A stretch of 64,000 nucleotides of DNA, taken from NCBI GenBank assembly GCA_965249955.1, contig OZ252261.1, positions 2,426,773-2,490,772 on the forward strand, in the 5' to 3' direction. Source of the stretch: Bacteroidia bacterium. Lineage in GTDB: Bacteria > Bacteroidota > Bacteroidia > UBA8524. Shown in pieces: positions 1-64,000 of the stretch (position 1 is its first letter; each line of letters starts with the position of its first letter). The translations under genes were made by a program, and so were the position numbers. The notes under the pieces were generated by a model. That model saw nothing but the letters and a program-made list of their open reading frames with translations. It did not search any database and was not told the origin of the DNA.

Positions 1-743
1 AACAACTTACAGGCGATAAACCAGAGTTTAGTTATTACCTGCGCCTTATCCGTACCGAACATTTTTTCCATTGGTTTTGGTATGCAGTAGCGGGTGCAGT
101 ATTAGGTTTTTTAATCCAAGATAAAAGGCACAGAAAATTCACCTTGTTTTTGCTGTGCGTATCCGTATGTTTTATAGTGGTCGTATCAAGCGCACGTACA
201 CAAATGTTGTGGTACGAGGCTCCTGTATACCCTTTTTTAGCATTATTGGCTGCAATGGCTTTGTATTGCCCTGTTTATTATATCTTAAAACTAACAAAAA
301 AACAGTGGGTTGTTGTTTTTCCAATAGCAGCCATTTTGGTTATAGCCTATATACCCTATAAAAATGCTATTGGTAGGGTTAATCCCCCAACATTGCAACA
401 CGAATGGGAGTTTGAAGCATACAGCATAACCAAATATCTGGTAAAGAGTTACCAAACCGATAAAAATATTGATGGGTATTATTGGTTAGAAAACGACGAT
501 TACAATCCTTATATAGATTTTTATGCTAGGATGTTTGAGAAAAACAAAGGGCAAACTATAACCGCCGTTACTCCGCAAAGACCTAGATTTTTTGAGGAAG
601 GAGATAAAGTGATAGGCTTTTTAACGGAACAAAAACAGCAGCTGGAAAGCTCCTACACTTTTGAGATAATTGATGAATACGAGGATTTTGTGAAAGTATA
701 TAAAATTACCGGACTTAAGCCTTCACCAACTCAATCACAGTAA
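1..743 (+). CDS. ArnT/PMT (GT39-like) membrane glycosyltransferase, 5'-truncated by window edge
   Basis: Frame is open from position 3 (QLTGDKPEFSYYL...) into the 144..743 ORF. It has several TM segments, a 'WYEAPVYPFLALLAA' motif typical of ArnT-like C-terminal halves, and a soluble C-terminal domain. Confidence 0.6.
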   Translation, partial: QLTGDKPEFSYYLRLIRTEHFFHWFWYAVAGAVLGFLIQDKRHRKFTLFLLCVSVCFIVVVSSARTQMLWYEAPVYPFLALLAAMALYCPVYYILKLTKKQWVVVFPIAAILVIAYIPYKNAIGRVNPPTLQHEWEFEAYSITKYLVKSYQTDKNIDGYYWLENDDYNPYIDFYARMFEKNKGQTITAVTPQRPRFFEEGDKVIGFLTEQKQQLESSYTFEIIDEYEDFVKVYKITGLKPSPTQSQ

Positions 744-2034
744 TTTCTGGCAAAATACCTACACGGCCGGGGTAGCCTATATAGCCATAGCCACGGTTTA
801 CGTACAGATGTTGGTTGCCTTGCGTATACAAACCTGCCCATTGTTTGTACATCCACTGCACAGGGCTAAATTTTATAAACTTATTCTCAATACCAAACTG
901 CATACCGTGCGTATGGCCTGCCAGCATTAAATCAATATCCTTGTATTGAGGGCGCACCACTGCATCCCAATGCGATGGGTCGTGCGATAAAAGTATTTTA
1001 TAAGGCGTTGCAGGCATACCCTTTTGCGCCTTTTCCATATCGCCATATTTAGGAAAACGGGCTTTACTACCCCAGTTTTCAACCCCAATAATACCCAGTT
1101 TTTGTCCTCTGCGGTCAAGCACCACGTGGTCGTTGTTTAGCAATTGCCAGTTAAGGTTTTTATGGTGCCCAAATAAGTCTTGCAAGTTTTGAGCCTTTTC
1201 TTCGGGACTTTTCCAGTTACGGGCATAGTCGCCATAATCATGATTACCTAGCGAAGAGTAGCTGCCCATAGGGGCTTTTATTGGCGAAAACACATCCAAA
1301 TAATCATTCATTTCGTAAGCGTAGGTATTCACCATATCGCCCGTAAAAAAGAATACATCGGGCTTTTCGTCCACAATCATTTTTACACCCTTGTATACTG
1401 CATCCTTGTCTACAAAAGAACCTGAGTGTATATCGCTTATTTGTACAATCTTCAATCCGTCAAAAGCCTCAGGCAAATTAGCCGAAGGCAATTTTATGCG
1501 GCGCACCTTGTAGTTGTGTGCATCGTACAAAGCCCCTCGCGAGAAAAAGTATACCGGTGCAACCGCCATTATAGCCCCTGATTGATACAAGAATTGTTTG
1601 CGACTAAGCGTAGTGCCTTTTGGCATATTTTCATCAGTTTCTTGGGCAATTGGTTCTTCAACAGGTAGCTGCACTTGTTCTTTATTGGGTAAAACTTTGC
1701 GCAGTAGCCATTGTAGACCGGCAAGAATATCATTAGCCAGAACAAAAAGTAAAAAAGTAATTTTAGTACCTATAACCGTTACCATAGTTCCGCTAACAAT
1801 GGCACGAGGTAAACGGAAGCGTTCCAACTCAGGAAAAAACAACAGCACCCCTACAGAAACAATGATGAGTACGCTCATTCCAAAAAAAACAATTTTAGAA
1901 GCACGTATATATTTAGGTAAATATTTTTTTGCTAAATCCCTTATTCCACGCCATGTGTAGGTATCTATAAGAAAAAAAAATACGAGTAGAAAGCCAATAA
2001 CTTGGAGACGGAAAAGAAGCATGTTTGTTTGCAT
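715..2034 (-). CDS. Membrane-anchored calcineurin-like metallophosphoesterase (YkuE-like)
   Basis: Motifs DIHSG, GDMVN, GNHDY, LLSHDP and GHTHG. Start moved to ATG 2034 (MQTNMLL) because the longer ORF overlaps the divergent PRODH gene. Confidence 0.85.
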   Translation of the reverse strand: MQTNMLLFRLQVIGFLLVFFFLIDTYTWRGIRDLAKKYLPKYIRASKIVFFGMSVLIIVSVGVLLFFPELERFRLPRAIVSGTMVTVIGTKITFLLFVLANDILAGLQWLLRKVLPNKEQVQLPVEEPIAQETDENMPKGTTLSRKQFLYQSGAIMAVAPVYFFSRGALYDAHNYKVRRIKLPSANLPEAFDGLKIVQISDIHSGSFVDKDAVYKGVKMIVDEKPDVFFFTGDMVNTYAYEMNDYLDVFSPIKAPMGSYSSLGNHDYGDYARNWKSPEEKAQNLQDLFGHHKNLNWQLLNNDHVVLDRRGQKLGIIGVENWGSKARFPKYGDMEKAQKGMPATPYKILLSHDPSHWDAVVRPQYKDIDLMLAGHTHGMQFGIENKFIKFSPVQWMYKQWAGLYTQGNQHLYVNRGYGYIGYPGRVGILPEITVIELVKA

Positions 2035-2116
2035 GTAGCGGATAATTACTTTTGCAGCGTTGGTATAAAAACAAATTAACAGCAAAAAGGTTGCCAACAC
2101 AGTACAAAAACTATAT

Positions 2117-3301
2117 ATGAGTACAAAGCCTCTTCCGTTTTCGTTCGACGATACTGAGATAGCATTTAAGCTAAAAAGCAATGCCGAACTAAAAAAAGCC
2201 CACTTGCTATTTAGGCTATTTGCCTTTAAGTGGCTTATTGCCCTTGGACCTGCATTGGCAAACATAGCTTTTACCTTGCGTTTACCTATTAAAGGTATTA
2301 TCAAAAACACTCTTTTTGCACAGTTTTGTGGTGGCGAAACCATAAACGAGTGCCAACCCACCTCGCAACAGTTGTGGCAGGGTAAAGTAAGTACCATATT
2401 AGATTACTCAGTAGAAGGTTCTGACGATGAAGCTTCTTTAGATACCACAAAAAGCGAAATTATACAAACTATTAACGAAGCCGCTACGCATGATTATATA
2501 TGCTTTAGCGTTTTTAAAATTACCGGTATAGCCCGTTTTGCTTTGTTAGAAAAAATGAATGCAGACAAAGCCCTGTCGCCTGACGAAGTGGCAGAAAAAC
2601 AACGTGTTGAAAGTAGGTTTGATGCCATTTGTCGGCACGCTTACCAAAAAGGCGTATGTGTATTGATAGATGCCGAAGAAAGCTGGATACAGGATGCTAT
2701 TGACCATTTGGCTACCCAAGCCATGCACAAATACAACAAAGAAAAAGTTGTTGTATACAATACCTTGCAAATGTACAGGCACGACCGTATTGCCTTTTTA
2801 AAGAAAAGCATAGCTGAAGCCGAAAGCAATAATTACCACGTTGGTTTTAAATTAGTACGCGGTGCTTATATGGAAAAAGAGCGTAAACGTGCCAAAGAAA
2901 ACAACTATACATCGCCAATACAGCCCGATAAAGCCGCAGCTGATAGGGATTATAATCTTGCTCTTGAAATTTGTGTGCAGAATATAGACCGTGTGAGCAT
3001 TTGCGCAGGCACACACAACGAGCAGAGTAGCGAATACCTTGCACAATTAATGCAAGTTAAAGGCATACAAAACAACGACACTAGAGTATATTTTAGTCAG
3101 CTGCTAGGCATGAGCGACCATATTAGCTTTAACCTTGCCAATGCAGGCTATAATGTGGCAAAATATGTTCCTTATGGCCCTGTGCGTGCCGTATTGCCCT
3201 ACCTTACCCGCCGTGCACAAGAAAACTCATCAGTAGCAGGGCAGGCCAGCCGCGAATTGCGCTTGATTGAAACCGAACTGAAACGCAGGAAGCTGGATTA
3301 A
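2117..3301 (+). CDS. Monofunctional proline dehydrogenase (PRODH)
   Basis: IDAEES, KLVRGAY, GTHN, QLLGM and YVPYGP...YLTRRAQEN motifs; no P5CDH domain. Confidence 0.93.
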   Translation: MSTKPLPFSFDDTEIAFKLKSNAELKKAHLLFRLFAFKWLIALGPALANIAFTLRLPIKGIIKNTLFAQFCGGETINECQPTSQQLWQGKVSTILDYSVEGSDDEASLDTTKSEIIQTINEAATHDYICFSVFKITGIARFALLEKMNADKALSPDEVAEKQRVESRFDAICRHAYQKGVCVLIDAEESWIQDAIDHLATQAMHKYNKEKVVVYNTLQMYRHDRIAFLKKSIAEAESNNYHVGFKLVRGAYMEKERKRAKENNYTSPIQPDKAAADRDYNLALEICVQNIDRVSICAGTHNEQSSEYLAQLMQVKGIQNNDTRVYFSQLLGMSDHISFNLANAGYNVAKYVPYGPVRAVLPYLTRRAQENSSVAGQASRELRLIETELKRRKLD

Positions 3302-3760
3302 TCCGTGTAGCGTTCAATGCTACAAGTCTCCATTTATTTTCTTTTTCTTAAAACCTGTTATTGTTTTACAGGCATTGAAAAAATTTGATTCTGTTAAAAA
3401 CAATAACAGTACTTATTTGTTCTATATAGTAGAATTACAACTAATTAGAAAAGAAACATTGCTTGTAATCAATTAGCATTTTCTGGATACAAACGAAATA
3501 TGCAGCTTTAAAAAGGTGTTTTATTAAGACTTAAAGGCACAGCTTATTTCATCCCCAAATAACACTTTATTTGGATGATTTTTATTGTTTTAAGTTTCAT
3601 TATAGCTACATACAGGCTATTATGAAAAATGCTACTGATATTGATTATAGAGGCATTTAAATTAGTGTCATAAGCAAGAACACCTTACTTAAACACACCT
3701 ATCAATAAAAACACTTGATAGGCAAAAGATTAAACTTTAACACTAAAAACAACAATCATT

Positions 3761-3952
3761 ATGAGTTCAACATCTGACAAAATCAAAGGAAACTGGAATG
3801 TAATCAAAGGTAAAGTAAAATCTAAATACGGTGAACTTACTGAAGACGATTTAACCTACATTGAAGGTAAAGAAGAAGAATTGCTGGGGCGTATTCAAAA
3901 ACGCACCGGTAAAGCAAAAGATGAAATTAAAAGTTTTATCGATTCACTATAA
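3761..3952 (+). CDS. CsbD/YjbJ family stress protein
   Basis: 'KIKGNWNVIKGKVKSKYGELTEDDL...EGKEEELLGRIQKRTG' signature. Confidence 0.92.
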   Translation: MSSTSDKIKGNWNVIKGKVKSKYGELTEDDLTYIEGKEEELLGRIQKRTGKAKDEIKSFIDSL

Positions 3953-3980
3953 CAAACCGCAAAGATTCTTAAAGGCAATA

Positions 3981-4022
3981 AAAACTCTTTTTACTTGAAA
4001 TTTTTCAAGTAAAAAGAGTTTT
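3981..4022 (+). terminator. Hairpin terminator after csbD-like gene
   Basis: 20-bp perfect inverted repeat aaaactctttttacttgaaa / tttcaagtaaaaagagtttt with a 2-nt loop. Confidence 0.7.
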
Positions 4023-4118
4023 TCATTTGTGCACTCAATAGTATATCATCGTGTAGAATTAAAAAATTAACCCTTAACTTGCAACTTCTTTTACAAAAGC
4101 AATTTCAACGCTAACAGA

Positions 4119-4802
4119 ATGAATAACACTTATAACTTGCCAGAGTATAACAGCGTGCGCAATCAACTTGTATTTTCAGAATACGGTAGAAATGTGCAAC
4201 GATTGGTAGAATACTTAGGTACTATTGAAGATAAAGAAGAGCGCAACCGCAAAGCAAATACCGTTATAGCTATTATGGGCAACCTAAACCCCCATTTGCG
4301 CGATACTGCCGATTACAAGCACAAACTTTGGGATCATTTGTTTGCTATGTCAAACTTTACCCTTGATGTAGACTCACCCTATCCCATACCCACACCCGAA
4401 ACCATAAACAAAAAGCCTGAAACAGTAGCTTATTTGGGCAACCATATCAAATTTCGTTTCTACGGCCGCAATGTACAATCGATGGTGAAAGAAGCTGCCG
4501 ATATGGAAGAAGGTGAAGAAAAGCAATACTTCATCAACATGATAGCCTCGTTTATGCGCAACAGCAGCAAAAACTGGAACGATGAAAACCTATCGCCCGA
4601 AGCAATTGCACAACACATAGAAGTATTATCAGAAGGAAGATTAAAAATTAATCCTGCTGAGCTTACCCTTAGCGAAGTAGCAAGGTATAACACCAATAAC
4701 TATCGCCCTAACAATAACCGCAACCAGCGTAATCAGGGCAACAATCGCAACTTCCGCAACAACAACCGTAATCCAAAGCAACAACGCCGCAATAAATACT
4801 AA
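4119..4802 (+). CDS. DUF4290 family protein
   Basis: 'EYN..R..L...EYGRNVQ' N-terminus and 'HKLWDHLF' motif; position directly upstream of murA as commonly seen in Bacteroidota; N/R-rich tail. Confidence 0.85.
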   Translation: MNNTYNLPEYNSVRNQLVFSEYGRNVQRLVEYLGTIEDKEERNRKANTVIAIMGNLNPHLRDTADYKHKLWDHLFAMSNFTLDVDSPYPIPTPETINKKPETVAYLGNHIKFRFYGRNVQSMVKEAADMEEGEEKQYFINMIASFMRNSSKNWNDENLSPEAIAQHIEVLSEGRLKINPAELTLSEVARYNTNNYRPNNNRNQRNQGNNRNFRNNNRNPKQQRRNKY

Positions 4803-4811
4803 TACAGCCCA

Positions 4812-6128
4812 ATGGCATATTTTAAAATAAACGGTGGAAAAAAACTGCAAGGCGAGCTAACCCCGCAAGGGGCAAAAAACGAAACCCTGCAAATATTATC
4901 GGCAGTATTGCTAACACCTGAAAAGGTAACCATACACAACATACCCGCCATACGCGATGTATTAAAGCTGATAGAGCTTTTGGGTGATATGGGTGTGAAA
5001 GTAGAAAAACTAAGCACCAACAGCTACACCTTTGAAGCCAAAGATGTAAACCTAGACTATTTGCGTAGCGATGATTTTCGTAAAAAAGGTAGTGGTTTGC
5101 GTGGTTCAATAATGGTAGTAGGGCCATTACTAGCTCGTTTTGGCCAAGGCTATATGCCCAAACCCGGTGGCGATAAAATAGGCCGTCGTAGGTTAGATAC
5201 TCACTTTTTGGGTTTTGAAAAACTAGGCGCAGTAACCACAATAGAAAAAGACGAACACGGTAACTCAGTCTTTAGCCTTACAGCAAAACAACTTACAGGT
5301 ACCTATATACTTTTAGATGAGCCTTCGGTAACGGGCACTGCCAATATTATTATGGCAGCCGTAATGGCAAAAGGAACAACTACCATATACAATGCCGCTT
5401 GCGAGCCCTACATACAGCAACTAAGCCGTATGCTAAACAGCATGGGAGCAAAAATAAGTGGCTATGGTTCAAACCTAATTACCATTGAAGGAGTAGAATA
5501 TTTGGGCGGGTGTACACACACCATGTTGCCCGATATGATAGAAGTAGGCAGCTTTATAGGTCTTGCCGCCATGACCCAGTCAGAAATCACCATAAAAAAT
5601 GCTGGCATAGCCCACTTAGGTGTTATACCCGGTGTTTTTGGCAGGTTGGGTATACAAATGGAGTTTAGAGGCGATGATATATACATCCCCGCACAAGAAA
5701 AATATAGGATAGACACCTTTATGGATGGCTCTATACTTACCATTGCCGATGGCCCTTGGCCGTTGTTTACCCCCGACCTTATAAGCATAATGTTGGTAGT
5801 GGCTACACAAGCCGAAGGCAATGTGCTGATACACCAAAAAATGTTTGAAAGCAGGTTGTTTTTTGTAGATAACCTTATTGATATGGGTGCACAAATAATA
5901 CTTTGCGACCCGCACCGTGCCAACGTAATGGGGCTAAACCGCCGTTCGCCATTACGTGCCATCACCATGTCGTCTCCCGATATACGCGCGGGGGTGTCGC
6001 TATTAATAGCTGCCCTTAGTGCAAATGGAACAAGTACTATACACAATATTGAACAAATAGACCGTGGGTACGAACGTATTGACGAACGCCTGATAGCCCT
6101 AGGTGCTGATATTACTAGGTACGAGTAA
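4812..6128 (+). CDS. murA: UDP-N-acetylglucosamine 1-carboxyvinyltransferase
   Basis: GAKN, LRGS, 'PGGDKIGRR' (Asp in place of the fosfomycin-target Cys), SVTGTAN, PDIRAG and IDRGYE motifs. Confidence 0.96.
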   Translation: MAYFKINGGKKLQGELTPQGAKNETLQILSAVLLTPEKVTIHNIPAIRDVLKLIELLGDMGVKVEKLSTNSYTFEAKDVNLDYLRSDDFRKKGSGLRGSIMVVGPLLARFGQGYMPKPGGDKIGRRRLDTHFLGFEKLGAVTTIEKDEHGNSVFSLTAKQLTGTYILLDEPSVTGTANIIMAAVMAKGTTTIYNAACEPYIQQLSRMLNSMGAKISGYGSNLITIEGVEYLGGCTHTMLPDMIEVGSFIGLAAMTQSEITIKNAGIAHLGVIPGVFGRLGIQMEFRGDDIYIPAQEKYRIDTFMDGSILTIADGPWPLFTPDLISIMLVVATQAEGNVLIHQKMFESRLFFVDNLIDMGAQIILCDPHRANVMGLNRRSPLRAITMSSPDIRAGVSLLIAALSANGTSTIHNIEQIDRGYERIDERLIALGADITRYE

Positions 6129-6182
6129 AAAATATAGACTAAATAACTAAAACGGAATCATTTTTGATTTTAGTTAAAGCAA

Positions 6183-6758
6183 ATGGATACAAAGACCATG
6201 AAAAAATATGCACTTTATGCCCTGCCACTTGTTTTAGTAATAAGTATAGGTGTGGGTTTAGCCGTTGATGTAAGACAAGATATAGAGGCAAGTGTTGCAG
6301 CACCCGTTAAACAAGGTCAGCCTAAAGTAGGAGATATAGCTCCCGAAATTGCACAGCCCAATTTGGATGGTGATACAATAACACTATCATCGCTTAGAGG
6401 AAAAATAGTTTTGGTTGATTTTTGGGCAAGTTGGTGCAAACCCTGCCGCGAAGAGAATAAAAATCTAGTAAAAACATACAACCGTTTTAAAAACGCAGGC
6501 TTTAAAAACGCCTCAGAATTTACAGTATACAGCGTTTCGCTAGATCAACACAAAAGCAACTGGGAAGGAGCTATTGAAAAAGACAGGTTAGCTTGGGATT
6601 ACCATGTATCCGACCTTAAAAAATGGTATTCTGCTGCCGCTGCTGAGTATGGAGTAGAATCTATCCCCATGAATTTTTTATTGGATGAAAAAGGTAGAGT
6701 AGTAGGTAAAAACCTTCGCGGTAAAGAGTTGGATAGAGCACTTGAAAAACTTCAATAA
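6183..6758 (+). CDS. TlpA/ResA family thiol-disulfide oxidoreductase
   Basis: N-terminal anchor, 'VDFWASWCKPCREE', 'YGVESIP.NFLLD'. Confidence 0.92.
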   Translation: MDTKTMKKYALYALPLVLVISIGVGLAVDVRQDIEASVAAPVKQGQPKVGDIAPEIAQPNLDGDTITLSSLRGKIVLVDFWASWCKPCREENKNLVKTYNRFKNAGFKNASEFTVYSVSLDQHKSNWEGAIEKDRLAWDYHVSDLKKWYSAAAAEYGVESIPMNFLLDEKGRVVGKNLRGKELDRALEKLQ

Positions 6759-6787
6759 GAGCAACAATACATAAAACGTATAGAATG

Positions 6788-6816
6788 AAAAAACGGCTGT
6801 TTGGCCGTTTTTTTTT
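6788..6816 (+). terminator. Rho-independent terminator
   Basis: aaaaaacggc-tgtttg-gccgttttttttt. Confidence 0.75.
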
Positions 6817-6899
6817 GCCCTTGAGGGATTAAAAGACTGTCAATTTGGCAAAAAAGCCCTTTGGCAGTAATATTGCAAAATGGGCAAGTACCATAACAG

Positions 6900-7523
6900 T
6901 TGAAAAAATCAAGATTTAATACATTAACCGGAAAATTATTTGGCAGGAAAGCTATGACTAATAACGAACCGAACGGAACCGAAAAAATGGAAAACGGAGA
7001 GGCCACAGATGCAACCGTAGATGAAACTACAACAACTGTTGATGAAAAGGTGGAGGAAACAAAACCTGAACTATCAGCAGAAGAAAAACTAAAAGCCGAA
7101 GTGGCAGAGTTGAACGATAAATACTTACGCCTGTATAGCGAGTTTGATAACATGAAACGTCGCAATGCCAAAGAGCGTATAGAGCTTGTGCAAACCGCAG
7201 GTAAAGATATATTACTATCGCTATTGCCCGTTGCCGATGATTTTGAGCGAGCAATGAAATCAATAGAAGCGGGTGCGGATGTTGAAGCGGTGAAAGAAGG
7301 TGTAGCCTTAATACACAATAAATTTGTGAATGTGCTAACCCAAAAAGGTTTGAAAGCAGTAGAAGCAACAGGCAAAGAGTTTGATTTAGATTATCACGAG
7401 GCTATAACAAAAATACCGGCACCTACCGAAGATTTGAAGGGTAAAGTGGTAGACGAAGTAGAAAAAGGCTATACCTTGCACGATAAGGTGATAAGGTTTG
7501 CAAAAGTAGTAGTAGGAGAATAA
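6900..7523 (+). CDS. grpE: Nucleotide exchange factor GrpE
   Basis: '[14 protein letters not shown]', '[11 protein letters not shown]', 'FDLDYHEAI', '[16 protein letters not shown]'. Start may be ATG 6954. Confidence 0.96.
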
Positions 7524-8653
7524 TGGCAAAAAGAGATTATTACGAAGTACTGGGGGTAAATAGAAACGCCACCGCGGAGGAAATTAAAAAAGCCTACCGA
7601 CAGATGGCTATTAAATACCACCCTGATAAAAATCCGGATAACCCCGAAGCTGAGGACAAGTTTAAAGAAGCTGCTGAAGCCTACGAGGTATTAAGCAATG
7701 CCGATAAACGCCAACAATACAACCAATTTGGTCATGCAGGCATGGGCAACCGTGGTGGTGGATATGGCGGCGGTGCTAATATGAATATGGACGACATATT
7801 CAGTCAGTTTGGGGATATTTTTGGTGATGGCAGCCCGTTTGAAAGCTTTTTTGGCGGGGGTGGACGCGGTGGACGTACTAGAGGCGCAGTAGGCTCTAAC
7901 ATACGCATACGCATAAAACTAACCCTGCAAGAAATAGCCAAAGGTGCCGATAAAAAAGTGAAGTATAACCGCATGACGGTGGCCAAAGGCGTAAACTTTA
8001 AAACCTGCACCACTTGTAATGGTACAGGAGCTATACGCAGGGTAACAAATACTATACTTGGTCAAATGCAAACTACCAGTACCTGTAATACTTGTAACGG
8101 TAGTGGTAAAATTGTTTCAGACCGTCCTGCAGGCGTTGGCCCTGATGGATTAATAGCTCAAGAGGAATTTGTAGAACTTAAAATACCCGCAGGGGTAGAA
8201 GAAGGAATGCAACTATCGGTTAGCGGAAAAGGCAATGCCTCGCCAGGGGGTATGGGGCCTAACGGCGATTTGATAGTGCAGATAGAAGAGGTTGAAGACG
8301 AACACTTAAAACGTGATGGACAAAACGTGTTGTACGTAGAAGATATTAGCTTTGCTGATGCTGCTTTGGGTACAACAGTTGAAGTGCCCACGGTAGAAGG
8401 TCGTGCAAAAATAAAAGTAGAAGCGGGTACACAATCGGGAAAAATACTGCGCCTAAAAGGCAAAGGTTTACCCAGTGTTAACGGCTATGGACGTGGCGAC
8501 CAATTGGTGAAGATAAATGTGTTTACCCCTACCAAACTTAGCAGTGATGAAAAAGCATTGCTTGAGAAACTACGCGATGCTGATAATTTTAAACCTCGCC
8601 CAGGCCAAACAGATAAAAGTTTCTTTGGTCGCATGAAAGAGTTTTTTGGTTAA
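7523..8653 (+). CDS. dnaJ: Chaperone DnaJ
   Basis: J domain with HPD, G/F-rich region, two CxxCxGxG repeats and C-terminal domain; coupled to grpE (TAATG overlap). Confidence 0.97.
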
Positions 8654-8677
8654 GATTTAATCTTAACATTATACCAT

Positions 8678-8711
8678 AGCCCAAAAGTATATCTATGCTT
8701 TTGGGCTTTTT
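8678..8711 (+). terminator. Rho-independent terminator after dnaJ
   Basis: agcccaaaag...cttttgggct followed by a T-run. Confidence 0.75.
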
Positions 8712-8772
8712 CTTTTAATCATATTCAGAGTGTAGGTAAAGAATTTTGATGTGTGCGTGTGTGTGGTTGCCA

Positions 8773-8857
8773 GTCATTCCCTTGCAAAAGGGAATCTGCG
8801 CGAGGCAATATATTATATGTTTACCCACCCACAGACTCCTGCTTTCGCAGGAATGAC
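8773..8857. repeat. Miniature palindromic element (dRS3/RPE-like, GTCATTCC...GGAATGAC)
   Basis: Terminal inverted repeats GTCATTCC/GGAATGAC; left arm ATTCCC-N8-GGGAAT, right arm ACTCCTGC-TTTC-GCAGGAAT. Confidence 0.75.
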
Positions 8858-8887
8858 GTCCCTTGCGCCAATGCTTCACATTGTTCT

Positions 8888-9463
8888 TTATAAATTGGCC
8901 ACAAAACGATAGGGAAGTAGTGCGTCTTCACCCGCATAGTCTACACCAATACGGGGAGTGGATTTTATGTTCTCAGGGTCAATCTTTAGTCCAACATCTT
9001 CAATCCAAATAGTATTTTCTTGTAACAACAAGCCGTTATGTATGGTTTTAATGCCCAAAGCTTGTGATAATGTCCCCGGGCCTGTGCTTAGCGTGTTATT
9101 TGTCTTTGTTTTGTTTCGTCGCTGCAAAATCGTTTCTAGCCCTTTTAAGGGCTTTATATTTCTAATCAATACTGCGTGTGGCACACCCTCAATATTTGTC
9201 ACCACGTTAAACAAATGGTGTGTACCGTAGCATAAATATATATAACTCACACCGCCTGCTGCATACATGGTTTGGGTACGAGGGGTAAATTTGCCACCAT
9301 AGGCATGGCTTGCACGGTCTACAATGCCATTGTAGGCTTCGGTTTCAGTAATTATACCACTGGTTAGTTCACCGTCAATATTTGTTATTAATTCTTTGCC
9401 CAATAGTTCACGGGCTATTTGTACCACATCGGTACGTTGGTAAAAATCATTTGTTAGTTTCAT
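8888..9463 (-). CDS. mpg: DNA-3-methyladenine glycosylase (MPG/AAG family)
   Basis: 'ARELLGK', 'ITETEAY', 'YIYLCYG.H..FNVVT', 'AVLIR', 'GPGTL' and 'PRIGV' motifs. Confidence 0.95.
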   Translation of the reverse strand: MKLTNDFYQRTDVVQIARELLGKELITNIDGELTSGIITETEAYNGIVDRASHAYGGKFTPRTQTMYAAGGVSYIYLCYGTHHLFNVVTNIEGVPHAVLIRNIKPLKGLETILQRRNKTKTNNTLSTGPGTLSQALGIKTIHNGLLLQENTIWIEDVGLKIDPENIKSTPRIGVDYAGEDALLPYRFVANL

Positions 9464-10052
9464 GCTGTCGGGTAAAAAAATAGCCTATACCCATATTCAT
9501 CAATACCCCTGCAAAGCCATTTTTTTGTTTAAATCTCGTATCTAAAAAGTACTTACGTCCCCAACCTGCACCAAGCGTATATTGTAATCGCTTTAGTACA
9601 CGAAATTTTGCACCGGCTGCAATGCCCCATACCCAGCTATTACTTGTGTAGTAGCAAGGGCGGCAATAATCATCACTATTCATCAAACCCCGTTCATACA
9701 AAATCTTTCCATTAGTAAAAGCATTAGTAAAACTGCCGTATAGCCAAAAGCGGTTGCGGTAGTTTAGTAAAGTTCGTTCGTAAGTGAAGAAGAAAGAGTA
9801 GTTTGTATAAGCATCAACCGTGCTCTCGTTTTGATAGGGAGCAATAGTACCCACATGAAAAATATTTTTGTTTACGCCCAAAAAAGCGGCAGGTTTTACA
9901 AAAGAGACTTCAGCCATAGGCTCACCATGCATTGAGCTTATAACAAGTGCAGTGTTATCAATGCCCCAAAAAATGTTTTTCTGTGCACTAAGGGGACTCA
10001 ATGTGCTCAGTAAAATGATAGCTAAGGCTTGTATTTTCAGTACTTGTGTCAA
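9447..10052 (-). CDS. Hypothetical exported protein, probable small outer-membrane beta-barrel
   Basis: Signal peptide (..LSPLSAQ), alternating aromatic/Gly beta-strands, ends 'MGIGYFF'; overlaps the mpg start. Confidence 0.45.
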   Translation of the reverse strand: MTQVLKIQALAIILLSTLSPLSAQKNIFWGIDNTALVISSMHGEPMAEVSFVKPAAFLGVNKNIFHVGTIAPYQNESTVDAYTNYSFFFTYERTLLNYRNRFWLYGSFTNAFTNGKILYERGLMNSDDYCRPCYYTSNSWVWGIAAGAKFRVLKRLQYTLGAGWGRKYFLDTRFKQKNGFAGVLMNMGIGYFFTRQHETNK

Positions 10053-10111
10053 AAGCTATTTTTTTTGAATACAAATATCAAACATAGGTTTTTTTTAAAA
10101 AAGAAAATGAT

Positions 10112-10119
10112 ACCTTTGC
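10112..10119 (+). promoter_or_regulatory. Bacteroidota -7 promoter element upstream of atpD
   Basis: TACCTTTG matches TAnnTTTG, 34 nt before the ATG. Confidence 0.6.
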
Positions 10120-10149
10120 GCCCGAAAAAACAGGTATTTTAATCCCTAA

Positions 10150-11661
<1,512 letters not shown>

Positions 11662-11672
11662 TTTTATAAACC

Positions 11673-11903
11673 ATGCAATTAGAGATTATAACCCCCGATA
11701 AAGTTTTATATACAGGCGATATAATAGGTGTAAAAGTACCCGGTAAAGCAGGTTCTTTTGAAGTACTTAATAACCACGCGCCTCTTATAAGCAGTTTAGA
11801 TAAAGGTGTGGTGCGTGTAAAAGATGCACAAGGCAGCCACAACTTTGAAATAAGCGGTGGGATTATAGAGGTAATGGGCAATAAAGTAATAGTACTTACC
11901 TAG
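11673..11903 (+). CDS. atpC: F1 ATP synthase epsilon subunit (beta-sandwich only)
   Basis: 'LEIITPDK...G.F.VLNNHAPLIS.L..G...GG.IEV'; follows atpD; no C-terminal helices. Confidence 0.95.
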   Translation: MQLEIITPDKVLYTGDIIGVKVPGKAGSFEVLNNHAPLISSLDKGVVRVKDAQGSHNFEISGGIIEVMGNKVIVLT

Positions 11904-11934
11904 TACCAACTATTAAATAGTAAATTTTGAAAAG

Positions 11935-11962
11935 AAAGGCCTGCACATTGTGCAGGCCTTTT
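11935..11962. terminator. Bidirectional terminator
   Basis: aaaggcctgcac-att-gtgcaggccttt between convergent genes. Confidence 0.8.
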
Positions 11963-11970
11963 ATATTTTA

Positions 11971-12669
11971 TTAAAAATCAGGGCAACCCATTCGGCGCGT
12001 TTTTCTTCTGTATCGGTTTCTTTGCTCTTCACTTTTCTTTGCTTTTTTTGATGCGGCTACTTTCACCTCTGTTTTTATTTCGCTTTTTCTCCAATCAACG
12101 CTGGTTTTGTCAATACCATCCCCTTCAATAATTATTGTTGCTTGTGTATTAACAAACTCTTTCGGTATTTCAAAAACCACTATCCCATCACTTACCTTGT
12201 TAATTACTATTTCGTATTCATTGTATATAATGGTAACCTTAAAATCTTGTTTCACTATCTTATTAGTATAGCTATCGCGTATTTCAAAACTAAGCTGCAC
12301 AAACTCGTTATCCGCATCGGCCACAATATTTTGCGGCGCACTAAGGGTGTGGGCATTGCTGCTTTTATAACTAAACAAGCCCAAGCCAATAGCTACTATG
12401 GCAGCTTTGCTTTGCCTTAGCAATTGCACAAGCCTATTTTTTTGCGTTGGCCAAAACCCAAGTTGCGGAGCACTAAAAAGCCCACAAATTTTGCCCTTGT
12501 TTTCTCGGTAGGCTTTAAAAAACTCTTCGGGTGTGGCATTGGTAAAATCGTACACTACAGTGGCACATTGGTTGCAATAGCGTCCCCTCTCAGCATTCGT
12601 CATTGCATCCCAATCCTCGTGGCAAGGGGTGTTTATGTATACACCTTTTATGTGGGTATAGTTTGGCAT
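11971..12669 (-). CDS. Hypothetical single-pass protein with N-terminal PCHEDW/CxxC motif and Ig/CarboxypepD_reg-like domain
   Basis: 'PCHEDWDAMT...GRYCNQC..VVYDFT...ICG', then a hydrophobic segment and a beta-rich domain. Confidence 0.6.
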   Translation of the reverse strand: MPNYTHIKGVYINTPCHEDWDAMTNAERGRYCNQCATVVYDFTNATPEEFFKAYRENKGKICGLFSAPQLGFWPTQKNRLVQLLRQSKAAIVAIGLGLFSYKSSNAHTLSAPQNIVADADNEFVQLSFEIRDSYTNKIVKQDFKVTIIYNEYEIVINKVSDGIVVFEIPKEFVNTQATIIIEGDGIDKTSVDWRKSEIKTEVKVAASKKAKKSEEQRNRYRRKTRRMGCPDF

Positions 12670-12710
12670 ACAGTAGCAAACGCCAAACAGTTAGCCAATA
12701 GTATAGGCAT

Positions 12711-12748
12711 AAAAAAGCGGCCTTAAAGTAAACTTTAAGGCCGCTTTT
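12711..12748 (-). terminator. Terminator after LruC-domain gene
   Basis: 16-bp stem aaaagcggccttaaag / ctttaaggccgctttt with a 4-nt loop. Confidence 0.8.
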
Positions 12749-12764
12749 CGTTCTATATTTTTGC

Positions 12765-14993
12765 TTAGTAGATATTTTCAGAATTTTGGTTGCCAACGGT
12801 ATTGGTGTACCAATTGGTATAAGTTGTACCACCCGAAATTGCCCAATCATCAAAGAAGTTATAGGCTGATGTAATAGGTGTTTTTTCCTTTGGGTGAGAG
12901 AACTCGGCAGGGATTAAAATTGCCCAAGGCAAACCTTGACTGTTTTTATAATAGATGCCGTTGCCTGCATTTGTTCTGTCCTCAAAAGTACCTAATAGGT
13001 TAGTATTTACAAGGTCAGTTGGTTTAAAGTTTCCTAAGTGCACTTCATAGCCGCGCCTTTTATTGGTGAAGATAAAGGGGTTAAACTTATCGATATTCAA
13101 TTTAGTACTGGCAATAGGAGCTGTAAGACTGATATTGATGAATATGGTGTCAGACGAGCCCATTGGGTTGGTTTTTATCGTATTGAACATAGATCCAGTA
13201 GCACGGTGAAGAGTTGGTTCAGGATTATCGTAGCAAATAATCACTGCTTTATTTTGTCCTGCTTCTGTATTGTTCGCGTTACGATTTATAAGGTTTTCTA
13301 CCAGTACTTGCCCCGTTACATTCGTAATTTCTGATGGAATCAAATCATCCAGTTGAAAACCGAATCCGTTGACAAATGAACCTCCAACTGCTTTTACTTT
13401 TAGTTTCACTTTATAATCAACAACTTCATTATTAGCATTCAAAACTTGTTGAATATTAAATAAGATAGAAAGGTCGTTAAAATCATAATCAGCTTTTGAT
13501 GGCCATAAATCTTCAAAAGCTACGGTAGCCATTGTAGATAGGTTGGGGTAGTAGCTGTTAAATGCACGTGTAGCATCGTTAGGGTACTCGTCTTGGGCAT
13601 CGGCAACACCGTCATTATCAGTATCGGTTGAGCCAGTAGTTCCAAAACCTTCAGGGTTGCAAGTAGAGGTAGCAATATAGCCTGCACAGCTAGCTAATGC
13701 AGGTGTTTGTATAGTTCCTGTGTTTGATTCTATACCATTGTTGTCGCACAAATCAACTTTACCTTTTATTGATGTACCAGTACTAATGTTGGTATTAGAG
13801 GATACTTTTATTTTGCTACGGTTAGTACCTGTGCCTTCAATTTCGCCCATTACCAGTTTAAGGTTGGTAGTGCTTATCATTGCTCCATTGTGTATTTTGG
13901 TACGAGCAGTAGTTACTAAAGTAAAATTGCCTATATCTTGCCAAAAGGTACCCGCTTTTATGTAAGCATAGTTTTCTAGCGTACCTGCAACATAAAAATC
14001 ACCTAGAATTTCTGTATGGCAGTTATTAGTAAACTTTGCTTCACCATCGTTAAGAACCATATTAGCATAAAACTCGTTATTATTAATAATAGTACCCCTA
14101 TCAAGGTTCATAACATTACTAGATAAACTGATATAGCCGTTGTTTGTAAAAACAGCATCTTGGTATAAGTCCATGCTTGGATTTGCAGGATGGTATATTC
14201 TTCCGTTATTTTCAGCTATGCAATCGTAAAATACTATTGAAGATAAAAGTTTAAGACTATCGCTATAATTTTTGAAAATAGTATTGTCAAACATAACTAT
14301 ATCATACGTTACAGTTAATACGGCACCTTCTAGTATATATACTTCTGAATTTGCATTACCTACAAACCCTATAATAGTTCCACTTCCGCAAACTTTAGCT
14401 ATTCCTCCTGTTTGTACGGTAATATTAATATTGTTTATAGTACCTGTAATACAAGCTATATCTCCATTGTATACAGTAATATCAGAGCTTGGGTTGTTAT
14501 AGGTTACGGTGCAACCTGTACTGCAATTCATACCCGAGCTTTTGCGTAGTATATAAGGTTTTGGCGTTTGCCCATTGGTAAACAAAGCAGTGGCAAACTG
14601 ATTGGCTTTTACTTTTTCAACTTTGCTGCTTCCATCAGGGTCTATTTTTTCTATATAGATATATTCTTCACTTGCAGGCACACGTACTGTGGTGTTGTAT
14701 TCTGCATTGGCATTGGTAAGCCCTGTGCTAATTAGTTGGCCTGTGGCGGGCAAATCGCTATATATTTTTATAGCATAGCGTTCGCTTGCTTTTGCATCGG
14801 CTACTTTTACCCTAACGTTTAGGGTTTTTTCAGCATCAAAGTTAAAACCTGCGGGAACTACAAGGTCTTTAGCTTCAATATTGGTGTTTGATTTGTTAGT
14901 CGCTTCTTCTTCGGGTAAATTAAAATCCCTTTTGCAGCTTGCCAATACAAGGATAATGGCAAAGAATGCCCACGACAATTTTAGGTTGCGCAT
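12765..14993 (-). CDS. LruC-domain (DUF4842-type) surface lipoprotein with central beta-solenoid-like region
   Basis: Lipobox LASC; 'DTDNDGVADAQDEYPND' Ca-binding-like repeat; 'AFEDLWPSKADYDFND'; C-terminal 'PWAILIP..F.HP.E...I..AY..F..WA.SGG...WY'. Confidence 0.8.
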   Translation of the reverse strand: MRNLKLSWAFFAIILVLASCKRDFNLPEEEATNKSNTNIEAKDLVVPAGFNFDAEKTLNVRVKVADAKASERYAIKIYSDLPATGQLISTGLTNANAEYNTTVRVPASEEYIYIEKIDPDGSSKVEKVKANQFATALFTNGQTPKPYILRKSSGMNCSTGCTVTYNNPSSDITVYNGDIACITGTINNINITVQTGGIAKVCGSGTIIGFVGNANSEVYILEGAVLTVTYDIVMFDNTIFKNYSDSLKLLSSIVFYDCIAENNGRIYHPANPSMDLYQDAVFTNNGYISLSSNVMNLDRGTIINNNEFYANMVLNDGEAKFTNNCHTEILGDFYVAGTLENYAYIKAGTFWQDIGNFTLVTTARTKIHNGAMISTTNLKLVMGEIEGTGTNRSKIKVSSNTNISTGTSIKGKVDLCDNNGIESNTGTIQTPALASCAGYIATSTCNPEGFGTTGSTDTDNDGVADAQDEYPNDATRAFNSYYPNLSTMATVAFEDLWPSKADYDFNDLSILFNIQQVLNANNEVVDYKVKLKVKAVGGSFVNGFGFQLDDLIPSEITNVTGQVLVENLINRNANNTEAGQNKAVIICYDNPEPTLHRATGSMFNTIKTNPMGSSDTIFINISLTAPIASTKLNIDKFNPFIFTNKRRGYEVHLGNFKPTDLVNTNLLGTFEDRTNAGNGIYYKNSQGLPWAILIPAEFSHPKEKTPITSAYNFFDDWAISGGTTYTNWYTNTVGNQNSENIY

Positions 14994-15195
14994 AGATAAT
15001 TAGTTAGTTAAGTAATATTCCGATGCAATAATAGGTTTAGCCAATAGCACCAAATTGTTATATTGTTTTAATAGAAGTAATAATTATGTGAGTGGCGGTT
15101 ATTTTATTTGGATTTTTTTTCCGCTGTAAATAAAATAGCCCCACCATCGCGGCAGGGTTATTTAAAGTAAGAAATAATTTGTGTGGAGCTTCTGT

Positions 15196-16533
15196 CTAAA
15201 TGCCTACTTGCAACTGCAAAACCATCATCGATTTGCGTTCGGCAACTTTTTGATCACTGGCTCTATACACAGGGCGGTTTTGCCAATTAAGGCTAAGCTT
15301 TGTTTTGTGCTCACTTATAAACCAGTTTACACCGGCATCAAGCAATAGCATATTCTCGTTTAGGCGATCGTAGCGGGCACTCATTACCATTATATAAGGC
15401 ATTAGCTGCCCATTGTTTTCTCCCAAAGCAGTTGTGGGCAGCAAATAGCCTATTTGACCTTGTATCACACTACCTGTACCTATCATGGGTACACCATTTC
15501 CGCTACCGTTAAGGCTGTTTGTACCCGCAGCAACTCCGTTGGCTGGATTCATTACCCCAACATTACGTAAATAGCCTTTGCCAAAGCCATAGTTTACATA
15601 AGTAGCATAAAAGCTAATAGCAGCACCTTTACTGCCCACTGGGTGGTCGTAAAACACATCAGCGGCAAAGTGTAGCATATCTTCTTGTATTGTGTCTTGC
15701 AGTGGGGTATTATCAATACGCCACATGGCATTAGCTTGGTATTGAAAACCAGCACCTATATTAAATACTTTCTTTTTGCCCAAATAAGTACCTACTGTGT
15801 ATGGGTTAAGGTTGCTTTCTTCGTCCAAAAACTGGTACATAAAATAGCCGCCGTATTGTAGGCTGGGCGGACGCCATGAAAAGTTTGAGTTTATGCTAAT
15901 ATTGCCTACTAAGCCTTCGCTATTTTGTACCGACATTGGGTTTGATGCTATCACTCTGTAGTCCAATTTGCCTATTTTACCTTTGGCATATATACTTAGT
16001 TTACGCAAAAACTGGTCGGTAGCATCGTTAGTGCTTTGCTCAAACAAAGGAGCGTCGTACCCCATTATTGTGCCAATTGAAGGTGATGAAAATCGAGCAA
16101 TACCCGTCCAGCCAGTCAAACCGCCGCCAATATGAAGGCTTCGTTTGGTAACATGATAATCGGCTGAAACGTCATGAAAAAACAAGGGTGATTTTCTGGC
16201 TGATGTTGATGTGAAGTTATTTATACCAAACTGGGTAAAAAAATATACTCTATCGCTCACCATACCATCTAGTACAAGGCGAGACCTTCTAATCCCTATA
16301 TCAAAAGTTTCGTTTTTTTCGTACCCAAAAATGGTGGTGCCCGGATTACTTTGGTTATACCTAGCCCATATTTGAGCGGTAAATGAAGCCTTTACATAAT
16401 GACTGCCATCATCGTTAAGATTAAATTTTAAAGGTTTATTTTCTTGATTTTGAGCTTTTAAACCCGAGGCAAAAAATAGTATTGCAAAAAGTATAACGGT
16501 GCGGCTAATTATTTTTCTTATCATATAAAACAA
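15196..16533 (-). CDS. Putative outer-membrane porin
   Basis: Signal peptide, amphipathic beta-strands, 'DIGIRRSR' motif of phosphate-porin-like barrels, C-terminal 'LQLQVGI'. Confidence 0.6.
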   Translation of the reverse strand: MFYMIRKIISRTVILFAILFFASGLKAQNQENKPLKFNLNDDGSHYVKASFTAQIWARYNQSNPGTTIFGYEKNETFDIGIRRSRLVLDGMVSDRVYFFTQFGINNFTSTSARKSPLFFHDVSADYHVTKRSLHIGGGLTGWTGIARFSSPSIGTIMGYDAPLFEQSTNDATDQFLRKLSIYAKGKIGKLDYRVIASNPMSVQNSEGLVGNISINSNFSWRPPSLQYGGYFMYQFLDEESNLNPYTVGTYLGKKKVFNIGAGFQYQANAMWRIDNTPLQDTIQEDMLHFAADVFYDHPVGSKGAAISFYATYVNYGFGKGYLRNVGVMNPANGVAAGTNSLNGSGNGVPMIGTGSVIQGQIGYLLPTTALGENNGQLMPYIMVMSARYDRLNENMLLLDAGVNWFISEHKTKLSLNWQNRPVYRASDQKVAERKSMMVLQLQVGI

Positions 16534-16842
16534 GGGTCGTCGAGTTTTAATAATGAGCTTAATTTGTTGGTTAATTCTTTTTAATACTACTGCCGTAATA
16601 ATTCAAATAATACCCTCATTTGATATCAATCAAATTGTTTTACGAATCATTTTGTCCAAATAGGGCACAAACAGTAATGTTTTTTATTTGGGTTAAAGGC
16701 AGTAAAACAAGCTTGGTGCCTTGATGAAAAATTAAGTCGGCAGCAATAAATGTACTGCTCAATTTTGGTGCAAAAAAAGAATAATATTCTATTAAACTCT
16801 TGCTAGAGATTATTATTAAATAGTTTTATAGCAATAGCGCTA

Positions 16843-17571
16843 TTAGTATTTGCCAAACCAACTGGCCACCTTCATTTGCATTACACCCACAATAGCTTCC
16901 CAAAAAATACCTTTACTCATTTTTGATTGGCCTTCGGTGCGGTCGGTAAAAATAATAGGCACTTCAGTTATTTTAAACTTACGTTTCCATGCCCTAAACT
17001 TCATTTCTATTTGGAATGCGTACCCTTTAAACTTAATAGCATCAAGACCAATACCTTCAAGCAATTGGCGACGGTAGCATACAAAACCTGCAGTAGTATC
17101 GCTAATACTCATACCCGTTACAAAACGCACATACTTGCTGGCAAAATAGCTCATAAGCACCCTGCCCATAGGCCAGTTTACTACATTTACTCCTTTTACA
17201 TAGCGAGAGCCTACTGCCAAATCGTTTCCTTCAAGTTCGCACGCATCATTAAGGCGCATCAAATCTTCGGGGTTGTGGCTAAAATCGGCATCAATCTCAA
17301 AAAAATACTCGTATTGCTCTTTGGCCAAACCCCATTTGAAACCGGCTATATAAGCACGACCTAAACCATCTTTAATAGTGCGCTCTAAAATGTGTAAGCG
17401 GCCTTCAAACTCAGGTATCAGTCGTTTAATAATAGTACCGGTACCATCGGGAGATGAATCATCTACAATTAACAAATCGAACCCCATTGGCAAAGACATT
17501 ACTTTCCTAATCATCTTTTCGATGTTTTCCTTTTCGTTGTAGGTGGGTATTATAACTAATTTTGTAGCCAA
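16843..17571 (-). CDS. Polyprenol monophosphomannose synthase (GT2, Ppm1/DPM1-like)
   Basis: 'VIIPTYNEKENI', 'VDDSSPDGT', 'EIDADFSHNP', 'GYAFQIE'. TTG start at 17571 preferred. Confidence 0.9.
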   Translation of the reverse strand: MATKLVIIPTYNEKENIEKMIRKVMSLPMGFDLLIVDDSSPDGTGTIIKRLIPEFEGRLHILERTIKDGLGRAYIAGFKWGLAKEQYEYFFEIDADFSHNPEDLMRLNDACELEGNDLAVGSRYVKGVNVVNWPMGRVLMSYFASKYVRFVTGMSISDTTAGFVCYRRQLLEGIGLDAIKFKGYAFQIEMKFRAWKRKFKITEVPIIFTDRTEGQSKMSKGIFWEAIVGVMQMKVASWFGKY

Positions 17572-17718
17572 GGGGTGTGTTGATGAACGGCGAAAATAGA
17601 TATAAGCGTATGAAGTTTCAAATAGTAAATGTATTGTAACACCACATTTAATATAAGATTGATGTTTGCTTACCCTATATTTTGACAGTATTATGACAAT
17701 TAGTAGCTTTGGCACACA

Positions 17719-18228
17719 ATGAAAACAGTATTTTTTGATAGAGATGGAGTGCTTAATAAAGAATTAGGCAGGTATGTAGAGCATGCAGATGAGTTTGAGG
17801 TAAATCCTTGGGTGATACCTTTTATGAAAATAATGCAACATAACGGCTACGAGTTTATTATTGTTACCAATCAAGGGGGTATTGATAAAGGCTTATACAC
17901 CCACAATGACCTTTTTGATATACATACTAAGCTAAACAATATACTGGCTCAAGAAAATCTATACATAAAAGAAACCTATTACTGCCCCCACCATCCTACA
18001 AAAACACAGTGTTTGTGCCGCAAACCGGGTAGTTTGATGGTAGAAAAAGCTGTAGCCAAATATGGAGTTGATGTGTCAAAATCATTTTTAATAGGAGATA
18101 AAGAACGTGATGTAGAAGCTGCTGAAAATGTGGGGGTTAAGGGGTTTTTAATTCCTTCTGATGAGTATTTTAGTTCCTCTCAAATAACTGATTTACAAAG
18201 CCTTATAGGATTTTCGGTAGAGTTGTAA
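17719..18228 (+). CDS. gmhB: HAD-IIIA phosphatase, GmhB/histidinol-phosphatase-like
   Basis: 'FFDRDGVLN', 'VTNQGG', 'YYCPHHP...CLCRKP', 'IGDKERD'. Confidence 0.8.
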   Translation: MKTVFFDRDGVLNKELGRYVEHADEFEVNPWVIPFMKIMQHNGYEFIIVTNQGGIDKGLYTHNDLFDIHTKLNNILAQENLYIKETYYCPHHPTKTQCLCRKPGSLMVEKAVAKYGVDVSKSFLIGDKERDVEAAENVGVKGFLIPSDEYFSSSQITDLQSLIGFSVEL

Positions 18229-18357
18229 TGCAGCGCTGTTAAAAGCAGTTTATTAACAGTTGTTAATTATTGGTTTTCCACACTTGTGGCTAATCAAAAC
18301 CCTGAAAACATTGTGTAGAGCTATAGCTTTGTTGTTATTTTTAACACGTTACTCACA

Positions 18358-19665
18358 TTGTTTTTAAACAAAAAACATAGTTTTATACGCCTAGTAAGTT
18401 TTACTTTTTTGGCCTTGTTTGTTTTGCAGGCAAAAGCTAAAGAGGGAATAGACTACAAAGGCAAAAGTTTTTGGGTGGGTTATTTGCAAAGCGAAGTAGG
18501 CCCCGACCCTTTTGAATTATCGCTGCAAATAACTGCCGACAAAAAAACTACGGTTACTATAAAACTAAAGGCTGCTATAATAGAAGCCCGTAGCGAGAAA
18601 GATTGGGAACAAAGTTTTCAAGTATACCCGGGTTCAGTTACCACTATAATTATCCCCGAAGAATATACTACCAAAACCCGCGAGGGGAAAAGCACACACA
18701 AAGGGCTGTATATAGAGGCACTAGATGATGTGATGGTAGTGGCAAAAAACACCAGCGGTTCATCAAGCGATGCAACTGTGGTGATACCGATTGACCAATT
18801 GGGACACGAGTATTATATAATGCAATACCATGTGCTTAAACCACAGTACCCTAGTCAGTACCTTATTTTAGCCACTGAAGATAGTACAGAGGTAGAATTG
18901 ATAAATGTAGCCATTAGTATGGATGGTGGAATATCGCACGTACCGTATAGAATAAAGCTGAACAAAGGCGATAGCTACATGGTGCAGTCGAAAAGAGATT
19001 TAACAGGTAGTCGTGTACGTGAAGTAAACGGAAAGAAAATAGCTGTTTTTAGCGGAATGACGTGTGCCTATGTACCTAGATATTGCCAAAGTTGCGACCA
19101 TTTGTACGAGCAAATACCCCCGACTGAAAACTGGGGGCACGAATTTGCCCTTGTACCTTTTGATACCCGCTACAAATATGTAGTGCGCATATTGGCAAAA
19201 GAAGACAATACTTATGTGGATGTGGATGGGCAACGCTATACAATAGCCAAAGCCGGTAAGTTTTTAGAGTTGGAGTTGAAAGAAGAAGTTTTTTATGTTA
19301 CCACATCACGCCCAGTGATGATTTGCCAGTATACTATTGGTACACGCTGCGATAAACAAAGGGGAGACCCATCAATGGTAATGGTGCGCCCGCTGCAAAG
19401 TTTTAACGGGTATACAGAATTGCCCGCTATGAACACAGAAAACATTAACCGCTATTATGCTACCGTGATGTTTAAGCGCGACGATTTAGACAAGTTTACC
19501 ATTAACGGTAAAAGCGTGGTTGGCGATTATAAAGAGCTGCCCTACCGTAGCGAATTTGTATACGCTTATATAGAACTTGAAAGCGGCGGCAATACCATTG
19601 AGTGCGATTGCGGTTACAACTTTATCTCGTACGGTTTAGGTTGGTACGAGTCGTACGCTTACTAA
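18358..19665 (+). CDS. IgGFc-binding domain secreted protein (stand-alone)
   Basis: Signal peptide; 'GKSFWVGY', 'SSDATVVIP...LG.EYY', 'DHLYEQIPP...WG', 'GDPSMV' motifs. Confidence 0.8.
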   Translation: MFLNKKHSFIRLVSFTFLALFVLQAKAKEGIDYKGKSFWVGYLQSEVGPDPFELSLQITADKKTTVTIKLKAAIIEARSEKDWEQSFQVYPGSVTTIIIPEEYTTKTREGKSTHKGLYIEALDDVMVVAKNTSGSSSDATVVIPIDQLGHEYYIMQYHVLKPQYPSQYLILATEDSTEVELINVAISMDGGISHVPYRIKLNKGDSYMVQSKRDLTGSRVREVNGKKIAVFSGMTCAYVPRYCQSCDHLYEQIPPTENWGHEFALVPFDTRYKYVVRILAKEDNTYVDVDGQRYTIAKAGKFLELELKEEVFYVTTSRPVMICQYTIGTRCDKQRGDPSMVMVRPLQSFNGYTELPAMNTENINRYYATVMFKRDDLDKFTINGKSVVGDYKELPYRSEFVYAYIELESGGNTIECDCGYNFISYGLGWYESYAY

Positions 19666-19740
19666 AATAGAATACAGAGAGCTATAAACTAAAAACGCCC
19701 TGCTTTTGGCAAGGCGTTATCAATTATTTTTTATTAGAGA

Positions 19741-20397
19741 TTAAGCGTTGTTTTTAGCGTGATCTTCTAAAAACTTTTGCAAACCACTATCGGTAAGCGG
19801 GTGTTTAAGTAAACCCATAATACTGTCTAATGGGCTGGTAATCACATCAGCACCAACCTCAGCGCATTTAATAATGTGCATAGGGCTACGTATTGAAGCC
19901 GCTAATATTTGAGTTTGCAAACCATGTATGCTATATATGCGTGCTATTTGAGCGATAAGTTCAATACCGTCAAAACTAATATCATCCAAGCGGCCAATAA
20001 AAGGAGATACATAAGTAGCACCTGCTTTGGCGGCTAACAATGCTTGTCCTGCTGAAAAAACAAGAGTGCAATTGGTTTTAATACCGTTTTGAGTGAAGTA
20101 TTTAATGGCTTTAACCCCATCTTTTATCATAGGTACTTTTACCACTATTTTATCATTAAGGGCGGCAAGTATTTTACCCTCTTCTATAATACCCTCATAA
20201 TCGGTAGATATTACTTCGGCACTAATATCACCCTCTACAATATCGCATATTGCTTTGTAGTGGTTCATTATATTTTCAGTGCCTTTAATGCCTTCTTTAG
20301 CCATTAACGATGGGTTGGTAGTAACGCCATCAAGCACACCAAAATCATTGGCTTCGCGTATTTGGGCTAGGTTAGCAGTGTCTATGAAAAATTTCAT
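19741..20397 (-). CDS. fsa: Transaldolase / fructose-6-phosphate aldolase family
   Basis: 'MKFFIDTAN', 'GVTTNPSL', 'VVKVP', 'YVSPFIGRLDD', 'LAASIR'. Confidence 0.93.
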   Translation of the reverse strand: MKFFIDTANLAQIREANDFGVLDGVTTNPSLMAKEGIKGTENIMNHYKAICDIVEGDISAEVISTDYEGIIEEGKILAALNDKIVVKVPMIKDGVKAIKYFTQNGIKTNCTLVFSAGQALLAAKAGATYVSPFIGRLDDISFDGIELIAQIARIYSIHGLQTQILAASIRSPMHIIKCAEVGADVITSPLDSIMGLLKHPLTDSGLQKFLEDHAKNNA

Positions 20398-20486
20398 ACT
20401 TAGTTATTTGTTATAAGTTATTGGTTTTTGCCTTAGAAGCGGCAAAGATAACTAATAACAGATTAAGAGGTGAGTAAAATAAAAAA

Positions 20487-20567
20487 GGCCTGTATCTCAC
20501 CGCTCAACTTTACGCCCTTGCTTCATTCCTGACCTGGGGGATTAAAAGGAGCTGGTAGTACAGACCC
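20487..20567 (-). ncRNA. ffs: Small bacterial SRP RNA (4.5S)
   Basis: Minus strand reads GGGTCTGTA...CCAGGTCA-GGAA-TGAAGCAAG...TACAGGCC: terminal stem plus the conserved domain IV motif with GGAA tetraloop, followed by a T-run. Confidence 0.88.
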
Positions 20568-20572
20568 GAGGG

Positions 20573-20604
20573 CAAATATACTACTGCAAATGGCTTAACA
20601 CAAA
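20573..20604 (-). promoter_or_regulatory. sigma70 promoter of ffs
   Basis: Minus strand TTTG - 20 nt - TATATTTG, immediately upstream of the SRP RNA. Confidence 0.75.
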
Positions 20605-20692
20605 ATTTATATTACTCTTTTGCAATAATTTTAATGGTTTTTTTGCCATAAGCAAACGTTACTAGTGTAAGTAATTGTGTTTTAGATAGCTT

Positions 20693-21400
20693 TTATTTCT
20701 TCAAAGCATCTAAGGCCTTAATAATTTCTTGTGGCTCGGCACGTTTGCGGTAATCGGCATCTAAAAAAGCATAAGTAACCACACCATTGGTATCAATTAC
20801 ATAAGTTGCCGCAAGGGGTAGGCTATAGCTATCCTCGCCATTGTATTTTTTCAAGTCAAAGCCTTTTTTATAAAATTCGGCCACCTCGTCGGTTAGCTTA
20901 TAAATAATACCGTAGCTTTTACCTACTTCACTGTTTATATCGCTTAAAACTTCAAACTCTAACTCATGTTTTTCTTTAGTATCCAAAGAGTTGTCGGGCA
21001 ACTCAGGCGTAAGAGCCACCAAAGTAGCACCACGCTCTATAAAATCAGGCAAATGCTCTTGCAAGCTGCGCAAGGTTAGGTTGCAATAGGGGCACCAACC
21101 ACCACGGTACCATGTAAGTATTACAGGGCCATTTTTTAGCAAATCGTTTAATTTTACAGTATCTCCCTTAGCATTAGTAAGCTCAAATAGGGGAGCATCT
21201 TGCCCCTTTTGTACAGCAGCATCAAGCACCCCGCTGTGGGTTACGCTATCTATGCCCGCCTCGTATACAGCTATTTTGTTTTTATCGGCACGTTTCAAAA
21301 AATTTTCTTTCATGCTGTCTAATTCACTTTGTAGCGAACCGCCTTGAGACCAAACAGCTATTGGAAATAGGATGTATAAAAAAGAGAATAGTTTTTTCAT
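20693..21400 (-). CDS. Peroxiredoxin-like AhpC/TSA (PRXL2-type) exported protein
   Basis: Signal peptide, 'WYRGGWCPYCN', 'LPLAATYVID', 'DYRKRAEP'. Confidence 0.88.
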   Translation of the reverse strand: MKKLFSFLYILFPIAVWSQGGSLQSELDSMKENFLKRADKNKIAVYEAGIDSVTHSGVLDAAVQKGQDAPLFELTNAKGDTVKLNDLLKNGPVILTWYRGGWCPYCNLTLRSLQEHLPDFIERGATLVALTPELPDNSLDTKEKHELEFEVLSDINSEVGKSYGIIYKLTDEVAEFYKKGFDLKKYNGEDSYSLPLAATYVIDTNGVVTYAFLDADYRKRAEPQEIIKALDALKK

Positions 21401-21454
21401 TTGTTGTAATAGTAGTTGTTTAAAAAAATGGTAAGGCTTCTATAGTATCAAAGT

Positions 21455-21703
21455 CTATGCCTTTATGGCTTTTGCTTCGCGAGTCCATTTTATTAATCCC
21501 AAAGTATTCATCAACAAAAAAACAAAATTGCCTACCGATACAGCATAGCTACTCATCATAAAACCTACAACTACCCACAACACGTTGGATATAATAAACG
21601 ATACAAAGCCCCACTTGTTTTTGTTGCCCAACAAGTACACGGCATACAGGCTAAGCGCCATAGCCACCCAGTCTATTCCATAATATTTTAATACTATATC
21701 CAT
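21455..21703 (-). CDS. Small 3-TM PnuC-like membrane protein
   Basis: 'IDWVAM..SL..VYLL..K..WGF...I.SN.LW........Y.....N.VFL..N..G..KW' resembles half of PnuC; 83 aa from ATG 21703. Confidence 0.55.
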   Translation of the reverse strand: MDIVLKYYGIDWVAMALSLYAVYLLGNKNKWGFVSFIISNVLWVVVGFMMSSYAVSVGNFVFLLMNTLGLIKWTREAKAIKA

Positions 21704-21900
21704 GCACCGAAAATAAATGCCCAACGGGTATAAACCTATTTGCCATTGTTAAATTTATGGAAACTTCTTCTTACAAAGGTTTGTGCAATGGAAAAGCAGA
21801 TCTAAAGAGAGGTTGGCTAGGCAGCTTACATTAAATCTCATCAAAATACTTGGCTGTTTTTACCAAAAGTCTACACAAAGGTTTTATTTTGCCCTTTGAT

Positions 21901-23532
21901 ATGCAGGATTTAGAATTTAACAAGAATGAAGATGCCATGCGCCTGTTGGTAGATAGGTTGAAGTACGAGCACAGTATAGTGAGCAAAGGCGGCGGCGAAA
22001 AATCGGCAGCAAAACAAAAAGAAAAAGGCAAAATGCTTGCCCGAGAGCGTATAGACTATTTGCGCGATAAAGACACCGAGTTTATGGAAATAGGCAGTTT
22101 TGCTGCTTATGGTATGTACGAAGAGTATGGAGGCTGCCCCAGTGCTGGTGTAGTAGCAGGTGTGGGTTATGTTAGCGGTCGCCAATGTGTGATAGTGGCT
22201 AATGATGCTACTGTAAAGGCTGGTGCTTGGTTTCCTATGGCAGGTAAAAAGAACTTGCGCGCACAAGAAATAGCTATGGAAAACCGATTGCCCATTATTT
22301 ACTTGGTAGATAGTGCGGGGGTTTTCTTACCCATGCAAGACGAAATTTTTCCCGATAAAGAACATTTTGGGCGCATTTTTCGCAACAATGCTATAATGAG
22401 TAGTATGGGTATAACCCAAATATCGGCAGTTATGGGCAGTTGTGTTGCGGGCGGTGCTTACTTGCCCATTATGAGTGATGAAGCGATGATTGTAGACAAA
22501 ACAGGCTCTATTTTCTTAGCAGGTTCATACTTGGTAAAAGCGGCAATAGGTGAAGATATTGATAACGAATTGCTAGGAGGTGGCACCACACAATCAGAAA
22601 TATCGGGTGTTATTGATTATAAATTCCCTGATGATAAAAGTTGCCTCGACCGTATACGCAACATAATGGATAAAATCGGTCATTTTGAAACAGCAGGGTT
22701 TAACCGCGCTACACCAAAATTGCCCAAAAAAGACTTTAAAGAAATTTATGGCATTATGCCCGCCGAGCGTAGTAAAACATACAGCACGCTTGAGCTTATA
22801 GAACGTATTGTTGATGATAGCGAGTTTGACCAATACAAAGAGTTGTACGGCAAAACTATACTGTGCGGCTATGCCCGTATCGACGGATGGTCGGTAGGGA
22901 TAGTGGCCAATAACCGCCAACTGGTAAAAAGCAAAAAAGGCGAAATGCAGTTTGGTGGAGTAATCTACTCAGACAGTGCAGATAAAGCAGCTCGTTTTAT
23001 ACTTAATTGTAACCAAAAAAAGATACCTCTTGTATTTTTGCAAGATGTAACGGGCTTTATGGTAGGCTCTCGCAGCGAGCAAGGCGGTATAATAAAAGAC
23101 GGTGCTAAAATGGTAAATGCAGTGGCCAATAGTGTAGTGCCAAAAATTACCATTATTACAGGTAACTCTTACGGGGCAGGCAACTATGCCATGTGCGGCA
23201 AAGCCTACGACCCTCGTTTTATATTTGCTTGGCCTACGGCAAAAATAGCAGTAATGGGTGGCGATCAGGCTGCGCAAACGCTACTACAAATACAAACAGC
23301 CACTTTGAAAGCAAAAGGAGAGGTGATAACTCCCGAAGCTGAAAAAGAGCTGTTGGATAGAATTACCGATAGGTACAACGAGCAAACAACCCCTTACTAC
23401 GCAGCTTCGCGTTTGTGGGTAGATGATATTATCGACCCTTTATCAACCCGCAAACATATCTCTATGAGTATTGAAGCAGCCAACCACAGCCCCATAACAA
23501 AGGCTTTTAACCCCGGTGTGATACAAACCTGA
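21901..23532 (+). CDS. Acyl-CoA carboxylase carboxyltransferase beta subunit (MccB/LiuB-like)
   Basis: 'ARERIDYL', 'ANDATVKAGAW', 'VMGSCVAGGAY', 'QDVTGFMVG', 'GNSYGAGNYAMCG'. Start ATG 21901 preferred. Confidence 0.92.
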   Translation: MQDLEFNKNEDAMRLLVDRLKYEHSIVSKGGGEKSAAKQKEKGKMLARERIDYLRDKDTEFMEIGSFAAYGMYEEYGGCPSAGVVAGVGYVSGRQCVIVANDATVKAGAWFPMAGKKNLRAQEIAMENRLPIIYLVDSAGVFLPMQDEIFPDKEHFGRIFRNNAIMSSMGITQISAVMGSCVAGGAYLPIMSDEAMIVDKTGSIFLAGSYLVKAAIGEDIDNELLGGGTTQSEISGVIDYKFPDDKSCLDRIRNIMDKIGHFETAGFNRATPKLPKKDFKEIYGIMPAERSKTYSTLELIERIVDDSEFDQYKELYGKTILCGYARIDGWSVGIVANNRQLVKSKKGEMQFGGVIYSDSADKAARFILNCNQKKIPLVFLQDVTGFMVGSRSEQGGIIKDGAKMVNAVANSVVPKITIITGNSYGAGNYAMCGKAYDPRFIFAWPTAKIAVMGGDQAAQTLLQIQTATLKAKGEVITPEAEKELLDRITDRYNEQTTPYYAASRLWVDDIIDPLSTRKHISMSIEAANHSPITKAFNPGVIQT

Positions 23533-24179
23533 TGCAAGCCAAGTACCCATATTTGGTGATAGAAGGCAATATTGGTGCTGGAAAAACAACCTTAGCCAAT
23601 ATGCTTACCAAAGACACAAATGGCAGGTTGATGTTAGAGCAGTTTGAAGACAATTCTTTTTTACCTCGATTTTATAACGATGCCCGTCGCTATGCTTTTC
23701 CATTAGAACTTAGTTTTATGGCATCGCGTTTTAATCAGTTAAAAGAAATTATAAATGCCAATGCCGAAATTTTTAGTCCCCAGCAAATAATAGCGGATTA
23801 CAGTTTTTTTAAAAACTTAGTGTTTTCCCGCGTTACGCTAGATGATGACGAGTTTAAACTGTTTTATAAGCTGTACGAGATTTTAGTGCCCCAACTACCC
23901 CGACCTGATTTGATTGTGTACCTGCACCAGCCCGTAAACCGATTGGTAGCCAACATAAGCAAACGTGGTAGAAACTACGAGAAGGATATTAAACCTTCTT
24001 ACCTTGAAAAAGTAGAACAAGGGTATTTTGAGTATTTTAAACAAATGCCACAGCAACGCGTATTAATAATTGATGCCACTGAGCTTGATTTTGTGGATAG
24101 CGAAAACGATTTTGAGTGGCTGAAAGAGAAAATTTTTGAAGGAACACACCCACAGGGCATATCGCGCCCTGTTGTATAA
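23532..24179 (+). CDS. Deoxynucleoside kinase
   Basis: P-loop 'IEGNIGAGKTT', 'LPRFY', 'PDLIVYL', 'RGRNYE'. Confidence 0.92.
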   Translation: MQAKYPYLVIEGNIGAGKTTLANMLTKDTNGRLMLEQFEDNSFLPRFYNDARRYAFPLELSFMASRFNQLKEIINANAEIFSPQQIIADYSFFKNLVFSRVTLDDDEFKLFYKLYEILVPQLPRPDLIVYLHQPVNRLVANISKRGRNYEKDIKPSYLEKVEQGYFEYFKQMPQQRVLIIDATELDFVDSENDFEWLKEKIFEGTHPQGISRPVV

Positions 24180-24181
24180 CT

Positions 24182-24802
24182 ATGGATGATAACGCAACTC
24201 TTTGTATAGAGATGCACTATTTGCCGTGCATTAATTATGTGCAACTGCTTGCCCAACACGGCAATGTAGTTTTTGAGGCTTACGAGCATTTTATTAAACA
24301 AACCTACCGCAACCGATGCACTATATATGGCGCAAACGGCGTGCAGGACTTGATAATCCCTGTACTGAAAAAATCGGCTAAAATTCCTGTAAAAGATTTG
24401 CAGGTGGCCTATACCGAAAATTGGCAACATACGCATTTTATGGCCATACACTCTGCCTATAAATCATCGCCCTATTACGATTTTTTTGAGGACGATATGC
24501 GGGCTTTGTTTGCCAAAAAAGAAAAGTACCTACTAGACTATAATATCCTTTTTACAGAGTGGGTAGCAAAAACATTGAAACTAAACCTAAGTACAAGTTT
24601 TAGCGAAAATTATTTGCACCACTACGATGAAAGTACCGTTGATGCGCGCAATACCATTAGCCCAAAAAATGAAAATGTAGTAGAACACCCAAAATACTTA
24701 CAGGTGTTTGAAGAAAAACACGGCTTTATACCCAACCTAAGTATTATAGATTGGATATTTAACGATTTGCAAGGCGCAAGAAGTTATTTTAATTCTTTCT
24801 AA
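24182..24802 (+). CDS. WbqC-like family protein
   Basis: 'HYLP', 'KQTYRNRC', 'L.IPV', 'WQ..H..AI.SAY..SPYY', 'F.PNLSIID'. Confidence 0.9.
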   Translation: MDDNATLCIEMHYLPCINYVQLLAQHGNVVFEAYEHFIKQTYRNRCTIYGANGVQDLIIPVLKKSAKIPVKDLQVAYTENWQHTHFMAIHSAYKSSPYYDFFEDDMRALFAKKEKYLLDYNILFTEWVAKTLKLNLSTSFSENYLHHYDESTVDARNTISPKNENVVEHPKYLQVFEEKHGFIPNLSIIDWIFNDLQGARSYFNSF

Positions 24803-24918
24803 AAGGGGTTGCTGGTTTCAGTCCCGTCCGGATTAGGGGAAAAGCCAAAACCCCAACTTATTTTTTTCCAAATGTTTTTGTCTTAAACGAGGTGTTTACC
24901 CGTGAGCGATTGTTTGGC

Positions 24919-25698
24919 TTAGTTTACTATTCTAAATGCCAAGTTGTTTTTATTCAACTCATAATAAGCTAAAAGAGATTTTTTCAAAATTTCATTATTC
25001 ATCATTCGTTCGAAGAGGTTTAACTTAACATCTTCTAAGTATTTATCCAGTGTTGAAATGCTCGCTCTATATTTTTGGCAAGCTATACTCTTTTCAAAAA
25101 CGAAAGAGTCCCAAAGAGGAGAACTTTCATTATCAAACTCATTGAATATTCCTTCATAACAAAATGCTTCCAGCAATATGTAGTCTTTTTCCCAATTTGC
25201 TTCTTTCACACCGTTTAATCCAATACAAACATGAGCTTGAACACTTGTGTCAGGTGCTACTTTATCACAATAAAAAAATTTTGAAGCCACCTCCATAAGT
25301 TCACCCATCGTGTATACCTTGCTTATCTTCAAATTTGGATTTACAATGGGAGCAATTGTTTCTTCGAAGTACTTAGCTAATTTTTTGTCCTGAGTGTATT
25401 TTTTCAGGTAAAGTCTTTTAATTTTTGAAGTATCAGGGTATAGTTTAAATATTTCATTCCTTTCTTCAGTTTTATTTTGAAGGTGTATTTCTGAAATGTT
25501 TAAGAGTAGATATTCGAGTCTTCTTTTATAGAGTTTTAATTGACTGCCTGCTTTAAGCTCGGGCATAGCAGATGCCCTTATCTCATTTTGGTACTCGTAT
25601 TGGTAGATTTTTATGGAAACATTATCCTTAATAATAGATTTATTAACCTGACAAGAGGCACTGAGAATCATGATGATGATAGAGAAATATTTCATCAT
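24919..25698 (-). CDS. Hypothetical lipoprotein
   Basis: MMKYFSIIIMILSASC lipobox; AT-rich; no recognisable family. Confidence 0.65.
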   Translation of the reverse strand: MMKYFSIIIMILSASCQVNKSIIKDNVSIKIYQYEYQNEIRASAMPELKAGSQLKLYKRRLEYLLLNISEIHLQNKTEERNEIFKLYPDTSKIKRLYLKKYTQDKKLAKYFEETIAPIVNPNLKISKVYTMGELMEVASKFFYCDKVAPDTSVQAHVCIGLNGVKEANWEKDYILLEAFCYEGIFNEFDNESSPLWDSFVFEKSIACQKYRASISTLDKYLEDVKLNLFERMMNNEILKKSLLAYYELNKNNLAFRIVN

Positions 25699-25958
25699 GT
25701 GTTTAATTAAACCGAACTCATTTACCATAGAAGCAAATATATTTATTTCCTCAATTTGGGTTGTAAATGGATGGATGTTGTTAACTGCGGAGTGTATTTC
25801 CGTAATTAAAAAACATTATTGATTAAAAGGAGAAAACTAAAGTACTTCGATTTTGAAATCGATGAAATTATAGATTTTAGCCAACTATATGCCTTTACCT
25901 TATTCAAGAAAGGCAATAATTGGTTTGATAACCTTTTTATTCGGTCTACAAAAAAAAG

Positions 25959-26918
25959 CTACACTTCTTCATAAACACCCATACCTGAGAATTTCTCAAT
26001 ACGGAAGTTTATCAAGTCTTCGGTAGTATAGCTTAAAAGCTCTTTAAGCATACGTTTAAGCTCTGTTTTCATAGTTTTATGCATGGCATCAGGGTCGTTG
26101 TGTGCACCACCCATAGGCTCTTTTATAATACCATCAACAAGCTTTTGCTCTAACATATCAGTAGCCGTAAGTTTAAGGGCTTCGGCAGCTTTTTCTTTAA
26201 AATCCCAACTGCGCCAAAGAATAGACGAGCAAGATTCAGGCGAGATAACAGAGTACCAAGTATACTCCAACATCATCACCTTATCGCCTACACCAATACC
26301 CAATGCACCACCCGATGCACCTTCGCCAATAACTACGCAAATAATGGGTACTTTAAGGGTGCTCATTTCAAGCAAGTTGCGGGCTATCGCTTCACCTTGT
26401 CCGCGTTCTTCCGCTTCCAATCCAGGTGAAGCACCAGGGGTATCAATAAAGGTAATTACAGGTTTGTTAAACTTTTCTGCCAATTTCATCAAGCGCAATG
26501 CTTTGCGGTAACCTTCGGGGTTAGCCATACCGAAATTGCGCATTTGGCGTTGTTTGGTATTGCGGCCTTTTTGCTGGCCAATAACCATTACCGTTTTACC
26601 GTCAAGAGCTGCTAAGCCACCAATCATGGCTTTATCGTCTTTTACCGTGCGGTCGCCGTGTAGTTCTATAAAGTTATCAAAAATATTTTCGATATAGTCT
26701 TTAGTATATGGGCGTTCAGGGTGGCGTGAGATTTGCACTTTTTGCCAACCTGTAAGGTTGTTGTACAATTCTTTGCGTGTGTCCTGTATTTCTTTTTCCA
26801 ACGCCTCAATGCTTGCCATTGTAGTTGCTTTTTTACCCTTTGCAAGCCCTTGTTTCAGCTTGTCTAGCTGTTCTTCAAGTTCTGCAATCGGTTTTTCAAA
26901 ATCCAACAGTTGTGCCAT
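25959..26918 (-). CDS. accA: Acetyl-CoA carboxylase carboxyltransferase alpha
   Basis: 'LDFEKPI', 'RHPERP', '[15 protein letters not shown]', '[10 protein letters not shown]', 'SVISPESC'. Confidence 0.97.
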
Positions 26919-27039
26919 ACTTCACTTAGTTTTAAACGTGCAAAGTAAACCATTTTTTGCTTGAGGTGTAATATTATGAATCTAAACATACATTATTCGC
27001 TTAATTATTAGTTACTTATAATGTATTTGTAAAAAAACA

Positions 27040-27070
27040 TTTGCGCATATATACCAAAAACCTATATTTG
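27040..27070 (+). promoter_or_regulatory. sigma70 promoter of tRNA-Asp
   Basis: TTTG (27040) - 19 nt - TATATTTG (27063). Confidence 0.8.
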
Positions 27071-27096
27071 CACTCCCTTTAAAAAAGAAGGTAAAC

Positions 27097-27170
27097 GGTC
27101 CGGTAGTTCAGCTGGTTAGAATACGTGCCTGTCACGCACGGGGTCGCGGGTTCGAGTCCCGTCCGGACCG
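27097..27170 (+). tRNA. tRNA-Asp (GTC)
   Basis: Cloverleaf with acceptor GGTCCGG/CCGGACC, anticodon arm CGTGC-CT-GTC-AC-GCACG and T-loop TTCGAGT; CCA not encoded. Confidence 0.98.
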
Positions 27171-27178
27171 CTGAAATT

Positions 27179-27208
27179 AAGCCTCAAACAAACGTTTGAG
27201 GCTTTTTT
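27179..27208 (+). terminator. tRNA terminator
   Basis: aagcctcaaac-aaac-gtttgaggctt followed by a T-run. Confidence 0.8.
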
Positions 27209-27446
27209 GTTTTTAAGCACTACTCCTTCTAAAAAAGTAATAACACATTAGCTTCTTGCCGAGCGGACGCTCGAGCCAGCTTTTAATGTACATAAAACAA
27301 GAAAGCCCAAGCAAAATGCCCGAGCTTTGATTGTTGTATCATTATACTCAATTTAACGTAAGTTCGACATAATAGATTATATAATACGCTGTTTATAAGA
27401 GTATTAATGTTGTTCAAATAGGGTTAAAAACCTATTCTATCAAAAA

Positions 27447-27488
27447 TTACAGTCCACAATACGACTTAAGTCGTATTGTGGACTGTAA
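27447..27488. repeat. 42-bp perfect loop-less palindrome
   Basis: ttacagtccacaatacgactt|aagtcgtattgtggactgtaa is self-complementary base for base. Confidence 0.95.
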
Positions 27489-27547
27489 CAGTAACAGCAG
27501 TGGGTTTTAACCTGCTGTAAATGGAGTTTCTTACCTCGAACGTTAAT

Positions 27548-28312
27548 TTATAGTTTGGTTTCTTTTAGTAGTGTTGCTTCGTCAATTAGTCCGTGGTGTT
27601 TCCATACCACTTCGCCTTTGTAGTAAAGTTCTAGTACGGGTATATCATCTACGCCCTTTTGTTTTAGTAATTCAGGGTTTTCGTCGGCATCAATTTTTAG
27701 CAGTGCAAGTTTGTCTTTTTTATCAGTAGCTACCTTGTCTAGCATTGGTGCCATTTGTATGCAGGGTTTGCACCATTTAGCGTTATAATCAACCAAAACA
27801 TAGTTATCGGTAGTTATCAGTTTATTAAACTCTTCGGCGGCCATACCTTGTTTTTTAGGGGCTGTATTACCTGTTTCAAGTGCTTTTCCTGCACTTTTCC
27901 ACTTCAGTATACCACCGCTCATTTCATACACGGTAGCAAAACCTTGCTTGCGCATATAACTTGCTGCACTGGCACTGCGGCTGCCCGCCAAGCAATACAC
28001 AAATACAGGTTGTGTTTTATCAAGTGTGGCTATCTGTTGCTCAAAATTAGATGAGTTTACGTCAATATTAACAGCATTTTTTAGGTGTCCGCCCGTAAAC
28101 TCGTTTGTGGTACGTACATCCACTACTTGCCCGTTTGGGGTTTGTGTCAGTTGTTTTTCAAACTCTTCTACCGATACACTACCACCGGCTGGGGTATTGG
28201 CGTTTTCGGCACTGTCTTTTACTGATGTACTACTGTTTTGGCACGATGCAGCACTAAAGCTAAAAAATAATACCAGTACTATTGCCAAGGGACTAAATAT
28301 GTTTTTGTTCAT
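27548..28312 (-). CDS. Rhodanese-thioredoxin fusion lipoprotein
   Basis: Lipobox FSAASC; rhodanese 'VVDVRT..EF..GHL..A.NID...VYCLAGSRS'; thioredoxin 'AKWCKPC'. Confidence 0.85.
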   Translation of the reverse strand: MNKNIFSPLAIVLVLFFSFSAASCQNSSTSVKDSAENANTPAGGSVSVEEFEKQLTQTPNGQVVDVRTTNEFTGGHLKNAVNIDVNSSNFEQQIATLDKTQPVFVYCLAGSRSASAASYMRKQGFATVYEMSGGILKWKSAGKALETGNTAPKKQGMAAEEFNKLITTDNYVLVDYNAKWCKPCIQMAPMLDKVATDKKDKLALLKIDADENPELLKQKGVDDIPVLELYYKGEVVWKHHGLIDEATLLKETKL

Positions 28313-28322
28313 TTATTTAGGG

Positions 28323-28619
28323 TTATAAGTTTTGTTCAATAATCTTTTTTAAATGATGCGCAGGAACTACACCAGCTTGTCGCCAAACTACCTCACCTTT
28401 TTTAAACAATAAAAGGGTAGGCACGCTTTGCACGCGGTAGGCACTTGCAGCCGCAGGGTTACGGTCTATATCTACTTTTATAATAGTGGCTTTATCGCCT
28501 ATATCGTTGGCTACATCTTTTAGTATGGGAGCCATCATTTTGCAAGGGCCGCACCACTCTGCCGAAAAATCTACCAAGGCAGGTTTATCAGCATTAATTA
28601 TATCAGCAAATTTCATCAT
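28323..28619 (-). CDS. trxA: Thioredoxin
   Basis: '[12 protein letters not shown]', 'VQSVPT'. Start ATG 28619 or 28616. Confidence 0.92.
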
Positions 28620-28620
28620 T

Positions 28621-28884
28621 TTAGTTGTCTTTTTTAATTTCGGTGTAGGTGGTTTCTTGTTCTTCACCTTCAACGGTTTTGGTGTTTCTGTACATAGGTG
28701 CACCGCAGTTTGCTCCGCATCCTTTGTTCAATAAACCTTGCCATGCAAAAAAGCTGCCGAACAGGCCAAGCACAATAGTACCCATCTGAAAGGCTTGTAT
28801 AATCATTACAATTCCCAGCCCAAGCCTAATTATGCGCGTTAAATTCCAGTTGCTTAGCAGTTGTACTTTTAAGTTTTCTAGCAT
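28621..28884 (-). CDS. Small 2-TM protein, DUF2892/YgaP-like
   Basis: 'R.IRLGLG' followed by a helical hairpin and 'GCGANCG'; typical position in sulfurtransferase clusters. Confidence 0.55.
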
Positions 28885-28885
28885 C

Positions 28886-29203
28886 TTATTTTACAAAACG
28901 GTTTACACTGCCCCAGCTTCCGCCATTGTGTACGTTGGTATAGCCTGCATTTTTAAGCATAGCTTTGGCCGAACCACTGCGCATACCTGATGCACAACAA
29001 GTGATAATGGGTTGTTCTTTGTTTTTAAATTTTTTAAGATTACCGCTCAATTGGTCAAGAGGTATGTTTAGCGATCCTTTTACGTGCCCACCTGCATACT
29101 CGCCTTTGGTGCGCACATCTACTATTACAGCGCCGTTGTTAATCAATTCGGCCATATCTACTTTTGGGCCTATACCCAATAGGTTTTTTATAAATTGTAT
29201 CAT
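28886..29203 (-). CDS. Single-domain rhodanese
   Basis: 'IVDVRT..EY..GHV.GS.NIPL', 'TCCASGMRS'. Confidence 0.92.
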   Translation of the reverse strand: MIQFIKNLLGIGPKVDMAELINNGAVIVDVRTKGEYAGGHVKGSLNIPLDQLSGNLKKFKNKEQPIITCCASGMRSGSAKAMLKNAGYTNVHNGGSWGSVNRFVK

Positions 29204-29222
29204 TTTGGTTGTTATCTGTTTA

Positions 29223-29290
29223 TTAGCCTTTAGCACTTAGCTTTTGGCTGTTAGCTAAGAGCTAAGAGCTAAAAGCTAACAGCTAAGTGC
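29223..29290. repeat. Heptamer tandem repeats in inverted arrangement (TAGCnnn / nnGCTAA)
   Basis: tagcctt-tagcact-tagcttt-tggctgt-tagc, then gagctaa-gagctaa-aagctaa-cagctaa; outer IR gcacttagc/gctaagtgc. Confidence 0.8.
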
Positions 29291-29296
29291 AACTCA

Positions 29297-29578
29297 TTAT
29301 ATTTTGCTTACTACATAGTTAACATCTAACCATGATCCACCGTTGGTACAGTCGATACCGTTTTGTTGTAAAAACATGGTTGCTTGACCGCTACGACCGC
29401 CTGATGCACAGCAAAGTACTATGTTTTTCATGTTTTTAAATTCATCTAAACGGTGGGGTACTTCGTTTAAGGGTATATTTACACTGCCGGCTACATTACC
29501 ACCCATAAACTCGGCAGGGGTGCGTACATCAATAATTGCGGCTTCGCCGTTTTTAATTAAAGAGATTACTTTTTCCAT
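29297..29578 (-). CDS. Single-domain rhodanese
   Basis: 'IIDVRTPAEF..GNV.GSVNIPL', 'LCCASGGRS'. Confidence 0.92.
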   Translation of the reverse strand: MEKVISLIKNGEAAIIDVRTPAEFMGGNVAGSVNIPLNEVPHRLDEFKNMKNIVLCCASGGRSGQATMFLQQNGIDCTNGGSWLDVNYVVSKI

Positions 29579-29620
29579 TTTACTATATGTGATTTTTTAA
29601 TTTATTTTAATGTTGAGCTA

Positions 29621-29772
29621 TTTTACACCCTCTCCGCCTCTCCTTTTTTAGGGAGAGAAGCCCACACGACCATTGCTTATAAGCCTTCGGCTATGTGCAG
29701 TAATGGTTATTTAACCATGACCTTGTGCGGCTGCTTCCCACTAATAAGGGGGAAAGACAAAGGGGTGTAAAA
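29621..29772. repeat. ~150-bp multi-hairpin palindromic intergenic element
   Basis: Terminal IR TTTTACACCC/GGGTGTAAAA with internal hairpins (ctctcc..ggagag, accattgc..gcagtaatggt, ttccc..ggg). Confidence 0.6.
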
Positions 29773-29789
29773 TCAATAGCATACACGAT

Positions 29790-31202
29790 TTATTTTACTG
29801 TTGTTGCACAAACAAATGGGGTGCAAGGCACTTCGGTTTCGCTAATGGCACTCATGCCGCCCTCTATGTTTATCATATTGTTGTAACCGCGTGCTTTTAG
29901 TATTGACGATGCAATAACCGAGCGGTAACCGCCTGCACAGTGCAGGTAAAATGGGGTATCTTTGGGGAAAGAAGCCATATTGTTGTTTATATAATCAAGG
30001 GCTATATTGGTAGCACCTTCTACGTGTTCGGCTTCGTATTCGCTTTGTTTACGTACATCAATTACGGTTAGCGGGTGTTGTGCATGACGGTGTGCAAACT
30101 CAAATGCTGATATAGAGGTAATACTGTCGGTTTCTTTGCCTTCAGCTTCCCAAGCGGCATAGCTGCCGTTTAAAAAGCCCAGTACATTATCGTAACCAAC
30201 GCGAGCAAGACGAGTTACTACTTCTTCTTCACGTCCGGGTTCGCAAACTAATAGCAGGTTTTGACGCACATCAGGTATTAAAGCACCTACCCAAGGGGCA
30301 AAATTACCGTCGATACCAATATTTATACTGTTGGGTATAAAGCCTTTAACAAAATGCTCGGGGTTGCGGGTATCTAATACCAGTGCACCAGTTTCATTAG
30401 CGGCTACTTCAAAAGCCTCTACCGATAGTGGAGTAGTACCGCGTTGCAATACTTCGCCAATAGCATCGTAACCTTCTTTGTTCATGCGAACGTTTTGAGG
30501 GAAATATGCAGGTGGAGGCAGCAAACCGTCGGTTACTTCTTTTACAAACTCTTCCTTGGTCATATTAGCACGTAGTGCATAGTTGGTTTGTTTTTGGTTG
30601 CCAATGGTTGATACGGTTTCGTCGCTCATGTTTTTACCACAAGCCGAACCTGCACCGTGTGCGGGGTATACTATTACATCATCACCCAAAGTCATTACTT
30701 TATTTCTTAGCGAATCGTATAGCAACTCTGCCAATTGCTCTTGAGTCATGCTTGCTGCTTTTTGAGCTAAGTCGGGGCGACCTACATCACCTATAAATAG
30801 GGTATCTCCTGTAAATAGTGAGTTTTCGTTACCCTTTTCGTCTTTCAGTAAATAGCAGCTCGATTCCATAGTATGCCCTGGTGTGTGTAACACTTTAAAG
30901 CTTACATCGCCCAGTTTAAATTCTTCGCCATCTGTTGCTACATAAGCATCAAACGATGGTTTTGCGGTGGGGCCATAAATTATTTTTGCACCCGTTGCTT
31001 TAGCCAAATCTATATGACCTGATACGAAATCGGCATGGAAGTGAGTTTCAAAAACGTATTTAATCTTCACACCGTCTTTTTCAGCCCTATCTATATAGGG
31101 TTGTATTTCGCGCAATGGGTCGATAATAGCGGCCTCATTGCCTGATGTAATGTAGTACGCGCCCTGTGCAAGGCAACCTGTATATATTTGTTCTATTTTC
31201 AT
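29790..31202 (-). CDS. MBL-fold persulfide dioxygenase-like hydrolase fused to rhodanese domains (CstB/Blh-like)
   Basis: 'ETHFHADFVSGH', 'HTPGHT', 'FTGDTLFIGDVGRPDL', 'PAHGAGSACG', then two rhodanese-like domains, the last with 'HCAGGYRS'. Confidence 0.9.
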   Translation of the reverse strand: MKIEQIYTGCLAQGAYYITSGNEAAIIDPLREIQPYIDRAEKDGVKIKYVFETHFHADFVSGHIDLAKATGAKIIYGPTAKPSFDAYVATDGEEFKLGDVSFKVLHTPGHTMESSCYLLKDEKGNENSLFTGDTLFIGDVGRPDLAQKAASMTQEQLAELLYDSLRNKVMTLGDDVIVYPAHGAGSACGKNMSDETVSTIGNQKQTNYALRANMTKEEFVKEVTDGLLPPPAYFPQNVRMNKEGYDAIGEVLQRGTTPLSVEAFEVAANETGALVLDTRNPEHFVKGFIPNSINIGIDGNFAPWVGALIPDVRQNLLLVCEPGREEEVVTRLARVGYDNVLGFLNGSYAAWEAEGKETDSITSISAFEFAHRHAQHPLTVIDVRKQSEYEAEHVEGATNIALDYINNNMASFPKDTPFYLHCAGGYRSVIASSILKARGYNNMINIEGGMSAISETEVPCTPFVCATTVK

Positions 31203-31312
31203 CGCAGTTAATATTTTATCTAAATTGTAATACAAAGGTCGGTATGTTTCAACCGCCGTTTGGGAACATTTGTTGGATAAGAAGATTTTTTTATAATAAA
31301 GCGCGTATGAAC

Positions 31313-31348
31313 AAAAAAGCCTCTTTAAGATATTCTTAAAGAGGCTTT
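31313..31348 (-). terminator. Terminator after 133-aa orphan gene
   Basis: aaagcctctttaaga-tat-tcttaaagaggcttt. Confidence 0.75.
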
Positions 31349-31368
31349 CTGTTAAAGGGATATGAGGT

Positions 31369-31770
31369 TTAATTTATATCGACAATTATATCAGGAGCTG
31401 CGAAGGTTAAGGAGAAAAGCCTGGGTATGCCCATACAATCGGTATAGGTGAAGTTTGGGGTTACTGCATCAAGTGTTATTGTATAAACCAATGCAGCAGG
31501 AGTACAAGAAAGATCGGAAAAGGTTATGACTACTGAGCTAAAGTTACCCATAAGGCAAGGCACAGGCTTTTGCATTTGTGTAGTGAAAGGAGGGAGAGTA
31601 AACGAAATGGGGCCGCATCCGCCTACATAATTAAAATCTACAGTGCCATTAGCAAGCGGGGTGTTGTTGTTTACTATTAAGCCATCGTTAATTAATGTTA
31701 CTTGTGCTGATAGATTGCCGCCAATGGCAACCATAGCAATAAGAATTAAAAGTTTTAGTGTTGATTTCAT
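31369..31770 (-). CDS. Hypothetical secreted beta-rich protein (4 Cys)
   Basis: Clear signal peptide (..GNLSA|Q), own terminator, no recognisable family. Confidence 0.6.
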   Translation of the reverse strand: MKSTLKLLILIAMVAIGGNLSAQVTLINDGLIVNNNTPLANGTVDFNYVGGCGPISFTLPPFTTQMQKPVPCLMGNFSSVVITFSDLSCTPAALVYTITLDAVTPNFTYTDCMGIPRLFSLTFAAPDIIVDIN

Positions 31771-31972
31771 AAAGCAATTTTTTAGTTTATAATCAAGTTT
31801 ACTAATTTCTTTATGTAAAGAGTAGTTTATTTTAACTTTTTCGATGAAAATGATGGGGTAATCTATTTCAGTGTTTTGAAATTGAGCAAGGGCAGTTTGA
31901 TAACTTATTGTTCGACTCAGCTAACTATTACAGCTCACAAGGGGGACAATGCGCTGCAATGATTTTAGAAAT

Positions 31973-32590
31973 CTATTCTTTTTTCAGCACGAACCTATAG
32001 CCGTTTGCCATTTTGTGAATTGCCTTTCTTTTCTTTATACGCCATTTTTCATTCACAATAGCCCTATATGAAAAGAGATTGAGCCTTATTTTGTAAATAT
32101 TTGAGCGACTCTCTTTAGGGCTAAAAACAATTTCTCTATAAATGTATTGTATGAAAATAGTGTCAGGTGGATATTCAACAGGTATTGAAATTCTGCCATC
32201 TTCAAGTACATAGCCTGTTATTACTTGTTTATTCTTGAGAATAATTTTGTACAAAGCATACTCCAAAGGAGAACTGTCTAAGTCTGTAACAAATAGTTCT
32301 ATTCTGTTATTATCAACCGTGTCGGAAAATAATTCTTCGACTGTTTCGCCACTATTATCTGAATTAAGGATTATATCATTATGGTCTTTTATCCATTTCC
32401 CAAAAATTTTCTCATATCCCGTGCATGTAGATTCTTCAAAAAGAAAAGTAGAATCGTCCTTTATCGTAAGGGCTGCACTATAAAAAGGAACATTTTTTTC
32501 GTAAACTCCAACATAGCTGCGTTTTGCACATGAAGTGAGTAATACTAATACTATTATAAGAGCATAATATTTTTGGATAAGCCTCAACAT
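31973..32590 (-). CDS. Hypothetical lipoprotein
   Basis: Lipobox LLTSC; 'L.I..DSTF.F.......G.W' lipocalin-like start followed by an Ig-like segment; AT-rich. Confidence 0.6.
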   Translation of the reverse strand: MLRLIQKYYALIIVLVLLTSCAKRSYVGVYEKNVPFYSAALTIKDDSTFLFEESTCTGYEKIFGKWIKDHNDIILNSDNSGETVEELFSDTVDNNRIELFVTDLDSSPLEYALYKIILKNKQVITGYVLEDGRISIPVEYPPDTIFIQYIYREIVFSPKESRSNIYKIRLNLFSYRAIVNEKWRIKKRKAIHKMANGYRFVLKKE

Positions 32591-32643
32591 ACCTTATAAA
32601 CGTTTGTAGTTTATTAAGGGATGTAACTTAGTCATTAAATAAT

Positions 32644-33420
32644 TTACAATACCAACTCCTTCACAATAATAAACACGCCCATAGCTAGAATAAACCAACC
32701 CAAAAGAGGTTTCAGTTTCGCACCGCTAATAAATTTTGAAAGGTAAACTCCCAACAATAACCCAACGATAGAAATACCACTAAACCCTATAAGAAAAACC
32801 CAATCGGGTTGTGTATTGGGTAAATCGGCAGCAAAACCAGTAAGAGCATTTAGGGAAATAATTAATAATGATGTACCTACGGCTTGCTTAATATCTTGTT
32901 TCAGTACCAAAACCAAAGCGGGTACTATTAAAAAACCTCCTCCGGCACCCAACAAACCTGTTATCATTCCTGTAAAAAAACCTGTAATTATCAAACGGGT
33001 GCGAGATGGCGATGTATTGGTTTCTGCTACTTGGGCTGATTTTTTTAACATTCCTCTGGCCGCTACCAGCATAAACACTGCAAATAGCAGCATTAGTGCA
33101 AGGCTTTTGCTCAGGGTAAAAGCATTTGTGGTAAGTATGGTTTCAGGTATTAGGGGCAATAACCAACTGCGCACCAACACTACTGATACCAGTGAGGGAA
33201 GCGCAAAGGTGATGGCTGCTTTAAAGTTGACCATCTTTTTTAGTCCATAGTTAACTACCCCTGCCAGTGACGTGATGCCGACAATAAATAACGAGTAGTT
33301 AATGGCCGTGGCAGGCAAAACACCGCCAATATATACCAGCACAGGCACGGTGAGTATACTGCCTCCGCTGCCCATAAGCCCAAGAGTAATACCAATGGCT
33401 AATGCAAAAACGTATTCCAT
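32644..33420 (-). CDS. TauE/SafE family sulfite exporter
   Basis: 'LGLMGSGGSILTVPVL' and repeated 'GLLGAGGGFLIVPAL', 'AVGTSL'. Confidence 0.93.
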   Translation of the reverse strand: MEYVFALAIGITLGLMGSGGSILTVPVLVYIGGVLPATAINYSLFIVGITSLAGVVNYGLKKMVNFKAAITFALPSLVSVVLVRSWLLPLIPETILTTNAFTLSKSLALMLLFAVFMLVAARGMLKKSAQVAETNTSPSRTRLIITGFFTGMITGLLGAGGGFLIVPALVLVLKQDIKQAVGTSLLIISLNALTGFAADLPNTQPDWVFLIGFSGISIVGLLLGVYLSKFISGAKLKPLLGWFILAMGVFIIVKELVL

Positions 33421-33474
33421 AAGAGCAAAGGTAGGGCTAGTATGAAGAATGCTTGGTGATAATTGTTACACAAG

Positions 33475-34095
33475 CTAAAGCAACTCAATGCTGTTACGCC
33501 CTAGTTTTACCAAACCTTTTTGTTCCATAGTGCGTAGCAAGCGGCTAATAGCTTCGCGGTGGGTGTGTAATTCGTCGGCTATTTGTTGGTGGGTTATTTC
33601 TAGTGTTTTGGTGTTTAATGCTTTGCAACGTTCGGTAATGTAATGTAGCAATTGTTTATCCATGTGCCCAAAGGCAATTAAGTCAACTACTTGCATCAAC
33701 TCGGCAAAACGGTTGTTGTAGTTGTTGCTCACATAAGCCTTCCACTCAGGATATTTAAACCAATCTTCGGTTTGTTTCACCGGTATTTGCAGTACTTCTG
33801 TATCGTCTTCGGCAACAGCTTTTATCATACTTTTTTTGCCTGCTTGGCAACAAGTTAACGACATAGCACAGGTTTGCCCCGGGTACAGGTGGTATAAAAA
33901 CACTTCACGTCCGTCGTCGTCTTGTCGTAAAATGCGTATGCAGCCTTTTAATACTATGGGGATGAATAGAACATCATCGCCGGGTTCTATAAGAAATTCT
34001 TCTTTTTCAAATTGTTTTAACCTGCCAAATCTGTCTATTTCAGCAATTAAAGCGGGGTCGCTAAAAATTTGAGTGCCTTTATCCGTTTGTTGCAT
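33475..34095 (-). CDS. Crp/Fnr family transcriptional regulator
   Basis: cNMP-binding fold ('LY.L.PGQTCAMS..CC') and C-terminal HTH 'THQQIADELHTHREAISRLL'. Confidence 0.92.
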   Translation of the reverse strand: MQQTDKGTQIFSDPALIAEIDRFGRLKQFEKEEFLIEPGDDVLFIPIVLKGCIRILRQDDDGREVFLYHLYPGQTCAMSLTCCQAGKKSMIKAVAEDDTEVLQIPVKQTEDWFKYPEWKAYVSNNYNNRFAELMQVVDLIAFGHMDKQLLHYITERCKALNTKTLEITHQQIADELHTHREAISRLLRTMEQKGLVKLGRNSIELL

Positions 34096-34188
34096 AAACT
34101 TAAGGCAAAATAAAGGCTTTATAGGGTTAAAAGTACCATAAACAAGATTTTAAGGAGGCTTTGCACAGTATTTATATTACTAATAAAA

Positions 34189-34218
34189 CAATAGAGGCCG
34201 CATTTGCGGCCTCTATTG
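34189..34218 (-). terminator. Terminator after response regulator
   Basis: caatagaggccgca-tt-tgcggcctctattg. Confidence 0.75.
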
Positions 34219-34245
34219 TATAACTATTTAGGGTTAATGTATGAA

Positions 34246-34902
34246 TTACATAATTTTTACCACACCATTTTTTATGGCAAAAATTACCAAACCCACACGA
34301 GTACGAACGCTTATTTTTTGGAATAGCGAATCACGGTAACCGTCAACTGTGCGTACGCTTACATTCATCAACTCAGCTATTTCTTTGTACGATAAATCGT
34401 TGCAAATGTGCTCTAAAAAGGTAATCTCGCGTTGGCTTAGTTTATCCAGTATATCCGAGTTTTTATCCCAACGGGTATGGTAGTTTATAGAGTTTGCCAT
34501 TGTTTTAGATACATACTCAGAGTAGTAATACCCTTTGTTGTGCACATCATCAATAGCAGTAAAAAGCTCCTCAGGGTCAGCATCTTTCAGCACATATCCT
34601 CTTGCACCTAGTTTTATCATTTTTATAATTGCAGCTTCATTGTCTTCAACGGTTACAGCAATTATTCGCACCATAGGATAGTCTTTGCGTAGTTTGCCTG
34701 CTACCGTAAAACCATCTTGCCCTTGCATACTAATGTCAAGCAAAACCACTTCAGGTTCTTGGCCTGAGCGCAGATAGTCAAAAAACTCAGCCCCACTTTC
34801 AGCTTCAAAAATTATTTCAAACTTTTCTTCGGTTTCAAGAAGATTGGCTAAAGCCCTTCTAAAAAGTTTATGGTCATCAACCAAAGCAATTTTTATAGGC
34901 AT
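34246..34902 (-). CDS. NarL/LuxR family response regulator
   Basis: Receiver 'VDDH...VLLDISM...DG...GARGYVLKD' and LuxR HTH 'LSQRE..FL..IC...SYKEIA..M.VS.RTV'. Confidence 0.95.
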   Translation of the reverse strand: MPIKIALVDDHKLFRRALANLLETEEKFEIIFEAESGAEFFDYLRSGQEPEVVLLDISMQGQDGFTVAGKLRKDYPMVRIIAVTVEDNEAAIIKMIKLGARGYVLKDADPEELFTAIDDVHNKGYYYSEYVSKTMANSINYHTRWDKNSDILDKLSQREITFLEHICNDLSYKEIAELMNVSVRTVDGYRDSLFQKISVRTRVGLVIFAIKNGVVKIM

Positions 34903-34906
34903 ATAT

Positions 34907-35743
34907 TTAATTGTTAGTAGGGTGTTTTAATAAAGTATTTTTGGTTGGGGCAGTAATCTTAATTATAGTGCCATTGTCTTCACTACTTTCCAAAGTTAAT
35001 ACACCACCAATAATTTTTACCCTATTCTTCATATTTCTTAATCCGTTGCCGCTAAGTACAGCACTTCTTTTTTCAATATTTTTTATACTAAACCCCTTGC
35101 CATCGTCAGTTACAGTAAGTATCAAATCATCAGGAAAGTAGTGTAGCTCAACCGTCAAATTTTTGGCTTCAGCATGTTTTATGGCATTGTTTAGCAGTTC
35201 TTGTGCAATTCTAAAAAGTACAATTTGTATTCGTCCGTCAAACTTGTATGGAGTTCCTACGGTTCTTAGGTTAGTGGTTAAAAAGCCGGTTCGGTTTACT
35301 TTATCCAGCTCAATCTTTAATGATTCTTCTAATCCAAAGTTAGAGATAAAATCTTGCGAAAGCGTTTTGGTAATGCTTCGCATATCGTTTATAACGCCTG
35401 AAACTTGTACTTTCAGTTCGTCTATTATTTCAGTTTCTTTTTCGGCATTTCCGCCAACCATTCTGCCAAGTTTAACAAGGTTTAGCTTAACTACGGAGAG
35501 CATTTGACCAAGGTTATCGTGTATTTCGGCAGCTACACTATTAAGCACTTGTTCTTGTAGCTCAATTTTCGATTTTAACATTTCGTTGTTAAAATCTTCG
35601 CGCATTTTTTGCACTTGTCGTTTGTGTTTGTATGCCCTACGTTGGTATACAAACAAAAACAACACAATAAAGCTAACTAGCAGCAGCAGTATTATTGTTA
35701 CTATTACAATAAGTTGAATTATATCCGATTCTTTTGTTTGCAA
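34907..35743 (-). CDS. HisKA_3 histidine kinase with one N-terminal TM and no sensor domain
   Basis: 'EIHDNLGQ' H-box, 'LFRIAQELLNNAIKHA', 'DDGKGF', 'GNGLRNM'. Confidence 0.93.
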   Translation of the reverse strand: MQTKESDIIQLIVIVTIILLLLVSFIVLFLFVYQRRAYKHKRQVQKMREDFNNEMLKSKIELQEQVLNSVAAEIHDNLGQMLSVVKLNLVKLGRMVGGNAEKETEIIDELKVQVSGVINDMRSITKTLSQDFISNFGLEESLKIELDKVNRTGFLTTNLRTVGTPYKFDGRIQIVLFRIAQELLNNAIKHAEAKNLTVELHYFPDDLILTVTDDGKGFSIKNIEKRSAVLSGNGLRNMKNRVKIIGGVLTLESSEDNGTIIKITAPTKNTLLKHPTNN

Positions 35744-36366
35744 AGTATTCCTATTGTGAAAAGTACATTTTGAAGAATATTCAAAACAGAATTAATCGTC
35801 CATATCGAAGTCCGCAGACTAGGAGGTAAATGTATATATTTATGAAAATAGTTAAACAAAATTATAGTGCCAACACTATAAAATAAAATACCGGTACTAA
35901 TCCAAAACATAGGCACCTTTGTTAGGTTTGAGTGTTCGATGCCTTTAATAAGCTGATAGAAATATAAAAGTGTAGTAACAGCAACTGTGAAACCACCTAC
36001 CGTTGTTGTTAAAGTGTTAAAATTATAAAGCCCGTTAATAACAAGTATATCAAGAAAATAAACAATAAGGGTAATGACTGAAAATGATAGAACAACATTT
36101 TTTAATTTTTTCTCTTGAAAAACAGAATAGTAAAGATAAAAATAAACGGAGTACTCAATTATAGCGAGTATATTATATATATGAAGATTTTGTTGCCCAA
36201 AAATGGCTAAATAAACACATACACTTTCTTTTATAAGCGTTATAAGTAAATAAAGAGAAAAGAGCCTTAATCTTGTATCAAGGCTCTTAAAATTCATTAA
36301 ACTTCCAGCAATAGGCAGTATTACTGAAAAGGTAGAAACATATGAAAATAAATATGTTGAGGCCAA
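35719..36366 (-). CDS. Uncharacterised 7-TM membrane protein (putative receptor)
   Basis: Seven hydrophobic segments in 215 aa; 'N..IYN', 'P.FW..TG.L.Y', 'N..LN' motifs; 3' end overlaps the kinase start. Confidence 0.75.
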   Translation of the reverse strand: MASTYLFSYVSTFSVILPIAGSLMNFKSLDTRLRLFSLYLLITLIKESVCVYLAIFGQQNLHIYNILAIIEYSVYFYLYYSVFQEKKLKNVVLSFSVITLIVYFLDILVINGLYNFNTLTTTVGGFTVAVTTLLYFYQLIKGIEHSNLTKVPMFWISTGILFYSVGTIILFNYFHKYIHLPPSLRTSIWTINSVLNILQNVLFTIGILCKQKNRI

Positions 36367-36369
36367 TTT

Positions 36370-36720
36370 TTAGCTGTTTAGAGGGCTTCCGTTGGTATCG
36401 CATTGCATTGGGCATGGCGACCCGTGATTTAATACATGATTGTTTGCTGCCAATTGGTCATTTTCGCTTTCGTCAGCACCTACAAGCACTAGTGATAACT
36501 CTTGCCATTTTTTCCCATCTTCGCTCACTTCAACAGCTCCAAAATAACAACGGATACCCATACACTCGGGTTGATTAAGTATGGCTTGTAACTTTTCTTT
36601 GCCAAAAAAAATAGCTTTACGTTTTCTGTCGTTCGTCAAAAAACTATCTCTATAGTCTTTTGTCATTGTGCTTCCCTCCGAAATTGTGATAAAAGTTCCT
36701 TCTGTTCCATTAAATGCCAT
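36370..36720 (-). CDS. Uncharacterised small protein with C-terminal PCPxxC motif
   Basis: 116 aa, no signal peptide; 'FFGKEKL..IL.QPECMGIRCYFG...LVLVGAD...GSPCPMQC'; first gene of the operon. Confidence 0.8.
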   Translation of the reverse strand: MAFNGTEGTFITISEGSTMTKDYRDSFLTNDRKRKAIFFGKEKLQAILNQPECMGIRCYFGAVEVSEDGKKWQELSLVLVGADESENDQLAANNHVLNHGSPCPMQCDTNGSPLNS

Positions 36721-37049
36721 AAGTTTAAGTTTTTTTAAGTTAACACTAAATTAATACGGCTAAATTAGTTATTATATGTAGTAAAGTGAAAAACTGTATG
36801 TTACCGTTTAATCACCTGTTTTATATATTTTTGATTTACAGTTGTTTATGATATTTTTTTGAAAAAAAATGGGTTTTTACACTTGTGTTTATACGGTGAA
36901 AAAACGGTGTTTATATAAGCTAAAATTGTATTCTGATAGTATAAGAAGCTGATTTTTTCGAGATTAATTCATCGAATAGATAAGTGCAGAGTATAAAAAT
37001 TTGTGTGCAGTATTTATATTCGTGTTTTACACTAAAAAAAATACTACAC

Positions 37050-40000
37050 ATGCGTAAACATTTTTTACTATTTGTTCTGCTTTTTACATCACTATGGTCA
37101 GTCGCCCAACAGGCGAAGCTAGATGAGGGTTGGGAAGCATTTAATACTAACAACCCAAAAAAGGCAATTAAGCTTTTTACAGAAGCAGCATCAAATGATG
37201 CTACGGCTGAAGAAGCACTGCTTGCCCTTACTCTTTTAAACTCTGAAGAGGGAAACACTGTTGAGGCGATGGAAAACTTTAACCAGTTTTATAAAAAATC
37301 GGCCAATCCATATCCATATATGGATGTGTTTTTCTATACAGCAGGTGTTGCCTATGGTAATGGCGAGAAAAGTAAAGACCGCCTAAAATACCTTCAAGCA
37401 TTTTTAAAAGACCCAAAACTACCCGGTACCTTAGCTGCCAAAATTCACTCAACATTGGGTCATCACTACGAAACTATTGGTAAGTTTAAAGATGCCAATA
37501 AAGAGTTTGCTCAAATTGGCTCAATAACCAATTGGATGTCTGTAGGTTCTTTTGAAAATATTTCGGCAAGCGGTTACGATAAAGGGTACGAACCAATTGA
37601 TAATGCATCTGTAACCAAAACATTCAAAAATAAATACGGAGCCAATGTAAATTGGTTTACTTTAAAAGATTCTCGCACCGATAAATGGGTGGATAACGAG
37701 TACTATTTTTATGCAGGTAACTCAATTATCTATTCACAAACATTTGTCAATTCTCCTATCGAACAAAAAGTACAATTTAGAATAGGTGTTTCAGGTTCAT
37801 TAAAAATGTGGTTAAACGATAACCTTATTGCTAGTGAGATTGAAGAACGTAATAATGGTACCGATAGCTACTGGGTAAGCGTAACGCTGAAAAAAGGCTA
37901 TAACCGCATTTTGATACAAATTGGTGAAAGTGATGCCAACAACTCAAACTTTATGTTACGTATTACCGATGACAACGGTAATAATATACAAGGACTGACT
38001 TTTGATGATAAAAAAGACCAAGTATACGATAAGGGCAGTGTAGAGTTTGCCCCCATACCACAAGGAACTCTTGCTTTTTTTGAACAGTTGGTAAAAGACA
38101 AACCAACCTTTTTTAATCATATATTATTGGCCAAGCTATATACTAACCTTGATATGCGTTTGTTGGCTCGCAAAACTTTAAAGAAAGCTGAGGAGATGGC
38201 TCCCAAAAGCAGCTACATCCAGCTTAAACTGGTACAAGTATACCAAAGCGAAGGTAACCGTACTGCAATTGCAAAAGTGGTAGAATGGTTAAAGGATAAT
38301 GATAAAGAGAATATTGTGTCGTTAGATTTGTTTTTTGACGAAGCAATTGAGAACGAAAACTATGAAAAAGCAGACTCGTTGCTAGAAGCATTACAAAGTA
38401 AACTAGGGGCTGGAGCTGAAAGTGTATACGAGAAAAAAATGTCGTTATACGGTGCTCAAGAAAAAAATGAATTGCTAATAAAAATTATAGATGAGGCCTA
38501 TGATAACTACCCTAAAAACTACTTGTTTGTATTGTATAAATCGTATTTAGAGCAAGGCAAAAAAAATCATTCCGGTGCAATGAAAGTGATGGAGAAGTAT
38601 AATAAGAAAACATACAATACTTCTGCAATGAAACGCCTTGCAAGCATGTATTTTGAAAACTCAAAAGTTGCTGCGGGTCTTGAATTGTACAAGGAAATGA
38701 TAAAAAATGACCCTATTGCAGTAGGCATATACAGTGAGTTGGCTGATATATATGTGCAATTGCGTCAGTATGATGCTGCCATTGAGTTGATGGATCAGGC
38801 GATTGACATAGCACCTTATATAGGTAAGTATTGGAGTATGCGCGCCAAATGCTATGCCGAGCAAAACAAAGAAACTGTAGCCAAAACAAATTATAGAAGA
38901 GCTATTGAACTAACGCCAACCTATTTTGATGCCCGCCGCAAACTGCGTAAACTTAACGGCAAGAAAGAAGATATATTTTCAAACTTCGACGAAACTGATG
39001 TATATGCTGCATTTGCAAAAGCAGGTAAAGCCGAAGATTATCCCGATGATAATAGCGTAATACTTGTAAACTCTGTACAAAGAGTAGTATACAGTGATGG
39101 CGTATCAGAAGAAAAACATACACTTGTAGCAAAGGTATTTAATGCGGCAGGTATAGACGACTGGAAAGAGTATGGTATATCGTACTATGGCTCGCAAAAT
39201 GTAACTATCGAAAAAGTAGAAGTGCTAAAAGCTAACGGTTCTAAACTTGAAGCCGAACGTAATGGTGGTAATATAGTATTTACCAATCTTGAAGCAGGCG
39301 ATGGTGTGCACATTACTTATAAAGTAGAAAACTACCAAAGCGGAAAATTAGCGCCTTACTTTACAGATAAACACTATTTTGATTTGTTCTACCCTGTAGT
39401 AAAATCATCATACTCATTACTAATACATCCTGATATTAAATTCAAACATCAATTTACTAACGGTGGGTTTGAGCCTAAGAAAGAGGAAAGAGAAGGGTTT
39501 GATTACTACCACTGGGAGAAAAACGATGTTGCTGCCCTTAAAGGCGAATCGTTCATGTCGGAAATCACAGATTTTGGTGAGGTATTAGATATATCATCAT
39601 TCCCTGATTGGAAGTTTATCTCAAACTGGTATTCTGATTTAGCAAAAACCAAAGCAAAATCTGATTATGAAGTAAAAGAAATAGCCTCTGAGATTTTTAA
39701 AAATGCAGAGGGTTTATCTAAAGTAGAAAAAGTAAAATTGGTGCACAACTACATTGTAGAAAATGTGCGTTATAGCTCAGTTTCATTCCGCCAAAGTGGT
39801 TTAATACCACAAAAAGCATCAAAAGTGATAAACACTCGCGTGGGAGACTGTAAAGACGTATCGACACTTTTTGTTGCCCTTTGCCGCGAGGCAGGTATTG
39901 ATAGCGCTCGCCTAGTACTAATAAACACCCGCGATAATGGTAAAAAAGACCTGTTGTTACCCTCGATAGATTTTAACCATTGCATAGGAAATATTACTGC

Positions 40001-40793
40001 CGATGGACAAGAGTATTTTGTAGAACTTACTTCGGATAAAAACGGGTTTGGAACATTCCCAAATACCCTTAAAAATGCGTTTGCTTTAAAAATATACGAT
40101 GAAAACGAGCCTACAAGTGAAGAGCCTTTTTTCCTTGCTCCAAAAACAAAAATACCCGATAACATTATCAGAAATGTAGATGTAGAGTTTAAAGGCAAAG
40201 AGATGTTGATTGATATAAAATCACTTAAAACAGGTGATTGGGCAAGCGATATGCGCTACAGATATGCTGATATACCAGAAAGCGAAAGGCGTAAAAAACT
40301 GTTACAAAGCCTTTCGGGTGATAATGCCAGTGTAAAACTAAACTCATTTAGTTTTGAAAGACTAGATGAAATTAGCGACTCTTTAAACTATACCTATAAC
40401 TATAACTTGGGCAATGCTACTACTGTTATTACGGGGCTTAATATTTTTAGTCTTCCTTGGGCTGATAAAATTTCAAGCATCTCGTTTATGTCAAACGAAG
40501 AGCGTAAATACCCTATTAACTTTTGGGATTATTTAGAGTTTGATAAAGCCAAAGAAACCATAAGCATATCATTTCCTACAGGTACAAAATTAGCCGAAAT
40601 GCCTAAAAACGTTAGCCTGTCGTGCAGTGCAGCCGATTATAAAATTACCTATAAAATGGAAGGAACCAAGTTGGTTGCAGTACGCGAAATGATTGTGAAA
40701 AAAGATGTTGTTAACCCAAATGAATACGATGAATTGAAAAGCTTTTTTGAGAAAGTGGTTGAAGAAGATACCCGCCAATTGGCTTTTAAATAG
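37050..40793 (+). CDS. Exported TPR + DUF3857 + transglutaminase-like protein
   Basis: Signal peptide from ATG 37050; TPR-like helices; DUF3857-like region; 'VRYSS', 'GDCKD', 'FNHCI'. Confidence 0.85.
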   Translation: MRKHFLLFVLLFTSLWSVAQQAKLDEGWEAFNTNNPKKAIKLFTEAASNDATAEEALLALTLLNSEEGNTVEAMENFNQFYKKSANPYPYMDVFFYTAGVAYGNGEKSKDRLKYLQAFLKDPKLPGTLAAKIHSTLGHHYETIGKFKDANKEFAQIGSITNWMSVGSFENISASGYDKGYEPIDNASVTKTFKNKYGANVNWFTLKDSRTDKWVDNEYYFYAGNSIIYSQTFVNSPIEQKVQFRIGVSGSLKMWLNDNLIASEIEERNNGTDSYWVSVTLKKGYNRILIQIGESDANNSNFMLRITDDNGNNIQGLTFDDKKDQVYDKGSVEFAPIPQGTLAFFEQLVKDKPTFFNHILLAKLYTNLDMRLLARKTLKKAEEMAPKSSYIQLKLVQVYQSEGNRTAIAKVVEWLKDNDKENIVSLDLFFDEAIENENYEKADSLLEALQSKLGAGAESVYEKKMSLYGAQEKNELLIKIIDEAYDNYPKNYLFVLYKSYLEQGKKNHSGAMKVMEKYNKKTYNTSAMKRLASMYFENSKVAAGLELYKEMIKNDPIAVGIYSELADIYVQLRQYDAAIELMDQAIDIAPYIGKYWSMRAKCYAEQNKETVAKTNYRRAIELTPTYFDARRKLRKLNGKKEDIFSNFDETDVYAAFAKAGKAEDYPDDNSVILVNSVQRVVYSDGVSEEKHTLVAKVFNAAGIDDWKEYGISYYGSQNVTIEKVEVLKANGSKLEAERNGGNIVFTNLEAGDGVHITYKVENYQSGKLAPYFTDKHYFDLFYPVVKSSYSLLIHPDIKFKHQFTNGGFEPKKEEREGFDYYHWEKNDVAALKGESFMSEITDFGEVLDISSFPDWKFISNWYSDLAKTKAKSDYEVKEIASEIFKNAEGLSKVEKVKLVHNYIVENVRYSSVSFRQSGLIPQKASKVINTRVGDCKDVSTLFVALCREAGIDSARLVLINTRDNGKKDLLLPSIDFNHCIGNITADGQEYFVELTSDKNGFGTFPNTLKNAFALKIYDENEPTSEEPFFLAPKTKIPDNIIRNVDVEFKGKEMLIDIKSLKTGDWASDMRYRYADIPESERRKKLLQSLSGDNASVKLNSFSFERLDEISDSLNYTYNYNLGNATTVITGLNIFSLPWADKISSISFMSNEERKYPINFWDYLEFDKAKETISISFPTGTKLAEMPKNVSLSCSAADYKITYKMEGTKLVAVREMIVKKDVVNPNEYDELKSFFEKVVEEDTRQLAFK

Positions 40794-40822
40794 AAGAAAA
40801 TCAAGAAAAGGTAATACAAAAC

Positions 40823-40856
40823 AAAACCCCATCCGAGAAATTGGATGGGGTTTTTT
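40823..40856. terminator. Bidirectional terminator
   Basis: aaaaccccatcc...ggatggggtttt between convergent genes. Confidence 0.8.
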
Positions 40857-40875
40857 ATTAAGCTTTTCAGCTATT

Positions 40876-42279
40876 TTATTTCAATATTTCAGCAGCAAGA
40901 GTTTCTAGTATCTCAAATGCTCTTTTTGATGATGATGCTTGGCAATAAGTACGCAATACAGGCTCAGTACCACTAGCACGAATCATAGTCCATTCACCAT
41001 TACCCAAATGGAATTTCCATCCGTCAATATCCTCTACACTTTCAACCGTTAGGTTGCCAAATGTTTTGTAGTTACCCTCTTTGCAGTTGGCTAGTACAGT
41101 TTGTTTTTGGGCTTCGCTAATGTGGTGGTCAATACGTTCCATAGCAAATGCACCTACATCATTGTATACTTCTTCAATCAGTTCGTCAAGGCTTTTGCCT
41201 GTTTTTGCCATATATTCTAGCAAAGTAATACCCATCCAAAGACCATCACGCTCAGGTATATGACCTTTAATGGCTATACCTCCGCTTTCTTCTCCACCCA
41301 CTAATACATCATCTTCAACCATAAACTCGCAAATGTATTTAAAGCCTATTTTGGTAATAATAGCCTCTAAACCCAATTGTTGGCAAAGTTCTTTTATTTT
41401 ATCGGTGCAGCTAAAGCTAACGGCTACCTTACCCGTCATACCTTTGTGTTTCACCAAATAATGTATCAGTAACAAGATTATATGGTGCGAATCGATAAAC
41501 TTGCCTTTGGCATTGTATAGCCCAATACGGTCGGCATCACCATCCGTAGCCAATCCAAAATCAATATCACCGGCGGCTTTTATAGTCTCGCTAAGTTCTT
41601 GTAGGTTTTTGTCAATAGGCTCAGGTGCTTGTCCGTCAAAACCCGGGTTATCATCACAGTGTAAAAAAGTAGCTTCAGGAAACAAAGTACGCATTACATT
41701 TTGCCCTGCGCCATACATAGCATCATAAGCTATCTCAATGCCCGATTTACGTATTGCATCCAAATCAAAACTATTCTCTACATGCGCCACATATTCGTCT
41801 TCAAGGTTAATGTATTTAATTAAGCCAATAGCCTCGTAGTGTGCAATAGTTTCAGTGGGTATTTGGTGTACTTCGGGTATTAAGCCTTCCACCTCATCAA
41901 TCATAGCAGGGGTAGCGGGGCCGCCGTAGCTGGCTTTTATTTTAAAACCATTGTAGCTGGGTGGGTTGTGGCTAGCTGTAATAACTATACCCGCCGATGC
42001 TTTGCGGTTAAATGTGCCCAAAGAAATCATTGGGGTACTAACAAAGCCTTTAGCTAAATATACTTTTACCCCTTTTTTTGCCAATATTATTGCTGTAGTT
42101 TCAGCAAACATTTGTCCGCCAAAACGGCAATCGTGCCCTACAACAGCACTAGCTTCAGGGTAGTTTTTAGTAAGCCACAAAGCAGTAGCTTCAGCTACAC
42201 GTGCAAGATTATCAAGGGTATATTCTTTGGCTATAATAGCGCGCCAACCGTCGGTTCCAAACTTAATTTTTTCGTTCAT
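40876..42279 (-). CDS. Phosphoglucomutase/phosphomannomutase
   Basis: 'FGTDGWR', 'ITASHNP', 'DGDADR', 'GGEESGG', 'RASGTEP'. Confidence 0.95.
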   Translation of the reverse strand: MNEKIKFGTDGWRAIIAKEYTLDNLARVAEATALWLTKNYPEASAVVGHDCRFGGQMFAETTAIILAKKGVKVYLAKGFVSTPMISLGTFNRKASAGIVITASHNPPSYNGFKIKASYGGPATPAMIDEVEGLIPEVHQIPTETIAHYEAIGLIKYINLEDEYVAHVENSFDLDAIRKSGIEIAYDAMYGAGQNVMRTLFPEATFLHCDDNPGFDGQAPEPIDKNLQELSETIKAAGDIDFGLATDGDADRIGLYNAKGKFIDSHHIILLLIHYLVKHKGMTGKVAVSFSCTDKIKELCQQLGLEAIITKIGFKYICEFMVEDDVLVGGEESGGIAIKGHIPERDGLWMGITLLEYMAKTGKSLDELIEEVYNDVGAFAMERIDHHISEAQKQTVLANCKEGNYKTFGNLTVESVEDIDGWKFHLGNGEWTMIRASGTEPVLRTYCQASSSKRAFEILETLAAEILK

Positions 42280-42280
42280 A

Positions 42281-43360
42281 TTAGTCGTATTTAACGTATT
42301 CAGTTATCTGTGTCCAATAATAATTTTGTAAAGCCCTAATATACTTCCCCGATTGAGCTGAGGGTATTTCTTGGGTGTTAATTTTTTTCAGTAAGTAGTC
42401 AAAATCTTTTATTCGTAATGACGACTTTATATCCTGAAACTCTATTTTAATAGTGTATTTGTCAAAGTTTTCAATAGCAATTGGAGGCAATGCAAACGTA
42501 TTAAAATGCAAGATAATACTTTGAGGTGTGTATGTGATAGCTCCGTTTACTTTTTGCCAAATTTCTGTAACCTCTATTTTACTGATAGAAAGATAAATGT
42601 CGGGTGTAAGGTGGCTAAACAGCCTGTTACCACCATTGTTAAAGAAAAACTCGGGGTTATCGTTTAAAAAACTTTGAAAGGCTTTATAAAAGTTTTCACT
42701 TTTACTTGATTTCAACACCTCGTACACCACCTTTTTAGCGGTAGGCAGGGTTACTTGGTTTACTATTTTCTTTTTATTGTTAAAGGCTTTCTCTTTAATG
42801 CGCAGCGATTCCACAATGTCTTTTTTAAAGGTTTTTGTACCAAATTGTACCACATTAAAATGGTAGTTGCGGCTATACAAAGCATCAATATAGGTAATGC
42901 TGTATGTGCCGTTGGCATTAGTGGGTATCTGTGTATCGGTTAGGTAAGAAAAAACCTCTTCTATATCAATAAACCCATACGATACCTGTTCGCCTTTATC
43001 GTTTTTATTTATAAATGAGAACCCCAAAATATTAAAGCGGGTGCGTTTGCGACTACTGCTCCACACCTCGTTCATAAACAAATCGTTGGTTTGGGTAAAT
43101 TGGGTTTTGCTATTGGCTTCAATGCTTTTTAGCGATGCAAATGTAATTTGTAGCCCTTTTTGTGGCGAGTCCCAAAGCTTTATCTTGTCTTGTTCGATAA
43201 GACTATACATAAGTTGGGGAATAGCATCTACTAAGTTAAATCCAAAGGTATCTCGTTGTTCGCCCCTGTTAAGGTGAGTTAAAACAGGCATATCGCTATA
43301 AGCAAACCCAATTTGGGCTGCTATTAAGAATAGAACAAGTATGCCTGTTTTCTTAATCAA
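42281..43360 (-). CDS. Hypothetical exported protein, divergent GldN/PorN-like
   Basis: Signal peptide; segment pattern resembling GldN (see findings). Confidence 0.45.
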   Translation of the reverse strand: MIKKTGILVLFLIAAQIGFAYSDMPVLTHLNRGEQRDTFGFNLVDAIPQLMYSLIEQDKIKLWDSPQKGLQITFASLKSIEANSKTQFTQTNDLFMNEVWSSSRKRTRFNILGFSFINKNDKGEQVSYGFIDIEEVFSYLTDTQIPTNANGTYSITYIDALYSRNYHFNVVQFGTKTFKKDIVESLRIKEKAFNNKKKIVNQVTLPTAKKVVYEVLKSSKSENFYKAFQSFLNDNPEFFFNNGGNRLFSHLTPDIYLSISKIEVTEIWQKVNGAITYTPQSIILHFNTFALPPIAIENFDKYTIKIEFQDIKSSLRIKDFDYLLKKINTQEIPSAQSGKYIRALQNYYWTQITEYVKYD

Positions 43361-43373
43361 TTAGTAGTGTTTT

Positions 43374-44591
43374 CTATTTAAAAGCCTGTATACCAGTAAT
43401 TTCGTTGCCCAAAATTAGCAAGTGTATATCGTGTGTTCCTTCGTAGGTAATTACCGATTCAAGGTTAGTCATGTGGCGCATAATAGGATATTCGCCGGTT
43501 ATACCCATACCGCCTAGCATTTGTCGGCTTTCGCGGGCAATGGTTAAAGCCATATCCACATTATTACGTTTGGCTAGTGATATTTGGGCAGCAGTTGCTT
43601 TACCCTCGTTCATCAAGTTGCCCAAACGCCAGCAAAGCAATTGTGCTTTGGTGATTTCGGTTAACATTTCGGCCAATTTTTTCTGTTGCAATTGGAAACT
43701 TGCAATTGGGCGACCAAACTGGCTGCGCTCTTTTGTATAGCGCACTGCTGTGTCGTAGCAATCCATTGCAGCACCAATAACACCCCAGCTAATGCCGTAG
43801 CGGGCACTGTTTAGGCAGGTAAGGGGGCCTCTTAAACCTTCAATTTCAGGGAAAAGATTTTCTTTTGGCACTTTTACATTGTCAAATACCAATTCACCTG
43901 TGGCACTGGCACGTAACGACCATTTGTTGTGTGTTTCGGGAGTGGTAAAGCCTTCCATACCACGCTCTACTATTATACCGCGTATTTTACCGTTTTCGTT
44001 TTTTGCCCATACCACCGCTATATCAGCAAAGGGAGCATTGCTAATCCACATTTTAGCACCGTTTAGCAGGTAATGGTCGCCCATATCTTTAATATTGGTT
44101 TCCATTCCGCCCGGGTCGCTACCGTGGTTAGGTTCAGTTAGGCCAAAGCAGCCCATCATTTCACCCGTAGCCAGTTTTGGTAAGTATTTTTTACGTTGCT
44201 CTTCGCTACCAAATTTGTAAATAGGGTACATTACCAGTGAGCCTTGCACCGATGCAGTACTACGCATACCGCTATCGCCACGCTCTATTTCTTGCATCAG
44301 CAAGCCATACGAAATGTAGTCTAAACCACCGCATCCATACTCAACAGGCAGTTGAGGGCCAAACGCTCCAATTTCGCCCATACCTTTTACTATGTGGTTG
44401 GGGAAAATATTGCGTTGCGCACAATCTTCAATTATGGGGCTAATTTCACGCTTCACCCAATCGCGGGCTGCGTTGCGTATTAGTATATGTTCTTCGGTAA
44501 GAAGGTCATCAATATTATAAAAATCGGGTGCTGTAAAAAGGTCTTGCTTATTACTTTTTTGCAAGGGAGGGTGTTCACTAAACTGTGGCAT
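43374..44591 (-). CDS. gcdH: Glutaryl-CoA dehydrogenase
   Basis: 'EIERGDSG.RS..SVQGSL', 'GCFGLTEPNHGSDPGGM', 'LNSARYGISWG', 'TYEGTHDIH'. Confidence 0.92.
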   Translation of the reverse strand: MPQFSEHPPLQKSNKQDLFTAPDFYNIDDLLTEEHILIRNAARDWVKREISPIIEDCAQRNIFPNHIVKGMGEIGAFGPQLPVEYGCGGLDYISYGLLMQEIERGDSGMRSTASVQGSLVMYPIYKFGSEEQRKKYLPKLATGEMMGCFGLTEPNHGSDPGGMETNIKDMGDHYLLNGAKMWISNAPFADIAVVWAKNENGKIRGIIVERGMEGFTTPETHNKWSLRASATGELVFDNVKVPKENLFPEIEGLRGPLTCLNSARYGISWGVIGAAMDCYDTAVRYTKERSQFGRPIASFQLQQKKLAEMLTEITKAQLLCWRLGNLMNEGKATAAQISLAKRNNVDMALTIARESRQMLGGMGITGEYPIMRHMTNLESVITYEGTHDIHLLILGNEITGIQAFK

Positions 44592-44764
44592 TGCTCAAAA
44601 TTTCGTTGTTTGCAAAAGTAATAAAAAAGCGGATGGTTTTACTAAGCAACACTTTTGGCTAGTGTTTATGTTTTGTGTGCCATGTAAAGAGTTTGCTTTT
44701 TTGAAGTGTTTTTTTGCATTAAATTACATTTATTATTATTAACCATTTAGGTAACTTTGGAAAT

Positions 44765-45961
44765 ATGAAGAAAGCAGCGATACCGGATAATGAAAAGGAA
44801 AGGCTAGAGGAGTTAATAAATCTAAAAATTTTGGATTCAGAGGAAGAGCAGGATTATACAGATTTGGTAAAGCTGGCTTCGGTTATTTGTCAAACCCCTA
44901 TTTCGCTTATTTCGTTAATAGATAGTCAGCGCCAGTGGTTTAAAGCAAAAGTAGGATTAGAGGCTGATGAAACTCATCGCGATTTGGCTTTTTGTGCCCA
45001 CGCAATACTTCAGGATGACTTATTTATAGTGCCTAACGCTATTGAAGACGATCGTTTTTTTGACAATCCGCTGGTGGTAGATAATCCCAATATTCGTTTT
45101 TATGCAGGTATGCCTTTGGTTACAGCATCAGGGTATAAAATAGGTACTTTATGTATTATTGATTCAGAACCGCGATACCTTACCGACCAGCAAAAGTTTG
45201 CGTTAAAAACCTTGGGCAAGCAAGTAATAAATATGCTTGAATTGAGGCTGAAGAACGAACGATTGAATAGGTTAAATAATTTACAAAATAAATTTTTAGC
45301 AATAATTAGTCACGATTTGCGTAACCCTTTAGTGTCGGTAAAATCATTAATAGATATGATGGGTGATGACGTATTGACCAGAGATGATTTTAATGAGCTA
45401 TCAGAGCAATTGGGAAGTAATGTATCACAAACCATAGAGTTGTTAAATAATTTAATAGAGTGGGGTGTATCTCAGGCACGGGGAGATAACTTTGAACTAA
45501 AAGAAGTAAATACCCATAAGCTAATTGATACAGAGGTGAACAGGTTATTGCCTGCCGCTCAGAACAAAGATATTAAACTGATAAACGCAATTGGCGTAGG
45601 TACAACCATGCTGGTTGATGCCAATATGCTAACATTTATAGTTCGAAATTTGCTTACAAATGCTATTAAATTTACAGCACAAGGCAGTGTTACTATTAGT
45701 GGAGAAGAAAACGATAAGGGTTGGAAGTTGCACGTTAGCGATACAGGTATAGGTATACCCGATGAAAAGAAAGCCCGTTTGTTTAATTGGGATTACAGGT
45801 TTACTACCAACGGAACTAATAATGAGGCAGGATCAGGGCTTGGTTTGCTAATGTGTAAAGAATTTGCCGAGAAGCATTTGGGCGATATTACCTTTCAAAG
45901 TCAAGTAAATCAAGGAACAACATTTACTGTTGATATAAAAACCAAATTGTTTCAGGCCTAG
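44765..45961 (+). CDS. Cytoplasmic GAF-domain sensor histidine kinase
   Basis: GAF 'QWFKAKVG...RDLAFCAHAI...IRFYAGMPL...GTLCIID'; 'SHDLRNP', 'NLLTNAIKF', 'DTGIG', 'GSGLGL'. Confidence 0.93.
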   Translation: MKKAAIPDNEKERLEELINLKILDSEEEQDYTDLVKLASVICQTPISLISLIDSQRQWFKAKVGLEADETHRDLAFCAHAILQDDLFIVPNAIEDDRFFDNPLVVDNPNIRFYAGMPLVTASGYKIGTLCIIDSEPRYLTDQQKFALKTLGKQVINMLELRLKNERLNRLNNLQNKFLAIISHDLRNPLVSVKSLIDMMGDDVLTRDDFNELSEQLGSNVSQTIELLNNLIEWGVSQARGDNFELKEVNTHKLIDTEVNRLLPAAQNKDIKLINAIGVGTTMLVDANMLTFIVRNLLTNAIKFTAQGSVTISGEENDKGWKLHVSDTGIGIPDEKKARLFNWDYRFTTNGTNNEAGSGLGLLMCKEFAEKHLGDITFQSQVNQGTTFTVDIKTKLFQA

Positions 45962-46974
45962 TGCTGCCCCAATCGGGTAAAAGGCACCGTGTCTTGGCCA
46001 ACAAATTGTTTTTCTAAAAATTTAAAATGGCCTGCCATGGCTATCATCGCCGCATTATCAGTACAATACTCAAACTTGGGTATGTAGGTATTCCAACCGT
46101 TTTGTTTTCCCGCTTTTTCAAGCGCAGTACGTAAACCACTATTAGCACTTACTCCACCTGCTATGGCTATCTCTTTTATACCTGTTTGTGAGGTAGCAAG
46201 GCTTAGTTTTTTAATTAAAACACTAACAATGGCATATTGAATACTGGCGCATATATCAGCAAGATTTTCGTCAATAAAATTAGGATTGGCAGCTACATTA
46301 TCACGCACAAAATACAAAACAGAAGTTTTAAAGCCGCTAAAGCTAAAATCAAGTGCACCCACCTTTCCCTCAGGAAACTTAAAACGAAGAGGGTTGCCCT
46401 CTTTTGCATATTTATCAATAAGTGGCCCACCGGGGTAGGGCAAACCTAATATTTTAGCTGCTTTGTCAAAGGCTTCCCCAGCAGCATCATCCTGTGTTTG
46501 TCCCAGTAACTCCATACTAAGCGGGCTGTTTACCTGCAAAATCTGTGTATGCCCGCCTGATACAGTTAAGCATAAGAACGGAAAATTAGGTTTAGGAGCA
46601 TCAATAAAGTGCGCAAGTACATGGGCATCCATGTGGTTTACCTCTATTAGCGGTATATTTAACGATAGCGCAAGGCTTTTAGCAAAAGTAACCCCCACTA
46701 ATAGGCTGCCCAATAAACCGGGGCCACGTGTAAAGGCCACAGCAGTAAGCTGTTCTTTAGCAATTTTTGCTTCTTTTAGCGCAACATCAACCACAGGTAC
46801 AATGTTTTGTTGGTGAGCTCGGCTGGCAAGCTCAGGAACAACGCCGCCAAATTTTTCGTGTACGCTTTGTCCTGCTACAACATTGGCAAGAATGTTGCCG
46901 TTGTGTAGTATAGCGGCGGCAGTTTCATCGCAAGATGATTCTATGGCTAATATGTAGGTTTCGCTTTGATGCAC
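45958..46974 (-). CDS. tsaD: tRNA N6-threonylcarbamoyladenosine synthase
   Basis: 'ILAIESSCDET', 'VPELASRAH', 'GPGLLGSL', 'VNHMDAH', 'SGGHT', 'DDAAGEAFDK', 'TDNAAMIA'. GTG 46974 preferred as start. Confidence 0.96.
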   Translation of the reverse strand: MHQSETYILAIESSCDETAAAILHNGNILANVVAGQSVHEKFGGVVPELASRAHQQNIVPVVDVALKEAKIAKEQLTAVAFTRGPGLLGSLLVGVTFAKSLALSLNIPLIEVNHMDAHVLAHFIDAPKPNFPFLCLTVSGGHTQILQVNSPLSMELLGQTQDDAAGEAFDKAAKILGLPYPGGPLIDKYAKEGNPLRFKFPEGKVGALDFSFSGFKTSVLYFVRDNVAANPNFIDENLADICASIQYAIVSVLIKKLSLATSQTGIKEIAIAGGVSANSGLRTALEKAGKQNGWNTYIPKFEYCTDNAAMIAMAGHFKFLEKQFVGQDTVPFTRLGQH

Positions 46975-46996
46975 TTTTACTATTTTTGAAAAAAAC

Positions 46997-49900
46997 TTGC
47001 GCACAAAAATATTCAAAATACTTTTCTGGATACTATTATGGTTTGTAACAGCAGCCGTAGTAGTAGGTACAGTGGTGCGCAGTAAAACTTTTCAGCATTG
47101 GGCAACACAAAAGGCAGCTCAATATCTTTCGGCTGAATTACAAACCCAAGTTACTTTAGGTGGTTTTAGGGTAGATAATTTTACGCTATTGCACATAGAT
47201 AGTATTTTTATTGCTGATCAAGTGGCTGACACTGCGTTTTTTATTAATGAGTTTACTGTTGATTTAGATAGGCTGGATTGGAATTTTGACGATAAGGAAA
47301 AGAGAATAAACATAAAATATGCTCATTTAGATGGGGCTGTAGTTGATTTTAGAAGATATACCGATACCGGCGATTGGAACTACGAGTTTGTTATTAACTA
47401 TTTTGATCCGCCTAGAGATAGTACTGATACTTTACCCGGAAGGCCTTTTCTTTTAAATGTAAAAAAACTAGAATTAAGTAATTCTGCTTTTTCGTATAGA
47501 AACAGCAATGTAGCAGACGTTGAGCCTAATAAATTTAATCCTGATGATTTTAGGTTTAATCAGCTAAACGGCACATTTAATAATTTTGCACTTGTAGATG
47601 ACTCATTAGCTTTTAATACCAAAAACCTTACTGCATACGAAAAAAACGGCTATTTAGTAGAGAATATGCAAGCCGATGCGCGTATATACAGCCGTGGGCT
47701 TGAGTTTTATAATATGCAAATACACCGAGGTAAAAGCATATTGGGGCACGAGCTAAAGATGAACTATGCTAGTTGGGATGAATTAGAAGATTTTGTACAT
47801 ACCGTTAAGTTTGATGCTGAGATAAGCAATAGTACCGTTTGTATGGATGATATTGCTTTTTGGGGGCCGGGTATGCAAAATTTGCATCAAATAGCTACGC
47901 TAAACGGTAAAGTTAGAGGTACAATTGATAATTTAAAAGGTAAAGAAATAGTTCTTGAAGCCGGAAAGGAAACCTACTTGAAGGGTGACTTTGATATACG
48001 TGGCTTGCCCGATTTTTTCGAGTCTTATTTGGATGTAAATTTAGAAAAGGTGCATACCGTTGATGCCGATATTAAACAACTGTTTAGTATTGATAAGTTA
48101 CCCATTGGTATTAAAAAACTAGGTGAAATAGACTTTAAGGGCAACTTTACAGGATTTCCTAAAGCATTTGTGGCATATGGTAATTTTACCACAGGTTTGG
48201 GAAAGCTATCTTCGGATATTAAAATTGATTTTACGGATGGAGAAAGCAGTGCCACATACTCAGGCTATATAAAAACTGATGGTTTTAATTTGGGTGAGTT
48301 TGTAAACGAAGCACCGTTGCTGCAAAATATAGCCTTAGATGCCAAAGTTGAAGGAAAGGGTTTAACTATTGAAACTATTGATGCCGAGGTAATAGGAAAA
48401 ATAAATACCATAGAGTTTAACAACTATACCTATAAAGATATTGAGGTTGACGGCAACTATGCAGGAAAGCTGTTTAATGGATTTGCTAAAGTAAGAGATG
48501 AAAATATTGAGTTAGATTTTGACGGGAGTGTAGATTTTAAAGAAGATGTACCTCAAATGGATTTTGTTTCTACTATCTACAAATCAAACCTACTAAAACT
48601 GGGTATCGATACCCTGTCCTCAGGCATATCAGGTAAGTTATACATTAATCTTATAGGTAGCAGACTTGATAATCTTGATGGGACTATTAGTGTAGCTGAT
48701 GTGCGTTATAGGCGCAATGCCCGCTTGTTAAGGCTAGATACCGCATCGTTGGTAGCAGACTATACTGATAGTGTTAGGCAATTGCAATTGAGAAGTGATA
48801 TTGCCGATGGTGAAATTGTAGGGCAGTACAATTTTAGTCATTTAGGAAATGCCTTATATAGCTATGCCGCTAACCTGTTGCCTCAAATTGTTAAAAAAGA
48901 TACAAGCCAAAAAGTGAATGAAAACTTTAGGTTCTCAGTCAATATAAAAAAGCCATACTTGCTTACCAATTTTTTATGGGATGATTTAACCATAGACCCT
49001 TTTGAGGCTACAGGCAGTATAAATACAGCACAAAGTAAAGTGCATTTAAATGTGGCTACCGAGCAGGTTTTGTACAAGGATATGGCTTTTAGAAGGCTAT
49101 CTATAGCAACAAAAACAACTGAAAGTGGTGCGCAAAAATTAGAGTTAAGTTGTGCGCGATATTTTCAGGGTGATAGTTTGTATTTAGAAAACACATCGGC
49201 GGCATTAACTTTTGAGGATAACAATGTGTTGTTTAATATCAATTTACCTCAAACAATTACACGCCTTAGTGCACACTTGCAAGGTAAAGTGTTGCTTACA
49301 GATAGCCTATACCGACTTACCTTCGAAAACTCATCCATAAATAGTAAAGAACGCCTTTGGACTATAAATAACGAAAGTTTTGTAGGCTTTAGCCCTCAAA
49401 CAGCACGTTACACATTTGAGAATTTTAAAATATCAAACACCTACGAAGCATTGCTTATAAATGGAGCTATAAGTAAAAATATAAACGATACGCTTCGTAT
49501 CGATTTTGATAAATTTAATATAGCAGATATCAATTACTTCACACGTCCACCCCAAGGGCAAGAGTTGGGCGGGGTGCTTAATGGGCACGCTGTACTTTTT
49601 AATTTACTTGAGGTACCCTTGTTTACCTCGTCTTTGTATGCCGATAGTTTGTCGTTTGGTGCCGATACTTTGGGCAACTTAGAATTGGTGGCCAATAACA
49701 ACCAGTACTTTAGGTTGATACAGATAAATGGAGGTTTTACAAAAGGACGTTTAGAAGATTCAAAAATTAAAGGCTGGATAAACTTTGATAAAAAGGCTTA
49801 CCAAAACCAAAACATTACCTTTAACCTAAAAAATGCTACCAATCGTTTTTTTGAACCTTTTTTAACAGATATAGCATCAGAGTTTAAAGGTTACTTTTCT

Positions 49901-51502
49901 ACAAGTATCACCATTAAGGGTACTTTTGATAACCCTTTAATTAGTGGTAGTGCAAACTTTAGCAAGCCACAGTTTAAAATAGATTACTTGCAAACTACGT
50001 ATTCATCAGATACGGCTATTATAGATATTAACAATAATAGAATAACCGTAAGACCATTTGAACTTAAAGATGAACGAGGAAGTATTGCTAAAGCATCAGG
50101 TTATATCAGTCACAATTCATTCTCCAACTTTGCAGTTGATTTTAGGGTGGATAATATGAATAGTTTTATGGCCTTAAATACATTGGAAAGAGACAACGAT
50201 TTGTATTATGGCACCGCTTATATGACAGGGAGTTTCAGAATCACAGGTCGCTTTGATGATTTGTTTATGGATGTGCGCGGACGTTCAGAAAAGGGCACTA
50301 CCTTTAACCTAAAAATGGCCGATGAAACCAGTGTTGGCAGTTATGATTTTATAACATTTGTTGATTATAGTAACAAAGCGGACGAGCGTGAGCCTATTGA
50401 TTTGAGTGGTATACGACTAAATTTAAACCTTGAAGTTACACCCGATGCTGAAATAAAGATAATATTTGATTCGCAATTGGGTGATGTAATAGAAGGTTCA
50501 GGGCACGCCAACCTACGTATGGAAATTAATACGCTAGGCGATTTTAAAATGTTTGGCACGTTTGATATTGAAAAGGGAAAGTACCTTTTTACAGCCTTAG
50601 ACCTGATAAACAAAAAATTTGTAATTAATAAGGGAGGCACCATAGTCTGGACGGGCGACCCTGTAAATGCCCAAATTGATATTACTGCCGCTTACCCTTG
50701 GCGTACTAGCCCACAACCACTGGTAATGGGTTTAGTGCCCGATAATGAGCTAAGCAACTATAGCTCGCAAATTCCTGTAGAAGCTGTGATGGGCTTAAAA
50801 GGGCAGCTAATGAAACCCGATATTAAATTTGGTATAAACATACCCAATTTGTCAATTCTTCGCGGTACAGATGCCAATACCAGTGTGTTGTACAATGCCG
50901 TTCGTCGTGTTGAAAGCAACCAAGAAGAAGCCTCACGCCAAGTATTTAGTTTGCTATCGTTGGGGCAATTTGCTACCCCAATTGATAATGGATATGTAGC
51001 CACAGGAGCTGAAAATACAGGCACAAACCCTGGCCTTAGTGTGGCATCAAGCACAGTGGGTAATTTATTAAGTAACCAAATAACCAACTGGCTATCGCAA
51101 TACGACCCCAAGTGGAATATAGGTGTGCAGGTAGGGCAGGGCGGAACACAGGCAAGAACTGAGGTAATACTTTCAGCCAGTAGATTATGGCTTAACGATA
51201 GGTTGCAGTTTGATATATCGGCTGATAATACTTCACAAGGTAATATCAATTTTAACTACAAAATAAAACCAAACGGAAATGTGCAAGCGCGTGTATTTGG
51301 ACGAAACACCAACAACCCTATATACAACCAAAACATATTAAGTTTTGGCGGTGGTTTTTACCTGCGCTCTGAATTTGAAAACTTTGCCGAGTTAAAACGC
51401 AAAATAGCAGGCAAAAAGAAATCAAAAGGCACAGTGCCTCCACCATCAAATAACGATACTATCAATAGTACTAATACAGGAAGTCCATTCCCTCATCCAT
51501 AA
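46997..51502 (+). CDS. tamB: Translocation and assembly module TamB (AsmA-like/DUF490)
   Basis: N-terminal TM anchor, ~1500 aa of beta-taco repeats, C-terminal DUF490-like 'G.Y.F...K.F.I..GG.I.W.GDP..A..DI.A.Y'. Confidence 0.85.
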   Translation: MRTKIFKILFWILLWFVTAAVVVGTVVRSKTFQHWATQKAAQYLSAELQTQVTLGGFRVDNFTLLHIDSIFIADQVADTAFFINEFTVDLDRLDWNFDDKEKRINIKYAHLDGAVVDFRRYTDTGDWNYEFVINYFDPPRDSTDTLPGRPFLLNVKKLELSNSAFSYRNSNVADVEPNKFNPDDFRFNQLNGTFNNFALVDDSLAFNTKNLTAYEKNGYLVENMQADARIYSRGLEFYNMQIHRGKSILGHELKMNYASWDELEDFVHTVKFDAEISNSTVCMDDIAFWGPGMQNLHQIATLNGKVRGTIDNLKGKEIVLEAGKETYLKGDFDIRGLPDFFESYLDVNLEKVHTVDADIKQLFSIDKLPIGIKKLGEIDFKGNFTGFPKAFVAYGNFTTGLGKLSSDIKIDFTDGESSATYSGYIKTDGFNLGEFVNEAPLLQNIALDAKVEGKGLTIETIDAEVIGKINTIEFNNYTYKDIEVDGNYAGKLFNGFAKVRDENIELDFDGSVDFKEDVPQMDFVSTIYKSNLLKLGIDTLSSGISGKLYINLIGSRLDNLDGTISVADVRYRRNARLLRLDTASLVADYTDSVRQLQLRSDIADGEIVGQYNFSHLGNALYSYAANLLPQIVKKDTSQKVNENFRFSVNIKKPYLLTNFLWDDLTIDPFEATGSINTAQSKVHLNVATEQVLYKDMAFRRLSIATKTTESGAQKLELSCARYFQGDSLYLENTSAALTFEDNNVLFNINLPQTITRLSAHLQGKVLLTDSLYRLTFENSSINSKERLWTINNESFVGFSPQTARYTFENFKISNTYEALLINGAISKNINDTLRIDFDKFNIADINYFTRPPQGQELGGVLNGHAVLFNLLEVPLFTSSLYADSLSFGADTLGNLELVANNNQYFRLIQINGGFTKGRLEDSKIKGWINFDKKAYQNQNITFNLKNATNRFFEPFLTDIASEFKGYFSTSITIKGTFDNPLISGSANFSKPQFKIDYLQTTYSSDTAIIDINNNRITVRPFELKDERGSIAKASGYISHNSFSNFAVDFRVDNMNSFMALNTLERDNDLYYGTAYMTGSFRITGRFDDLFMDVRGRSEKGTTFNLKMADETSVGSYDFITFVDYSNKADEREPIDLSGIRLNLNLEVTPDAEIKIIFDSQLGDVIEGSGHANLRMEINTLGDFKMFGTFDIEKGKYLFTALDLINKKFVINKGGTIVWTGDPVNAQIDITAAYPWRTSPQPLVMGLVPDNELSNYSSQIPVEAVMGLKGQLMKPDIKFGINIPNLSILRGTDANTSVLYNAVRRVESNQEEASRQVFSLLSLGQFATPIDNGYVATGAENTGTNPGLSVASSTVGNLLSNQITNWLSQYDPKWNIGVQVGQGGTQARTEVILSASRLWLNDRLQFDISADNTSQGNINFNYKIKPNGNVQARVFGRNTNNPIYNQNILSFGGGFYLRSEFENFAELKRKIAGKKKSKGTVPPPSNNDTINSTNTGSPFPHP

Positions 51503-51605
51503 TAGTCGTTTTATTCTTTTGCAGAAGATTATAGTAACTTGGTGGAAATAATTTAGGGTATAGTAAAAACAATACCTTATTTCGAAGAACTAAAAACTAA
51601 CTACT

Positions 51606-52166
51606 ATGAAAACTCTTTCAAAGCAATACAATGAGCATGGATTAAAATGGGGTATAATACAGTTTCTTACCGTTGGTGTATTATTTTATGTGCTTTACTT
51701 TGTAAACTTAAGATTTGCAGTAACATCAGGTATGTGGGTAACCCTTCCTATCTCTATATCAATATTAGTAATACAAGGTGTACAAGCCCGTAAATTTAAT
51801 AATGGCGCACTAAGCTACGGCGAAGCTTTTAGAACCCTGTTTATTGCCAGTGTTATATCATCGGCCTTATTTACTACCACAAATTTTTTAGTAAAAACAA
51901 CAAATCCGGCTTTGGCCGAAGAAGAGCAAGCGATAACAATTGAAAAAACTGCCGAGCGTATGGCCGGCTGGGGAATGGATGATGATAAAATTGATGAGGC
52001 TATAGAAAAAATGGAGGAAAAAGATGCTCGTCCTTCAATATTTGATAGCATTATCTTTTTTGTAGCGTCATCTATTTTTAGCACATTATTAATTTTGATA
52101 ATAGCCATTTTTGTAAAGAAAAAACCTGTAGAAAAAGTTATTGTAGTTGATAATAGCACTACCTAA
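51606..52166 (+). CDS. DUF4199 family membrane protein
   Basis: TM segments, 'SYGEAF..LF......S', soluble loop, final TM followed by 'KK'. Confidence 0.75.
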   Translation: MKTLSKQYNEHGLKWGIIQFLTVGVLFYVLYFVNLRFAVTSGMWVTLPISISILVIQGVQARKFNNGALSYGEAFRTLFIASVISSALFTTTNFLVKTTNPALAEEEQAITIEKTAERMAGWGMDDDKIDEAIEKMEEKDARPSIFDSIIFFVASSIFSTLLILIIAIFVKKKPVEKVIVVDNSTT

Positions 52167-52213
52167 GTTCTTACTAAACCAAACTCGCCTTACTTTAGTT
52201 TAAAGACAATATT

Positions 52214-52255
52214 AAACGCCAAAGCCTGCTTATATTTGACAGGCTTTGGCGTTTT
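52214..52255 (+). terminator. Terminator after DUF4199 gene
   Basis: aaacgccaaagcctg...caggctttggcgttt. Confidence 0.75.
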
Positions 52256-52349
52256 GCAGTAAAAGAGACAACCTAATTTGCACTGATTTCATCTTAATCA
52301 GTAGCACCCAAAGGTATTTTGCATTATTTTGCGGCTGATTTTAGCGTTA

Positions 52350-53312
52350 ATGGATATTTCTGTTGTCATTCCCCTACTAAACGAAGAAGAATCGTTGCCC
52401 GAACTATCTGCATGGATAGTAAAAGTGATGAATGAGAACAACTATACCTACGAAGTACTGTTTATTGATGATGGCAGTACCGATGGTAGTTGGAAGGTTA
52501 TTGAAGGTTTGGCAAAAGCTAATCCCAACATTAAAGGCATAAAATTTAGGCGCAATTACGGAAAATCAGCAGCACTAAACGTAGGTTTCCATAGCACACA
52601 GGGCAATGTAGTAATAACTATGGATGCCGACTTGCAAGACAGTCCTGATGAAATCCCTAGTTTATACCGCAAGATTACTGAAGACGGGTTTGACCTTATT
52701 TCAGGCTGGAAGAAAAAACGCCACGACCCTATTTCTAAAACCATTCCCACAAAACTGTTTAATGCCGCCACTCGTCGTTTAAGCGGTATACAACTAAACG
52801 ATTTTAACTGCGGCCTTAAATCGTACAAAGGCGATGTAGTAAGAGCCATAGAAGTATACGGCGAAATGCACCGCTACATACCTGTAATTGCCAAAAATGC
52901 AGGTTTTAGAAAAATAGGCGAACAGGTGGTACAACACCGCGCCCGCAAATACGGCACATCAAAATTTGGACTGAATAGGTTTGTAAACGGCTTTTTAGAT
53001 TTGCTGTCTATCACCTACATGGCCAAATTTAGCAAACGCCCCATGCACTTTTTTGGCAGCATAGGTACAGTATCGTTTATAGTAGGTTTTATAATTACTA
53101 TATATCTTTTAGGCAACAAAGCCTATCACAGTTGGATAACCCACGAACCTGTACGCGATGCGGTTGACAACCCTTGGTTTTATCTTGCTCTTACCGCATT
53201 AATAGCAGGTGTGCAATTATTTCTTGCAGGCTTTTTGGGCGAGATGATAAGCCGCAGCAGCCACGACCGTAATAACTACCTTGTATCCAATAAGGTAAAT
53301 TTAGAAGATTAG
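52350..53312 (+). CDS. GT2 glycosyltransferase (ArnC/DPM-like)
   Basis: 'ISVVIPLLNEEESL', 'DDGSTD', 'GKSAAL', 'TMDADLQD.P.EI', 'YGEMHRYIP'; two C-terminal TMs. Confidence 0.92.
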   Translation: MDISVVIPLLNEEESLPELSAWIVKVMNENNYTYEVLFIDDGSTDGSWKVIEGLAKANPNIKGIKFRRNYGKSAALNVGFHSTQGNVVITMDADLQDSPDEIPSLYRKITEDGFDLISGWKKKRHDPISKTIPTKLFNAATRRLSGIQLNDFNCGLKSYKGDVVRAIEVYGEMHRYIPVIAKNAGFRKIGEQVVQHRARKYGTSKFGLNRFVNGFLDLLSITYMAKFSKRPMHFFGSIGTVSFIVGFIITIYLLGNKAYHSWITHEPVRDAVDNPWFYLALTALIAGVQLFLAGFLGEMISRSSHDRNNYLVSNKVNLED

Positions 53313-53327
53313 AAGTCTTATAAATCT

Positions 53328-55337
53328 TTACTCAACCAAAAACTTACCGCTACTTATAGCTGTGCCTGTGCTAATACGGTATAGATAAAGTCCCCTTTTC
53401 CAATTGGCTACACTTATAGTATAGTTATAGTAGCCTGCGCTTTGGGCTTGTTGCCAGTTTTCAACCTTTTTACCATCAATAGTATATATTTCAATGGTTA
53501 CATTGCTGTTTTGTGCTACACCATATTGCAGGGTGAAAATACTATGGGCGGGATTGGGGTAAGCATGAAAAACTACTACTTTCTGAATAGGTTCTACACT
53601 TAAGGGGTTTGGTTTTTGTGTAGGTGCAGCAATTTCTTGTACCGTTTTATTTTGTGCAGGTTGGTTGCTAAGCAATACCCTATTGCCATTGTTTAGCGTA
53701 AGAGCTGTTTTGGCAAAATTCTCCACCTTGCTGGGTACATTTATCTTATCACAAAAATAGTAGCTGGCTTGCGCGCTATCCTCTTTCAGGTCTAAAACAA
53801 AATAGCCGTGTTGGTCTACATCAACAAATTTTAAGTGGGGGTTATAGTTGCTGTTTTTTAAGAACGATATAGGGGTGTTTACCCATGCCTCAAACTGGTT
53901 GGCAAGCGGTGCCCCAAAACGCTCATCAAAGTTGGCACTGGTAATACTAGGAGTACAAAATTCCACTGCTACGCTGCCTTGCCCGGTTGAGGGGTTATAA
54001 GTAGGCGATGGAGAAGCATAATTGCTGTTTTGTGCATCGGGGTAAATAACAGGCTGATGGGTAACATCAAACGTCCAGCTGGCATGAGAATCACCGGTGA
54101 TAAAAACCACATTGTTTATGTTGTTTTGCTCAATACTATCAATAATGGCCCAACGCTCGGTAGGGTAGCTTTTCCAAAAATTATTAAAAGGTCTTTCAGC
54201 ATTTCTTATTGAGTTTATGTTTGATGGATCAGGAAATCCTTGCCCGTCTCTTGCTGCAAAACCTACATTTAGATTACTAAAAATTACCTGATTGCCCACC
54301 ACCTTCCACTTGGCTTTAGAGTTCTTTAACCCGTTAGTAAACCATTGGTATTGAGCACTACCCAGTATGGTGCGGGTAGGCGTATCAGGGTCGTCAAAAT
54401 TTGTAGGTGGTTTGTCCCGTCCTTCCAATCGGGTATCCAGCAAAAAAATATCAGCCATATCCCCATAGCTCACCTCACGGTAAACGGTATTATTAGGGTA
54501 GTCGCGTATGGGTAACCACTCAAAATATACCTTTTTACTAATGGCTTTTCGGGTTTCCCAGTCGCCCTCAGTAGCGGGTTGGTGGTTTTGTGCGCCGTCC
54601 TTGTAGCTATCGTTACTACTCTCGTGGTCGTCCCAAACAGTAATAAAGGTGTGTTGTTGGTGTGCGCGTTGCAATTCAGGGTCAAGTTTATAAACCGAAT
54701 ATCGGGTACGATAATCTCCTTCTGTTACCGCTTCGTTTTCAGGCTCAACAAAACGTCCCGTTGTGCTATCGCCCGCTTGTTTGGTTTCGTACTCGTATAT
54801 GTAATCTCCCAAATGTATCACCGCATCCAAATCGTTACGTTCGGCAATTCGGGCAAAAGCATTAAAAAAACCTGCCTCGTAGTTGTTGCACGATACCACT
54901 GCAAAGCGCAAATGATTAACATTTGTAGAAGGTGCAGTGCGAGTTCTGCCAATAGTGCTATAAATGTTATTCCAACTAAAACCATAATAATAGGTAGTAG
55001 CAGGCAAAAGACCTGTTACATCTACCTTCACCGTAAAATCTTTTGTACTATCTGTCGCAATAGTTCCCTTTTTTACCACATTTTTAAGTGATGTATCGGT
55101 AGCCATTACCCAGTTTACTGTAAATGTGGTTTGGGCAGTAGTATCAGGGGTAATACGTGTCCAAATAATTACGCGGTCGGCAAGCGGGTCGCCACTAGCC
55201 ACACCGTGGTAAAAAGGTTTTAGTGCGGGATTAAAAGGTAAATGCCCTGCTTTGCGTATAAACCCCTCCGTTTGCTGGGCTTGGCAAAAGCCTTGGGCAA
55301 CGAGAAGAACAAAACAAAACACAAAAAACTTTTTCAT
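53328..55337 (-). CDS. phoD: PhoD alkaline phosphatase with T9SS C-terminal sorting domain
   Basis: 'FYHGVASGDP', 'HLGDYIYE', 'WDDHE', 'LDTR', 'TGDSH'; tail 'AYPNP...IYTIDGK...GLYLYRI......K...E'. Confidence 0.9.
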   Translation of the reverse strand: MKKFFVFCFVLLVAQGFCQAQQTEGFIRKAGHLPFNPALKPFYHGVASGDPLADRVIIWTRITPDTTAQTTFTVNWVMATDTSLKNVVKKGTIATDSTKDFTVKVDVTGLLPATTYYYGFSWNNIYSTIGRTRTAPSTNVNHLRFAVVSCNNYEAGFFNAFARIAERNDLDAVIHLGDYIYEYETKQAGDSTTGRFVEPENEAVTEGDYRTRYSVYKLDPELQRAHQQHTFITVWDDHESSNDSYKDGAQNHQPATEGDWETRKAISKKVYFEWLPIRDYPNNTVYREVSYGDMADIFLLDTRLEGRDKPPTNFDDPDTPTRTILGSAQYQWFTNGLKNSKAKWKVVGNQVIFSNLNVGFAARDGQGFPDPSNINSIRNAERPFNNFWKSYPTERWAIIDSIEQNNINNVVFITGDSHASWTFDVTHQPVIYPDAQNSNYASPSPTYNPSTGQGSVAVEFCTPSITSANFDERFGAPLANQFEAWVNTPISFLKNSNYNPHLKFVDVDQHGYFVLDLKEDSAQASYYFCDKINVPSKVENFAKTALTLNNGNRVLLSNQPAQNKTVQEIAAPTQKPNPLSVEPIQKVVVFHAYPNPAHSIFTLQYGVAQNSNVTIEIYTIDGKKVENWQQAQSAGYYNYTISVANWKRGLYLYRISTGTAISSGKFLVE

Positions 55338-55460
55338 AATGGAGAGTAGGATGTACGAAACTCAATATTAGTAAATAATTGCGGCAATACTATATGGGCA
55401 AGAACTTAGAATTACTAAGGGCTTTTATTAACTTTACCAACTGAAAAAAAACATATTGAT

Positions 55461-58265
55461 ATGAAATTAAGGATAAGTTTTCTTATTGCATTTACTGCGT
55501 GTACCCTGTTACTGGGCGCGCAGAACACTTATGATGTCTCGGCAAAATTCCCTATCGATACCTCAATACGCACAGGTACATTGCCCAATGGCATGAAATA
55601 TTTTGTACGTCGCAACGCTAAACCCGAAAACAGGGCGGAGCTTCGCCTAGCAGTTAATGTTGGTGCTACTATGGAAACCGACAACCAACAAGGTTTGGCG
55701 CACTTTGTAGAGCACATGTGCTTTAACGGAACCAAAAATTTTAAGAAAAGTGAGTTGGTAGATTATTTAGAATCTATTGGGACAAAATTTGGCCCTCACT
55801 TAAATGCCTATACCAGTTTTGATGAAACCGTATATATGCTGCAAGTTCCTACCGATAGTAGTGAGTATGTAACAAAAGGTTTGCAAATACTGGAAGATTG
55901 GGCGCACAACGTAAGTTTTGAAGGTGAAGAAATAGACAAAGAGCGCGGTGTTGTAACCGAAGAATGGCGTTTGGGCTTAGGTGCAGGCGAGCGTATGCGC
56001 GAAAAATATTTCCCTGTTATTTTTAAAGATAGCCGCTATGCAAACCGCTTGCCTATTGGTAAACCTGAGATTTTAAAAAATGCGCCTTACGATACCCTTC
56101 GTCGTTTTTATAAAGATTGGTACCGCCCAGAATTGATGGCTGTAATAGCTGTTGGAGATTTTGATGTAGATGCTATGGTAGCACGCATTAAAAAACAATT
56201 TTCGCAAATACCTGCTACAAAAAACGGCAAGCCTGTTATTAAATGGGATATACCCAATAACGACAAGCCACTGGTAGCTGTGGTATCAGACAAAGAGAAC
56301 CCTTACACCCAAATACAAATATTTTACAAACACCCTCGCCACGAGGTAAACAATATTGGCGATTACCGTCAAAAATTGGTGTACGATTTATATGCCAGTA
56401 TGTTAAATGCTCGTTTGGCAGAGCTTACCCAAAAACCAGATGCACCATTTATGTATGGAGCTTGCAGTTATGGTAGTTTCCTTCGTCCAAAAGATGTATA
56501 CGCAGCCTTTGCCGTTGTGCCTGATGGTGGTATACAAAAAGGTATTGAAACCCTAATGGTTGAAAATAAACGTGTTCGCGAATTTGGCTTTACTGCTACT
56601 GAGCTTGAGCGAGCCAAACAAGAATTGATGCGCGGTATGGAAAAAAGCTATAACGAACGCACAAAAACAGATTCACGCTCTTATGCCAGCGAGTATATAC
56701 GCCACTTTTTAGAAGGGGAAGTAATACCGGGTATTGGCTTTGAATATGAGATATACAAACGCTACGTGCCGGGTATTAATCTTAATGAGATAAACAAACT
56801 ACCCGCCCAATGGATAACCAACGGTGAAAACATGGTAGCTATGGTATTGATGCCTGAAAAAGACGGACTTGTAATGCCTAGCAACGAAGATGTTTTGAAA
56901 ATGATTGACAATGCAATGGCAAAAGAAGTTACAGCTTATGTAGATGAAGTAACCGATGAGCCTTTGCTATCTACCGTACCCAAAGCAGGCACAATAACTG
57001 CCGAAAAAGGTATTGCAGAAATGGGTGCCACAAGCATTACCCTTAGCAATGGTGTAACAGCTATTTTGAAAACTACTGATTTTAAAAACGATGAAGTATT
57101 GTTTACCTCATACGGTTGGGGAGGTTCATCATTAGCTAGTGAAGCTGATAATCAATCGGCTGATTTTGCCAGTTATGTAATTTCGCAAGGCGGTGTAGGT
57201 AGTTTTAATAATATCCAGTTAGATAAAAAGCTAAAAGGAAAAATAGTACGTGTATCGCCATATATAGATAATTACAAGCAAGGTTTCTCAGGCAGTTGCT
57301 CGCCTGCCGATATTGAAACGGCGATGCAATTAATATACCTGCACGCTACACAGCCCCGCAAGGATGAAGAAGCATTTGGAGCTATTATGGCACAGCAAAA
57401 AGCCTTTACAGCAAACCGTAGCAACGATCCACAAGAGGTGTTTGATGATACCATTACTGTTACAATGGCTAGTTACCACCCACGTGTGCAGCCTATGACC
57501 CTTGCCGAGTTGGAGAAAGTGAACCTTGACCGTGCTTTTGAGATTTACAAAAGCAGTTTTAACAACTTTAACCAAAATACCTTTGTGTTTGTAGGTAATA
57601 TAGATGCAGCCACCTTTAAAAAATTAGCACAGCAATACCTTGGTGCATTGCCTGCTACCAAAGAAACCAAAAACTGGAAAGATTTAGGTATAAAAGCTCC
57701 CAAAGGCAAAATAGAAAAAGTAGTTAAAAAAGGAGTTGAACCCAAAAGCTATGTTGAGTTGCATATGCACGGCAAATTTGAGTGGACACTTAAAAACCGT
57801 TTAGAACTAAATGCTCTTATGAGTGTATTGCGCATAAAACTACGCGAAAACTTGCGCGAAGATAAAGGCGGTGTATACGGCGTTGGTGCATCGGGCTACC
57901 CAAGCAAAATACCTGCCCCCACATATAGCATTACCATACAATTTGGTTGCGCACCAGAGAATGTAGAAACCTTAATTACCAATGTATTGCTTGAGGTTGA
58001 TAAACTAAAAGCCAATGGCCCTGAAGAAAAAGACCTTAAAAAGGTAATAGAAACCATGAAGCGTGAACGTGAAACTGACGTAAAAGAAAACCGCTACTGG
58101 TTAAACGTAATAAGCCAATATAGCCAAAACGGCGAAAAATGGTCAGACTTTAACACCTACAATAAAATAATAGAAGGTATAACTGCCGATACTATTAAAA
58201 AATTAGCCAATCAATATTTGGGTATGGAAAACTATGCACGCTTTGTGCTAATGCCCGAAAACTAA
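55461..58265 (+). CDS. pqqL: M16 family zinc protease (PqqL-like)
   Basis: Inverted zincin motif 'AHFVEHMCF', 'NAYTSFDETVY', 'ERGVV.EEWR', 'LRE.LRE..G.VY'. Confidence 0.9.
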   Translation: MKLRISFLIAFTACTLLLGAQNTYDVSAKFPIDTSIRTGTLPNGMKYFVRRNAKPENRAELRLAVNVGATMETDNQQGLAHFVEHMCFNGTKNFKKSELVDYLESIGTKFGPHLNAYTSFDETVYMLQVPTDSSEYVTKGLQILEDWAHNVSFEGEEIDKERGVVTEEWRLGLGAGERMREKYFPVIFKDSRYANRLPIGKPEILKNAPYDTLRRFYKDWYRPELMAVIAVGDFDVDAMVARIKKQFSQIPATKNGKPVIKWDIPNNDKPLVAVVSDKENPYTQIQIFYKHPRHEVNNIGDYRQKLVYDLYASMLNARLAELTQKPDAPFMYGACSYGSFLRPKDVYAAFAVVPDGGIQKGIETLMVENKRVREFGFTATELERAKQELMRGMEKSYNERTKTDSRSYASEYIRHFLEGEVIPGIGFEYEIYKRYVPGINLNEINKLPAQWITNGENMVAMVLMPEKDGLVMPSNEDVLKMIDNAMAKEVTAYVDEVTDEPLLSTVPKAGTITAEKGIAEMGATSITLSNGVTAILKTTDFKNDEVLFTSYGWGGSSLASEADNQSADFASYVISQGGVGSFNNIQLDKKLKGKIVRVSPYIDNYKQGFSGSCSPADIETAMQLIYLHATQPRKDEEAFGAIMAQQKAFTANRSNDPQEVFDDTITVTMASYHPRVQPMTLAELEKVNLDRAFEIYKSSFNNFNQNTFVFVGNIDAATFKKLAQQYLGALPATKETKNWKDLGIKAPKGKIEKVVKKGVEPKSYVELHMHGKFEWTLKNRLELNALMSVLRIKLRENLREDKGGVYGVGASGYPSKIPAPTYSITIQFGCAPENVETLITNVLLEVDKLKANGPEEKDLKKVIETMKRERETDVKENRYWLNVISQYSQNGEKWSDFNTYNKIIEGITADTIKKLANQYLGMENYARFVLMPEN

Positions 58266-58293
58266 TTGAGTATCTAATTGGAAAATAGGTAAT

Positions 58294-58322
58294 AAAAAAA
58301 ACCGCCATTTGGCGGTTTTTTT
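58294..58322. terminator. Bidirectional terminator
   Basis: aaaaaaaaccgcc-att-tggcggttttttt between convergent genes. Confidence 0.8.
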
Positions 58323-58339
58323 ATTTAATAAGAATAATA

Positions 58340-59173
58340 TTATTTCAACAATACTTTTCGCACATCAAAATCATCGCGGTGGGCAAGTGCAAAGTTCTGT
58401 GCTATAACCGTATACACCATTTCATAAGCCAATTGTTCCCACCATATATTCATAGTAGCACATACGGCACAATAACCTTTTACCATATTGTTTACATTAC
58501 TTTCAGTAATAAAAGGTTTCACGGCATCAATTAAACCCTGTTCGTGGCCAATTTCAAAATATTTATGCCCGTCAATATATAATTTTGTTAAATCGGCAGC
58601 ATTTTTAGCCGGCATATTCTTTTTTTGTCTATATGCCGTTACCATCTCATCCAAAATCGAAAATTCAGGAATTGCACTTCCTTCAAAAGCCATTAGTGCT
58701 CCTGCTACAAAAGCATTATCAGTGTCTTTAAAAATCAAGTGCATTTTGCGCAAAAAACTTTGGGTTATACCACAGGGTTGGTAATTATCAGTTTCAATGC
58801 CCAAATCAATTTTATAACCTTGCCGCATCATTTCAAGGTGAGGAATATCCTTAGTTTCTTCTCCTTTTTCCTCATTTATATTACGTAATATTTCGTCTTG
58901 CAATAATTTCCAATCGTGGTTGCGCAAGCTGGCATCCAGCAGCATATGTATAGCAGCGTATGAAAATGCCGAGTATTCTTTTATCACAAAAGCCACTTGT
59001 TGTGCATCTACGTCGGCAAGCACAGCTACCACAGGGTTGGTTTGGGGATGAAGTGCCGTAAAGTTATTTTTAAGTAATGTTTTTAAAGCCTCTAGTGCCG
59101 TATCAAAATCAGGGTACTTAACAGCAATTGTTTTTATAGTTTCTTGTTGCGTAACAATTAGTTGTTTTTTCAT
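58340..59173 (-). CDS. Heme-oxygenase-like diiron protein, CADD-like (DUF3865-type)
   Basis: 'NPVV', 'NINEEKG...PH', 'AFEGSAIPE', 'GHKYFEIGHE', 'WWEQL': E...H / E / H..E..H metal-ligand pattern. Confidence 0.75.
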   Translation of the reverse strand: MKKQLIVTQQETIKTIAVKYPDFDTALEALKTLLKNNFTALHPQTNPVVAVLADVDAQQVAFVIKEYSAFSYAAIHMLLDASLRNHDWKLLQDEILRNINEEKGEETKDIPHLEMMRQGYKIDLGIETDNYQPCGITQSFLRKMHLIFKDTDNAFVAGALMAFEGSAIPEFSILDEMVTAYRQKKNMPAKNAADLTKLYIDGHKYFEIGHEQGLIDAVKPFITESNVNNMVKGYCAVCATMNIWWEQLAYEMVYTVIAQNFALAHRDDFDVRKVLLK

Positions 59174-59273
59174 ATATTACTTTACCTTATAAGCAAACGT
59201 AAATATAGCAAAACAAGGGATTAAATAGACGTTAAAAATACTTATGTTTGTGAGACAAGACATAAACAGGGTA

Positions 59274-59942
59274 ATGTTTAACCTTAAAAATATCAAATCG
59301 CTTTTTATTGTTACTGATGACGAGCATACCGGCAGAGAAAAGAAAGAAGCCGAAATAAAAGAAAAGACCAACTCACCTGTAGCACACCCATCAGCAGACA
59401 CTCCTTCGGTTGAGGGTTCTTTTGAAAACCGCATTGCCGAGTCACTTTTTAAAGCACTTGAAGCAAACAATATAGATGGTGTTGATTATTTTGAGTTTAA
59501 AAACTCGTTAAAATCACTCGCAAGTTTACCTATGGATGAGGCTACACGCTACCGTTCGGCATTTGCCACCTCATCAACAATGGGACTTAATTTGCAAATT
59601 CTTACCAGTTCGGCAGGACATTATTTAAAGGTACTTGAAGGTGAAAAGAAGGTGTTTTTAAATTCTGTTTCACACCAAAATACTACCAATGTAATTGGCA
59701 AAGAAAAAACCATTGATGATTTAAATAAACAAATAGCTGATAAATCGGCTACAATAAAAAGGCTAACCGAAGAGATACAGCAGCACCAGTTGCAAATGGA
59801 AAAAGTACGTAGTGAAATTGCGTCGGCTAAAAATCAAATAGCCCAAACAGAGGCAAACTTTAATAACACTTTTGTTTCGCTAACTGCCGAAATAAATGAT
59901 GATATAGCAAAAATTAACAAATACTTAAACCCTCAACAATAA
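59274..59942 (+). CDS. Conserved hypothetical cytoplasmic protein with C-terminal coiled coil
   Basis: 'LFKALEANN..G.DYFEFK.SL..L....MDEATRYRSAFAT...MG' followed by heptad repeats. Start 59274 or 59244. Confidence 0.7.
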   Translation: MFNLKNIKSLFIVTDDEHTGREKKEAEIKEKTNSPVAHPSADTPSVEGSFENRIAESLFKALEANNIDGVDYFEFKNSLKSLASLPMDEATRYRSAFATSSTMGLNLQILTSSAGHYLKVLEGEKKVFLNSVSHQNTTNVIGKEKTIDDLNKQIADKSATIKRLTEEIQQHQLQMEKVRSEIASAKNQIAQTEANFNNTFVSLTAEINDDIAKINKYLNPQQ

Positions 59943-59965
59943 ACTAAATAATAAGTTTAATTACT

Positions 59966-60979
59966 ATGGAAGGAATGAAACCAAAATCGTTTTGGCAAAA
60001 GCCTGAAGGCATTACAGGAATGATTACTGCGGCTATGATAGTTGTGGGTGGGGGGTATTTGCTATACACCTTTTTGCCTTATATCATCAGTTTGATGCAA
60101 AATGCCCTAACGGCAGTTTTGTTATTTATGGGCTTGGGCGCAATAGTTTATATATTACTCGACCCTCGCTTTAGAAACCTTATTTGGTTTGTATATAAAA
60201 GTATAATGCGTGCTTTAACCAGCATTTTTGTACAAATAGACCCTATTGGTATATTAAATACCTATGTAGAAAGTTTGCAAGACAACCTATCAAAAATGGG
60301 AGCCCAAATAGGTAAACTACGCGGGCAAATGCGTAAACTAAAAGATATTATTGATACGAACGAGAAAGAGCGTACCGATAGCTTGGCAATGGCAAGCAAA
60401 GCTCGCGAAAAAGGAAAAAGCAATATTTTAATATTAAAAACACGTAAAGCGGGCAGGTTGCAAGAATCAAACCTAAAACTTACCGACCTATACCGCAAAA
60501 TGGAAGTGCTGTATCGTGTACTTACTAAAATGTATGAAAACAGTGAGGTTTTGATGGAAGATATTAAAGACCAAGTGGCAGTGAAAAAAATGGAGCGCGA
60601 AGCTATTCGCACCAGCCATTCGGCCATGCGCTCGGCATTAAATATAATTAGCGGCGATAAAGACAAACGTATGATGTTTGACCAAGCTATGGAAGCCGTT
60701 GCCGATGACGTGAGCCGCAAAGTAGGGGAGATGGAAAGGTTTATGGAATTATCGCAAACCTTTATGGATGGCGTTGATTTACAAAACGGGGTGTATGAAG
60801 AAAAAGGCTTAGAGATGTTGGAGAAATGGGAGAAAGAAGGAATGTCGTTACTGTTGGGTGATGATAAAAACATATTGCTTACTGAAGGTAGCAGTGGGAT
60901 GAGCACATTAAATATTGAAGACCCTTTGCCCAAAGGGAAGAAATCGGATACCAATCCCTACAATAACTTATTTGAATAA
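59966..60979 (+). CDS. Membrane-anchored PspA/IM30-like coiled-coil protein
   Basis: N-terminal TM hairpin, 'IDPIGILNTYVESL' (cf. PspA 'DP..ML...I..M'), long all-helical coiled coil. Confidence 0.6.
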   Translation: MEGMKPKSFWQKPEGITGMITAAMIVVGGGYLLYTFLPYIISLMQNALTAVLLFMGLGAIVYILLDPRFRNLIWFVYKSIMRALTSIFVQIDPIGILNTYVESLQDNLSKMGAQIGKLRGQMRKLKDIIDTNEKERTDSLAMASKAREKGKSNILILKTRKAGRLQESNLKLTDLYRKMEVLYRVLTKMYENSEVLMEDIKDQVAVKKMEREAIRTSHSAMRSALNIISGDKDKRMMFDQAMEAVADDVSRKVGEMERFMELSQTFMDGVDLQNGVYEEKGLEMLEKWEKEGMSLLLGDDKNILLTEGSSGMSTLNIEDPLPKGKKSDTNPYNNLFE

Positions 60980-61006
60980 TTTTTTAATTCTTAAATACAC
61001 ATCGAC

Positions 61007-62545
61007 ATGAAACCTAGGTTAACCCCATTTTCAAAGCTACTAATCACCATTATTGTTGTTGGTGGCTTGGGCTATCTTATATACACATTAGCAAACAATA
61101 AAAACATTACCGAAAAACTATTGCCAAAAGGTAAAAACGGTCAAACCAGCGGTGATTACGATAGAGATGAAGTAATACGTGTAGGCGTAGTTACTTGGGG
61201 TGGTTATGCCGGTGGTGAATATTTTAACGAAGGTTTTAAACCCTCAAAAGAATCTCGTTTTTCAAAAGAATACGGTATTAATGTAGAGTTTGTTTTGAAC
61301 GATGATTTCAACTCGTCACGCGAAGCATGGAAAGCAGGCGAAATAGATGTATTGTGGACTACTATCGATGCTTTTCCTACAGAAGTAGAAGGCTTTAGAG
61401 ATTTAGACCCACAAGTTATATTCCAAGCCGATTGGTCGCGCGGGGGAGATGCCCTAGTAGTGCGCAGAGGTATAGAAACTGTTGCCGACCTTAAAGGAAA
61501 AAAAGTAGCTGTTGCACCCATGACTCCATCAAACACCTTTTTAATTTGGTTATTGAATGCTGGTGGACTGAAAAAAGAAGATATACAAATAATAGAAGCA
61601 CCAAACGCTATTGATGCTGCTGCGTACTTTAAAGCAAACCGTGTTGATGCAGCAGTAGTTTGGAGTCCTGATGATGAAGACTGCGTTAACAATGTAAAAG
61701 GGGCAAAAATATTGCGCAATACCAAATCAGCCTCAAATATTATTGCCGACGTATTTTTTGTTAAAAAAGAGTACCTATCAAAAAATCGTGAAGACTTAGG
61801 TAAACTAGTTGAAGGTTGGTTGCGTGGGGCTGCTGAAATTAACGCATCAGAAAGCAACAAACGCAAAGCAGCTAAAATATTGGCCGATGGTCTTAGCCAA
61901 CCCGAAGATTTTTGCTACAATGCCATTAACAATGCACGCTTGTGTACCTATGGCGATAATGTAAACTTTTTTAACATCAACGGAAATTACACTGGTGTTA
62001 AAGGCGAAGATATTTATAACCAAATGAGCAAAGCCTACTACAACTGGGGCTATGCATCCGCTAATGTACCTGCCTTTAGGTTAATATCCGATGCATCATT
62101 AGTAAAAGAGATTTCTCTAAGCGGTAGCGAACACAATGCAGAAGGGCAAGCTGAGTTTTCGCCTGTTACTAAAGAATTAAAATCTACCCCTGCGTTTTCA
62201 AGTAAAGGCATAACAATAACTTTTGCCACAGGCAGCTATACCCTTGACGAAAACGCTAAATATATTATAGATTTAGAGTTTAGCGAGATAGCCAAAGCAT
62301 TTGGTAATGCCCGTGTGCGTATTGAAGGAAACACAGATAATGTAGGTAGCGAAGCATCAAACAAATTATTATCAGAGCGTAGGGCACAGGCCGTAGCTGA
62401 TTATTTAGCTACTGAGCACAACCTGCCTCGCAATAAATTTGTGATAGTAGGTAATGGCAGCACCAAACCCGTAGCTGATAACGACACTGAAAAGGGAAGG
62501 GCAAAAAATCGCCGTACCGATTTCCAATTATTGGCTGAGGAATAA
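61007..62545 (+). CDS. NitT/TauT-type (SsuA/NMT1-like) substrate-binding protein fused to OmpA-like C-terminal domain
   Basis: Signal anchor; 'VVTWGGY', 'DWSRGGD', 'DLKGKKVAV'; OmpA-C 'IEGNTDNVGSEASN..LSERRAQAV...GNGS..P.....GRAKNRR'. Confidence 0.88.
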   Translation: MKPRLTPFSKLLITIIVVGGLGYLIYTLANNKNITEKLLPKGKNGQTSGDYDRDEVIRVGVVTWGGYAGGEYFNEGFKPSKESRFSKEYGINVEFVLNDDFNSSREAWKAGEIDVLWTTIDAFPTEVEGFRDLDPQVIFQADWSRGGDALVVRRGIETVADLKGKKVAVAPMTPSNTFLIWLLNAGGLKKEDIQIIEAPNAIDAAAYFKANRVDAAVVWSPDDEDCVNNVKGAKILRNTKSASNIIADVFFVKKEYLSKNREDLGKLVEGWLRGAAEINASESNKRKAAKILADGLSQPEDFCYNAINNARLCTYGDNVNFFNINGNYTGVKGEDIYNQMSKAYYNWGYASANVPAFRLISDASLVKEISLSGSEHNAEGQAEFSPVTKELKSTPAFSSKGITITFATGSYTLDENAKYIIDLEFSEIAKAFGNARVRIEGNTDNVGSEASNKLLSERRAQAVADYLATEHNLPRNKFVIVGNGSTKPVADNDTEKGRAKNRRTDFQLLAEE

Positions 62546-62551
62546 AATCGG

Positions 62552-63349
62552 ATGAAAAAGATTGTTAAAGAACTTTTTACCCTGCGGGGAACTTTACCCA
62601 AACCGCTATTTACTGCAATAGAGATTACGGGGATTGTACTTTTATTGGTTATTTGGTATAGTATTACTGCAGCACAGCTTATACCCTCATCGCTAATGCC
62701 ATCGCCACAAAAAGTACTTAGCTCATACAGCGAGTTACACTATCGCGATGCGCTGATACGCAATTCTTTTTTCTCAATTAAACTAAACTTTTTAGGGTAT
62801 TTGGTAGCTACTGTTATAGCTATACCACTGGGTTTTGTTATAGGGCTGTTTCCTTTGTTCCGTTCATTGTTCAATCGTCCTGTTGATGCTATACGTTTTT
62901 TACCTCTAACGGCAGTTACAGGTATTTTTATAGCATGGTTTGGTATTGATACCGATATGAAGGTGTACTTTTTGGCCTTTGGTATTATAGTATACCTACT
63001 ACCTGTTGTGGTGCAACGTATAGATGAGGTTGAGAAAATTTATTTGCAAACTGTATATACTTTAGGTGCAAACAAATGGCAAACCATTATTACGGTGTTT
63101 ATACCCAATGTAATGGCAAAACTAAGCGATGATATACGTGTGCTTGTGGCTATGAGTTGGACCTATATAATTGTGGCCGAACTGATAAACAAAACAGGCG
63201 GACTTGGGGGCTTGGCTTGGGAAGCACAACGCCAAAGCCGCATTGATAAGCTGTTTGCCATACTATTGGTAATAATACTAATAGGTTTTTTGCAGGATAA
63301 GTTGTTTAAACTTATTGATAAGCTGTTGTTTAAGCACAAATACAAATAA
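62552..63349 (+). CDS. ABC transporter permease (SsuC/TauC-like)
   Basis: 'L.P.P..V', 'PLGF.IG', 'R.LP..A', EAA-like loop 'YTLGA.KWQ', 'W..IIVAEL'. Confidence 0.92.
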   Translation: MKKIVKELFTLRGTLPKPLFTAIEITGIVLLLVIWYSITAAQLIPSSLMPSPQKVLSSYSELHYRDALIRNSFFSIKLNFLGYLVATVIAIPLGFVIGLFPLFRSLFNRPVDAIRFLPLTAVTGIFIAWFGIDTDMKVYFLAFGIIVYLLPVVVQRIDEVEKIYLQTVYTLGANKWQTIITVFIPNVMAKLSDDIRVLVAMSWTYIIVAELINKTGGLGGLAWEAQRQSRIDKLFAILLVIILIGFLQDKLFKLIDKLLFKHKYK

Positions 63350-63357
63350 GAGATTTT

Positions 63358-64000
63358 ATGAGCGGTACTTTTTTTGAATCGTCGTTGCCCAATATTATCG
63401 AGCTAAGAAATATTAAGCAAACCTACGATGGGAAGAAATATATTTTTGACGGATGCGATTTTGTAGTGCCCGATAAACCCAATCAAGGACAGTTTGTAGC
63501 TCTTATGGGTGCCTCAGGTTGCGGAAAATCTACCCTGTTGCGCTATATATGCAATTTGCAACAACCTACCGAGGGTACCGTTTTAGTAAATGGCAAGCCT
63601 GTTGACGACGAGGGCGAAAGGGTGAGTATGGTTTTCCAAAACTACTCGTCATTACCTTGGTTTACAGTATTAGAAAACGTAGCACTGCCTTTAAAATTTA
63701 AAGGCATAGGCGAAAAAGAGCGCGAAGAAAAAGCAATGGAGATGATACAACTGGTAGGCTTAGACGGACATCAGAATAAGTTTGCCAAAATGCCCGGTCT
63801 TTCGGGCGGTCAGTTGCAGCGCGTAGCCATAGCCCGTAGTCTTATAGCCAATCCAAACATAATTGTGATGGACGAGCCTTTTGGGGCATTAGATATTAAT
63901 ACAAGGCTGAAAATGCAGGATATGCTTGAGGATATTTGGCTCAAATTTCACTCTACCATTGTATTTGTAACACACGATATTACAGAAGCGGTATACTTGG
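63358..64000 (+). CDS. ABC transporter ATP-binding protein (SsuB/TauB-like), 3'-truncated by window edge
   Basis: Not in the ORF track; translated by hand from ATG 63358: MSGTFFES...GASGCGKST...LSGGQLQRVAIARSL...MDEPFGALD. Confidence 0.93.
   Translation, partial: MSGTFFESSLPNIIELRNIKQTYDGKKYIFDGCDFVVPDKPNQGQFVALMGASGCGKSTLLRYICNLQQPTEGTVLVNGKPVDDEGERVSMVFQNYSSLPWFTVLENVALPLKFKGIGEKEREEKAMEMIQLVGLDGHQNKFAKMPGLSGGQLQRVAIARSLIANPNIIVMDEPFGALDINTRLKMQDMLEDIWLKFHSTIVFVTHDITEAVYL

Follow-up and report, generated by a model that had tools for sequence, protein, structure and literature searches.

The small gene at positions 36370..36720 (minus strand) of the window, that is, of the whole 64,000-nucleotide stretch of DNA analysed here, opens a four-gene signalling module, in which it is followed by genes for a membrane protein with about seven predicted transmembrane helices (hereafter TM7), a histidine kinase and a response regulator. 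The small gene, TM7, the kinase and usually the regulator are linked in about 30 loci, and two of the four parts, the small protein and TM7, represent unnamed protein families. In marine RNA the small gene looks to be transcribed far above the TM7 and kinase genes. We tentatively propose, with somewhat less than even confidence, that the small protein is made in excess under autoregulation and serves the TM7-kinase pair as a co-sensor or feedback modulator.

The gene appears as a single ORF of 116 aa in the ORF list of the window. Its product (MAFNGTEG...CMGIRC...PCPMQCDTNGSPLNS; 12.8 kDa, pI 4.9) contains cysteines at positions 53, 58, 103 and 107. The ORF begins at the earliest possible start codon downstream of an in-frame stop, so that a hidden signal peptide further upstream is impossible; since the N-terminus is also non-hydrophobic, the protein carries neither a Sec nor a lipoprotein signal. 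Met1-Ala2-Phe3 is invariant in 13/13 close homologues, which confirms the assigned start. Together with more than 1000 distant homologues and coverage by RNA, these 13 sequences confirm that the ORF is genuine and not a chance one. The leaderless 116-aa protein with four cysteines reported in the preliminary description of this DNA is thus borne out by the ORF list, the N-terminus, the homologues and the RNA contigs.

The 13 close homologues (45–99% identity) were retrieved by a word-indexed search. An exhaustive profile search yielded 1872 cluster representatives at E≤1e-3, of which 660 remained at E≤1e-10, while the indexed profile search returned 1026 clusters, every one unnamed or annotated as 'hypothetical protein' and none with a Pfam domain. 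Pfam matches were likewise found in 0/110 family members, and searches of Pfam, NCBIfam, PADLOC and PHROGs gave no match for either the small protein or TM7. PDB profile searches with the small protein produced only noise (G-alpha, a tail tubular protein and MnmG, all at E>0.1), and full-text literature searches turned up no account of the family or the module. Record titles of family members name Bacteroidia, Crocinitomicaceae, Fluviicola, Flavobacteriales, Hymenobacter, Fulvivirga and Ignavibacteriales; in the loci and names examined the family is limited to the Bacteroidota/Ignavibacteria group, a few of the taxon labels resembling binning errors.

The family signature reads M-[AS]-F-x-G-x-E-G ... 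G-[ILV]-R-x-Y ... P-C-P-x-x-C ... N-x-L-N-S. The window protein matches the family profile at E = 4.6e-39 and carries the F-x-G-x-E-G, G-[ILV]-R-x-Y and P-C-P-x-x-C motifs together with the cassette of TM7 and single-TM kinase. Most members consist of a single domain of 100–116 aa, with M-[AS]-F-x-G-x-E-G starting at residue 1. A second architecture is a tandem of two domains (210–295 aa), and it is on tandem proteins that an N-terminal lipoprotein-type signal, composed of a charged start, a hydrophobic stretch and a cysteine followed by acidic residues, was recognized in at least 13 of the best 164 proteins.

Residue conservation was assessed on 217 domains aligned to the family profile. G55, R57 and Y59 are retained in 96–98% of them, and F3, G5, E7, I11, T20, R24, G40, L48, Q50 and D88 are strongly conserved as well; the best-conserved residues of the family are therefore other than the cysteines of the C-terminal motif. 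P102-C103-P104-x-x-C107 and N112-x-L114-N115-S116 nevertheless rank among the top conserved positions, with P104 unchanged throughout the 110-sequence alignment. Of 188 aligned domains, 170 carry both Cys103 and Cys107, 12 carry neither and 6 carry only one; the pair behaves as a single unit that is lost jointly. Where it is lost, the cysteines are replaced by G/S...S and the Pro-Pro between them is retained. Such joint loss would be compatible with a disulfide or with a bidentate metal site. Because about 8% of the domains lack both cysteines and many domains of tandem proteins lack the pair (tandem proteins hold on average only 1.2–1.3 CPxxC motifs, many having the pair in one domain only), thiol chemistry is not the core function of the family; the Cys pair seems to modulate that function rather than to define it. 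The same average weakens the idea that a Zn(Cys)4 site joins two domains and that tandem proteins are pseudo-dimers of this kind.

These alignments bear directly on the preliminary description, which had recognized two cysteine motifs and had asked whether the tail varies strongly around fixed cysteines, as in a signal, or is invariant, as in a catalytic unit. Its PCPxxC motif stands. Its CMGIRC motif does not, as C53 occurs in about 60% of the domains, regardless of the presence of the Cys103/Cys107 pair, and C58 in 7%; lack of cysteine conservation, which it had named as grounds for abandoning its reading, is thus real for C58 and partly so for C53, but not for the CPxxC pair. The tail is conserved, and variation among the close homologues is concentrated instead at the tip of a β-hairpin (residues 62–76). 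The N-x-L-N-S ending is found in 59% of the leaderless single-domain members, 43% ending exactly in LNS, versus 0/13 of the lipoprotein forms. In all, the observation stands and its interpretation is upheld in part: the ORF and the CPxxC pair of that description survive, its second motif does not, and, as discussed below, its ideas of peptide release and sulfane-sulfur sensing find little support.

An AF2 model computed from 110 sequences reached a pLDDT of 91.9 and a pTM of 0.80. A model from a shallow alignment of 14 sequences was poor (pLDDT 69), and Foldseek searches with it were meaningless. The better model comprises a helix (13–27), a strand (36–38), a second helix (41–48), a long β-hairpin (55–67/70–82) and a short strand (101–103), after which the CPxxC tail is modelled as coil with a pLDDT of about 80. 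Foldseek with this model returned no hit at E<1e-3, the top TM-scores being 0.27 against the PDB and 0.33 against BFVD. The small protein is accordingly modelled as a compact α+β domain without a detectable relative of known structure. It is not a recognizable CxxC oxidoreductase of the thioredoxin fold: neither Pfam nor the PDB gave a sequence match, the order of elements differs, Foldseek returned no thioredoxin, and the CxxC expected at the start of helix 1 in thioredoxins has its counterpart here in the modelled C-terminal coil. An HMA metallochaperone of the CopZ/MerP type was also rejected. The HMA fold is β-α-β-β-α-β with MxCxxC in the first loop; the small protein has no HMA match in Pfam, and its motif lies at residues 103–107 of 116.

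The three genes that follow are on the same strand and tightly packed. TM7 (215 aa; 35719..36366, minus) starts 3 nt past the stop of the small gene. The kinase ORF (34907..35743, minus) shares 25 nt with the TM7 gene; its product has a single TM helix at the N-terminus and HisKA_3 and HATPase_c domains (Pfam E-values 3.9e-08 and 2.9e-15) but lacks a sensor domain, and the NarL/LuxR-type regulator (34246..34902, minus) combines a receiver (Response_reg, 5.3e-26) with a GerE helix-turn-helix (3.3e-12). With these domains, the downstream genes qualify as a two-component system of the HisKA_3/NarL type. A strong intrinsic-terminator-like hairpin (34188..34219, minus; 14 bp including 8 G-C pairs, followed by a T tract) lies 27 nt past the regulator stop and likely ends the four-gene operon, leaving the Crp, TauE and persulfide-dioxygenase genes beyond it as a separate unit.

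The order small protein, TM7, kinase, regulator recurs in virtually all of 21 GTDB loci, gathered with a 14-sequence alignment, and in loci obtained by exact protein look-up. All-against-all clustering of the neighbour proteins from 22 loci left only four recurrent families: the small protein (22/22), TM7 (19/22), the kinase (19/22) and the regulator (15/22); loci in which TM7 was not detected show a gap of corresponding size. No peptidase, ABC or PCAT exporter, maturase or other transporter is conserved beside the small gene in these 22 loci. Most leaderless loci place the start of TM7 between 12 nt downstream of the small gene and 4 nt inside it, and in most loci the TM7 and kinase ORFs overlap by 22–37 nt. 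A radical-SAM/SPASM gene adjoins the cassette at a single genomic locus (L004/L010, sampled again as L005). The small protein as a RiPP precursor with a radical-SAM/SPASM maturase was discarded, the maturase gene being missing from the window and from all loci but that one.

Distant members preserve the arrangement of domain protein, TM7 or a gap of its size, and kinase, with differences in the first protein and in the class of kinase. L030 encodes two leaderless tandem proteins, TM7 (E 1e-44) and a single-TM PAS hybrid kinase, and L034 a leaderless tandem protein, a 221-aa protein and a PAS hybrid kinase. In L031 a lipoprotein tandem protein precedes TM7 (E 2e-37), a HisKA_3 kinase and a regulator; L033 has a lipoprotein tandem protein, a gap, a HisKA_3 kinase and a regulator. 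L027 combines a lipoprotein tandem protein and a leaderless single-domain protein with two multi-TM proteins and a kinase. The lipoprotein member of L029 has neither TM7 nor a kinase alongside.

TM7 itself has no named homologue and no soluble domain. Hydropathy and the positive-inside rule, counted by hand, predict seven helices with the N-terminus outside and the C-terminus inside; the predicted inner loops hold 11 Lys/Arg versus 2 outside, and every loop is at most 13 residues long. The conserved polar residues are located within the membrane or close to it (E47, E71, N59/N60, S193, N196 and N200), other conserved positions being P18, P152, F154, W155 and W189. An alignment of 20 TM7 proteins contains no conserved His or Cys. 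Judged by its sequence, TM7 thus looks more like a receptor or ion-binding bundle than like an AgrB-like peptidase, and a role as an AgrB-like protease or exporter was rejected, as the catalytic residues are not conserved. For the kinase the N-terminus is predicted outside, followed by one helix that leads directly into HisKA_3. We also considered a frameshifted TM7-kinase fusion, which would form an 8-TM kinase. As the predicted topology has TM7 ending inside and the kinase starting outside, the catalytic domain of such a fusion would sit outside the cell; the TM7/kinase overlap conserved in many loci opposes it as well.

Eight marine RNA runs, five declared as metatranscriptomes and three guessed to be RNA, contain the small gene. 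Its ORF is covered end to end by RNA contigs of at least 99% identity in three of them and partly in five more. In each of the three (X25, X26, X27) a single contig of 372–373 nt spans 36362/4 to 36734/5; X28, X31 and X32 share the 36362 end, and X29 extends to 36283. Contigs of DNA runs (X3, X10, X15) cross both 36362 and 36735 unbroken, so these boundaries belong to the RNA and are not breaks of the assembly graph. The small gene reaches a contig depth of 2–11x, against 0 for TM7 and the kinase in 8/8 runs and 2–2.8x for the regulator in two of the eight. Contig depth is a crude and poor measure of expression, yet in at least five studies the small gene stands out from its neighbours in the same way. 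Within a 20-kb neighbourhood the small gene alone is spanned end to end by an RNA contig, the other deep signal being tRNA-Asp. Its transcript ends at the 3' side within the interval from 36362 to about 36255, and the contigs may under-sample structured RNA. Such a large mRNA excess speaks against a structural subunit in a simple 1:1 ratio and would be explained equally well by an effector or a released product.

At the 5' side, the RNA contigs of three runs start at 36734/36735, leaving a short 5' UTR (36721..36735, minus). Eleven nucleotides upstream of this boundary lies TAATTTAG (36746..36753, minus), a candidate Bacteroidetes-type -7 box whose TTTAG core is conserved in an alignment of five homologous loci. 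The Bacteroidetes -7 consensus is TAnnTTTG, and we infer the promoter function of TAATTTAG from its resemblance to this consensus. Further upstream, ACACCGTTTTTTCACCGTAT (36891..36910, minus) is an imperfect copy of a 7-6-7 palindrome, ATACCGT-N6-ACGGTAT, which occupies the equivalent place in 5/5 aligned upstream regions of homologous operons. A second, inverted copy of the motif, GGTGATTAAACGGT (36803..36816, minus), is found also in L006. Scanning the 64-kb window for the palindrome returned sites only at the promoter of the operon itself, at chance level. The palindrome is likely a binding site of the operon's own NarL/LuxR-type regulator, which would make the module autoregulated.

Downstream of the small gene, a conserved, terminator-like RNA stem-loop of 12 bp followed by a U-rich tract (36260..36288, minus) lies 82–110 nt past the small-gene stop, within the first cytoplasmic-loop codons of TM7. 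It is the last of three, two more stem-loops being located at about 36293–36350, and the 141 nt past the stop fold much better than shuffled sequences (z = -4.24). The stem-loop is conserved in five loci whose TM7 proteins are about 41–50% identical; 4/12 of its pairs show compensatory double changes among these loci, achieved through synonymous codon changes. In the alignment 96.7% of the cells are paired, the covariation score was matched by 1/500 shuffles, and slid controls collapse. More broadly, a perfect hairpin of at least 10 bp occurs within 140 nt after the small gene in 13/27 loci, whereas control windows taken from those loci contain one at a rate of 4.5% (binomial p = 3e-11, with the loci partly non-independent). 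The hairpins of these 13 loci are at non-homologous positions and several are classic terminators; a search of Rfam gave no known RNA family at the hairpin of the window. We regard the latter as a candidate intra-operon attenuator or terminator that would set a high ratio of small protein to sensor. A covarying hairpin within a coding region would be a clean example of a candidate attenuator fixing the stoichiometry of an operon.

In the mechanism that we propose, the small protein would be the soluble first-gene product of a signalling module that further comprises TM7, the single-TM HisKA_3 kinase and the NarL-type regulator, and it would be made in excess from a promoter under the module's own regulator. 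It would bind the TM7-kinase complex and shift the balance between kinase and phosphatase activity. Binding would be set by the state of the domain, namely by a ligand on the conserved E7/R24/Q50/R57/Y59/D88 surface, by the redox or metal state of Cys103-Cys107, or by both. TM7 and the kinase have no soluble sensor domain, which points to a co-sensor or feedback modulator as the role of the small protein. That CPxxC would act as a redox, metal or structural unit of a partner of the TM7-kinase pair, as the preliminary description had suggested in part, fits the unitary behaviour of the two cysteines and the linkage in about 30 loci.

The main tension in this proposal is one of compartment: the lipoprotein relatives must act outside the cytoplasm, while the window protein has no export signal. 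Lipoprotein relatives occupy the same slot of the operon, and the predicted topology of TM7 is unchanged (that of L031, from a lipoprotein-type cassette, is the same by loop-charge count). Both observations count against a co-sensor, and they imply that a single, one-sided contact surface cannot hold family-wide. They also put in doubt the earlier placement of the protein at the cytoplasmic face of the membrane protein. Under the co-sensor proposal, the lipoprotein-type relatives would take on that role on the periplasmic side of the membrane.

It is also conceivable, if rather unlikely, that the small protein is not a part of the sensor but the main output of the module. The two-component system would then rely on TM7 to detect an insult to the membrane or envelope, and the small protein would be a protective or sequestering protein that binds a metal, an electrophile or a toxic ligand through CPxxC and its polar surface. 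Feedback would in that case operate solely through removal of the stimulus, like LiaIH before liaGFSR; each of these details is no likelier than the output role as a whole. A first gene followed by an attenuator, with mRNA far above that of the sensor genes, is what such an arrangement would look like, and existence of the domain in both leaderless and exported lipoprotein form would be natural for a protective binding domain. The CxxC domains of MerP and CopZ provide a precedent for leaderless and exported versions. The lipoprotein member of L029, with neither TM7 nor a kinase beside it, speaks for an output as well. Against it stand the near-obligate link to TM7 and a single-TM kinase, kept even with the PAS hybrid kinases of L030 and L034, and the very tight spacing between the small gene and TM7, which together suggest a role in signalling itself. 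In addition, the top conserved residues differ from the Cys pair on which binding would depend, and the window offers no further candidate regulator box.

More improbable still is a released signal, in which the small protein or its C-terminal peptide would exit the cell and be sensed by the TM7-kinase pair of the cell that made it or of cells nearby. Lysis or some other route would release the leaderless forms, and Sec the lipoprotein forms, a pair of routes we find no more probable. In a variant that we consider equally doubtful, the folded domain or the CPxxC...NxLNS tail would be the cognate ligand of a seven-helix receptor signalling sideways in the membrane to the single-TM kinase. If true, this would be a Bacteroidota-specific, protein-based autoinducing circuit built from wholly unrecognised families, the lipoprotein versions being its cell-surface or contact form. 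The layout (an over-expressed first gene, an attenuator, a receptor kinase, a regulator and what looks like an autoregulatory box) is characteristic of structural genes for pheromones and bacteriocins, and exported lipoprotein relatives do exist. In the N-out/C-in model, TM7 has clusters of conserved Asn in an outer loop (N59/N60) and the seventh helix (N196/N200), and the restriction of NxLNS to leaderless forms could mark a recognition or export tag. However, that tail is conserved family-wide without pherotype-like variation, and it ends a well-folded acidic domain of 12.8 kDa that is conserved over its full length. A released signal would have to cross the outer membrane twice, and neither a conserved peptidase, ABC/PCAT exporter or maturase nor AgrB-like catalytic residues in TM7 are available to process or export it, the radical-SAM/SPASM gene being confined to its single locus. 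The disulfide-cyclised C-terminal peptide that the preliminary description had envisaged as a released product finds little support for the same reasons, with no conserved His or Cys in TM7 and no conserved processing or export gene.

Sensing of sulfane sulfur or persulfide in connection with the persulfide dioxygenase-rhodanese, TauE and Crp genes, which the preliminary description had raised as a secondary hypothesis, is most improbable: only the proximity of those genes in the window (29790–34095) and the presence of a Cys pair speak for it, whereas the strong terminator at 34219–34188 stands between the operons, sulfur genes recur beside 0/22 homologous loci, about 8% of domains do without the Cys pair, and the protein does not resemble the known persulfide sensors, which bind DNA.

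Few signalling inputs are known in Bacteroidota, although these bacteria are prominent in the sea, in soil and in the gut. The module described here is widespread, its small gene is transcribed in the sea, and the predicted fold of the small protein is without match. Should the small protein prove to be a redox-, metal- or ligand-dependent modulator, the module would represent a new class of accessory-protein-dependent two-component sensor, and a large block of 'hypothetical proteins' would gain a name and a testable role.

Several known systems share parts of this design. The AgrBDCA unit likewise consists of four genes, the first for a small product and the others for a polytopic membrane protein, a kinase and a regulator, but AgrD is about 46 aa long with a variable core, versus a conserved folded domain of 116 aa here, the catalytic His and Cys of AgrB have no counterpart in TM7, and the kinase and regulator are of the HPK10 and LytTR types rather than HisKA_3 and NarL. 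A pheromone or bacteriocin with a double-glycine leader and a PCAT was rejected, there being no GG-type leader and, in the 22 loci, no C39-peptidase ABC transporter. Membership among the persulfide regulators CstR, SqrR and BigR was rejected too, as the small protein has no such DNA-binding domain, sulfur genes are not conserved nearby and a terminator intervenes.

In the envelope-stress systems LiaFSR and VraUTSR of Firmicutes, a small or accessory protein, a membrane accessory, a sensor-less HisKA_3 kinase and a NarL-type regulator are encoded in a comparable gene order. There, too, sensing is delegated to a membrane partner and the operon is autoregulated, here by way of a candidate site. 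There is, however, no similarity in sequence or fold, the phylum is Bacteroidota, TM7 has about seven helices and no soluble C-terminal domain of the LiaF type, unlike LiaF/VraT, and the kinase has one TM helix. UhpC-UhpB-UhpA similarly employs a separate polytopic membrane protein as the receptor for a HisKA_3 kinase and a NarL-type regulator, and UhpB is the second-best NCBIfam match of the window kinase, far below the family cut-off; but UhpC is a 12-TM MFS protein, UhpB is itself polytopic and a soluble third partner is absent. Such a partner is found in NreA-NreB-NreC of Staphylococcus, where the operon starts with the gene for a small cytoplasmic co-sensor and also encodes a HisKA_3 kinase and a NarL-type regulator. 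NreA, in contrast, is a GAF domain, which was not found in the window protein or in 110 family members, NreB is soluble with its own Cys4 Fe-S PAS sensor, and a membrane partner is lacking.

The logic proposed here is akin to that of CpxP-CpxA, PspA-PspBC, NlpE-CpxA and NreA-NreB and unlike that of a pheromone precursor. In the first three, and in RcsF-IgaA-RcsCDB, a soluble or lipoprotein accessory made in excess informs a membrane sensor or exerts feedback on it; NlpE even uses a CXXC motif. The resemblance is one of logic only; there is no homology, and a signal peptide is missing from the window protein. With all homology and domain tests negative, membership in LiaFSR, UhpABC, NreABC, Cpx or Rcs is rejected; by analogy, the module appears to work like accessory-protein-dependent two-component systems while belonging to none of those compared. 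The Rcs chain, running from a lipoprotein through a polytopic membrane protein and a kinase to a GerE-type regulator, is the chain that the L031 and L033 cassettes would form.

The ORF of the multi-TM protein of the cassette (TM7) and that of the histidine kinase behind it overlap by 22-37 nt, always 1 modulo 3, both in the window, where the overlap spans 35719-35743, and at the homologous loci L003, L006, L008, L009, L017-L019, L021, L023-L025, L030-L032 and L034 of other genomes. The window kinase ORF as called begins with a TTG codon, and no ATG is found within its first 46 codons. Further upstream on the same minus strand, an RNA hairpin lies within the TM7 ORF itself (36260-36288), and equivalent sites are present in L006-L009. 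The codon changes that keep this hairpin are synonymous and compensatory across the window and these four loci; the region is protein-coding, and the same bases encode both the stem and the loop 1 peptide K-S-L-x-x-x-L-R-L of TM7.

A further observation concerns the start of the small CPxxC-domain protein gene. An estuary metagenome (DNA run X3) contains a second, unrelated contig of 3.9 kb, the sole match of which to the window is a stretch of 36 nt (36697-36732) that covers the first eight codons of the small gene (MAFNGTEG) together with 12 nt of the 5' UTR. This match suggests that the start of the gene is conserved at the nucleotide level in another locus or organism.

Divergent from the cassette, on the plus strand, lies a gene for a 1269-aa protein (36984-40793). 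Only the closest relatives (L001/L007 and L006) keep this gene next to the cassette; the L001 relative of the protein possesses TPR, DUF3857 and transglutaminase-core domains. At position 37034, within the first 17 codons of this ORF as called from GTG 36984, all four DNA runs compared over the region carry one base fewer than the window. The real start of the ORF is likely to be the downstream MRKHFLL..., a signal-peptide-like stretch, and the missing base probably reflects either length variation or a fault in the assembly, without consequence for the protein.

On its other side, the cassette is separated by a terminator from a sulfur cluster (28886-34095, minus strand), and no linkage between the two was found in other genomes. 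One of its genes (29790-31235) codes for a persulfide-dioxygenase-like metallo-beta-lactamase that carries two fused rhodanese domains, and a small ORF at 29297-29578 appears rhodanese-like by sequence. The cluster also includes a TauE/SafE exporter at 32644-33420 and, at 33475-34095, a regulator of the Crp/FNR type. The window further contains a Bacteroidales-type small SRP RNA (20482-20574, minus strand) and a tRNA-Asp (GTC; 27097-27171, plus strand). The tRNA accounts for RNA contigs of very high depth that match in part around 27100-27170.

In one homologous cassette, a radical-SAM/SPASM gene is convergent to the regulator (L004/L010, 8382-9401, minus strand; L005, 4207-5160) and two additional NarL-type regulators lie upstream; neither feature was present at the other loci examined. 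Some cassettes possess two consecutive family members: a pair of tandem proteins in L030 (723-2268), and a lipoprotein tandem protein accompanied by a leaderless single-domain protein in L027 (878-2245). Exported and leaderless forms can therefore share one operon.

Follow-up and report, generated by a model that had tools for sequence, protein, structure and literature searches.

The window, the whole 64,000-nucleotide stretch of Bacteroidia DNA that was analysed, ends in five co-oriented open reading frames on the + strand, here called g1 to g5.

59243..59250, + strand: possible Bacteroidetes-type −7 promoter box (TAtgTTTG), a single match to the consensus, some 24 nt before the start codon of g1
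59274 (or 59244)..59942, + strand: g1, 222-aa cytoplasmic partner protein
59966..60979, + strand: g2, 337-aa predicted inner-membrane ESCRT-III/PspA-like protein
61007..62545, + strand: g3, 512-aa binding protein with Pfam, NCBIfam, PDB and PHROG matches
62552..63349, + strand: g4, 265-aa ABC importer permease (BPD_transp_1, 2.7e-15)
63358..64000, + strand, cut by the window end: g5, ABC ATPase (ABC_tran, 3e-32), first 214 of 273 residues in the window

The intergenic gaps from g1 to g5 are 23, 27, 6 and 8 nt, in agreement with the 6–27 nt given in an earlier interpretation of this DNA, hereafter the sequence-only reading. A terminator scan finds no terminator-like site above chance on the + strand inside the block. 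The five genes form a real operon, and because homologues are numerous for all of them, their arrangement is not due to chance. Identical contigs (L132–L134) give the full length of g5, 273 aa, and place it last in the block. For g1, the sequence-only reading had chosen the start at 59274 (MFNLKN...); this is preferred to the alternative ATG at 59244 because most homologues in the alignment (A3) begin at 59274 and the −7 box overlaps the upstream ATG. The box itself is weak evidence for a promoter, since its consensus is expected by chance about once per 2 kb, and sigma-70 promoter scans are uninformative for this phylum. The operon, which consists of g1–g5 only, is neighboured by genes for a DUF3865 protein, an HtrA-like protease and an ECF sigma factor.

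The g1 and g2 proteins

The g2 protein begins with a cytoplasmic motif, KSFWxKPEGxTGM, followed by two hydrophobic segments (residues ~19–41 and 45–65) that make up a TM hairpin. A basic, amphipathic helix (67–88, hydrophobic moment ~0.55) resembles α0 of the PspA family and directly precedes the ‘IDP’ start of α1. In the AF2 model, the remaining helices are α1 (93–149) and α2-3 (152–225), which pair as a hairpin, α4 (235–269) and α5 (279–290), and the helix lengths match those of α0–α5 in PspA/Vipp1. The chain ends in a flexible tail carrying a conserved [YF]xx[LM][FLI] motif at its end. An ESCRT-III core fold, with the α1/α2-3 hairpin followed by α4 and α5, is thus predicted for g2.

The g2 family is large: there are 5343 homologues at E ≤ 1e-3 and, at 50% identity, 1381 clusters. 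Among its members, Pfam matches are most often to PF04012 (11 of 17 and 21 of 55), at sub-threshold scores with a best E-value of 4.5e-6, and some relatives are labelled ‘phage shock protein A’ or ‘PspA/IM30’ by JGI and NCBI. The window’s own g2 does not match PF04012 at E ≤ 0.1 and reaches neither the PspA nor the Snf7 threshold of Pfam. The family profile finds nothing in the PDB by sequence, and hhalign against one approximate E. coli PspA sequence is not significant (probability 1%). The best PDB matches of the model (pLDDT 73) in Foldseek are the Vipp1 entries 7o3w, 7o3x, 8qbw, 9eom and 6zvr at probability 1.0, with an E-value of 7e-3 at best, and long helical proteins draw such matches. 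The hairpin fragment aligns with 6zvs_A at a TM-score of 0.86 (rmsd 2.3 Å over 136 columns), and the matches that follow Vipp1/PspA are CHMP1B/IST1, CHMP2A–CHMP3 and Asgard ESCRT-IIIB. With sub-threshold sequence matches and a weak Foldseek E-value, the assignment rests on predicted structure; within these terms the top matches, all Vipp1, PspA or ESCRT-III proteins, bear out the sequence-only reading of g2 as a TM-anchored PspA/ESCRT-III-like protein.

A GldL/PorL identity for g2 was also considered, as one Xanthocytophaga entry bears this label in UniRef. No GldL family occurs among the 25 top Pfam families listed for the 17 or for the 55 members, and within this scope the candidate was rejected.

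The g1 protein carries a conserved N-terminal peptide, KxKSLFIVxD, and a low-complexity Pro/Thr/Ser linker. Beyond the linker, the AF2 model (pLDDT 79) shows a small three-helix domain (NN.DG.DYFEF...P.DEATR..SAFA) and then a single coiled-coil helix some 110 residues long. The protein has no significant PDB match by sequence or fold and no family in Pfam, NCBIfam, PHROG or PADLOC, and its three-helix portion is, as modelled, a new small helical domain. A PspA hairpin, on which the sequence-only reading had wanted g1 checked, was rejected: model and fold search give a small helical domain followed by a single long helix.

The g3–g5 transporter

The domain calls of the sequence-only reading for g3, g4 and g5 are upheld by Pfam and NCBIfam. 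The g3 protein consists of an N-terminal TM anchor, a periplasmic domain of the SsuA/TauA/NMT1 class (~60–390) and an OmpA-like domain (405–502). The latter matches OmpA (PF00691) at 8.1e-22 and 77.8 bits against a cutoff of 27.2, in addition to matches of g3 to NMT1, NMT1_2 and Phosphonate-bd. It contains the peptidoglycan-binding motif NTDxxG...LSxxRA (‘NTDNVGS...LSERRAQAV’) and is a predicted binding domain. PDB matches of g3 include TauA (6ssy), SsuA (2x26) and many OmpA-like domains, and alignment with E. coli TauA and SsuA reveals a similar Ser/Thr-rich loop in the binding-site region. Over its full length, g3 also matches phrog_25518 at 1.9e-58.

The models closest to g4 are SaoP, TauC and SsuC, all below their equivalog cutoffs (SaoP, 124 vs 295). 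The motifs of g5 are intact: Walker A (GASGCGKST), Q-loop, LSGGQ, Walker B (IIVMDEP) and H-loop. With these catalytic motifs, g3–g5 look like a complete type I importer. In NCBIfam, g3 scores at best 87 bits with TIGR03427 (cutoff 334) and 77 with SsuA_fam (cutoff 163.5), and none of the substrate-assigning equivalogs in NCBIfam (TauA, SsuA, NrtA, urea-carboxylase-associated) is reached. The window operon and the identical contigs hold no catabolic or assimilatory genes beside the importer. The solute imported is probably small and either anionic or zwitterionic.

Distribution in Bacteroidota and huge phages

The bacterial survey covers 80 loci, a biased sample in that they are those most similar to the window; the g1–g2 counts are over 73 Bacteroidota genomes, and 58 bacterial loci had enough downstream sequence to score g3–g5. 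The pairing of g1 with g2 described in the sequence-only reading is borne out, with g1 directly upstream of g2 in 60 of the 73 loci; g2 stands without g1 in about 13. Among the 58 loci, g3 is present in 33, accompanied by both g4 and g5 in 20, by a partial ABC set in 3 and by neither in 10, and the other 25 have none of g3–g5 nearby. The g2 proteins are 53–84% identical across several Bacteroidota orders, and the flanks are housekeeping genes, not defence islands. In a Cytophagaceae variant of the theme, the SBP–OmpA protein is divergent; the two SBP–OmpA types are homologous (hhalign, 99.5%) and both retain the double tether of TM anchor and OmpA-like domain. Co-conservation is strong: many Bacteroidota share this cassette, and in their genomes it is often incomplete.

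All five genes, in unchanged order, also occur in Lak-A1 (Lak megaphages), in the 735-kb phage LR756501 and in the majority of 35 viral contigs from IMG/VR, among which lengths of 200–450 kb are frequent. The genes around these cassettes are phage hallmarks. Across 40 phage-like loci, g1 and g2 occur in all 40, with g1 directly upstream of g2 in each, g3 in 34, g4 in 31 and g5 in 29. The identity of g2 is 23–48% in phage cassettes, and the remaining neighbourhood differs from that of the bacterial loci. Linkage of the g1–g2 pair to the OmpA-fused binding protein and the ABC genes holds down to ~23–30% g2 identity, phages included, so the lack of co-conservation by which the sequence-only reading would have been refuted does not occur. 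The motifs at both termini of g2 and at the N-terminus of g1 are kept from bacteria to phages, which suggests that their partners lie within the cassette. Phage G and LR756511 carry an SBP–OmpA ABC transporter without statistically detectable g1–g2. The Ralstonia jumbo phage RsoM2USA has g1–g2 and an NMT1_3 binding protein two genes downstream; it is a cultured phage with a latent period of 270 min.

A related association was described by comparative genomics (Ravi et al., mSystems 2024, PMC11237479), whose searchable passages report that membrane-anchored Snf7/PspA genes can adjoin PBPB+OmpA ABC transporters. Working independently and from other lineages, those authors suggested that membrane remodelling is linked to the transport of solutes. 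Their examples include Handelsmanbacteria OGG56892.1, where ‘SIG+TM+Snf7’ occurs with PspA, an AAA+ ATPase and a PBPB+OmpA ABC transporter, and other lineages in which PspA or TM-Snf7 stands with a PBPB protein, ABC genes being present or not. The sequence-only reading was made without knowledge of this association. Phages go unmentioned in the searchable passages of that paper, and the presence of the cassette in the largest known bacteriophages is seemingly previously unreported.

Interpretation and relation to known systems

We consider it about evenly probable (roughly 0.5) that the operon is one conserved envelope cassette of two cooperating modules, acting in inner-membrane maintenance coupled to solute uptake, the most likely of the roles considered. 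In the first module, g1 and g2, the latter would be held in the inner membrane by an N-in/C-in TM hairpin and would display its ESCRT-III/PspA-type domain, an α0-like helix with an α1–α5 core, on the cytoplasmic face. We infer that this domain polymerises. The second module, g3–g5, belongs by its parts to the type I ABC importers of TauABC/SsuABC/NrtABC type and is catalytically intact; the N-terminal TM helix and the OmpA-like domain of g3 would fix the binding protein between inner membrane and peptidoglycan. Together, the modules may preserve the integrity and energisation of the inner membrane during envelope stress and, in huge phages, over the course of a very long infection. Their joint inheritance in Bacteroidota and huge phages suggests a single shared process. 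Their separability counts against this account: g3–g5 are not near g2 in 25 of the 58 loci, and g1–g2 are undetected in phage G and LR756511. Of the sequence-only reading, the TM-anchored g2, the g1–g2 pair and the co-conservation with the ABC genes stand; the g1 hairpin does not, and the anti-phage role is unlikely. Its suggestion that g3–g5 may not be a nutrient importer remains tentative beside parts that look like a complete importer and the occurrence of each module without the other.

The operon could instead bring together unrelated neighbours, a membrane-stress pair and an ordinary nutrient importer that works without it, an alternative of appreciable but lesser probability. The substrate would then be sulfonate, nitrate, bicarbonate, phosphonate or thiamine-precursor-like, and phages would carry the importer as an auxiliary metabolic gene, as cyanophages do PstS. 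An importer with all canonical parts and intact catalytic motifs, which aligns with TauA and SsuA, fits this account, as do the bacterial loci with g1–g2 and no importer (25 of 58), the transporters of phage G and LR756511, and the SBP–OmpA fusions of other transporters; the NCBI protein name ‘phosphate ABC transporter substrate-binding/OmpA family protein’ exists. Against it, the five genes keep their order from Bacteroidota chromosomes to Lak, the 735-kb phage and ~30 other viral contigs, at 23–48% g2 identity and in otherwise different neighbourhoods. In 13 loci, g3 adjoins g1–g2 while permease and ATPase are absent (10) or incomplete (3) nearby, and RsoM2USA retains only the binding protein near g1–g2. 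The lack of an accompanying catabolic or assimilatory gene, and the pairing of PspA or TM-Snf7 with PBPB proteins in the other lineages described (PMC11237479), also argue against it. A sensor–effector system, essentially the surveillance idea of the sequence-only reading, is unlikely: tethered g3 would report a periplasmic ligand or membrane–wall geometry and trigger g2 polymerisation via TM contacts, with the ABC ATPase used for signalling or energising, not nutrition. It would explain why g3 is linked to g1–g2 more faithfully than permease and ATPase are, and it agrees with the double tether of both SBP subtypes, with the conserved terminal motifs, and with an operon that has no AAA+ ATPase, unlike that described for Handelsmanbacteria (PMC11237479). 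The permease, however, has the type I importer fold (BPD_transp_1), and g5 is an ordinary TauB-like ATPase of 273 aa. We know of no mechanical signal transmission by this fold, and binding-protein-like sensors usually partner with kinases or chemoreceptors, which weighs against this proposal.

A device for membrane fission or cell division, whose polymer would work like that of archaeal Cdv division or of vesicle budding and, in phages, would build or pinch internal membranes, is very unlikely. The predicted ESCRT-III superfamily fold, a permanent membrane anchor with a wall tether that could fix the site of action, and carriage by phages of the largest genomes are compatible with it, but no Vps4-like AAA+ ATPase lies in or beside the operon and division genes are linked in none of the loci examined. 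Bacterial relatives of PspA/Vipp1 are known for membrane maintenance, not division. An anti-phage defence or abortive-infection module is extremely unlikely; an anti-phage role was among the suggestions of the sequence-only reading. The architecture is loosely analogous to Zorya, a wall-anchored membrane complex with a long cytoplasmic coiled coil, and in PADLOC the OmpA-like domain weakly matches ZorB (1.8e-10), with very weak coiled-coil hits on LmuB and ZorC. These matches reflect generic MotB/OmpA or coiled-coil similarity, however, and no component fits a known defence-system model in PADLOC. The high g2 identity and housekeeping flanks in Bacteroidota, and the cassette’s presence in lytic huge phages themselves, likewise oppose defence.

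A bolder proposal, which we offer tentatively and at lesser probability, is that the cassette could be a self-contained membrane-remodelling and maintenance machine. The largest phages (Lak, the 735-kb phage and many IMG/VR contigs of 200–450 kb) would bring it along so as to govern the inner membrane of the host while a very long infection runs. A TM-anchored ESCRT-III-like polymer would act with g1 as adaptor, and a wall-pinned ABC unit would position, fuel or gate the polymer; in Bacteroidota the same genes would serve as a housekeeping envelope system. If so, no virus-encoded ESCRT-III system in bacteria would precede this one, and it would also be the first case of an ESCRT-III relative whose mechanism is coupled to an ABC transporter and not to a Vps4-type AAA+ ATPase.

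PspA, Vipp1 and ESCRT-III proteins are universal membrane repair and remodelling polymers. For the question of how their bacterial members are positioned and regulated, g2 would offer a protein that is membrane-anchored by nature and has a single dedicated partner, and the compact operon, which can be deleted or expressed as a unit, holds a conserved genetic link from this family to a wall-tethered ABC transporter. The largest known phages keep an intact cassette, where Bacteroidota often have parts, which suggests that very large phages are limited by how far they control the host inner membrane or a particular solute. RsoM2USA, as a cultured carrier of g1–g2 with its 270-min latent period, provides an experimental entry point. 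Should the modules prove independent, the analysis still adds a large, unannotated ESCRT-III-like family and a widespread SBP–OmpA importer to the annotation record.

Among known systems, PspA, Vipp1 (IM30) and LiaH share with the g2 model an α0-like amphipathic helix and an α1–α5 core of matching helix lengths, and g2 would likewise act on the inner membrane from the cytoplasmic side. PspBC or LiaI recruits PspA and LiaH to the membrane, and canonical members of the PspA family have no TM hairpin. In contrast, g2 carries its own hairpin as a permanent anchor, has short conserved motifs at both termini, falls below the Pfam threshold and is partnered by the new protein g1; PspB, PspC, PspF, LiaI and LiaFSR are absent from the operon. 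By analogy with LiaI–LiaH of Bacillus subtilis, g2 may resemble a two-TM anchor (the LiaI role) fused to a PspA-like protein (the LiaH role), although no sequence relationship to LiaI is seen and no LiaFSR-type regulators lie nearby. The transporter has the same binding-protein class (NMT1/SsuA), permease family and ATPase family as TauABC, SsuABC and NrtABCD of the NitT/TauT family. It differs from them in scores far under the equivalog cutoffs and in the lack of tauD or ssuDE-type genes, and g3 differs from TauA and SsuA in its TM anchor and OmpA-like fusion.

A close likeness is also seen to the theme in the searchable passages of Ravi et al. (PMC11237479), in which a membrane-anchored ESCRT-III-like protein likewise adjoins ABC ATPase and permease genes and an OmpA-fused binding protein. 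In the Salinibacter example described there, a coiled-coil gene, ‘Rmar_0091’, lies directly upstream of the TM-Snf7 gene, as g1 does before g2; compared by description, g1 and g2 probably belong to the same families as ‘Rmar_0091 coiled-coil’ and ‘SIG+TM+Snf7’. Those authors call the domain Snf7-like, whereas the tests here put g2 nearer PspA/Vipp1. Relative to the theme as described, the gene order differs, and the cassette has neither a separate soluble PspA nor a two-domain AAA+ ATPase; both are absent from the window operon and within 6 kb downstream, and g1 is not PspA-like. The cassette is a new version of this theme, which is known from computation (Ravi et al. 2024, PMC11237479).

Operon and chromosomal setting

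The cassette at the 3' end of the window consists of five plus-strand genes, g1 to g5. They encode a coiled-coil protein, a candidate transmembrane (TM)-anchored ESCRT-III/PspA-like protein, a substrate-binding protein fused to an OmpA-like domain (SBP-OmpA), a permease and an ABC ATPase. The ORFs and two of the genes upstream are as follows.

53328-55337, minus strand: PhoD-like phosphodiesterase with a T9SS C-terminal sorting domain, upstream of the cassette
55461-58265, plus strand: M16 peptidase, 934 aa, upstream of the cassette
59274-59942, plus strand: g1, ORF with an alternative ATG at 59244
59966-60979, plus strand: g2, ORF
61007-62545, plus strand: g3, ORF
62552-63349, plus strand: g4, ORF
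63358 to past the window end, plus strand: g5, ORF continuing beyond 64000

These coordinates confirm the five co-oriented genes of an earlier, sequence-only reading, with gaps of 23, 27, 6 and 8 nt, and no plus-strand terminator-like site above chance was found within the five-gene block. Contigs from the same organism with identical proteins (L132-L134), one of them 3.8 Mb in size, establish g5 as a 273-aa protein and the final gene of the block. The cassette is chromosomal and not part of a prophage, since the rest of the window is filled with ordinary Bacteroidota chromosomal genes, including ATP synthase beta, TamB, the PhoD-like enzyme and the M16 peptidase.

A divergent gene for a DUF3865/haem-oxygenase-like (iron-containing redox) enzyme (58340-59173, minus strand) has its promoter region in common with g1, and a homologue with 59% identity occupies the same position in the related locus L005. 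Beyond the operon, L132-L134 carry a convergent gene for an HtrA/DegP-type protease (Trypsin_2 and PDZ) followed by an ECF-type sigma factor gene, approximately 180-2500 nt past window position 64000. Both are classical envelope-stress genes; this adjacency is not kept in the related loci L005 and L080, and it was set aside as evidence for a stress regulon. Antisense ORFs within g2 (60262-60954, minus strand, 230 aa) and g3 (61204-61866, minus strand, 220 aa) are most likely not genes, judging from their low-complexity, Ser/Phe/Ile-rich translations.

Architecture of the encoded proteins

The g2 protein features two hydrophobic segments (approximately 19-41 and 45-65), flanked on each cytoplasmic side by basic residues. 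These are followed by a basic amphipathic helix (67-88; hydrophobic moment ~0.55), the tripeptide IDP and long helices. Attempts to place g2 by sequence comparison failed: none of Pfam, NCBIfam, PHROGs and PADLOC assigns the window protein to a family, with Pfam and NCBIfam yielding coiled-coil noise only; the family profile has no match among PDB sequences; and hhalign against a single E. coli PspA sequence was not significant, with the 'DP' start of alpha1 aligned in register. The family is very large and also well conserved, comprising 5343 homologues at E≤1e-3 in a 90% clustered collection, 1381 clusters at 50% identity, of which 553 reach E≤1e-30, and matches in at least 574 species genomes. 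When members were scanned singly, PF04012 was by far the commonest Pfam match (11 of 17 and 21 of 55; best E 4.5e-6), always sub-threshold, and some relatives are named 'phage shock protein A' or 'PspA/IM30' by JGI/NCBI. Bacteroidota and phage copies have in common an N-terminal KSFWxRPEGTTGM motif, a C-terminal [YF]xx[LM][FLI] motif and a flexible tail.

An AlphaFold2 model of g2 based on 55 diverse sequences (pLDDT 73) predicts helices at 93-149, 152-225, 235-269 and 279-290, with the lengths of PspA/Vipp1 alpha1, alpha2/3, alpha4 and alpha5. Vipp1 accounts for 10 of the top 14 Foldseek matches to this model in the PDB and CHMP1B/IST1 or CHMP2A-CHMP3 filaments for the other four, with Asgard ESCRT-IIIB at rank 22. 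The top matches have a probability of 1.0 but weak E-values (best 7e-3), and the predicted hairpin superposes on a Vipp1 fragment at 2.3 Å. The model supports the PspA-like fold proposed from the sequence. As the basis is a predicted structure, we assign g2 as a TM-anchored ESCRT-III/PspA-like protein with moderate confidence. One homologue (the P0025 cluster, Xanthocytophaga flava) carries the UniRef name 'Gliding motility protein GldL'. This identity was unsupported among the top families in Pfam scans of members and was rejected; the label looks like an annotation error, which could propagate.

The sequence-only reading had also called for the coiled-coil partner to be tested as a PspA hairpin, and here the results point elsewhere. 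Homologue alignment favours the g1 start at 59274. In the aligned proteins the N-terminal peptide KxKSLFIVxD is conserved and leads through a low-complexity linker to a small helical domain, likewise conserved, and then to a long helix at the C-terminus; the AlphaFold2 model (pLDDT 79) predicts three short helices and one of ~110 residues. There was no significant PDB match by sequence or fold and no profile similarity to g2 (hhalign 14%); g1 is therefore a new coiled-coil partner and not a second PspA.

In the transporter half, the g3 protein is anchored by an N-terminal TM segment and carries a binding domain of the NMT1/SsuA class, followed at the C-terminus by an OmpA-like domain (PF00691, 8e-22) with the peptidoglycan-binding motif NTDxxG...LSxxRA. 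Its binding domain can be aligned with TauA and SsuA of E. coli, and the alignment takes in the Ser/Thr-rich loop after the central strand. g4 is a BPD_transp_1 permease and g5 an ABC ATPase in which every catalytic motif is intact. The transporter has no NCBIfam equivalog match, every score lying far under the cutoff, and so no substrate can be named. No catabolic genes lie beside g3-g5 in the window operon or in the downstream sequence of L132-L134. TM1 of g2 (IVVGGGYLLY; window 59966-60100) and the g3 anchor (IVVGGLGYLIY; 61007-61100) have a Gly-Gly-x-Tyr/Phe feature at similar depth, which many phage copies share. Either a packing motif or composition alone could account for it, and it was dropped as evidence because it is too compositional.

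Distribution in Bacteroidota and the largest phages

The bacterial sample was drawn from Saprospiraceae, Lewinellaceae, Chitinophagales, Cytophagales and Sphingobacteriales and comprised 80 species genomes, namely those whose g2 is closest. In these 80 loci most similar to the window, which represent that part of the g2 family and not the whole phylum, g1 immediately precedes g2 in 60 of 73 evaluable cases; downstream, the 58 loci with enough sequence carry g3, g4 and g5 (20), g3 only (10), a partial set (3) or none (25). Flavilitoribacter, for example, has g1-g2-g3 followed by unrelated genes. Xanthocytophaga encodes g1, g2, a TM-anchored Ppx/GppA-like protein, a 595-aa SBP-like OmpA protein, the permease and the ATPase. 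The binding-protein types of ~600 aa and ~520 aa are homologous over their entire non-OmpA part (hhalign 99.5%, E 9e-23).

Two further genes recur beside g2. The Xanthocytophaga Ppx/GppA-like protein (L003/L004, 9140-10171) is a periplasmic ASKHA-fold phosphatase-like protein encoded between g2 and SBP-OmpA, and a similar one lies just downstream of g2 in a Spirosomataceae MAG (L009, 2103-3140). This may be a hint of a phosphate-related solute in that variant. In many Lewinellaceae and Saprospiraceae in which g2 lacks adjacent g3-g5, the next gene encodes a ~185-aa protein without family assignment that has a signal peptide and whose C-terminal tail is very basic and closes with FNWKFWEN (L010 4873-5424, L026 10120-10671, L031 10162-10833, L065 10088-10663 and similar loci).

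Our main new result, seemingly unreported, is the carriage of the intact cassette by the largest known phages. A tblastn search of 50,697 phage genomes with g2 gave matches solely in genomes of at least 343 kb, namely Ralstonia jumbo phage RsoM2USA and all 15 Lak megaphage records; Lak-A1 carries the complete g1-g2-g3-g4-g5 in the same order. Searching with g3 added a 735-kb phage (LR756501/LR756503) with the complete cassette, as well as Bacillus phage G and LR756511, in which SBP-OmpA, permease and ATPase occur without statistically detectable g1-g2. An IMG/VR scan returned 35 viral contigs, 11 of them 223-452 kb. Across 40 phage-like loci, several of which are truncated by contig ends, g1 and g2 are each present in 40, g3 in 34, g4 in 31 and g5 in 29. 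The genes around them encode, among others, HNH endonucleases, an RNA ligase and members of a virion structural protein family. Of six distant representatives, three combine a phage-like context with the full cassette (L085, L086, L130); L087 and L129 are short contigs with little besides the cassette, and L131 is a Bacteroidota chromosome that carries g1-g2-g3. Sampled bacterial copies of g2 are 53-84% identical to each other (mean 67%), whereas phage copies are far more diverse (mean 38%). A homologue search with Lak g2, intended to detect relatives in gut Bacteroidales cells, yielded nothing beyond Lak variants of 99% identity.

In RsoM2USA, g1 is gp55 and g2 is gp54, and an NMT1_3 binding protein without an OmpA domain, gp52, is encoded two genes downstream. 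The gp52 gene (locus L089, 8328-9230; NMT1_3 2.4e-34) has no permease or ATPase nearby, and a ~300-aa relative occurs further downstream in 13 phage-like loci. In the description of this phage, ORF54 has no other annotation than integral membrane protein, 'Phage shock protein A'-like, and the latent period is given as 270 min. In phage G (497 kb, Gram-positive host), gp243-gp250 (L127, 3115-10200) include the permease, the ATPase and two SBP-OmpA proteins. Between the transporter genes, gp246 has an N-terminal KKSFFERIGVV that resembles the g1 motif; gp247 has one TM helix and long helices, and PF04012 aligns with it end to end at E=0.36. Architecture and motif make gp246 and gp247 suggestive as g1 and g2 homologues, the statistics are not significant, and we keep them as an analogy.

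Proposed function and relation to known systems

Gene content, domains, topology, operon structure and co-inheritance are direct results, together with the predicted ESCRT-III fold, the intact ATPase and the wall-binding motif. In the mechanism that we propose, g2 would polymerise on the cytoplasmic face of the inner membrane, and g1 may bind g2, or join it to the transporter, via conserved short motifs. The g3-g5 proteins would take up a small solute, anionic or zwitterionic, at a fixed position between membrane and wall. Both modules together could keep the inner membrane intact and energised.

The main rival explanation is that a stress pair (g1-g2) and a plain importer (g3-g5) are merely neighbours. 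This remains plausible because each module also occurs alone (25 of 58 bacterial loci; phage G and LR756511). Retention of the whole cassette by the largest phages is an argument for joint selection of the five genes and for a function that is useful to the phage. For that usefulness, membrane maintenance in a long infection fits better than defence, and a defence system was rejected on the PADLOC result. A sensor-effector role, corresponding to the 'surveillance' idea of the sequence-only reading, is a less likely alternative; it gains slightly from the binding protein, whose linkage to g1-g2 is kept more consistently than that of the cognate permease and ATPase. The observation behind that reading has held, with a conserved neighbourhood (the g1-g2 pair in 60 of 73 bacterial loci, the full cassette also in phages); its interpretation is borne out in part, with support for the PspA-like g2 and its conserved link to the ABC genes, but not for a PspA-like g1 or an anti-phage role.

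A related theme was described by Ravi et al. (mSystems 2024, PMC11237479), who used gene neighbourhoods to define a membrane-anchored divergent Snf7, 'SIG+TM+Snf7'. In a Handelsmanbacteria genome its neighbours are PspA, an ABC ATPase with a permease and a 'SIG+PBPB+OmpA' protein, and a double AAA+ ATPase; in Archangium they are PspA and a PBPB protein. In Salinibacter it occurs with PspA, and the coiled-coil protein 'Rmar_0091' is encoded directly upstream. The authors suggest a link between membrane remodelling and solute transport. Our literature search found no account of this compact set of five genes, of how widely it occurs in Bacteroidota or of its carriage by huge phages. The g1-g2 pair is very probably the counterpart of the coiled-coil/TM-Snf7 pair, and the window cassette differs from that theme in having no separate PspA and no AAA+ ATPase. 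The cassette is thus a further version of a theme noted computationally in 2024, and its intact presence in the largest known phages raises the interest of the finding.
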